Assembly (NCBI GenBank): GCA_038257035.1
Contig: JBBSJT010000045.1
Coordinates: forward strand, 1 to 18,000
Direction: 5' to 3'
Origin: Chlamydiia bacterium
GTDB lineage: Bacteria; Chlamydiota; Chlamydiia; Chlamydiales; Parachlamydiaceae
Length of the DNA stretch: 18,000 nucleotides
In this document: positions 1-18,000 of the stretch, piece by piece
How positions within the stretch are numbered: the stretch's first letter is position 1
How the letters are laid out: every line of letters begins with the position of its first letter
Position numbers and translations under genes: made by a program
The notes under the pieces: model-generated
The model's database searches: none
What the model was told of the DNA's origin: nothing
The model's input: only the letters and a program-made list of their open reading frames with translations

Positions 1-543
1 ACCAGCAGGTGCTAGAATGGAATTAAAGACAAATTTTGGAAATTGAATAAAAAGAGCATCAGCAATCTTGCAGATAATTTTCCCAATTGGTGTAAGTACG
101 TTGTTGTAGGTCCACTTTGTAAAGTTCACAATTGCATTTCCAATTGCCGGAAGAATTTTTTGGAAAAGGGTTTGGACAACAGTCTTGATTGCGCGTCCAA
201 TAGGAGTTAGGATATTATTGTATGTCCAGATAGCAACATTTTTTAGTGTTCGACCGATAAGTTTTGGAAGGGTGATAAAAAATGATTTAATCAACTTATT
301 AATTTTCTTTCCAATGGGCAATAAAATATTTTCAAAAGACCATTTTGCTAATTTTGGTAGACCATAAAAAAGCGAATAATAGATCGTAACAGGAATAGAA
401 GATATGATAATTAAAGCAACATATCCTATTTTTTTTATGAGAGAACTTTCATTCCATGTTTGACCAAAAGTTTTTTTGTTATTATTAACTTTGAAAAATT
501 CCTGATTGTTAATATTTGAGGGATTATTATTTGTGACTTGCAT
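1..543 (-). CDS. Membrane-anchored protein with 19/38-aa amphipathic helical repeats (N-terminal part only; runs off the window edge)
   Basis: Manual translation from ATG at 543 gives 181 codons with no stop: MQVTNNNPSNINNQEFF...IGYVALIIISSIPVTIYYSLFYG (hydrophobic segment), then KWSFENILLPIGKKI, IWTYNNILTPIGRAI, KWTYNNVLTPIGKII. Missing from the ORF track because its stop lies outside the window. Confidence 0.85.
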   Translation of the reverse strand, partial: MQVTNNNPSNINNQEFFKVNNNKKTFGQTWNESSLIKKIGYVALIIISSIPVTIYYSLFYGLPKLAKWSFENILLPIGKKINKLIKSFFITLPKLIGRTLKNVAIWTYNNILTPIGRAIKTVVQTLFQKILPAIGNAIVNFTKWTYNNVLTPIGKIICKIADALFIQFPKFVFNSILAPAG

Positions 544-568
544 GGAAAATATCTTTTTTTAAAATTGG

Positions 569-1150
569 TTAAACGTATTTGAAGGTGTGGCTTACAGTGA
601 TGCTGTCACCATTTTTTATGCCATATGCTTGCAAAGTTAAATCTTCATTAAGATCAGATGATGGAGAATATTGAAAATTATATTTAGACTCCAAAAAGGG
701 TCGTGGTTGATCGTTTGGTGAATAGGTAGTATCTTGACCCAGCATTTGACAGCAGATTTCCATAATTTTTTTCATTTTTGTGTTTTCATCAACAATTAAA
801 ATTCCCCATTTTAAGCCCCCTCTACCATGACCTAAATTGATTTGAACTTTTTCAGCGTTCCCTTTTTCATCGATAAATAATTCTCCAACTCTTTGAATTG
901 TCTCTCTACAAAAAGGACACGGATTTCTATCATCTTTGTAAAAACTGGACCGTCCATCACTTTTCGCTTCAATTAAACAGACGTTATGGTATGTGTGTCC
1001 GCATGTCAATTGTCGTAAATGGCTTGAACTTTCTTCGCAAAGCAAAGGATCAAGGCAAATTGCACATTCTTGTTCTTTTAACGTGTTATAAATATTAATG
1101 GTTGGTAATGGTAATGGAAATGGTAGTTTAGATCCCTCAAAATTATTCAT
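569..1150 (-). CDS. RING-H2 zinc-finger protein with C-terminal ubiquitin-like domain; putative E3-ligase effector
   Basis: C29-x2-C32-x17-C50-x-H52-x2-H55-x2-C58-x19-C78-P-F-C81-R82 is a C3H2C3 RING-H2 pattern. The C-terminal VDENTKMKKIMEICCQMLG...LNEDLTLQAYGIKNGDSITV resembles a beta-grasp Ubl/SUMO-like domain. Confidence 0.85.
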   Translation of the reverse strand: MNNFEGSKLPFPLPLPTINIYNTLKEQECAICLDPLLCEESSSHLRQLTCGHTYHNVCLIEAKSDGRSSFYKDDRNPCPFCRETIQRVGELFIDEKGNAEKVQINLGHGRGGLKWGILIVDENTKMKKIMEICCQMLGQDTTYSPNDQPRPFLESKYNFQYSPSSDLNEDLTLQAYGIKNGDSITVSHTFKYV

Positions 1151-1400
1151 CAGTTCTCTTTTTTTGTTATTAAATTTAATTTAATAAATAATTCTAGCAT
1201 TGATTTGTGATTAATATCAATCGTAAAAAAAATTGTACTATGGTTAGTCACAGTGAGATGCAGATTTGAACTTTCAAAAAAAACTTGATTTTAAAAGATT
1301 CGGATGAGATAGGTAATTCATACAATGGCTACATCTTATAGTTACTAAACAGTAGAAATAGGAGTGTGTAATATTGTTTTAAATAGGGAGGGTGATTCTT

Positions 1401-2552
1401 ATGCAATCAGAAAAATTGACTCAAGAACTTGAAATTCCTCCATTTAATTTACATCGATTTTTAAAAACTGTATTTGACCCCAAAAAAGGGGAAAAGCTTG
1501 CCATTTTGATCGATTTGGAAAATCCTGAAGAGCTAAAGGATTTTGATTTCTTAAACAAAAGCGGTCATGAAGCACAAAAAAAAGCTTACGAAATATTCTA
1601 TCAAGGGTTGAAACGAGGGGAGATGCAAGCCTTTGAGCTTGAATCAGTTGACTTTTTTGCCTACCAGATGACGGGAGGGAGCAATCTTGAATTGCCATCA
1701 ACTGTCGTTTCAAGCCAAGGTGAAATCTTAAAATTGACTGATGTTTACATCAAGTATGAAATCATTCTTTGCATCGGCGCCTTTTCAGCAACAGCACCAT
1801 TGACATTAGCTGCAAAAGAATATGATTTTAGAGGGGCTACAATCCCGGGGCTCAACGATATAGTTTTAAATACAGGTCTTGCCACAGATCAAAATCAAGT
1901 CTGCCAATGCACAGAGAAAATGCGTCAAGGCATGACAGGTGCCGATTCTGCAGATATTGATTTTGAAGTAGGCAGTGCCAAATTTCATTTGCATTTTTAT
2001 CTTGGCGATCAAGTTGCCCAAAAAAATGATGGCATTTGCCATGAATGCAAACATGTTGTCAATCTACCTGCTGGAAAAGTGTATTTTATTCCCTACGATG
2101 CAGAGGGGAGTTTCCCAATGAAATTTGATGATGGAACCCTTGCAGCATTAACTGTCAGTAAGGGGCGCGTCAAAAAAGTAAACTTAATCAGTGGAGATCA
2201 GAAAAAAGTTGATGAGCTACAAGGTAAAATCGATAATGATAAGGCTGTTGGTATCATCGGCGAGCTAGGATTTGGCACTCAAATTTTACCTCATAGCGGA
2301 TGCAATGTTCAAGATGGTAAGGTATTTGGAACGTTTCATTTTGGAATTGGGCGCAATGATCATCTCCACGGTTCAGTGACATTAAGTCGTTTCATTGATA
2401 CCAAAAATGCTTCGCATGAAGATATTTTATTTTCTCAGGAAGCAACACCTGAAATTAAGGTGGTCAGATTTTCGATCAAGCGAAACGGCAAAGAAGAGCT
2501 CGTCATTGAAAATGATGAACCCAAGGAATACCTCAAATCCCTCCTCTCCTAG
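1401..2552 (+). CDS. Peptidase M29 (thermophilic metalloprotease / aminopeptidase T-like) family homologue, possibly catalytically degenerate
   Basis: Motifs NLPAGKVY, IGELGFG, QDGK..GTFHFGIGRNDH and HED follow the M29 C-terminal motif order. GGAGG at 1387-1391 favours ATG 1401 over GTG 1392 as the start. Confidence 0.7.
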   Translation: MQSEKLTQELEIPPFNLHRFLKTVFDPKKGEKLAILIDLENPEELKDFDFLNKSGHEAQKKAYEIFYQGLKRGEMQAFELESVDFFAYQMTGGSNLELPSTVVSSQGEILKLTDVYIKYEIILCIGAFSATAPLTLAAKEYDFRGATIPGLNDIVLNTGLATDQNQVCQCTEKMRQGMTGADSADIDFEVGSAKFHLHFYLGDQVAQKNDGICHECKHVVNLPAGKVYFIPYDAEGSFPMKFDDGTLAALTVSKGRVKKVNLISGDQKKVDELQGKIDNDKAVGIIGELGFGTQILPHSGCNVQDGKVFGTFHFGIGRNDHLHGSVTLSRFIDTKNASHEDILFSQEATPEIKVVRFSIKRNGKEELVIENDEPKEYLKSLLS

Positions 2553-2604
2553 CCCGAGCTGCACATCCACAGAGTACATAAAGCAGAACACACGGTTATA
2601 CCGT

Positions 2605-2832
2605 TGAGGGAGCTTTTTTTACCGCGAAGAACGCGAAGAAGCGCAAGCTTCGCTGCGGGAAGAAGCGCGAAGAAGCGCGCTTTCGCGCGTGGTGGAAAGG
2701 TATGGTGCTAAAGTAAAAAGACTATAGATTTTTCTCCTTGTTCTTCCTCGCAGCATGAGCTACACTTTCTTCGCGCTTATTCCCGCGCTGCAGCGCGCTT
2801 CTTCGCGGTCTTCGCGGTAAAAAAATCCCTCA
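2605..2832. repeat. Long palindromic element, CGCGAAG type (copy 1); probably also a bidirectional terminator between convergent genes
   Basis: Arms 2614-2644 and 2795-2825 are complementary at 30/31 nt. Inner arms 2655-2674 and 2767-2786 match at 19/20. Outer TGAGGGA/TCCCTCA pair and T7/A7 tracts. GC-rich against an AT-rich background. Confidence 0.9.
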
Positions 2833-2838
2833 TAGTGG

Positions 2839-3873
2839 TCATTCTACAGGGATGAGGCTCTCTTTTAGGCCTTGCTTGTCCAGCTTGACCAACCAAATTT
2901 CATGATCCTGCCTTCCATAACTAATGTAGACAAATCGCTTTGTGGCAATAAATCCACATGGAAAAATGACTTTAACTGGATGCCAGTAGGGGGTATATTC
3001 CTTGCCTTCATAAAATCCTAATGAAATAATTGGTTTGTTGCTAATATTTGTAATTTCAAAGGGTGGTTCTTTATTAAAAGTGTAGGCACCCATAAAGTAA
3101 TGGGGGATTTTTTGTCCCTTGGAGTGAACCGTCGACATATTCATTGAACTGTGAAAAAATGCAAGGTACTCATCTCCATCAAGAATAGCGGGGGTACCGC
3201 CTCGAAGTTCGCCAAAATCCCAAGACACATTCGAATGTGTGCAACTTATGGTTGTTGCCTCATTGGAGCAAGGAATAGGATATAAAATTTTGTGTTCTTG
3301 CAAACTATAGGCCATTAAAAGATATCCATCATAATCAAATGGAACCCAATTTTTTTCTCTTCTATGTTTATTCTCACCTTCAAAATGCAAAATAGCGTCT
3401 GTGTTTCCAATTCCGATGGTTTCGTTATCAATAAAAATCTCTGTTATATACATCCTAAAACCCGAAGTGCACACCAATTCATCTCTGTTGTCGCTATAAA
3501 TAAGATAGAGTCTGTTTGCAACTTTAATCAATCTTGCATCCTCAGATTTTGCATTTTCGAAACCAAGGTCAATGATTTGGGGTTCATTTATGGGGTTAAA
3601 ATCAGCATCCAAGAAAATGAGCCCAATTAAGCTCTCCGCCGAAGAACAAAAGGAGTTAGTTTTTGAGTCTTCAGGAATTGTTCTAAAACTTAATAGAATT
3701 TTATTATCCCATTCTATGATAGAAGGATTAAAGGCGTGGGGGTATTCAGGTATCTGAAGTTGTTTTGTCTTTAGAACAAAGCTTGAGGCTTGTTCTTCCA
3801 GGTTTACTTCTGCAAAACCGTTATATGAATAAAAAAGTGAACTGAAAATAAAAGTGATGAGAAAAATATTCAT
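2839..3873 (-). CDS. Exported five-bladed beta-propeller glycoenzyme, GH130/GT91(Bmt)-like (paralogue 3)
   Basis: Signal-like N-terminus (MNIFLITFIFSSLFYSYNGFA). Motifs AFNPSI, EDARL, EKNWVPF, ELRGGTP, FFHS, HYFMGAY, VIFPCG, YGRQD. Confidence 0.7.
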   Translation of the reverse strand: MNIFLITFIFSSLFYSYNGFAEVNLEEQASSFVLKTKQLQIPEYPHAFNPSIIEWDNKILLSFRTIPEDSKTNSFCSSAESLIGLIFLDADFNPINEPQIIDLGFENAKSEDARLIKVANRLYLIYSDNRDELVCTSGFRMYITEIFIDNETIGIGNTDAILHFEGENKHRREKNWVPFDYDGYLLMAYSLQEHKILYPIPCSNEATTISCTHSNVSWDFGELRGGTPAILDGDEYLAFFHSSMNMSTVHSKGQKIPHYFMGAYTFNKEPPFEITNISNKPIISLGFYEGKEYTPYWHPVKVIFPCGFIATKRFVYISYGRQDHEIWLVKLDKQGLKESLIPVE

Positions 3874-3889
3874 GTTAACCTAAAAAAAA

Positions 3890-4963
3890 TTAATTCTGAC
3901 AATCTACCAAGCTATCAAGAAGTTGCTGTTTATCAATTTTGACAATCCACATTTCATGGTCTTGTCGACCGTAGGAGACATAAATAAATGGCTCTTCAAT
4001 AAGGATTCCGCAAGGAAAAACACACCTGACAGATTTCCAATAATGTTTGTAGTAAACACCCTTGTAAAAGCCTTTTCCAACGATGGGCCGAGGACTTATT
4101 TTATTGATTTTAAAAGGGGGGGTTGACGAAAAGGTGTAGGCACCCATAAAATAATGAGGGATACATTTTTTATTTGAGTAAACACTTAAAAGATCAATAG
4201 ATGAATGAAAAAATGAAATGTACTGATCACCATCAAGAACTGCAGGAGTTCCTCCTCTAAGTTCTCCAAATTCCCAATTTAACTTTGGCTCAGTACTTGC
4301 AATAGTTTCACATTTGTTAGTTTTGGGTAGATGCTGAAAAATCGTATGAGGAATCAAGCTGTATGCGAGCATCATGTTGCCATGATAATCAAAAGGAACC
4401 CAATTTTTTTCTCTCAAATAGGGGTTTGCCCCTTCAAATTGTTTTAAGCAATCCGTGTGTACAACGACAAATTGATCGTTTCTATAATCTATTTCTGAGG
4501 TATAAACGCGAAATCCTCCTTTACTGATGTAGTCCTCTTTGTTATCACTATAAACGAGGAAAAGTTTTTCGCCGATCACTATTAACCGTCCGTCTTCAGC
4601 TCTGGAAGGGACAATTGACAAAGGGTCTTGGGTATCAATGATTTGCGGTTTGGTTATTGGGTTAAAATCTTCATCAAGCAAAACAAACCCGATTTGAGAG
4701 TTAAAAGTTAAAAGTGGGCTTGGAATGATGCGAAAACTTAATATCAACATATCTTTGAAGCGGACAATTCCCGGATTAAAAGCATGTTTATATTCATCTA
4801 ATAGAATCCGTTTGGTGTCCATAATGTATGTTTGGCAATTATCCTCCAATTCAATTTCTTCTTGAGGCTTGTTTGACCAAAATAAAGTATTTAAAAAATT
4901 ATTTTCATGAGCAACAGCCACATCAAATATCGTAAGTAGCAAGAATAATATTCTGAATTGCAT
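3890..4963 (-). CDS. Exported five-bladed beta-propeller glycoenzyme, GH130/GT91(Bmt)-like (paralogue 2)
   Basis: Signal-like N-terminus ending AVA. Motifs AFNPGI, EDGRL, EKNWVPF, ELRGGTP, FFHS, HYFMGAY, VFPCG, YGRQD. Confidence 0.7.
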   Translation of the reverse strand: MQFRILFLLLTIFDVAVAHENNFLNTLFWSNKPQEEIELEDNCQTYIMDTKRILLDEYKHAFNPGIVRFKDMLILSFRIIPSPLLTFNSQIGFVLLDEDFNPITKPQIIDTQDPLSIVPSRAEDGRLIVIGEKLFLVYSDNKEDYISKGGFRVYTSEIDYRNDQFVVVHTDCLKQFEGANPYLREKNWVPFDYHGNMMLAYSLIPHTIFQHLPKTNKCETIASTEPKLNWEFGELRGGTPAVLDGDQYISFFHSSIDLLSVYSNKKCIPHYFMGAYTFSSTPPFKINKISPRPIVGKGFYKGVYYKHYWKSVRCVFPCGILIEEPFIYVSYGRQDHEMWIVKIDKQQLLDSLVDCQN

Positions 4964-4974
4964 TTAAAGCCCCT

Positions 4975-5979
4975 TTATAATCTGTCCAAACTCTTTAAAA
5001 GAGCCGCTCTATCCATAGTTACAATCCAAATCTCATGATCCTGTCTTCCATAGGCTACAAAGATGTGTTGATCATCAAAAATAAACCCACCAGGAAAAAC
5101 AACCCTTAGAGGTTTCCACGTTTTATGTGATGGACCATTATAGAAATTTTTTCCGATGATCGGTTTTTTACTGATCGATTTAATTGCATGGGGAGCATCT
5201 TTTTCAAAAGTGTATGCCCCCATGAAGTAGTGGGGAATTCTCTTTCCATCGGATTGCACTGTTTTCATCTCTTTTGCTGAATGAAAAAAAGAGAGATATT
5301 CATCCCCGACAAGAAATGCTTGTGAGCCACCCCTTAGTTCTCCATATTTCCATGGAGCTTTATTTACAGTTGAACCTTGAGTTTCACATCGATTTTCAAA
5401 TGCAATAGGTTTTAAAATTGTGTGTGGTTGAAGGGAATAGATTAACATTAATTGATCTTCATAAACAAAAGGTGTCCAATTTTTTTCATGACGACTTTTA
5501 TTTTCCTGATCAAAATTGTTAAGAACTTCAGGATTTTCAATGTAAAATCTTTTTCCATCAAATTCCATTTTTCCAATCAACATGCGTCTAAAGCCTTTTC
5601 TTGCTGAACCCAACATATCATTATAAACCATGAATAGCTCATCGCCGATAGTAATAATTCTTGGATCTTGCGCCATAGATTGGCCAGATATTTGATTTCT
5701 TATTTCGACAACGTAGGGTTTTGAGATTGGCTTAAACTTATTATCAAGTTCAATTAAACCTATTTGATTTGTCGTTTTAGAAAGGGGATCGCGTATTCTA
5801 AATACAAGCAAAATAGAATCCTGATAGCGCACAATTGATGGATTGAAAGCATCAGGATATTTTGGAATATGAATTTGCTTTGTATCTAAAATAAATGGAT
5901 CGGGATTTTCTTCCAAATCAATAACTGTTGAAAATAAAAAATTAAAAAATGACAAAAATAATAAAATTAAGTATTTCAA
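4975..5979 (-). CDS. Exported five-bladed beta-propeller glycoenzyme, GH130/GT91(Bmt)-like (paralogue 1)
   Basis: TTG start and signal-like N-terminus MKYLILLFLSFFNFLFS. Motifs AFNPSI, QDPRI, EKNWTPF, ELRGGSQ, FFHS, HYFMGAY, VVFPGG, YGRQD. Confidence 0.7.
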   Translation of the reverse strand: MKYLILLFLSFFNFLFSTVIDLEENPDPFILDTKQIHIPKYPDAFNPSIVRYQDSILLVFRIRDPLSKTTNQIGLIELDNKFKPISKPYVVEIRNQISGQSMAQDPRIITIGDELFMVYNDMLGSARKGFRRMLIGKMEFDGKRFYIENPEVLNNFDQENKSRHEKNWTPFVYEDQLMLIYSLQPHTILKPIAFENRCETQGSTVNKAPWKYGELRGGSQAFLVGDEYLSFFHSAKEMKTVQSDGKRIPHYFMGAYTFEKDAPHAIKSISKKPIIGKNFYNGPSHKTWKPLRVVFPGGFIFDDQHIFVAYGRQDHEIWIVTMDRAALLKSLDRL

Positions 5980-5996
5980 AGCTGTACCTAAAACCT

Positions 5997-6878
5997 TTAT
6001 TTAGCAAAATTTATTTTTTTAAATTCACTATCTGGCCAATATTCAAAAGGGAAGGCATTGTAAAGCTTCTCAAGATCGCAATCAAAAGGCGGTTCGCCGC
6101 CCATTTGCAAAGCTTCTTCAACGGATGTTGCGAATTTAAAATCAGGACGGTTTGTTCCAAGATAGTAGTCGATATATTTTAACATTGGTTCATTATCTGT
6201 CACTCGCAAATACCTTGCAGGAATCCCGAAAGCTTCTGCCAAAATAATGCCATGCAAAGAGCTTGAAATAACAAAAGCGCTATTTGTGATTTGTTCAATA
6301 ATTGTAAATAGCTCATCTGTTGGGTAGACAATTTTCATGAACTCATTTTTTGGAAATAATTTTTCTTCGCTGTAATGTGGGATCACGATGAAATCATGTT
6401 CAGGATATTTTTTCTTTTTAAATTCAGGAAAAAAATAAGGAACAAGCAGGGCTGGATCACCGTAAATTTCCGGACAGTTAATCCCGAAGGTTTCCATCAA
6501 AAATTGTCTTGAAAGAGGCCCTCTTATGGCTCGAACATCTAGTTCTGTAAAGTTATAATCTTTTTTATCCATGCGTTTTCCGTTTGTCCCAGTTCCCCAT
6601 ACAACATCATTTTGGTTTGAAAAAATAAGAATGGAGCCTATTGCCAGTAATTTTTTTTCATAACCAAACATCTTTTTTTTATAAACGCGAACCTCTTCTC
6701 CAACGATCCTCTCGACAAGTTTTAATGAAAGATAATCACCAAAATTTACCATGCGAGGTTGTTGCCAATAATAAAGCGGTAATCCTTGTTTTGTGAATGA
6801 AGTTGAGTAGCAAGGCGATAAACATAAAATTAACTCAAGAACTAAATAGAGGCTGATTATTTTATTTTTTAAAAGCAT
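5997..6878 (-). CDS. Polysaccharide pyruvyltransferase family protein (ExoV-like) with N-terminal hydrophobic signal/anchor
   Basis: Motifs NFGDYLS, LAIGSIL, VWGTG, AIRGPLS, GDPALL, IPHY, SSSLHGIILAEAFGIP, KYIDYY. Confidence 0.85.
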   Translation of the reverse strand: MLLKNKIISLYLVLELILCLSPCYSTSFTKQGLPLYYWQQPRMVNFGDYLSLKLVERIVGEEVRVYKKKMFGYEKKLLAIGSILIFSNQNDVVWGTGTNGKRMDKKDYNFTELDVRAIRGPLSRQFLMETFGINCPEIYGDPALLVPYFFPEFKKKKYPEHDFIVIPHYSEEKLFPKNEFMKIVYPTDELFTIIEQITNSAFVISSSLHGIILAEAFGIPARYLRVTDNEPMLKYIDYYLGTNRPDFKFATSVEEALQMGGEPPFDCDLEKLYNAFPFEYWPDSEFKKINFAK

Positions 6879-6945
6879 GTTTTCTCCGTAATTATTTTTT
6901 TAGAGCCAATTTTTGATACTATAAATTCATTATCAATTTATCAAG

Positions 6946-8385
6946 TTATTTTTTACTGTTTTTTGTTAAATACACCTTAAAAATGTAACTTGAGGCCATA
7001 GAATCAGATCTTGTATTGGTAAATGTCAAAGTACTTGCAATACCTCCCACAATGTATCCGATGAGTTCTCTTTTACATTTTAAAAGATCCAGTTTGATTA
7101 CACCGTTTTTATAGTCCGGCAATTTAACCGGCATAAATTTAGCTCCTGCACCAAAAAGAAGCTGGTTACCAGGATTTGATCCTGTAGATAAAATAACAGG
7201 GTATTCGGCATCCATTAAATATTGCTTAAATTTTTTATGTTTATCGATTCTGATGGTTGTAACTTGGTTAATAAAAGGGATATCTTCATCTTTCTGAAAA
7301 GTTCCATCTTGAAAGAAGCCATAGCTAAGACCACCTAATAAAATCGTATAAGATTTGCGGTTTTCATTTGAAAAGAGACAAATAGTAGGTGATGCATAAT
7401 TGTTCATACCTTGTTTGAATGTATCGGGATCTGATGGATTTGGCATGTATGCCTTTCCATTTTTCGTGATAAAAACAGGTACAGTCCAGATACCCCCAGC
7501 CTCGGTAAACACCCCCGATAAGGCAAGAAAAGATTGACAAGCGTCCCAATCTTCTTTAAGTACAATAGGAACGACGTTTAGGTCACGTCGGCGATAATTC
7601 GGATTTCTAGTTTCAGGTAGAGTTTCTTTCTTTTTAATAGTCAGCTTTTTAGTGTCTCCATCAATGATAAATCTGTGGATTTGTTCAAGATAAACTCCAT
7701 TGCTTGAATCGGTATAAGGGCCTTCAAAATTTTGTCCAAAAATAAGAAGTGTTAATCCATCGCTATTTTTTGTCATGTATCCTCCTGTTACTTGGAAGAT
7801 CGGGTCAAAAATTTGACGGATGTAATATTTTGCTTTTTTAGAATGTTTAGGCTCCATCACCCAGTCCATGAGTCCTGGAATGTCTATTGCTGTGAGGGCA
7901 TTTTTTGTGGAAAACGTTCCGTTTGCTGTATTAATCCCATAACCGCCTGTCATGTAAAGCGTTTTACCATCTTGGTATGATTGAGGACTTACAACAGATA
8001 ATGAATCGATTTGCTTTTGGCTAAGGCCGGAACCAGCATCTTTTAAAGATCTTGTGTAAACCTTTTTCTTTTTGGGATCCACTACATAAACTGTTGTATT
8101 TTGTTGTGATGGAGGAAAATTATCGGTTGCATCAAAACCATGAAGGCCATTTGTACGACCTGCTAATAAAAGCCACTTGCCATCATGAATGGCAGTAACT
8201 CCGGAATGTATGCCATTTGGCAAAGAAAAATCTGCCTCTTCAATATCGATGGAAAAAGGCAATTCACTTCCCGGATAAATAGGGCTTGTGGTTTCAGTTT
8301 GGTTAGGGTTGACGGCAGCAAGATTACAAAAGCTGACGACAGTAAAAAATGAGAACAAGGGATTAAGCTTATAAAAAAGCGACAT
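6946..8385 (-). CDS. Secreted protein of unknown function, probable kelch-like beta-propeller
   Basis: SD AGGAG before the ATG and a signal peptide ending LAA. Repeated hydrophobic-strand plus GG units (LLLAGR, LYMTGGYG, FQVTGG, ILLGG, YIVGG). Confidence 0.6.
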   Translation of the reverse strand: MSLFYKLNPLFSFFTVVSFCNLAAVNPNQTETTSPIYPGSELPFSIDIEEADFSLPNGIHSGVTAIHDGKWLLLAGRTNGLHGFDATDNFPPSQQNTTVYVVDPKKKKVYTRSLKDAGSGLSQKQIDSLSVVSPQSYQDGKTLYMTGGYGINTANGTFSTKNALTAIDIPGLMDWVMEPKHSKKAKYYIRQIFDPIFQVTGGYMTKNSDGLTLLIFGQNFEGPYTDSSNGVYLEQIHRFIIDGDTKKLTIKKKETLPETRNPNYRRRDLNVVPIVLKEDWDACQSFLALSGVFTEAGGIWTVPVFITKNGKAYMPNPSDPDTFKQGMNNYASPTICLFSNENRKSYTILLGGLSYGFFQDGTFQKDEDIPFINQVTTIRIDKHKKFKQYLMDAEYPVILSTGSNPGNQLLFGAGAKFMPVKLPDYKNGVIKLDLLKCKRELIGYIVGGIASTLTFTNTRSDSMASSYIFKVYLTKNSKK

Positions 8386-8479
8386 TTTTTCTCCTTTAAT
8401 AAAAAAGTGTTAAGTATTATTTCTATAAGGATATAGGATAAATAAAGCAAGCGATCTTAAAATGAAGTTGAGATAAAGT

Positions 8480-8833
8480 ATGTATGAGTCAAAAAATAAG
8501 AAACTGGCACCGACAAGGGTTTTTGCACGTCGATTTCTTCTAAATTTCATTCTGGGGACCCTCATACTGTTACTCTGTCTTTGGATGGGTATGTTCGGTT
8601 ATCATTACTATGAAAAAATGTCTTGGATTGATTCCTATGAAAATGCAGCCATGATTTTATCAGGAATGGGTCCGGTACAAGAACTAAAAACGAGTGGCGG
8701 CAAGATTTTTGCAGGGACATATGCCCTTTTTAGCGGTATTGTTTTTATTTTTTTTATGACCATCATTTTAGCCCCCATACTCCATCGCTTCTATCATAAG
8801 TTCCATCTCTCCAAAGACCAACCCAAAGACTAA
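8480..8833 (+). CDS. Small 2-TM membrane protein with a potassium-channel-like (KcsA/Ion_trans_2) pore region
   Basis: TM1, then GYHYYEKMSWIDSYENAAMILSGMGP (pore-helix and filter position), then TSGGKIFAGTYALFSG as TM2. Confidence 0.65.
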   Translation: MYESKNKKLAPTRVFARRFLLNFILGTLILLLCLWMGMFGYHYYEKMSWIDSYENAAMILSGMGPVQELKTSGGKIFAGTYALFSGIVFIFFMTIILAPILHRFYHKFHLSKDQPKD

Positions 8834-8854
8834 CGTTCAAAAGTAACTTTGTTC

Positions 8855-8898
8855 TTAACACCGAGACCACAGAAGAGAACTACAGAGAGGTATGAGAA
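8855..8898 (+). repeat. Solo arm of the CACAGAG/CACCGAG-type palindromic element
   Basis: TTAACACCGAGACCACAGAAG closely matches the reverse complement of 13357-13376 (TTAACACCGAGATCACAAAG). No partner arm nearby. Confidence 0.6.
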
Positions 8899-8951
8899 TT
8901 TACCGTTTCCACCCGAACCGCATCAATAATAATTTCCACCGTTTAAGTTTG

Positions 8952-9107
8952 CATTTTTTTGACCGCGAAGACCGCGAACAAAGACGCGAAGAAACGCGAA
9001 GAAGCGCACTGTCGTGCGAAAATTGAGGCTTTTTTTCTTATCGCGCTTTAGCGCGCTTCTTCGCGTTTCTTCGCGTCTTTCTTCGCGGTCTTCGCGGTGA
9101 AAAAATG
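8952..9107. repeat. Long palindromic element, CGCGAAG type (copy 2)
   Basis: Arms 8962-9007 and 9053-9098 are complementary at 45/46 nt and flanked by CAT7 / A6TG. Same terminal sequence as 2605-2832. Confidence 0.92.
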
Positions 9108-9170
9108 GAAAAAAAGAGGGTTGATAATTATATGGAATTTGGTTAAAAGGTGCTTAAACAGGAGCAAAAA

Positions 9171-9782
9171 ATGACCAATAAACCAAAAATTCTTGCTTTT
9201 GCAGGAGCTTTACGAAAAGATTCGCTGAACAAGAAGATGGTAAGGTTCGCAGCAAAAGGGGCGGAAGATGCAGGAGCCATTGTCACCTATATCGATTTAA
9301 AAGACTTTTCATTGCCCATTTATGATCAGGATCTGGAAGATGCGTCAGGTATCCCTGAAAATGCGATGAAACTTAAAAAATTATTTTTAGAAAATGATGG
9401 CTTCCTTATTGCATGTCCTGAATATAACAGCTCCATCACAGGTGTCTTAAAAAACGTTATAGATTGGGTTTCACGCCCGGCACCTGGTGAAAAAGCTTAT
9501 CTTTGCTGTTTTTTAAGTAAAGTCGTCCTCCTTATGAGTGCATCTCCAGGTAATTTAGGTGGGATAAGAGGGCTTGTACACGTAAGATCCATATTTGGAA
9601 ATATTAATAGCATTGTTTTACCAAATCAAAAATGCATTCCAAATGCAGACAAGGTTTTTGATGAAGCAGGAAAAATCAATGATCCAAAAATTGATAAAGA
9701 TGTGAGAGCTCTTGGGGCAGAACTTTGCACTTTTCTTCAAAAACTAAAGTCGGGATCAAACGATTTAGAGAATATAGGTTAA
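9171..9782 (+). CDS. NADPH-dependent FMN reductase (flavodoxin-like; ChrR/SsuE family)
   Basis: Motifs KILAFAGALRKDSLN, LPIYDQDLE, ACPEYNSSITGVLKNVIDWVSR, SASPGNLGG. AGGAG at 9160-9164 favours ATG 9171. Confidence 0.92.
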   Translation: MTNKPKILAFAGALRKDSLNKKMVRFAAKGAEDAGAIVTYIDLKDFSLPIYDQDLEDASGIPENAMKLKKLFLENDGFLIACPEYNSSITGVLKNVIDWVSRPAPGEKAYLCCFLSKVVLLMSASPGNLGGIRGLVHVRSIFGNINSIVLPNQKCIPNADKVFDEAGKINDPKIDKDVRALGAELCTFLQKLKSGSNDLENIG

Positions 9783-9869
9783 GTCTTTAATTGTTAGTTA
9801 TATAAAAATTTCATTTATTGTAATGTTAAATTGTTGTATATGGAAGTTTAAGACTATTAATGGAGGATT

Positions 9870-10301
9870 ATGCGCCAATTAAATAATTATTTTGCTCGTA
9901 TGGCATCTTGTGCTTTCATATTATCTTTTGGCCTTAATTCTTTAAGTGCCGAAGAAATAACCAAAGGTGGCCATCATGGCGGCGGTCATCATGGTAGTCA
10001 TCATGAACATCATGGTCATAATCATGGTCATCACGGACATCTTCATGGCGAACACCAAAGTGAACATCATAATCATCATCATAACTATCACGGTGAACAT
10101 CGTGGCTATTGGAAAGATGCCGACTACAACGTTAATGAACCATCCCTCTATTATCAGACCCCTCAAACTGTAGTCGTTCCGGGTTCCACAACTGCAACAC
10201 CTCAAAAACCTGTCAATTATTATTACACGCAACCTGCGATACAAACTACTACACCTCAAACACAAACAACTGTCCCATCATCAACCAGCACCCCAAAATA
10301 A
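9870..10301 (+). CDS. Secreted histidine-rich, Thr/Pro/Gln-rich low-complexity protein
   Basis: SD GGAGG and a signal peptide ending LSA-EE. 22 His in a 43-residue tract, followed by a T/P/Q-rich tail. Confidence 0.8.
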   Translation: MRQLNNYFARMASCAFILSFGLNSLSAEEITKGGHHGGGHHGSHHEHHGHNHGHHGHLHGEHQSEHHNHHHNYHGEHRGYWKDADYNVNEPSLYYQTPQTVVVPGSTTATPQKPVNYYYTQPAIQTTTPQTQTTVPSSTSTPK

Positions 10302-10329
10302 CACACAGTATCTAATATAGCATTTTTGA

Positions 10330-10434
10330 TTTTTTACCAGTGAGTCAGTGAGAAAGACATGAGATCAATGAGGGGTTGGAATTCATAGCCCCTCACTGAT
10401 CTCATGTCTTTCTCACTGACTCATTGGTAAAAAA
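10330..10434. repeat. Long palindromic element, CAGTGAG type; probably also a bidirectional terminator between convergent genes
   Basis: Arms 10330-10375 and 10389-10434 are complementary at 44/46 nt, with a 13-nt loop and T6/A7 ends. Confidence 0.92.
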
Positions 10435-10527
10435 ATATTATTGGTACAATTCAAAGAGTATTCTTAAATATCTTATCTTGCCTTTCTTTGCTTTTTCTCC
10501 GTGACTATCGAGGAAAAGGTGCAAATA

Positions 10528-11847
10528 TCAGAGTAGAGTACCCTGTAGGATGAAGTAGGAAATAGTAAAGTAAATGATCACACCCGTCACATCAACAAGC
10601 GTTGCAACAAAGGGCGCAGATGAGGTCGCAGGATCTAATCCCAAAGCCTTTAAAATGATCGGCAGCATAGAACCGGTAATTGTTCCCCAAAGCACAATTC
10701 CGACTAAGGTGACACCAACGGAAGTGGCAATAAGAGTTGATTCAAGACCATATATGTCTGAAAAATGTCCCCACACCGCAATGCGCAAAAAGCCGATGAA
10801 CCCAAGGACTAAACCCAAAAAGATTCCTGCATAGATTTCTCTTTGCATAATCTTCCACCAATCTTTAATTGTCACCTCTCCTAAAGCCAAAGCTCTAATA
10901 ATAAGGGATGAGGCTTGTGAACCTGAATTTCCACCGCTTGAAATAACGAGAGGCAAAAATAGGGTTAATACAACCGCTTTTTCAATTTCAACCTGATAAA
11001 AAGCCATAGCTGATGCAGTTAAGGTTTGACCAAGAAAAAGAACAGCCAGCCAACCCACGCGTTTTTGCATCAATTCAAAAAATGGGGTTGCCATATATGG
11101 AGCATCCAAGGCTTCACTACCCCCGATTTTTTGTATGTCTTCAGTAAATTCTTCTTCGACTACCATTAAAATATCATCGATTGTTACAATTCCTAAAAGA
11201 ACCCCTTTATCATCGATAACGGGAAGAGCATTACGATTATAGTTTTGGAATGCGTTACTTGCGACTTCCTGATCATCGGTAGCATACACCGAGATGACCT
11301 TATAATCAGAAAGCGTTGAGACCTTGGCTTCCGGCTGTGCAAAAAGAAAATCTTTTAGAAGAATGTCGTCTATCAAAACTCCTTGATTATCAATCACATA
11401 AAGAACCGAGATAGTTTCGCTGTAATGACCAAATTTTCTGACATGTTCCAATACATCAGAAACGGTCCAATTAAGTTTTATACTGATGTAATCGGTGGTC
11501 ATTAGACGGCCAACACTGTTTTCCGGGTAGCCTAAAAGTTGTAGTGTAACAACCCGTTCTGAGGGTGATAGTAATTGTAAAAGTTCTTTTAAAATTTTAC
11601 TTGGCAGCTCTTCTAAAAATGAAGTTCGATCATCCGGAGATAAATTATTTAATAGCTTGGCTGCATCTTCAACAGGCAAAGCGTCAAGGAACTTTTTTTG
11701 AAAGTGAAAGGGAAGGAATTCAAAAACAGTGGTGGCAGTATCGGGGGGTAAAGATTTATAAATTATTTGACGATCATCATCATTAGATTGTTCGATTAAT
11801 TCGACAATTTCAACAGCAGAAAAGTTTTTAAGATCTACATCGTACAT
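10528..11847 (-). CDS. mgtE: Magnesium transporter MgtE
   Basis: N-domain (PDDR), YPENSVGRLMT, CBS pair, and TM domain with GGNSGSQ and DPATSSAPFVATLVDVTG. Confidence 0.95.
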   Translation of the reverse strand: MYDVDLKNFSAVEIVELIEQSNDDDRQIIYKSLPPDTATTVFEFLPFHFQKKFLDALPVEDAAKLLNNLSPDDRTSFLEELPSKILKELLQLLSPSERVVTLQLLGYPENSVGRLMTTDYISIKLNWTVSDVLEHVRKFGHYSETISVLYVIDNQGVLIDDILLKDFLFAQPEAKVSTLSDYKVISVYATDDQEVASNAFQNYNRNALPVIDDKGVLLGIVTIDDILMVVEEEFTEDIQKIGGSEALDAPYMATPFFELMQKRVGWLAVLFLGQTLTASAMAFYQVEIEKAVVLTLFLPLVISSGGNSGSQASSLIIRALALGEVTIKDWWKIMQREIYAGIFLGLVLGFIGFLRIAVWGHFSDIYGLESTLIATSVGVTLVGIVLWGTITGSMLPIILKALGLDPATSSAPFVATLVDVTGVIIYFTISYFILQGTLL

Positions 11848-13391
11848 TTTAATAACATCTCGTTAATATGTTCCGCCTCTATTACCCATCCTCCGCCAAG
11901 GGCTTTGTATAGGTTTATCAAAGAGGAAAAGCTGTTAGCTTCCGTATCTGCAAGCAATAGTTGAGATTCAAATAATCTTCTTTCCGCATCCAACACATTC
12001 AAATAATCGCTTTGACCATTACTATATTGAAGAGTGGCAAGCTGCCTGTATCGCTCAAAAATTTTCACTTGTTTTGTTTGCTCAATAACAAGTTCTAAAT
12101 TCATTTTATGAGATATAAGAGCATCATTAACTTCTTTTAATGCATTTAATATAGTTTGGCAATAGATATATACCGTCTCAGATTTAACTGATTTTGCAAG
12201 CTCAAACTGTGAAATAAGTCTTCCGCCTGTAAAAATGGGCTGAAATAAATTTGCAGAAGTTGCCCATGTAACTGCATTTCCGGTAAATAAATTACACAGA
12301 TGTGAACTTTGATTTCCATACATTCCAGTTAGAGTGATATCTGGAAAAAACTCTGCCCTTGCCTCTCCGATCCTGTAATTTGCTGCGATAATGGCATCTT
12401 CAGCTCGTTGAATATCAGGTCTTTGCCAAAGAAGATCAGAGGGCAGGCCAACAGGAATATTTGGAGGCATGACTAGCGCATTCAAGATTTTACCTCTCGG
12501 AATAGAGGTTGGTGCCATTCCAACTAAAACACTGATCAGATTTTCTTGAACAGGAATTGTTATTTCAAGACGTTTGATGGCAATAATTGCCGTTTCTGTT
12601 TCAGATTGGGCTTGTTTATATTCAAGCTCCGAAGTAAATCCACTCTCAAACCTCAATTTTGCAATACGTTCTGATTCAAGCCTTGTTTTTAAGGTGTTTT
12701 TAGAGATCTCTAATTGTTTGTCCAACTTTCTTAAATTCACGTACGAATCGGCAATAGCAGATACCAATGTTAGTATTACCGTTCTTTTTACTTCAATTTG
12801 GGCAAGATAATCATAATAAGCCGCATCGGATCTATTTTTAATTTTACCCCAGATGTCAAGCTCATATGCTGCGCTAATAGTCGCAGAGTAAACATTAAAG
12901 CGCCTATATTCGGGAAGAAGGGGAGGAACTGTTGCAAGCGATAATTGTTGCCGCGTTTTGTTAAGCTCTCCTCCAACTTGCGGGAAAAGGTTGCTTGAAA
13001 CAACTCCTAGGATTGCTCGGTATTGGGCAACTCTTGCGATGGCAATTTTTATGTCATAATTGTTACCCAAAGCCGTGATGATTAAATCATCTAGCACCTC
13101 ATCGTGGAACTGCTCCCACCATTTGATGTTTGCTGTCTTACAAACAAATTCTTGTGGCGTCGCATTTTGTAACTCGACTCGATAATTATCGGGTATATCA
13201 ATCCTTGGCGGGCAATATTTCGGCGCCAAATTACATGATGAGAGGAGAGAAAGTGAGAGAAACAGAAGTTTGTTTATTATAACTTTTTTCTTTAACACAG
13301 AGGACACAGAGAAAAGAGAGAGAGGAAAATAAGTTTCTCTTATTTCTCTTCGCTGTCTTTGTGATCTCGGTGTTAAAAAAAAACTATTCAT
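11835..13391 (-). CDS. Outer-membrane efflux lipoprotein (OprM/NodT/TolC family); start uncertain
   Basis: Lipobox LLSSC-NLAP and motifs WWEQF, YELDIWG, GLPSDLLWQRPDI, FFPDITLTG, YLNVLDAER, LYKALGGGW. ATG 13391 overlaps the RND stop. An alternative GTG lies at 13298. The track start at 13463 is probably too long. Confidence 0.9.
   Translation of the reverse strand: MNSFFLTPRSQRQRREIRETYFPLSLFSVSSVLKKKVIINKLLFLSLSLLSSCNLAPKYCPPRIDIPDNYRVELQNATPQEFVCKTANIKWWEQFHDEVLDDLIITALGNNYDIKIAIARVAQYRAILGVVSSNLFPQVGGELNKTRQQLSLATVPPLLPEYRRFNVYSATISAAYELDIWGKIKNRSDAAYYDYLAQIEVKRTVILTLVSAIADSYVNLRKLDKQLEISKNTLKTRLESERIAKLRFESGFTSELEYKQAQSETETAIIAIKRLEITIPVQENLISVLVGMAPTSIPRGKILNALVMPPNIPVGLPSDLLWQRPDIQRAEDAIIAANYRIGEARAEFFPDITLTGMYGNQSSHLCNLFTGNAVTWATSANLFQPIFTGGRLISQFELAKSVKSETVYIYCQTILNALKEVNDALISHKMNLELVIEQTKQVKIFERYRQLATLQYSNGQSDYLNVLDAERRLFESQLLLADTEANSFSSLINLYKALGGGWVIEAEHINEMLLKCTM
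13291..13377. repeat. Palindromic element, CACAGAG type, lying in the 5' coding region of the OMF gene
   Basis: TTTAACACAGAGGACACAGAGAAA (13291-13314) pairs at 19/24 with 13354-13377. TTAA occurs at 13292-13295 and 13373-13376. Confidence 0.75.
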
Positions 13392-16300
13392 TTTTAGAAG
13401 CCTCTTTTTTAGTGAAGAGTTCACCAATGATTTTATAAAAAAGTGGCACAAAGAAGATGGCAAGAAAGGTAGCCGAAATCATCCCGCCTAAAACTCCCGT
13501 TCCAACAGAAATACGGCTTGCAGAACCAGCACCAGAGCTTAAAACAAGAGGGATCACACCAAAAATAAAAGTTAAAGAAGTCATGAGAATGGCACGGAAG
13601 CGCAATGTTGCCGCCTCAACTGCTGCATCGGCATACGATAATCCTTGGGCGTGCTTTTCTGATGCAAATTCCACGATTAATATGGCATTTTTCGCAGAAA
13701 GGGCAATTAAAGTGACAAGTCCGATTTGAAAATAGATATCATTGCTTAAATTGGCAACATAGATGGCAGCAAAGGCTCCAAAAATTCCAAATGGGACAGC
13801 CATTATAATAGATAACGGTGTTGCCCAATTTTCGTAAAGTGCAGCTAAAATCAAAAAGACCATGATTAGACCAAGTAGTAAAACTTTATTGGAAGAGCCT
13901 CCTGTTTTGCTTTCCTGATAACTCTCTCCACTAAATGAAAAACTCATGCCTTCAGGCAAAACTTCACTCGCAACTTCTTTTAACGCTTCCATAGCTTCTC
14001 CGGAGCTATAACCCGTGTTTGCATTCCCGGTAACTCTTGCGGCAGGAAACCCATTAAAGCGACTCACCAAGATGGGTCCCTTGACCATACGTATAGCCAC
14101 AAGGGACTTTAAAGGAATCATCACCCCTGTATCTGAACGTACGTAAATCTCTCCGATGTCTTCGGGTCGACTTCTATATTCAGGTTCAGCTTGCAGCATC
14201 ACCCTATATACTTTTCCGAATTTATTGAAACTATTTACATAAAGTGAGCCTAAAAGTACTTGAAGTGACTGATAAACATCATCGATTGGTACATTTAATG
14301 AAACGGCCTTAACACGATCAAGATCAATATAGAGCTGTTTTGCGTTTGTATCGATTGTTGTGTTGAGATTAATAAGTTCGGGTCTTGTAGAAGCTTTTGC
14401 AATGAATTGTTCGGTGATATTTTGCAAAGTGGATATATTGCCGGTACCTCGATTCTCAATCCAGAATTCAAAACCTCCAACCGTGCCTAAGCCCTGAATC
14501 GAAGGAGGCATAAATGGAAGTACAAGAGCATTGGGTAATTGCATAAATTTTGCGCCTAAATTTTTTAAAACATTGTCAGCTTGTAAAGCGGTTTTTGTAC
14601 GCTCAGACCAATCTTTTAAAATAATAAAGTAACTTCCCGCATTAGTTTTATTAATACCTTCAAGCAAACTGTAGCCGGTAATAGAAACCAAATCCTGAAC
14701 CGCAGGGTTTTGTTTTACAATCTCTTCGATCTGATTTGTAACTTTTGCAGTTCGCGACAGGCTTGCGCTATCCGGCAAAATGGCAACAGCCATCACATAG
14801 CCTTGATCTTCTACGGGCACAAAACTTGTTGGAATGGTGTAATTTAACAAGGCGATAAGTCCAAGAAGAAGCGCAAACAAAGACAGAGCAATTGCTGTCC
14901 TTGCAAGCAGCCACCTTACAAGTTTAATATAATAGGATGTGACATTATCAAGTCCACGATTAAACCAAAGTGCAAATCGTGAAGGGTTGTAGTTTTTTTT
15001 AATCAAAAATGTCGCAAGCGCCGGACTTAAAGTCAAAGCAACAATACCTGAAATAATAACCGAAATAACGATTGTGATGGCAAATTGTTTATAAAGTTGA
15101 CCTGCAATTCCTCCAAGAATGGTAACCGGCAAAAACACAGCTAAAAGAACAAAGACAATGGCAATTATTGGGCCCGTTACCTCTTCCATCGCTTTTTTTG
15201 CAGCATCGACTGGTGATAATCCATGTTCTCTGATATTGCGTTCCACGTTTTCTATGACAACGATCGCATCATCAACAACAATACCAATGGCAAGTACAAG
15301 TCCAAAAAGAGTGAGCGTGTTGACAGACATTCCAAGTAAGTACATTCCTGCAAAAGTTCCAATGATCGATACGACAAGAGCAATCACCGGAATAATGGTT
15401 GATCTAAGACTTTGCAAGAAGACAAAAACTACGAGAATAACAAGAAGAGTCGCTTCGATGATTGTATTCCTGACTTCATGAATGGAAGCATTCACAAATT
15501 TAGTGATATTATAGGGGATGGAATATTCAAGGCCTGCAGGAAACCTTTTTTCTAATTGAATCATCGTATTTTGTATCTGATCCGCAACATCCAAGGCATT
15601 GGCACCATACTGTTGATAAACTGCAATTAAAGTTGTCGCCCTGCCATTCAGCTCTCCTATCACATCATAACTTTGGGCACCAAGTTCTGCTCTTCCAACA
15701 TCTTTTAATAAAACTGTAGATCCATCAGGATTAGCCTTTAAAATAATCTGATCAAAGTCTTGAGGACTAATAAGCCTTCCTTGAGCAGTGACTGGTAAAG
15801 TGAGTTCAACAGGGGATTGATTGGGCTCTTGTCCAATCTGACCCACAGCATATTGAGAATTTTGCTGTCTGATGGCTTTTGCAATGTCTTCTGTTGTTAT
15901 TCCAAGTTGTGCCATGCGATCGGGTTTTAGCCAGATGCGCATGGAATATTCTTTTTCCCCAATCACATTGACATCGCTAACGCCTTTAATTCGTTTAAGC
16001 TCATCAACGATATTAATACTTGCATAGTTGCTTGTAAAAATTTCATTGTAACGGTCTGTTTCTGATTGAATAGCAATAATTAACAAGAAGGTAGGGGATT
16101 GTTTTTTGACCTGTAAACCTTGTCTTTGCACTTCAAGAGGAAGCTCTGCCATCACAAGATTAATTCTATTTTGAACATCGATTTGTGCTTTATCAATGTC
16201 TGTTCCAATCTCAAAGAAAACGTTTAATGTCAAAATGCCGGATGATGCACTTTGTGAATACATGTAAATCATGTTTTCAACGCCATTTATTTGCTGCTCT

Positions 16301-16497
16301 AAAGGTGCTGCGATTGTTTCTGCAATCGTTTCAGCACTTGCACCTGGGTAGGCTGTTGAAATCAGTATTTGCGGAGGGGTGATGCTTGGAAATTGCTCTA
16401 TTGGTAAATTTAATAAGCTGATCAGGCCGACCAAAGTAATGATGATCGAAATGACGCTTGCAAAAACTGGCCTGTCGATAAAGAATTTAGCAATCAT
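13384..16497 (-). CDS. RND multidrug efflux permease, HAE1 (AcrB/MexB-like)
   Basis: 1037 aa with motifs FFIDRPVFA, GIVVDDAIVVIENVER, SAKNAILIVEFA and RFRAILMTS; proton-relay residues intact. Confidence 0.96.
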   Translation of the reverse strand: MIAKFFIDRPVFASVISIIITLVGLISLLNLPIEQFPSITPPQILISTAYPGASAETIAETIAAPLEQQINGVENMIYMYSQSASSGILTLNVFFEIGTDIDKAQIDVQNRINLVMAELPLEVQRQGLQVKKQSPTFLLIIAIQSETDRYNEIFTSNYASINIVDELKRIKGVSDVNVIGEKEYSMRIWLKPDRMAQLGITTEDIAKAIRQQNSQYAVGQIGQEPNQSPVELTLPVTAQGRLISPQDFDQIILKANPDGSTVLLKDVGRAELGAQSYDVIGELNGRATTLIAVYQQYGANALDVADQIQNTMIQLEKRFPAGLEYSIPYNITKFVNASIHEVRNTIIEATLLVILVVFVFLQSLRSTIIPVIALVVSIIGTFAGMYLLGMSVNTLTLFGLVLAIGIVVDDAIVVIENVERNIREHGLSPVDAAKKAMEEVTGPIIAIVFVLLAVFLPVTILGGIAGQLYKQFAITIVISVIISGIVALTLSPALATFLIKKNYNPSRFALWFNRGLDNVTSYYIKLVRWLLARTAIALSLFALLLGLIALLNYTIPTSFVPVEDQGYVMAVAILPDSASLSRTAKVTNQIEEIVKQNPAVQDLVSITGYSLLEGINKTNAGSYFIILKDWSERTKTALQADNVLKNLGAKFMQLPNALVLPFMPPSIQGLGTVGGFEFWIENRGTGNISTLQNITEQFIAKASTRPELINLNTTIDTNAKQLYIDLDRVKAVSLNVPIDDVYQSLQVLLGSLYVNSFNKFGKVYRVMLQAEPEYRSRPEDIGEIYVRSDTGVMIPLKSLVAIRMVKGPILVSRFNGFPAARVTGNANTGYSSGEAMEALKEVASEVLPEGMSFSFSGESYQESKTGGSSNKVLLLGLIMVFLILAALYENWATPLSIIMAVPFGIFGAFAAIYVANLSNDIYFQIGLVTLIALSAKNAILIVEFASEKHAQGLSYADAAVEAATLRFRAILMTSLTFIFGVIPLVLSSGAGSASRISVGTGVLGGMISATFLAIFFVPLFYKIIGELFTKKEASKNE

Positions 16498-17618
16498 TGT
16501 GCTAAACCTTTCGTGTTAACGGGTGTATTTGGTTTGACTTTATTGACACCATCAACAATGACAACATCACCTTTTTGAAGCCCTGAACGCATAATCCAAT
16601 CATTCTGATACCAATCACCGGCCTCTACATTGCGAATTTGAGCTTTTCCGTCGATCACAACATAAACAAACATTCCATTTTTACCTTCAAGAACAGCCTT
16701 TTGTGGAATGAGAATTGCATCTGGACGACTAATGCCAAGTACATTGATACGAACAAATTGGCCGGGCACTAAAATGTTGCCGGGATTTGGAAGGGCTGCC
16801 CTAATACTCATGGTACCTGTTTTTTGATCAATGGTTGGGGAGGAAAAGTTTACTTTACCGCGATGGGGAAATGTGGTGCCATCGGCAAGCATTAGCTCAA
16901 TTTCAAATTCTCCATTACTTGGAAAAATGATTTCTTTCTTTGCCTCTTCAGTGTTAAACTTTAATCGTTCGTTTTCAGAGACGCTAAAATAAACATAAAT
17001 CGGATCAAGAACAGAAACTGTTGTTAAAAGGCCTTGAGCTCCGGGCGTTATTAAGGCGCCTTCCTTATAATTGGTGTCTGCTGCTAGCCCTGAAATTGGG
17101 GATCTAATTGTGGTGTAGCTTAAATCAAGTTCTGCCTGCTGTAGTTTGGCTTTTGCCGATTGGACTTGCGCCTGTGCTGTTAATTCTTCGGATATGGCAC
17201 TATCTAAATCTTTTCGACTTGCTGCATTTTCTTTAAAGAGAGGTTCTAAGCGCTCTTTTGTTTTCTTGGCATTCCACAAAATGGCCTGCTCTCTTGATAA
17301 AGCGCCTTTTGCAATTTCAACAGCCGCTTCAAAAGGCTTTTTATCCAATAAGTACAATACATCACCTGCATTAACAAGAGCTCCTTCCTTGTAGGCCACA
17401 TCTTCAAGGTACCCTTCAACTCTTGCCCTAATCTCAACTTGGTGAGAGCTTTGGGTAAAACCAACAAACGAATAGATGGCAGGAATTGTGCGGGGCTCAA
17501 TCGTTACAGTTTCCACACCCACAGCAAAGGATTGCTGGGGGGCAGTTTCTTTTTTTGAACAAGCAGTAATATTTAAGACCAGCAGAAGTGAAAGGCATCT
17601 AAAAATTAGAAATTTCAA
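16494..17618 (-). CDS. RND periplasmic adaptor (membrane fusion lipoprotein, AcrA/MexA-like)
   Basis: TTG start with GAGG SD, lipobox ITAC, and motifs VEIRARVEG, LSYTTIRSPISG, LVPGQFV, GLQKGDVVIVDG. 4-nt overlap with the RND start. Confidence 0.95.
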   Translation of the reverse strand: MKFLIFRCLSLLLVLNITACSKKETAPQQSFAVGVETVTIEPRTIPAIYSFVGFTQSSHQVEIRARVEGYLEDVAYKEGALVNAGDVLYLLDKKPFEAAVEIAKGALSREQAILWNAKKTKERLEPLFKENAASRKDLDSAISEELTAQAQVQSAKAKLQQAELDLSYTTIRSPISGLAADTNYKEGALITPGAQGLLTTVSVLDPIYVYFSVSENERLKFNTEEAKKEIIFPSNGEFEIELMLADGTTFPHRGKVNFSSPTIDQKTGTMSIRAALPNPGNILVPGQFVRINVLGISRPDAILIPQKAVLEGKNGMFVYVVIDGKAQIRNVEAGDWYQNDWIMRSGLQKGDVVIVDGVNKVKPNTPVNTKGLAQ

Positions 17619-17677
17619 ATTTTCCCTCGCAAGTAAAATAGAAATTTCAAATTAATCTTTTACATCTATATAGACAA
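17607..17677 (-). promoter_or_regulatory. Candidate sigma70-type promoter of the efflux operon overlapped by a 15-bp direct repeat (putative operator)
   Basis: Minus strand TTGTCT (17677-17672), 17-nt spacer, TAATTT (17654-17649). TAGAAATTTCAAATT occurs exactly at 17607-17621 and 17639-17653. Confidence 0.4.
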
Positions 17678-17702
17678 TATAAATTTTTTTAATAATTATT
17701 TT

Positions 17703-17917
17703 GGGGTCAGGCTTTACAGAATTACAGTTTCGTCAAGTATCAATACAGTCATTTCAGAGAAACTGTCATTCTGTCAATCCAGACCCCAATCTCTCATGGT
17801 TTTTTCGTTTTGTTTGGCTTAAAAAGGGTCTGTGGGGTCTGGATTGAAAATATGACAGTTTCTGTTCTTGAAGGTATAAAACTTGAACGTAACTGTCATA
17901 TTGTAAAGCCTGACCCC
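17703..17917. repeat. REP/MITE-like doublet: two inverted ~85-bp GGGGTC...GACCCC palindromes
   Basis: Unit A is 17703-17787 (arms complementary at 27/31 counting from 17701) and unit B is 17834-17917. B is an inverted, diverged copy of A, including the loop. Confidence 0.88.
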
Positions 17918-18000
17918 ATTGAATTTCTTGAACTCTTATTTGAATTTGCTGTTTGCATTTGTTATAATATTTGTTATATTAAGTTGATGATAAAGAACCA

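Follow-up and report, generated by a model that had tools for sequence, protein, structure and literature searches.

The window analysed here is a stretch of 18,000 nucleotides, and the gene of interest lies close to its start. At 569..1150 on the minus strand, the list of open reading frames and its translation give a protein of 193 amino acids, P0001, that starts at an ATG. The gene comprises 193 codons and a stop codon at 569-571, within a frame of 203 codons from stop to stop, and its product can be aligned end to end with three homologues, P0002, P0005 and P0006. The protein begins with a Pro/Asn-rich segment of 16 residues (MNNFEGSKLPFPLPLP, 1103..1150, minus strand) that is conserved in three of the four family members, and continues with a RING-H2 finger at residues 27-82 (905..1072, minus strand), which covers the Pfam zf-RING_2 model from position 1 to position 44 of 44. 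A linker at residues 83-100 (851..904, minus strand) joins the finger to the C-terminal domain; in the alignment its F92 is invariant, it has no Pfam match, and it was of low confidence in both AlphaFold runs. The C-terminal domain, which we call the tail, spans residues 101-193 (572..850, minus strand) and is a probable ubiquitin/SUMO-like beta-grasp, as indicated by sub-threshold Pfam matches and a SUMO match in the PDB. Near its end, at residues 167-186, is a Ubl-type C-terminal motif (LNEDLTLQAYGIKNGDSITV, 593..652, minus strand) that was picked out from the sequence, by hhalign and by comparison with shuffles.

The N-terminus had been described as Pro/Asn-rich, and we found that its first 23 residues indeed include 4 Pro and 5 Asn. 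In the alignment of the four sequences an LPFPL core is present in this stretch of P0001, P0006 and P0002, and the stretch is missing from P0005. The segment may serve in secretion or docking, although its composition and conservation are not diagnostic.

Upstream of the gene we observed a sigma-70-like promoter candidate with an extended -10 (1191..1220, minus strand), in which TTGATA and TG-TAGAAT are separated by 18 nt and 10 of 12 positions agree. Since shuffles yielded 6.4 sites on average, compared to 4 in the actual scan, this match is suggestive only. Downstream, 25 bp past the stop codon, a co-directional gene (1..543, minus strand) encodes a membrane protein with W-T-Y-N-N-[IV]-L-T-P-I-G repeats. 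This neighbour matches no Pfam family and is cut by the contig end, which lies 568 bp from the gene for P0001. The last 26 residues of the neighbour are found again, 100% identical, where contig C13 begins; the frame continues there for 204 aa and sits among bacterial genes. It is possible that this membrane-repeat gene is an operon partner of the gene for P0001. An F-box protein is encoded about 5 kb away across the probable join of contigs C45 and C13. No tRNA and no Rfam family was found in the window, and no RNA run was listed as containing the gene.

The translation provides zinc ligands at C29, C32, C50, H52, H55, C58, C78 and C81, a C3H2C3 set with the cross-brace spacing C-x2-C ... C-x-H-x2-H-x2-C ... 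C-x2-C. All eight ligands, together with I31 and R82, are invariant in the four family members, which share 38-51% identity, and the Pfam matches lie at or over the cut-off; the complete RING claimed by the sequence-only reading was thus confirmed. The same reading had placed I31, P79 and R82 at named positions of the finger. I31 and R82 are kept throughout, and P79 is kept in three of four members since P0006 has Ala there. We take I31 to be the hydrophobic E2-contact position ahead of ligand C32 and R82 to be the linchpin position after the last ligand, as in RING-E2 structures. The P0001 finger has A62 at what is presumably the position of a Trp in many RING-H2 fingers.

Eight Pfam families matched the protein and all of them are of RING type. 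The best was zf-RING_2 (PF13639; protein scan, E 5.1e-6, 27.1 bits for a cut-off of 27.3), and zf-C3HC4 (PF00097) reached 21.6 bits against a cut-off of 21. When PF13639 was scanned over all six frames of the whole genome, the gene for P0001 was the only match (905-1072, minus strand; 29.2 bits, over the cut-off). Among the homologues, P0002 scored over the cut-off for both zf-RING_2 (30.1 bits) and zf-RING_5 (33.5 bits), as did P0005 for zf-RING_2 (27.6 bits). All 26 PDB sequence matches of P0001 are RING E3 ligases, including TRIM5, AMFR, Arkadia, RNF165 and RNF4, and the nearest RING sequences to its finger are eukaryotic or viral. As judged by these sequence comparisons, the RING-H2 assignment is solid and beyond chance.

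A survey of ~5.8 billion clusters and 1.84 billion representatives yielded just four full-length members of the family, P0001 and its three homologues, and the compact architecture is thus rare. A word-indexed homologue search with P0001 returned only P0001 itself among 45 candidates, and the tail profile, when run against longer proteins, recovered only the family among 7999 scored candidates. None of the 63 pattern matches in a scan of genome contigs for relatives was confirmed. In metagenomes 36 of 373 pattern matches were confirmed, and each of them concerns the RING region; L007, L017 and L036, whose matches extend furthest into the tail, have unrelated C-termini and were set aside. L036 contains a divergent E2-like sequence. 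Three relatives were obtained from viral contigs, and these match query residues 15-91 only and by eye carry no tail motif. Against 400 genomes of the phylum the tail profile found only G000 and two weak matches (E 3.4e-5 and 7.2e-4). Since the latter are in orthologous ORFs of about 260 aa that by eye look like methyltransferases, we treated them as spurious. A further candidate from the exhaustive search, P0004, is a low-complexity repeat and was discarded. With P0001 as the query the gene was not found in genomes of the same genus; its locus is variable, and in the sister species the gene is missing from it.

In P0001 the tail motif takes the form L-x-x-D-x-T-L-x-x-Y-G-I-x-x-G-D-x-I-x-V, and we compared it with a reference motif for the C-terminal strand of Ubl domains, L-x-D-x-x-T-L-x-x-Y-x-I-x-x-x-S/D-x-I-x-L/V. 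The protein ends in HTFKYV, without Gly-Gly, and its homologues end in YKFI, TYKF and FKYI. Because the terminal Gly-Gly is missing, the tail is non-conjugatable. Both the Ubl-type signature and its missing Gly-Gly, as first read from the letters, are therefore present as described.

We then considered whether the tail as a whole resembles ubiquitin or SUMO. Four of its five sub-threshold Pfam matches are ubiquitin-type families, namely YukD (PF08817; E 0.0045, 18.2 bits against a cut-off of 27), Rad60-SLD (PF11976; E 0.023, 15.0 bits against 23.8), ubiquitin (PF00240; E 0.088, 13.0 bits against 25.4) and UBL_USP40 (E 0.19, 12.2 bits against 23.2). No ubiquitin-type family reached its cut-off on the P0001 tail. 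UBL_USP40 is the only one to recur across members, in two of the four and at E 0.14 or worse, and two non-Ubl Pfam families appear at similar E-values in the other three members. The sole PDB sequence match of the tail, either alone or as a profile, was the SUMO of P. falciparum (5gjl; E 0.53 and 0.17). The 5gjl alignment covers strand 1, strand 2 and helix 1 of the tail and is colinear with the Rad60-SLD and ubiquitin matches on the last strands. In P0001 a 14-residue Pro-rich insertion follows the predicted helix. When the whole genome was scanned with PF00240, the tail motif was its best site, yet it was not significant (E 0.82, 11 bits). The motif aligned to positions 48-67 of the ubiquitin model, in register at the end of the domain.

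Outside the family, an exhaustive phmmer search of 1.84 billion representatives returned P0003, a protein of four ubiquitin repeats (E 2.6e-9) that scores 65.5 bits on Pfam ubiquitin. Using hhalign, the probability was 88.5% over 20 columns against the four Ubl repeats of P0003, 54.7% (P 1.2e-4) over 19 columns against 20 chlamydial ubiquitin domains, and 7.6% when a global profile-profile alignment of the tail was forced. With the chlamydial ubiquitin profile, the real motif score was reached by 0, 2, 2 and 7 of 1000 shuffles for the four members. The four family sequences are kin to each other, and therefore agreement among them does not amount to four independent tests. In a language-model search with P0002 the nearest clusters carry ubiquitin, Rad60-SLD and RING families at similarities of 0.88 and 0.86, values that count as leads only since they are below 0.9. 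A RING cluster from Nucleocytoviricota was also among these neighbours.

Structure prediction was less informative. The ESM Atlas held no model of the P0001 tail or of P0002, and the tail alone scored at most 0.77. From the four-sequence alignment AlphaFold arranged the tail in the order E-E-H-E-(H)-E, as in a beta-grasp, at a low confidence (pLDDT 50.6); the single-sequence run was unusable (pLDDT 32.2). Nothing significant was obtained in Foldseek against the PDB or in VIA-align wide. Taken together, the matches suggest that the tail probably folds as a ubiquitin/SUMO-like beta-grasp. The fold proposed by the sequence-only reading thus stands in its direction, toward which all sequence signals point, and falls short in strength, in that all of them are below curated cut-offs.

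The genome, from a soil bacterium, is chlamydia-like, of the intracellular type, and has a type III secretion system. It encodes three TLC nucleotide transporters (ATP/ADP translocases), an FHIPEP/SctV protein of 751.9 bits at C10:7748-9757 that indicates the type III secretion system, an adjoining HrpJ/CopN-type gatekeeper (C10:6586-7005) and two secretins. Chlam_PMP was not found in it, and the chlamydial assignment draws on the transporters and the secretion system instead. The nucleotide transporters and the secretion system agree with the bacterial setting of the earlier proposal. The gene for P0001 has a GC content of 34.5% and a GC3 of 25.8%, and in codon-usage likelihood it ranks at the 93rd percentile among 1354 ORFs of the genome. 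Its composition is native to the genome.

Polycomb RING1/PCGF proteins have an N-terminal RING and a C-terminal RAWUL domain (PF16207), which is a Ubl without Gly-Gly that acts as a protein-binding module. P0001 resembles them in having its RING at the N-terminal side and a predicted ubiquitin-like domain at the C-terminus, but RING1/PCGF, with about 330 aa, are nuclear proteins of eukaryotes. The tail gave no Pfam match to RAWUL at E<=10, a range in which the HMMER filters drop most matches above about 0.1. The SUMO-like domains of Rad60, Esc2 and NFATC2IP are non-conjugatable beta-grasps that recruit the E2 Ubc9. The likeness here is that the weak matches of the tail are Rad60-SLD and a SUMO; however, these proteins lack a RING and belong to the SUMO pathway, and the tail scores only 15 bits against 23.8 on Rad60-SLD. 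UHRF1 has a UBL that binds the E2 backside (PMC6242706). An engineered RING-UBL clamp consists of a RING, a linker of 16 residues and the UBL of UHRF1, binds E2 1:1 and inhibits several E3 reactions; such RING-UBL and UBOX-UBL clamps were described in 2024 as selective UBE2D inhibitors (PMC11398408). Like P0001, UHRF1 and the clamps combine a RING and a non-conjugatable Ubl in one chain, the Ubl of P0001 being a predicted one. The clamp also shares with P0001 the order RING-linker-UBL and a similar linker length but is man-made, whereas UHRF1 is a large multidomain chromatin protein with its UBL at the N-terminus. By analogy, we infer that the P0001 tail may bind an E2 backside.

To our knowledge SneRING (SNE_A12920) of Simkania negevensis, the subject of a 2025 paper, is the only characterised RING ligase of chlamydia-like bacteria. 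It shows RING E3 activity with UbcH5b and UBE2T, and its expression during infection has been seen in human cells and amoebae (PMC12591485). According to that paper, the zinc ligands of SneRING are atypical (His in third place at Zn1, NxxC for CxH), whereas P0001 has a canonical C3H2C3 set, and the alpha/beta tail of SneRING is similar to no known fold, whereas the P0001 tail gives ubiquitin/SUMO-type signals (PMC12591485). A chlamydial RING tail therefore need not be a Ubl. NEX1b of Neochlamydia carries an N-terminal RING/U-box and LRRs and has been interpreted as belonging to effectors that exploit host ubiquitination; it is part of large expanded families that use leucine-rich repeats as the binding part, in contrast to the four-member family of P0001 with its Ubl-like tail (PMC4209131).

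Most likely P0001 belongs, as a rare variant, to the proteins injected by these bacteria to manipulate their hosts. In this view an environmental chlamydia-like bacterium would produce P0001 as a small soluble effector and would probably export it into a protist host via the type III secretion system. There the RING-H2 finger would engage an E2 loaded with ubiquitin and activate its transfer in the manner of eukaryotic RING E3 ligases, and the tail, as a non-conjugatable beta-grasp, would serve as a built-in docking module. The tail might occupy the backside of the E2, like the UBL of UHRF1, resulting in bivalent E2 capture; alternatively, it might determine the substrate or the location by binding a ubiquitin/SUMO receptor of the host (UIM, UBA or SIM proteins, proteasome or p97 adaptors). 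We give an even chance to this specific combination, in which P0001 is secreted, acts as an E3 ligase and docks an E2 or a ubiquitin/SUMO receptor through an integral, non-conjugatable Ubl. At 193 residues, a RING that carries such a Ubl would rank among the smallest self-contained E3 designs, and P0001 would offer a simple system for the tuning of a RING by a Ubl in cis, be it through E2 backside docking, receptor binding or auto-inhibition.

The tail could instead be a lineage-specific alpha/beta substrate-binding domain of a RING ligase (residues 95-193), as in SneRING, with the motif a short convergent strand-turn-strand. This would agree with ubiquitin-type matches that are all below cut-off and effectively confined to the last ~20-24 residues, and with fold searches that returned nothing. 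It is harder to reconcile with independent weak SUMO signals on the other half of the domain, colinear with the C-terminal matches, with a secondary-structure order that fits a beta-grasp, and with language-model neighbours that carry ubiquitin and RING families; we consider it somewhat unlikely. If the tail is not a beta-grasp, P0001 would be another lineage-specific chlamydial RING effector candidate. With a Ubl tail, P0001 might also be an E2 trap and not a ligase, its RING and Ubl clamping both faces of a host UBE2D-type E2 so as to sequester it and damp host ubiquitination (e.g. anti-bacterial tagging). No separate substrate-binding domain is visible in the 193 aa, and the order of RING, ~18-residue linker and Ubl matches the engineered RING-UBL clamp with its 16-residue linker (PMC11398408). 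However, the linchpin R82, a promoter of ubiquitin discharge, is invariant, which argues for catalysis, and the Ubl fold that a trap requires is unproven. A trap of this kind is unlikely in our estimation. We are equally doubtful, by analogy with the clamp, that P0001 is a natural bivalent E2 clamp that holds a UBE2D-type E2 by its front face with the RING and by its backside with the Ubl, and that either hijacks this E2 at an unusually high affinity or shuts it down. If true, it would be the natural counterpart of an inhibitor design that protein engineers reached independently.

Two further alternatives concern the origin of the gene and the compartment in which its product acts. Misassembly or binning might have placed a eukaryotic or giant-virus fragment on a bacterial contig, as the nearest RING sequences of the gene and its place near the contig end would allow. 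In the soil run that holds the region best, the independent contigs are fragmentary and leave 1082-1278, between the gene and its bacterial neighbour, unbridged. The depth there is nevertheless of the same order at the gene (2.5-3.7) as at the neighbours (4.1-6.5). We disregarded a low-depth joint of 305 to 1215 in the soil-run contigs, one side of which comprises only 21 letters. The gene is in keeping with the genome in GC, GC3 and codon usage, its ORF is intronless and has a sigma-70-like match for a promoter, the membrane-repeat gene downstream of it continues among bacterial genes on C13, and RING genes are common in the phylum, which together make a foreign fragment extremely unlikely. 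We also think it very unlikely that P0001 works in the bacterial cytoplasm, within a ubiquitin-like conjugation or defence system of prokaryotes. Such conjugation systems of bacteria do exist in the literature, as cited in the reference list of PMC12591485, and Pfam holds prokaryotic RING families, of which P0002 weakly matches Prok-RING_4 (E 0.0074) and Prok-RING_1 (E 0.036). However, no E1, E2 or JAB-type gene is present among the C45 or C13 neighbours, the tail has no conjugatable end, the finger is best matched by eukaryotic-type families, and same-genus genomes did not yield the gene to the P0001 query. The reading of P0001 as an injected, host-directed protein is the one we retain.

The sequence-only reading had taken canonical RINGs to be peculiar to eukaryotes, and this was not upheld within the phylum. 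Of 400 sampled genomes, 212 gave a zf-RING_2 match, which exceeded the cut-off in 164; 14 control genomes gave none. Ubiquitin domains were found in 35 of the 400 (~9%), and a RING was found in none of the 34 ubiquitin-domain ORFs examined. With a RING in about half of the 400 genomes and ubiquitin-family domains in ~9%, the phylum holds a large and mostly unexplored host-ubiquitin toolset. Among its ubiquitin proteins, the membrane-anchored chlamydial L063, L064, L065 and L078 end in RGD or AGD.

The gene under study lies on the minus strand (positions 569..1150) and encodes a protein of 193 aa, P0001, with an ATG start. Its zinc ligands, C29, C32, C50, H52, H55, C58, C78 and C81, have C3H2C3 spacing; I31 precedes the second ligand, P79 follows the seventh and R82 follows the last. 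The N-terminus is MNNFEGSKLPFPLPLPTINIYNT. The C-terminal domain after the RING and linker (the tail) carries the motif LNEDLTLQAYGIKNGDSITV at residues 167-186 and ends in HTFKYV, without Gly-Gly. These features had been described in the sequence-only reading and all are present in the protein. Pfam returned eight families for P0001, every one RING-type. The best was zf-RING_2 at residues 27-82 (E 5.1e-6), whose 27.1 bits compare with a cut-off of 27.3, and zf-C3HC4 scored 21.6 against a cut-off of 21. When the whole genome (2.37 Mb in 210 contigs) was scanned in six frames with PF13639, the P0001 gene was the sole site (29.2 bits, above the cut-off); the six-frame scan of 14 control genomes gave no PF13639 match. 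We found that all 26 PDB sequence matches of P0001 at E<=1 are RING E3 ligases, the best being TRIM5 (E 3.8e-4), and a profile of the family had Arkadia, RNF165 and RNF4 as its top PDB matches. With Pfam scores at, near or above cut-off and PDB matches to RING E3 ligases throughout, the proposed RING-H2 is real, and as judged from sequence the RING finger is well founded.

We found three TLC nucleotide transporters and two secretins in the genome, and on contig C10 a FHIPEP/SctV gene adjoins a HrpJ/CopN-type gatekeeper. Chlam_PMP was not found in this genome. Genomes of its relatives are 0.8-3.6 Mb in size. The organism is an intracellular, chlamydia-like bacterium that has a type III secretion system. 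The composition of the P0001 gene is native: its GC (34.5%) and GC3 (25.8%) lie at the 26th and 16th percentiles of 1354 ORFs, and its codon-usage likelihood at the 93rd percentile of the same set. The sequencing runs holding DNA of the gene are all labelled soil metagenomes. The bacterial setting of the gene is well founded, and P0001 is probably an effector.

Among 5.8 billion clusters, a word-indexed search with P0001 returned the query alone. When the tail (residues 88-193) was compared exhaustively by phmmer with 1.84 billion representatives, five proteins came up at E<=0.001: P0001 itself, the homologues P0002 and P0005 (both full-length, of 197 aa and 187 aa), the 367-aa P0003, and P0004, which was discarded as a tail relative because it is a low-complexity repeat. 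A profile search added full-length P0006 (198 aa) and P0007, which matches in the RING only. The four full-length members are 38-51% identical end to end; the eight ligands, I31, R82 and 30 other positions are invariant among them, and P79 is conserved in three. P0002 and P0005 exceed Pfam RING cut-offs. The family is thus tiny, and no name for its proteins was found in the sources checked.

The tail had been read as a ubiquitin- or SUMO-like domain. At E<=10 Pfam returned five families for it, four of them ubiquitin-type: YukD (E 0.0045), Rad60-SLD (0.023), ubiquitin (0.088) and UBL_USP40 (0.19). No ubiquitin-type family reached its cut-off on the tail. UBL_USP40 was the sole ubiquitin-type family to recur among the four members' tails (2/4), and two unrelated families matched members' tails at E-values like those of UBL_USP40. 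The sole PDB sequence match of the tail was 5gjl_A, by title Plasmodium falciparum SUMO, with E 0.53 for the single sequence and E 0.17 for the four-sequence profile, positions 14-59 of which aligned to chain residues 19-62. This match takes in strands one and two and the helix of the tail, and the Pfam matches lie on its final strands; they are colinear with each other provided that residues 138-152 are an insertion.

Profile comparisons pointed the same way. In P0003 a ubiquitin-family domain is repeated four times in tandem (65.5 bits on Pfam ubiquitin, in four stretches), and hhalign matched the tail alignment to these repeats with a probability of 88.5% and to 20 ubiquitin domains from chlamydial genomes with a probability of 54.7% (P 1.2e-4). 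These matches cover only 19-20 columns, and a forced global alignment gave a probability of 7.6%. Scored with an HMM of the 20 chlamydial domains, the four members' tails outranked almost every shuffle of matched composition (0, 2, 2 and 7 per 1000 reached the real score), and the match fell at the same C-terminal place in all four. AlphaFold2 with the four-sequence tail alignment placed two strands first, then a helix, a strand, a short helix and a final strand, at a low pLDDT of 50.6 that exceeded 70 only at tail residues 69-100; a separate model of whole P0001 alone had pLDDT 32.2. Foldseek of the tail model against the PDB gave no match at E<=0.001; among the weak matches listed, 11 of 46 were Ubl/SUMO chains by title, all at E>=1.8 with rmsd 5-19 A. 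In a language-model search with whole P0002, where scores below 0.9 serve as leads only, the nearest were two clusters of 156-158-aa proteins (0.88 and 0.86), in which 88% and 84% of members have ubiquitin and in which Rad60-SLD and RING families also occur, followed by eukaryotic ubiquitin+zf-RING_2 clusters. Taken together, the several sequence signals make a beta-grasp, ubiquitin-like fold a good bet for the tail, although no Pfam cut-off was reached, the models are poor and the profile matches are short. Thus the sequence-only reading stands for the RING and for a bacterial, probably effector, setting, while its ubiquitin-like fold is probable only.

RING fingers are common in the phylum: at E<=0.001, zf-RING_2 was found in 212 of the 400 genomes sampled, in 164 above the cut-off, and in 0 of the 14 controls. 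Ubiquitin-family domains were found in 35 of the 400 (30 above the cut-off). Of the 61 ubiquitin matches listed, we took 34 and translated their ORFs; 33 re-scored on ubiquitin, and none of the 34 had a RING-type Pfam match at E<=0.001. A profile of the tail found no true relatives in the same 400 genomes. With no RING in the ubiquitin ORFs examined and no true relative of the tail found in these genomes, the combination is rare, even though the phylum has each part. No literature on a bacterial RING-Ubl fusion was found within the limited body of full texts searched.

Other architectures were seen along the way. Eleven of the 34 ubiquitin ORFs, judged by eye, combine ubiquitin with a Cys-containing C-terminal domain. 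These proteins (L060-L062, L067, L086, L089-L091, L093-L095; genomes G070, G300, G171, G320, G164, G007, G109, G126) have one or two ubiquitin-family domains, some with internal LRGG, and the conserved domain at their end (...GLNL.G.C....C.A......G.G.F......CP.C...N.GF..C.Y...) has no Pfam match. At L063, L064, L065 and L078 (G010, G124, G007) the last ubiquitin domain ends RGD/AGD, not RGG, and three of the four have an apparent N-terminal membrane anchor by eye. Another chlamydial family forms a tandem array of four small proteins (L002 3-2579, minus strand, G034:C9), all four with a RING-like Cys/His pattern at the N-terminus and three also with a hydrophobic (membrane) segment at the C-terminus; the locus end truncates the fourth. 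In G030 a similar gene occurs singly (L003 1447-2094). An AT-rich 58-kb metagenome contig (L036 1269-2255, plus strand) encodes a 328-aa ORF that by eye is an apparent fusion of an E2/UBC-like domain (HPT...CC) and a C-terminal RING-H2.

P0001 would most likely work as a secreted RING E3, its RING binding and activating host E2~ubiquitin, which I31 and the invariant R82 would fit, and its non-conjugatable tail serving as a docking module. The UBL of UHRF1 is described as binding the UbcH5 backside and as needed for RING-mediated ubiquitylation (PMC6242706). An engineered RING-UBL chain with a 16-residue linker is described as clamping UBE2D 1:1 and inhibiting several E3 reactions (PMC11398408). 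P0001 has the same order as that clamp and a similar linker (~18 residues), so by analogy it could be a high-affinity E2-capturing ligase or an E2 trap. The inhibition by the clamp would suit a trap; we consider the trap less likely than the E2-capturing ligase. Another possibility is that receptors of ubiquitin or SUMO are bound by the tail. Among described chlamydial proteins, SneRING of Simkania, with a RING and, at its C-terminus, an alpha/beta domain of unknown fold, is a K63/K11 ligase that is active (PMC12591485), and Neochlamydia NEX1b are RING/U-box-LRR proteins (PMC4209131).

The divergent neighbour (1392-2552) encodes 386 aa with no Pfam family. Its orthologue in same-genus G002 is 64% identical and has the same GH130-like genes beyond it. 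At the position of the RING gene G002 has, by eye, an integrase remnant and then a DUF1016-type gene (L046 2900-4137, G002:C64): a 78-aa ORF resembling a tyrosine recombinase C-terminus and a 335-aa DUF1016/YhcG-like ORF. This suggests a mobile-element scar at a variable locus. Because G002 has other genes there and neither of two same-genus genomes has a P0001 match, we place the P0001 gene at a variable locus. Soil metagenomes X2 (window 564-898) and X3 (window 569-636) contain tail-coding pieces, ~94-100% identical, that diverge exactly downstream of the P0001 stop codon (loose ends 564 and 569), so that in close relatives the gene seems to be followed by other sequence.

A membrane-repeat gene begins 25 bp after the P0001 stop (window 1-543, minus strand), runs off the contig and breaks the assembly. 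Its product has repeats W-T-Y-N-N-[IV]-L-T-P-I-G ... F-P-K-F and no Pfam family. Its last 26 residues on C45, the 18,000-base contig that forms the window, recur with 100% identity where contig C13 starts, and the frame goes on there (L047 1-615, plus strand). The join of C45 and C13 is probable, and not certain because the protein itself is repetitive. The membrane-repeat protein is possibly an operon partner of P0001 or an inclusion-membrane-type protein. About 4 kb further along C13 (L047 4244-5218, plus strand) is a 324-aa protein in which an F-box (PF00646, 22.9 bits, cut-off 20.5) is fused with a head domain of poly(A)-polymerase/CCA-adding type (PF01743, 28.3 bits, cut-off 23). Beyond it two adjacent ORFs (L047 5310-6059 and 6075-7058, plus strand) share a GMC oxidoreductase between them, the first holding the N-terminal part and the second the remaining N domain and the C domain; the split may come from a frameshift or an error of assembly, or mark a pseudogene.

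What looks like a glycan-modification cluster (window 2839-6878, minus strand) comprises three paralogues in tandem, which match the GH130 family weakly (E 2.5e-9 to 1.6e-10), then a polysaccharide pyruvyl transferase; the GH130-like cluster is conserved in G002 beside the 386-aa neighbour. Window 2610-2840 contains a GC-rich, palindromic repeat that is ~220 bp long and has inverted ends (ACCGCGAAGAACGCGAAGAAGCGC...); a further, partial copy lies at ~8955-9106. The repeat matches no tRNA or Rfam family and looks like a MITE-type element, with 347 blastn matches on 71 of the 210 contigs and summed depths in soil-run contigs of 438 and 219 against ~5 for its flanks.

Follow-up and report, generated by a model that had tools for sequence, protein, structure and literature searches.

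The four hairpins in the window (the whole stretch of 18,000 nucleotides analysed here) belong to three dispersed palindrome families, CGCGAAG, CAGTGAG, and CACAGAG. We consider that they are probably non-autonomous copies of a palindrome class linked to GxxExxY genes, with the encoded nuclease acting on them in trans. In its full form, an element of this class has a small GxxExxY gene between two inverted arms; each arm consists of 2‒5 tandem words of 8‒12 nt, of the type C-R-N-N-R-A-G or N-A-N-G-A-T, and the first word is usually A(A/C)C-initiated. Together with their gene-carrying relatives, the hairpins point to a widespread type of mobile element, and we found neither a published description of GxxExxY-associated word-arm palindromes nor a published name for them.

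Inverted-repeat analysis recovered all four hairpins at the positions given in the first-pass annotation (Table 1), and they are far beyond chance. When the DNA fold of each element was compared with 200 dinucleotide shuffles, 0/200 shuffles folded as well as the element in each case. The 2598..2841 element folds at -83.5 kcal/mol (z -12.2) and contains smaller local hairpins as well as an outer module that is paired (ATACCGTTGAGGGAGC / TCCCTCATAGTGGT); its core has 31-nt outer arms with 97% complementarity and further pairs of inner arms. The arms of the 8929..9131 element (z -12.9) are of a four-word 'B-type', ACCGCGAAG-ACCGCGAAC-AAAGACGCGAAG-AAACGCGAAG. The 10324..10437 element (z -16.1) reads GA-T6-ACCAGTGAG-TCAGTGAG-AAAGACATGAG-ATCAATGAG-loop-complement-A7-T, with 46-nt arms of 96% complementarity at 10330-10434, and contigs carrying other CAGTGAG-element copies cease to match at 10323-10330 and 10436. 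The hairpin at 13291-13377 is weak and decayed (z -4.4). In the tandem-word test, all four elements showed two inverted arms, each with at least two words of 8‒12 nt, and a first word starting with A(A/C)C. The unit strings quoted earlier read as written, the AAAGAC spacer is present in both the 8954 and 10330 elements, and the arm matches of 30/31 for the 2614 element and 44/46 for the 10330 element were reproduced. The 45/46 given for the 8954 element was not exactly recovered; its arms span 53 nt with 51 matches or, alternatively, 94 nt at 79% across 8929-9131. The possible single arm at 8857..8890 lies outside this element and was not flagged by the regular-expression scan for word arms; L169, a relative of about 90% identity, shows AACACAAAGAC at the corresponding outer position. 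An intrinsic (Rho-independent) terminator was considered for the hairpins and rejected, as a G+C-rich stem followed by a U-tract is not found; the T-tract precedes the stem and the A-tract follows it.

Table 1 Word-armed palindromes and related features in the window.
Feature	Position	Strand	Description
CGCGAAG-family palindrome, gene-less	2598..2841	.	Sits between convergent genes
Core of the 2598..2841 element	2614-2825		T7-ACCGCGAAG-AACGCGAAG ... CTTCGCGGTCTTCGCGG-T-A7
Possible decayed single arm of an older CACCGAG/CACAGAG-type element	8857..8890	+	AACACCGAGACCACAGAAGAGAACTACAGAGAGG; by eye, low confidence
CGCGAAG-family palindrome, gene-less	8929..9131	.	Core 8954-9105
CAGTGAG-family palindrome, gene-less	10324..10437	.	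Sits between convergent genes
CACAGAG-family copy, decayed, 90 nt	13294..13383	.	In frame with the outer-membrane efflux protein (OEP) gene

The genome-wide count of copies and subfamilies that had been proposed returned 691 raw hairpins with arms of at least 18 nt, or 453 non-overlapping ones, compared with 8 and 1 in the same scan of two Markov-shuffled genomes. At least seven word families are present (CGCGAAG, CAGTGAG, CACAGAG, CAGGAT, CGCAGAG, CGCAAAG, and AAGGAC), each with arms of tandem 8‒12-nt words, an A(A/C)C-initiated first word and, in this genome, a T-tract on the outside. Judged against a simple composition expectation, CGCGAAG occurs 859 times in the genome against 92 expected, ACCGCGAAG 261 times against 5.3, and ACCAGTGAG 85 times against 9.4; CACAGAG alone is not enriched (183 observed, 163 expected). 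With about 178‒181 CGCGAAG, 68 CAGTGAG, and 11 CACAGAG termini in the genome, the earlier view of the hairpins as gene-less members of dispersed families is borne out. The arm layout is a family property, and the consensus of 61 CAGTGAG termini retains ACCAGTGAG-gCAGTGAG-AAAGACATGAG-gtCAGTGAG. The accompanying idea that units are homogenised within each element did not hold, since odd units, such as the third unit ACATGAG, occupy fixed positions common to all copies of a family and one element may combine arms of two module types. The ACATGAG third unit also appears in a gene-bearing CAGTGAG copy of another genus (L028). In four families, arms are more alike within an element than between elements (for CAGGAT, 0.89 vs 0.71). 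Word-type elements are single long hairpins of 76‒647 nt that favour the 3' ends of genes: of 353 placed hairpins, 135 lie in gaps between convergent genes, compared with 255 of all 1727 gaps.

Profiles PF13366/TIGR04256 detected only two GxxExxY genes in the assembly, on contigs C7 and C17, with TIGR04256 scores of 138 and 141 bits (cut-off 35). The window's contig gave no match and its four copies carry no gene, in agreement with the first-pass annotation, which had also put forward a link between such arms and GxxExxY genes. That link is real. The C7 gene (C7:1100-1507) is enclosed by CGCGAAG termini at C7:934 and 1580, whose 42-nt arms have one differing position, and the C17 gene (C17:14838-15212) has a decayed CGCAAAG-type arm on one side and a full CGCAAAG hairpin on the other. 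The suggested search for arms flanking an open reading frame thus yielded GxxExxY, and the Y1 genes are without word-type arms. Long terminus pairs enclose only the GxxExxY gene on C7 or, on C4, an IS3-family element that has its own ends and is inserted centrally in an AAGGAC element. For CAGTGAG, CAGGAT, CGCAGAG, AAGGAC, and CACAGAG, no cognate gene or remnant was detected in the 95.8%-complete assembly. Contig ends are no more than 260 nt away from 44 of the 52 unpaired CAGGAT termini, so some sequence is unassembled.

Among 60 chlamydial genomes of the same family, 46 hold the gene, with 1‒41 matches each and many broken copies. Word-type inverted arms flank 44 of 73 GxxExxY genes vs 1 of 317 size-matched control genes in these genomes; the sole flanked control is a RAYT gene. 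Across phyla, word-type inverted repeats occur at 42 of 78 loci, and any inverted repeat scoring at least 14 at 50 of 78. Several of the genes that fail the automatic word-arm criterion (29/73 chlamydial, 36/78 cross-phylum) have weaker arms by eye. Gene-bearing counterparts of the window's elements are flanked by CGCGAAG arms at C7 of this genome, L073, and L074, by CAGTGAG arms at L028, and by CACAGAG arms at L019, L022, L026, L027, L030, L066, L069, and L081. At chlamydial gene loci, 56 of 70 arms have a first word of the A(A/C)C type; across phyla, the C is preceded by AC in 52 of 108 arms, by GC in 29, and by AA in 6. The T-tract is not general (19/70 chlamydial and 17/108 cross-phylum arms). 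Word arrays are common almost only in gene-holding genomes, with more than three triple-word arrays in 36 of 46 gene-holding vs 2 of 14 gene-lacking genomes (Fisher p = 2.7e-5, overstated by the non-independence of relatives). These two gene-lacking genomes still hold 27 and 18 arrays. In gene-holding genomes, the number of arrays per gene can exceed 100.

The protein clades track the word type. In a tree of 67 rows, clades were recovered for CAGGAT/AACGAT/AATGAT (support 99), CGCGAAG (95), CACAGAG/CGCAGAG/CAGTGAG (91), and CGCAAAG/CACAAAG/CGCGGAG (86). The word-type label changes 25 times on the tree vs 46.6 in shuffles, and 0/200 shuffles were as low. CACAGAG is scattered, with 8 changes for 8 rows, and plain co-inheritance of gene and arms would give the same agreement between clade and word. 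The GxxExxY protein, a predicted nuclease, scores above the curated TIGR04256 cut-off and has an intact D...ExK catalytic set; E37, D76, E86, K88, and Q100 are invariant in 55 sequences. From the structure model (pLDDT 92), the product is predicted to have a PD-(D/E)XK fold resembling lambda exonuclease and Cas4. Foldseek placed it closest to lambda exonuclease, RecE, the AddAB/AdnAB nuclease domains, and Cas4 (E 1e-3 to 1e-2, TM 0.4-0.5). The protein also gave weak Cas4 profile matches and no sequence match to solved structures.

In the proposed mechanism, the nuclease would mobilise the repeats, and each nuclease clade would recognise its own word array. Cutting at or near the arms may let repair or fold-back synthesis generate or homogenise copies, and the enzyme may act in trans on gene-less copies, by analogy with RAYT and its REPINs. 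Copies would then persist through tolerance of hairpins 3' of genes and of the occasional in-frame insert.

A different reading, which we regard as credible but rather unlikely, takes the word-armed palindrome as a mobile or self-propagating unit independent of GxxExxY, spread by some other enzyme or by host replication and repair, the host route being fold-back synthesis or template switching at hairpins. GxxExxY would then be a selfish passenger settling in hairpin loops, like an unrelated small four-helix-bundle gene: this genome has one PF05635 gene, with inverted AATTCCAA word arms on either side. Since this gene, in one case, occupies word arms, the arms may be a platform hosting different cargo. 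The IS3-family element in the centre of the AAGGAC element likewise shows loops to be landing places, and five of the seven families here are without a cognate gene. In another genome (G057), 12 near-identical GxxExxY cassettes sit inside a conserved unit. The two terminal repeats of this unit (TCCTGACTTGTGCCA), which are unrelated and lie about 716 bp from each other, were both found for 9 of the 12; there the gene has spread as a passenger within a different TIR-bounded unit. However, passengers are not expected to follow the word type by protein clade or to be flanked so specifically as the counts against control genes show, arrays are rare in 12 of the 14 gene-lacking genomes, and the invariant catalytic residues point to a needed activity.

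Turnover at orthologous sites is consistent with mobility of the GxxExxY-linked class. The empty sites looked for in relatives were found: of two orthologous sites without elements in same-genus genomes, both are empty in G002 and one also in G001. The G002 orthologues of the genes flanking the 2598..2841 element overlap and leave no spacer. CGCGAAG termini number 0 in two same-genus genomes and 6 in one other genus. L169 has CACGAAG-type arms in the gap of the 8929..9131 element and a CAGGAT-type mini-palindrome in that of the 10324..10437 element, and L169 and L170 hold different word families in the same gaps. The copy in the OEP gene lies directly 3' of ATGAATAG, the site of overlap between the OEP start codon and the AcrB stop; in G002, ATGAATAG is followed directly by AAAGAAG without the insert, and the G001 OEP has a short signal peptide, also without it. 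Two in-frame GTG codons are present at about 13300-13315, and either restores a lipoprotein signal peptide; with a start there, most of the element would instead be an intergenic spacer. Target duplications, also sought on the earlier suggestion, were absent from most copies and from the OEP site, the one resolved insertion junction, where direct repeats are lacking; this is soft evidence, as the element ends are only approximately defined. End direct repeats are missing in 21/23 CAGTGAG, 8/9 CGCAAAG, 9/10 CGCAGAG, and 19/27 CAGGAT copies, and the 4-nt repeats in 7/27 CAGGAT copies are the TCGA of the palindromic outer module.

That the hairpins are of REP/REPIN type, with this genome's Y1 (RAYT-like) transposases acting on them, is very improbable. 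Y1_Tnp was matched 9 times in the genome, at 7 loci; repeats of more than 10 copies lie at both flanks of six loci and at one flank of the C48 locus, and the bias towards gene 3' ends is the same. However, the repeats beside the seven loci are non-word families, several with GTAG (clusters 3, 5, 7, 10, 11, and part of 1), none of the seven loci is adjoined by a word-type arm, and the consensus word-type termini are without a GTAG or CGTC tag. An equally doubtful view is that selection at each locus maintains the hairpins as signals of use to the host (terminators, mRNA stabilisers, or regulatory RNAs): their enrichment between convergent genes and very stable stems would fit, but the tract order is the reverse of an intrinsic terminator on both strands, no Rfam family matches, close relatives lack the elements or have others in their place at the same sites, and one copy lies within a coding region.

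Several known systems resemble the GxxExxY-linked palindromes in part. Like MITEs, they are short, non-autonomous, bounded by inverted repeats, dispersed in intergenic DNA, and able to nest. Unlike TIR-type MITEs, among which we count Correia/CREE of Neisseria, RUP, and the cyanobacterial Nezha, most copies show no target-site duplication (with element ends approximate). A TIR-type MITE of an IS family was rejected on this soft evidence and because no IS with matching ends and a DDE or other transposase was found in this genome as a parent; protein families here number 4 copies at most. Rickettsia palindromic elements (RPE) are repeats found in an intracellular bacterium and may be inserted in frame within protein-coding genes, as is the 90-nt copy in the OEP gene, a likeness by description and not by sequence; RPE are not known to have an associated gene or word-built arms. 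The enclosure of a small ORF by inverted arms recalls the 23S rRNA intervening sequences with an S23p ORF (PF05635), although the protein family differs. The classical PF05635 cases are located within rRNA genes, and RNase III excises them from the RNA. With Cas4, lambda exonuclease, and RecB-family domains, the GxxExxY protein shares the E...D...ExK...QxxxY motif set; unlike them, it has only about 125 aa, no evident Fe-S cluster cysteines, and no CRISPR or recombination-gene context. One published account (PMC3733652) describes REPs as short palindromes with a conserved GTAG or CGTC tag and places GTAG REPs in the PVC group. Bona fide Y1/REP systems with other repeats coexist in this genome. 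The word-armed elements differ from REPIN-RAYT systems ('REPtrons') in the predicted PD-(D/E)XK rather than HUH/Y1 fold of the enzyme, in arms that are runs of tandem 8‒12-nt words without a GTAG/CGTC tag, and in single hairpins of the length given above instead of 20‒40-nt REP doublets. Like these systems, however, they comprise numerous palindromes without a gene and one or a few small genes for a nuclease, bordered by the same repeats, with a repeat type of its own for each enzyme lineage and intergenic copies biased towards gene 3' ends.

Each of the four hairpins in the window lies where the first-pass annotation had placed it, and the quoted unit strings and the AAAGAC spacer common to two elements read as it stated. 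Its figure of 45 matches in a 46-nt arm holds only approximately; our own hairpin scan of the core of the 8954 element gives 51/53. When the four elements were folded as single-stranded DNA, z scores of -12.2, -12.9, -16.1, and -4.4 were obtained, and no shuffled sequence folded as well. A word-pair scan of the window returned only these elements and one chance match, and an Rfam scan of the window gave no match. Since, on either strand, the stem has the T-tract on its 5' side and the A-tract on its 3' side, the elements are not intrinsic terminators. Elsewhere in the window, three tandem glycoside hydrolase family 130 paralogues (mannoside phosphorylase-like) adjoin a polysaccharide pyruvyl transferase gene, and a 193-aa ORF shows weak RING-finger matches (E about 5e-6, narrowly missing the Pfam cut-off), a eukaryote-like domain that would fit an amoeba symbiont. 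Upstream of the efflux operon lies a group of inverted repeats from a different family, one without word-built arms (cluster 8, TGGGGTCAGGCTTTACAG...GACCCCA), which has 6 members in the genome; the same-genus genome G002 contains weak matches to it.

Positions of the features in the window (first 18 kb of contig C45) and on other contigs of the assembly
Feature	Contig	Position	Strand	Detail
Word-arm element	C45	2614-2825		outer arms 31 nt, 97%, and several inner arm pairs (repeat finder)
Word-arm element (8954 element)	C45	8929-9131		arms 94 nt, 79% (repeat finder)
Word-arm element	C45	10330-10434		arms 46 nt, 96% (repeat finder)
Word-arm element	C45	about 13291		decayed hairpin
Insert after OEP codon 2	C45	13294-13383		90 nt
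In-frame GTG in OEP	C45	about 13300-13315
193-aa ORF	C45	569-1150	minus
Glycoside hydrolase family 130 trio	C45	2839-5979	minus
OEP (outer-membrane efflux protein gene)	C45	11835-13391	minus
AcrB	C45	13384-16497	minus
Inverted-repeat cluster of another family	C45	17702-17918
Y1 (RAYT-like) locus	C29	9017-9466
Y1 (RAYT-like) locus	C119	206-720
Y1 (RAYT-like) locus	C105	2265-2717
Y1 (RAYT-like) locus	C7	10560-10960
Y1 (RAYT-like) locus	C25	9976-10340
Y1 (RAYT-like) locus	C48	13864-14310
Y1 (RAYT-like) locus	C68	12090-12620
IS3-family element	C4	32343-33821
PF05635 gene (locus L201)	C166	about 460-890
G runs facing C runs	C73	11781-11899		near-pure runs, contig end

The assembly (2.37 Mb, 210 contigs, 36% G+C) contains 691 hairpins with arms of at least 18 nt, 453 of them non-overlapping, and the same scan found 8 and 1 in two shuffled genomes. 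Clustering yielded a few large families and one group with word-built arms, in which tandem 8-12-nt words make up each arm. Simple terminus patterns counted 181 termini for the CGCGAAG family (82 pairs, 76-647 nt apart), 110 for CAGGAT, 68 for CAGTGAG, 54 for AAGGAC, 34 for CGCAGAG, 22 for CGCAAAG, and 11 for CACAGAG. As the consensus termini show, with GA-T6-ACCAGTGAG-gCAGTGAG-AAAGACATGAG-gtCAGTGAG for the CAGTGAG family, the arm layout is a property of the family, and the odd third unit therefore occupies a set place and does not reflect failed homogenisation within the element. Arms within one element are more similar than arms between elements in four families. An outer module of about 14-20 nt beyond the T-tract, roughly TATAnCnTyTTyGA, is common to the families, and CGCGAAG arms carry two module types that can be combined within one element. 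The T-tract/A-tract and outer module were considered as an empty target shell, but since the GA...TC context occurs at just 3/153 T5+A5+ sites, free shells were essentially not found. Among the 353 hairpins placeable between two called genes, with crude ORF calls, 135 lie between convergent and 45 between divergent genes, compared with 255 and 290 of all 1727 gaps.

A search for long terminus pairs located a gene between such arms. On contig C7, a CGCGAAG terminus pair 647 nt apart encloses a 135-aa gene that matches TIGR04256 (GxxExxY, a small PD-(D/E)XK gene) at 138 bits, against a cut-off of 35. The assembly's only other GxxExxY gene lies on C17, preceded by a decayed CGCAAAG-type arm and followed directly by a complete CGCAAAG hairpin; as the first-pass annotation had said, the window itself holds none. 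Of 60 genomes from this chlamydial family, 46 carry GxxExxY, with 1 to 41 matches each and many broken copies. We fetched 72 chlamydial loci (L017-L088) and analysed 73 gene hits, taking a flanking inverted repeat as word type when it scored at least 14 and contained a word repeated at 7-13 nt. This was found for 44/73 hits, a count not of independent events because 12 of the 73 are near-identical copies from the genome G057, and several more are recognizable by eye but fail the rule. Control genes of 300-520 nt in the assembly have an inverted repeat in 5/317 cases and the word type in a single one, a RAYT gene. Every word type of the window has a gene-bearing counterpart in the assembly or its relatives: CGCGAAG on C7 and at loci L073 and L074, CAGTGAG at L028 from another genus, with the same third unit ACATGAG, and CACAGAG at eight loci. 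We are highly confident that the four hairpins belong, as members lacking a gene, to a GxxExxY-associated class of word-arm palindromes.

Across phyla, we collected 80 loci from Planctomycetota, Acidobacteriota, Chloroflexota, Bacteroidota, Verrucomicrobiota, Spirochaetota, Proteobacteria, others, and two archaeal bins. An inverted repeat scoring at least 14 was present in 50 and the word type in 42 of the 78 analysable loci, and the GxxExxY genes among the fetched loci span about twenty phylum-level groups. The two bases before the first word are AA or AC in 56/70 chlamydial arms; in 108 cross-phylum arms they are AC (52), GC (29), or AA (6). A T-tract outside the first word is not general across gene-bearing arms.

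Residues G32, E37, Y40, D76, E86, K88, Q100, N117, and F118 are invariant in 55 aligned GxxExxY sequences, and Tyr104 is nearly so. We take these to be the E...D...ExK...QxxxY set of RecB-type PD-(D/E)XK nucleases. The AlphaFold model is confident (pLDDT 92), and the folds closest to it, though weak matches, are those of lambda exonuclease, RecE, the AddAB/AdnAB nuclease domains, and Cas4. A sequence search of solved structures gave no match, PADLOC gave weak Cas4 hits only, for one of the two proteins of the assembly, and a homodimer prediction for the C7 protein scored 0.00, weighing neither for nor against. The PDDEXK_2/Rpn-type nuclease (PF12784) was rejected as a candidate, with no match in the genome. 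One passage of a published work mentions GxxExxY as a Cas4-like call beside a reverse transcriptase.

In a tree of 67 proteins, from which fragments below 100 aa and one duplicate locus were dropped, the clades follow the arm words: CAGGAT/AACGAT/AATGAT (20 rows, support 99), CGCGAAG (3 rows, support 95), CACAGAG/CGCAGAG/CAGTGAG (16 rows, support 91), and CGCAAAG/CACAAAG/CGCGGAG (28 rows, support 86). The word labels require 25 changes on the tree versus 46.6 in shuffles (0/200 as low), and CACAGAG is scattered within its own clade. This match is what recognition of the words predicts, and joint inheritance of the gene with its arms predicts it as well. In the assembly there are 149 triple-word arrays (CRCRRAG three times), and more than three occur in 36/46 relatives that hold the gene versus 2/14 that lack it, although these genomes are not independent samples. 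The ratio of arrays to genes reaches about 100 to 1; the genome G043, for example, has 344 arrays and 3 gene matches.

The repeats turn over at orthologous sites. The CGCGAAG terminus pattern, with 178 occurrences in the assembly, is absent from two same-genus genomes and has 6 occurrences in a genome from another genus; in all, 2 of the 21 genomes searched have it, the assembly included. Since intergenic DNA of the same-genus genomes (67-72% identity in genes) is too diverged to align, the usable empty sites are two cases of gene overlap only. Around the 2614 element, the G002 orthologues overlap with no spacer, and the spacer in the window is 286 nt. At the second site, the start codon of OEP and the stop codon of AcrB overlap (ATGAATAG) in the window as in G002. 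In G002, ATGAATAG is followed by AAAGAAG with no insert; in the window, it is followed by 90 nt, consisting of a T9 run, a decayed CACAGAG-type palindrome, and GTGTT, and then by AAAGAAAAAAG. The insert is in frame and adds 30 codons after OEP codon 2. Either the insert gives OEP 30 extra residues near the N-terminus, ahead of the lipoprotein signal peptide, or translation re-initiates at the internal in-frame GTG, which would restore the normal signal peptide. No direct repeat was found at the insert junction, and the A-rich host sequence at the usual place of the A-tract hints, in this single case, at microhomology.

In two metagenome contigs about 90% identical in genes (L169 and L170), other word families occupy the same two gaps: nested CACGAAG-type arms in place of the window's CGCGAAG element, and a 55-nt CAGGAT-type palindrome in place of its CAGTGAG element. 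Contigs of two freshwater metagenomes contain relatives at about 90% identity with multi-copy depth at the elements. No clean joint removing an element was seen in the metagenome contigs, and the joints observed link different copies of one family. A TA duplication at the element ends had no support.

We tentatively propose, at somewhat less than an even chance, that GxxExxY proteins are the enzymes of an undescribed, phylum-spanning class of mobile DNA. A Cas4/lambda-exonuclease-like nuclease of about 125 aa would read a tandem array of short words, each protein clade having its own word, and would propagate its own cassette and hundreds of gene-less palindromes without target duplication. 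For the narrower claim that the nuclease itself spreads the gene-less palindromes in trans with clade-specific word recognition, we regard the case as about evenly balanced. In the main rival explanation, the GxxExxY gene is a passenger and the palindromes have some other way of spreading; several observations speak for it against a simple nuclease mechanism. Five word families have no cognate gene or remnant in the assembly, and a tblastn search with the 67 proteins for broken cognate genes of these orphan families recovered only the C7 and C17 loci. This is tempered by the position of the unpaired CAGGAT termini, 44/52 of which lie within 260 nt of contig ends; the CAGGAT family is one of the main reasons for the assembly's fragmentation and may conceal sequence. 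The facing G and C runs on C73 have the appearance of an artefact of sequencing or assembly.

In G057, the gene and its arms have multiplied inside a unit with unrelated ends: twelve near-identical cassettes with AATGAT arms (L049-L060) lie in a conserved unit, and for 9/12 of them both 15-nt terminal inverted repeats (TCCTGACTTGTGCCA) could be located, at a spacing of about 716 bp. A T generally closes the left flank and a run of A generally opens the right one; no duplication was seen at the unit ends. Other cargo also speaks against a simple nuclease mechanism. The assembly has a single gene for PF05635, the 23S rRNA intervening-sequence protein, a four-helix bundle. Inverted arms built of repeated AATTCCAA words enclose this gene on a short, AT-rich contig, the same design as the GxxExxY elements with another cargo. 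On C4, an IS3-family element with a two-ORF transposase and its own inverted ends occupies the centre of an AAGGAC palindrome. Finally, element ends, target, and duplication could not be fixed from the copies compared.

Mobilization of the word families by Y1 transposases fares worse. The Y1 family has 9 matches at 7 loci in the assembly, and repeats of more than 10 copies lie next to all of these, on both flanks at six loci and on a single flank at C48. These are dispersed non-word palindromes, a separate family for each locus and several with GTAG; the C29 locus is a textbook RAYT gene between REP doublets. Since no word-type arm adjoins a Y1 gene at any of the 7 loci, the word families form a second, separate class, and since each Y1 locus has its own palindrome family, at least 5 distinct REP/RAYT-type systems coexist in one 2.4-Mb chlamydial genome.

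Our literature search, with subscription journals and supplements outside its coverage, returned no published description of word-arm/GxxExxY elements. By title or abstract, the miniature inverted-repeat literature on Chlamydiae contained nothing on them, and the palindromic-repeat literature found for Parachlamydiaceae concerned CRISPR or Rickettsia. GxxExxY is a large family without known function, and its fixed partnership with word palindromes provides, for the first time, a candidate substrate and a role open to testing. These genomes are also shaped by the repeats: this one has about 450 long hairpins in 2.4 Mb, and the repeats break assemblies, fill gaps after genes, turn over between 90%-identical strains, and can add 30 codons to a gene. 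If GxxExxY nucleases do propagate the palindromes, they would form a naturally occurring group of small nucleases whose short-word specificity can be swapped, and, should the clades read different words, a compact system for how a minimal nuclease gains a new short-sequence specificity. Under the same proposal, dispersed repeats of bacteria would have a third way of arising, in addition to IS-derived MITEs and REPIN/RAYT. A genome that combines classical Y1/REP systems with a second class is a good place to compare two solutions to one selfish strategy. REPIN-RAYT and TIR-type MITEs are the closest described systems, and the word-arm class differs from them in its enzyme fold, its word-built arms, and the apparent absence of duplication.

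What the first reader, a model, noticed from the sequence alone, without database searches (positions are those of the whole stretch)
13281..13391. Palindromic repeat apparently inserted in frame into the OMF lipoprotein signal peptide
Seen: the ATG at 13391 overlaps the RND stop (ATGAATAG) and reads through the palindrome without a stop, putting the lipobox Cys at residue 53. The element is bounded by TTAA at 13292 and 13373, exactly 81 nt (27 codons) apart. Removing it and keeping one TTAA gives MNSFFLKKKVIINKLLFLSLSLLSSC, a normal-length signal with Cys26. The alternative GTG at 13298 lies inside the arm and has only pyrimidine-rich sequence upstream with no SD. Established: Rickettsia palindromic elements insert in frame into coding sequences. 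Inference: this repeat family is mobile and can add peptide sequence, tolerated here because the signal is cleaved. The hairpin may also tune OMF/mgtE expression. TTAA is self-complementary, so it may be part of the arms rather than a target duplication.
Basis: partly seen in the sequence, partly recalled or inferred. Interest (0 to 1): 0.7.

Follow-up and report, generated by a model that had tools for sequence, protein, structure and literature searches.

The report
Hairpin repeat inside swappable signal peptide
One copy of a common hairpin repeat lies in frame just behind the likely start codon of a drug-efflux channel gene in an environmental chlamydia, and close relatives with a 94-95% identical channel carry unrelated export signals at this spot, which suggests that these repeats likely turn this gene junction into a place where the disposable signal peptide is rewritten again and again.

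Summary
Observation confirmed: ATG 13391 overlaps the RND stop, the frame is open through a real hairpin (z -4.85), and the lipobox Cys is residue 53. That ATG is probably the true start. It has a Shine-Dalgarno-like site, and sister lineages keep the same stop/start overlap in frame with 33- and 49-residue signals. The 81-nt TTAA boundary is not supported: TTAA is part of the arm, there is no target duplication, and the predicted empty allele was not found. The hairpin is one of 183 paired copies in this genome, and the only one inside a real gene, so the family is not RPE-like. It belongs to the GxxExxY-nuclease-linked palindromes, which this scan has found many times on other DNA and which my searches did not find in print. 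New here: orthologues 94-95% identical have wholly different signal peptides, some reading like repeat arms in other frames, while neighbouring signal peptides stay 45-90% identical. A relative about 10% divergent in both flanking genes differs by about 2% across the junction, hinting at recombination. Verdict: tolerated in-frame insertion at a remodelling hotspot; new variant of a known kind.

The parts
13294..13374 (.). Hairpin core (AACAC...GTGTT), CACAGAG/AACAC sub-family of the genome-wide palindromes; the shortest paired copy of its sub-family
13284..13383 (.). Hairpin with its T-run and A-run (about 100 nt): minimal extent by family consensus (T-run mostly 8-9 nt); true ends not determined, a weak outer motif lies about 27 nt outside the core
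13292..13295 (.). TTAA at the T-run/core joint of one arm; internal, not a target duplication
13373..13376 (.). TTAA at the T-run/core joint of the other arm
13389..13391 (-). Likely start codon of the OMF gene, overlapping the RND stop
13401..13406 (-). SD-like AAGAGG, 9 nt before the ATG, at the genome's usual SD distance
13384..13386 (-). RND stop codon TAG; the element's T-run begins on the next base
13296..13307 (-). Two in-frame GTG codons (13307, 13298) inside the 3' arm; rival starts without SD
13233..13283 (-). Hydrophobic h-region and lipobox LSSC (Cys53 at 13235-13233)
11835..13391 (-). NodT-family outer-membrane efflux lipoprotein gene (518 aa, TIGR01845 over cut-off)
13384..16497 (-). 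RND permease gene (NF000282, TIGR00915 over cut-off)
13260..13422 (.). Block of low divergence (2 of 122 and 3 of 161 letters) against the relative in runs X2/X3, whose flanking coding DNA differs by 7-12%; 13260 is where the X3 contig ends

Best explanation
The hairpin is a gene-less copy of a genome-wide palindrome family that is likely derived from elements carrying a GxxExxY nuclease gene; it sits one base after the RND stop and therefore inside the overlapping OMF gene, is likely translated from ATG 13391 as roughly 27-33 extra residues of the signal peptide's n-region, and likely survives because that peptide is predicted to be cut off at Cys53. Steps. Shown: family membership, position, open frame, intact h-region and lipobox, rarity in coding DNA, and different signal peptides in sister lineages. 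Inferred: use of the ATG; cleavage; origin from GxxExxY elements; and that the junction is a hotspot, where repeats arrive, decay and are replaced together with flanking bases, probably by recombination between related strains, with selection keeping only versions that stay in frame and keep an h-region. The copy is a filtered accident, not a peptide-donating element by design.
For: Family: 339 strict ends against 0 in an 800-kb Markov control; 183 paired copies; 255 pattern matches against 0 reversed controls. Nuclease link: the C7 GxxExxY gene lies between 42-nt inverted arms of a sister sub-family; 20 of 30 chlamydial GxxExxY loci have inverted flanks (score >=30), several of the CACAGAG type (L108, L113, L115, L117, L135, L136), against 0 of 19 OMF loci and 7 of 283 genome ORFs; 22 of 23 genomes with a full-length gene have the pattern, against 3 of 18 without (my tally; kin are not independent). 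Position: 85 of 187 element ends facing a gene end lie within -10 to 40 nt of it, against 4 of 123 facing a start (crude ORF calls). Start: SD-like site at the usual distance; opening cost 4.6 against 12.7 kcal/mol for GTG 13298 (-11..+5 window); 6 of 6 sister RND proteins end in K-D-E and the matching OMFs begin M-N-K or M-N-N, the signature of the same overlap, in frame at Cys49 and Cys33 (pairs matched by source and contig length). LspA is present. Hotspot: mature parts 93.8-95.5% identical, 2-5 of 17 pre-lipobox residues identical, while four neighbouring predicted signal peptides keep 9-17/20, 17-18/20, 19-21/25 and 20-21/24; P0001/P0124 and P0003 read like repeat arms in another frame or sub-family (top scores after the window itself among 87 N-termini scored). 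Low-divergence block, Fisher p about 0.001 in each run, in a relative that shares 4 RND substitutions with the sister lineages.
Against: No clean empty allele was found, so the insertion size and ends are unknown. No RNA or protein data. The N-termini of relatives are gene-caller predictions without DNA, and such callers do run through arms (P0159, P0120). The arm-like match in P0122 is weak (score 38 against 31 control) and P0002 shows none and does not begin M-N. Neither GxxExxY gene of this genome is bracketed by AACAC-type arms, and nothing shows that the enzyme moves or cuts the repeats. The X2/X3 evidence rests on short, low-depth contigs from one study; the X3 contig reaches only 24 nt past the arm; a further X2 record (151 nt, depth 2.1) differs at 13 of 100 letters in the h-region; only 40 of 143 differences were listed.
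Confidence: 0.68

Rival explanations
1. The hairpin is effectively intergenic: OMF starts at GTG 13298 (or 13307), giving an ordinary 22-residue lipoprotein signal, helped by ribosomes that finish RND and melt the 5' arm; the open frame from ATG 13391 is chance.
For: GTG 13298 gives a normal-length basic/hydrophobic/lipobox signal (median Cys position about 22 among 87 homologues). The window copy has 3 of 6 frames open anyway. Only 36% of long ORFs here have an SD-like site (477 of 1339). The family avoids coding DNA.
Against: No SD and 12.7 kcal/mol to open, still 9.0 with the 5' arm held open. The overlapping ATG keeps its SD-like site and is in frame in three lineages with different lengths. 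In P0001 the arm is read in another frame, so the arm's GTG would be out of frame there (inferred from the peptide).
Confidence: 0.1
2. The hairpin has been domesticated as an RNA control element that sets OMF/mgtE output (coupling, pausing, RNase III-type processing or stability), and the junction block is conserved by selection on structure.
For: Block 5-fold less divergent than flanks; both differences inside the hairpin in X2/X3 improve pairing (13355, 13359); it sits at the RND/OMF boundary of an operon.
Against: Sister lineages at similar distance lack this allele altogether; the window copy carries the pairing-breaking letters; RND tail and h-region third positions are conserved too, which structure does not need; similar hairpins are at 183 places.
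Confidence: 0.12
3. A classical MITE/RPE-type insertion: an 81-nt element entered a TTAA site with target duplication, and the signal peptides of relatives diverged for unrelated reasons.
For: TTAA on both sides, 27 codons, normal signal after removal. In-frame palindromes in genes are established (PMC2229807, passages).
Against: Family ends read TTAAC, TTACC or TTGAC; the T-runs outside TTAA are conserved; 2-nt duplications outside the T-runs in 14 of 178 copies, near chance; no near-identical copies; predicted empty allele not found.
Confidence: 0.07

Closest known systems
Rickettsia palindromic elements (RPE) and ORF-fused MITEs such as YPAL/RU-2 (PMC2229807, passages; PMC1458961, passages)
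   Same: About 100-nt hairpin repeat in an intracellular bacterium, in frame in a conserved gene, probably neutral; a MITE forming part of a signal peptide (YPO1552) is already described there.
   Different: R. bellii has 53 of 526 RPEs in protein genes; here 1 of 183. Unrelated sequence pattern (T-run plus 8-9-nt units; homology to RPE not tested directly), chlamydial host, link to a GxxExxY gene, and replacement of the whole signal peptide among sister lineages.
Ssn nucleases with NTS/dRS3/SRM hairpin repeats (PMC11893778, passages)
   Same: Small single-domain nuclease gene flanked by the hairpin repeat that is also dispersed in hundreds of copies; repeats reported next to genes with raised inter-strain variability and suggested to serve in recombination.
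   Different: Ssn is GIY-YIG, the repeat about 28 nt; here the gene is GxxExxY (listed as PD-(D/E)XK family PF13366 of unknown function in PMC3424549, one table row; its identity with TIGR04256 is recalled), the repeats are 80-300 nt, and no activity is shown.
REP/REPIN elements with RAYT (recalled; named in earlier scan notes)
   Same: Many gene-less palindromes between genes, near stop codons, and few gene-bearing copies.
   Different: Partner is not a Y1 transposase: 1 of 7 Y1 loci has a family end within 400 nt and none is bracketed.
GxxExxY-linked palindromic repeats noted by this scan (117 findings in at least 112 genomes; unpublished AI notes)
   Same: Same unit type (CACAGAG), same gene link, tested here independently.
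   Different: This copy lies in frame in a signal peptide at a junction that differs between close relatives.

Membership tests
Rickettsia palindromic element (RPE) | Palindromic repeat of about 100-150 nt forming a long stem-loop | tested here: met
   81-nt core, about 100 nt with runs; z -4.85
Rickettsia palindromic element (RPE) | A substantial share of copies fused in frame in protein genes | tested here: not met
   1 real gene among 183 paired copies; 3 ORFs among 405 arms
Rickettsia palindromic element (RPE) | Sequence homology to an RPE family | not tested
   No RPE models at hand; Rfam gave only sub-threshold miRNA hairpin hits
MITE (IS-derived) | Terminal inverted repeats | tested here: met
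MITE (IS-derived) | Target-site duplication | tested here: not met
   TTAA is internal; 2-nt duplication in 14 of 178 copies; true ends uncertain
MITE (IS-derived) | Cognate transposase with the same ends | tested here: inconclusive
   The only gene found between family arms is GxxExxY; no search over all IS families
REP/REPIN-RAYT | Y1 (RAYT) gene flanked by the repeat | tested here: not met
Ssn/SRM | GIY-YIG Ssn gene flanked by the NTS/SRM motif | not tested
   No Ssn search made; the flanked gene found is GxxExxY
GxxExxY-linked palindromes | Arms of the same unit type bracket GxxExxY genes | tested here: met
   CACAGAG-type arms at L108, L113, L115, L117, L135, L136 in relatives; sister sub-families in this genome
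GxxExxY-linked palindromes | The enzyme binds, cuts or spreads the repeat | not testable with these tools
   needs biochemistry
Sec/SPII lipoprotein signal peptide | Basic n-region, hydrophobic h-region, lipobox [LVI][ASTVI][GAS]C (recalled consensus) | tested here: met
   net +6 over residues 1-36, hydropathy peak 2.1, LSSC
Sec/SPII lipoprotein signal peptide | Lipidation and cleavage of the 52-residue signal | not testable with these tools
   LspA gene present; processing not shown

The most novel reading that the evidence does not exclude
GxxExxY-linked hairpins are nuclease-marked recombination hotspots: a cut at the hairpin is repaired from a related strain, so the filled junction spreads homing-style with its flanks, and whole signal-peptide cassettes, partly written by the repeat arms themselves, are swapped between chlamydial lineages while the mature protein stays put.
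Probability: 0.25. Interest if true: 0.78.

Novelty: new variant of a known kind. Interest (0 to 1): 0.47.

Why it matters
An in-frame hairpin in a signal peptide is a known kind of accident. What adds value is the comparison: four or more unrelated signal peptides on a channel that is otherwise 89-95% identical, with traces of different repeat arms, and a junction block that looks exchanged between lineages. That gives a small, concrete locus at which to test how the widespread GxxExxY-linked repeats spread (copying against recombination/homing), a question the scan's earlier notes leave open, and how fast new export signals can be built from repeat DNA.

Tried and rejected
Empty-site search: GTDB holds only two other genomes of the genus, 62-65% identical in OMF, too far for DNA alignment of the junction; the metagenome scan gave one orthologue at 69% (L028) and otherwise distant hits; no contig of runs X1-X5 joins across the element (the two joints listed have 277 and 112 other letters between and are other family copies). 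No RNA holder listed. Rfam: no family at its gathering score. 16S not assembled, so the anti-SD could not be read. RAYT as partner rejected. TTAA or any 2-5 nt duplication rejected. Outer flanks as part of the arms: within-copy flank likeness for the AACAC type 6.7 against 5.9 of 20 between copies, inconclusive. A 14-nt match between G002's OMF start and the window's ATG plus A-run hints at a 90-nt insertion instead, but is A-rich and may be chance. Tat mis-targeting: TatC is present but the R-R pair lacks the recalled consensus context; not pursued. The second ORF-spanned copy (C70, 137 aa) was set aside as a probable spurious ORF without further test. In one search, 87 of 125 OMF proteins were scored; the rest had no lipobox match or under 12 residues before it. 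Literature: 'GxxExxY' in 3 papers (2 listed) and PF13366/PDDEXK_3/TIGR04256 in 2, none on repeats by title or abstract; searches found nothing on these repeats in chlamydiae (listings only); one search gave nothing usable on long lipoprotein signals. Supplements were not read and subscription papers are not covered.

Full report
Observation. On the minus strand an ATG at 13391 overlaps the RND stop (ATGAATAG), the frame runs through the palindrome without a stop, and the first Cys is residue 53. TTAA occurs at 13292 and 13373. The hairpin folds at -32.9 kcal/mol, z -4.85. The genes are an MFP-RND-OMF efflux operon followed by mgtE. Named homologues are Protochlamydia, Parachlamydia and Neochlamydia, so the host is an environmental chlamydia. 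A contig of run X1, which may be the source sample, spans the junction with no difference.

The repeat family. The hairpin is one copy of a large family. A strict pattern finds 339 ends against 0 in an 800-kb control; merging with a profile search gives 405 ends and 183 paired copies in sub-families built on CGCGAAG, CAGTGAG, CGCAAAG and CACAGAG units behind a T-run. The window copy is the shortest paired AACAC/CACAGAG copy. Ends read TTAAC, TTACC or TTGAC, the T-run is mostly 8-9 nt, and 2-nt duplications outside it occur in 14 of 178 copies. So TTAA is internal, the element is at least about 100 nt, and the 27-codon fit does not give the insertion size. A weak outer motif about 20-27 nt beyond the core leaves the true ends open. 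AACAC arms share at most 38 of 50 letters between loci (n=66): no sign of recent exact copying.

Link to GxxExxY. I recalled that such units flank GxxExxY genes and tested it. The genome has two such genes. One lies between 42-nt inverted arms of the CGCGAAG type and is the only GxxExxY-coding interior among the 183 copies; the other has CGCAAAG-type flanks. Among relatives, 20 of 30 GxxExxY loci have inverted flanks (31 given, 1 without a hit), several with CACAGAG arms close to the window's, against 0 of 19 OMF loci and 7 of 283 ORFs. The pattern is in 22 of 23 genomes with a full-length gene and 3 of 18 without (my tally; related genomes are not independent). The two other genomes of the genus have 1 and 0 matches against 255 here. 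Y1 transposase genes are not bracketed. No activity of the enzyme is shown.

Is it an RPE-like family? No. Two of 183 paired copies are spanned by a long ORF, this one and a doubtful 137-aa ORF. Among 405 arms, 3 lie in ORFs with at least 100 other codons; two of these are C-terminal tails. R. bellii has 53 of 526 RPEs in protein genes (PMC1458961, passage). With crude ORF calls, copies hug stop codons (85 of 187 ends within -10 to 40 nt) and avoid starts (4 of 123). The window copy begins one base after the RND stop; because OMF overlaps that stop, it falls inside OMF.

Which start? ATG 13391 has AAGAGG 9 nt upstream, at the genome's usual SD distance, and costs 4.6 kcal/mol to open against 12.4-12.7 for the two GTGs (-11..+5; 11.4 against about 16 for -20..+13). 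Overlap of the OMF start with the RND end is the rule among relatives. All 6 sister RND proteins end in K-D-E and the OMFs on contigs of matching source and length begin M-N-K (Cys49) or M-N-N (Cys33): the same overlap, in frame at three different lengths. Against: the GTG start would give an ordinary signal, 3 of 6 frames of this copy are open anyway, and the relatives' starts are predictions without DNA. I put the ATG at about 85%.

Empty site. None was found. Orthologues 93.8-95.5% identical in the mature part share 2-5 of 17 residues before the lipobox, whereas four neighbouring predicted signal peptides, compared with their close homologues, keep 45-90% and mostly their length. Scoring 87 N-termini against translated arms, the best after the window itself were P0003 (10 of 11 residues identical to a CGCAGAG arm), P0001/P0124 (a 3' arm read in another frame) and P0120 (likely an over-long gene call); P0122's 7-residue match is weak and P0002 has none. 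The junction has thus been rewritten more than once, h-region included.

A mosaic hint. A relative in runs X2 and X3 (one study) has the same hairpin, same frame, no gaps. It differs at 2 of 122 and 3 of 161 letters across the junction, but at 76 of 780 in the same X2 contig's RND part and 7-12% in other pieces (Fisher p about 0.001 each); 27 of 33 listed RND codon changes are synonymous. It shares four RND substitutions with the sister lineages yet has the window's RND tail. One recombination tract explains this most simply; descent with strong constraint is the alternative. Both differences inside the stem improve pairing, so the window's copy looks slightly decayed. Caveats: short low-depth contigs, X3 reaches 24 nt past the arm, a third record differs at 13 of 100 letters in the h-region, and the listing was cut at 40 of 143 rows.

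Mechanism. Shown: family, position, frame, intact h-region and lipobox, LspA gene, variability of the junction. Inferred: translation from the coupled ATG; removal of the 52-residue signal, which makes the extra basic stretch cheap; derivation from GxxExxY elements; turnover by repeat arrival, decay and recombination, filtered for frame and hydrophobicity. The pyrimidine-rich 3' arms translate to Leu/Ser/Phe/Val-rich stretches followed by Lys, which may make them unusually tolerable in signal peptides; this is inference.

Comparison. It works like an RPE or YPAL fusion at this one site (PMC2229807, passages) but fails the family-level test. The nuclease-plus-hairpin layout and the link to variable genes resemble Ssn/dRS3 (PMC11893778, passages), with a different enzyme, listed as of unknown function (PMC3424549, one table row). 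My searches (listings only) found no paper on GxxExxY-linked repeats. The scan itself has noted the family in over 100 genomes and in this one, and other repeats in signal peptides; these are unchecked notes, not support.

Verdict. Real; first reading partly right. New variant of a known kind; interest 0.47, carried by the signal-peptide turnover and the recombination hint rather than by the in-frame insertion.

Noticed in passing
window 2614-2825, 8848-8898, 8955-9105, 10330-10434: Other members of the same superfamily (CGCGAAG, a lone AACAC arm next to a CGCGAAG copy, CAGTGAG), all between genes; no family motif in the 21-kb syntenic locus L028.
   Followed up: partly
window 17702-17918: Four TGGGGTC-tagged arms in nested inverted arrangement upstream of the MFP gene, a different repeat; motif 32 times in the genome against 14 reversed.
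   Followed up: partly
window 569-1150 (-): ORF with a RING-finger-like Cys/His pattern and a ubiquitin-like-looking C-terminus (by eye, recalled motif); eukaryote-like, possibly a host-directed protein.
   Followed up: no
window 2839-5979 (-): Three tandem paralogous genes with predicted signal peptides (direct repeat family D1).
   Followed up: no
window 9870-10301 (+): Small ORF with a predicted signal peptide, a long His-rich run and a Thr/Pro-rich tail; possible metal binder next to mgtE; exact sequence not in the protein collection.
   Followed up: no
G000:C4:22170-23501 and G000:C26:13055-13741: Two ORFs whose last 8-15 residues are coded by a repeat arm.
   Followed up: no
G000:C7:884-933, C37:4744-4787, C110:3432-3770: Copies of one sub-family nested in or truncating another; the family seems to land in its own relatives.
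   Followed up: no
G035: 67 GxxExxY matches in a 1.9-Mb genome, many being identical-scoring C-terminal fragments.
   Followed up: no
P0159: A sister FMN-reductase prediction with a 45-residue N-terminal extension that reads like a 3' arm; probably an over-long gene call.
   Followed up: no
L003 (G001): RND and mgtE matches are each split in two tblastn pieces; frameshifts, insertions or assembly errors.
   Followed up: no
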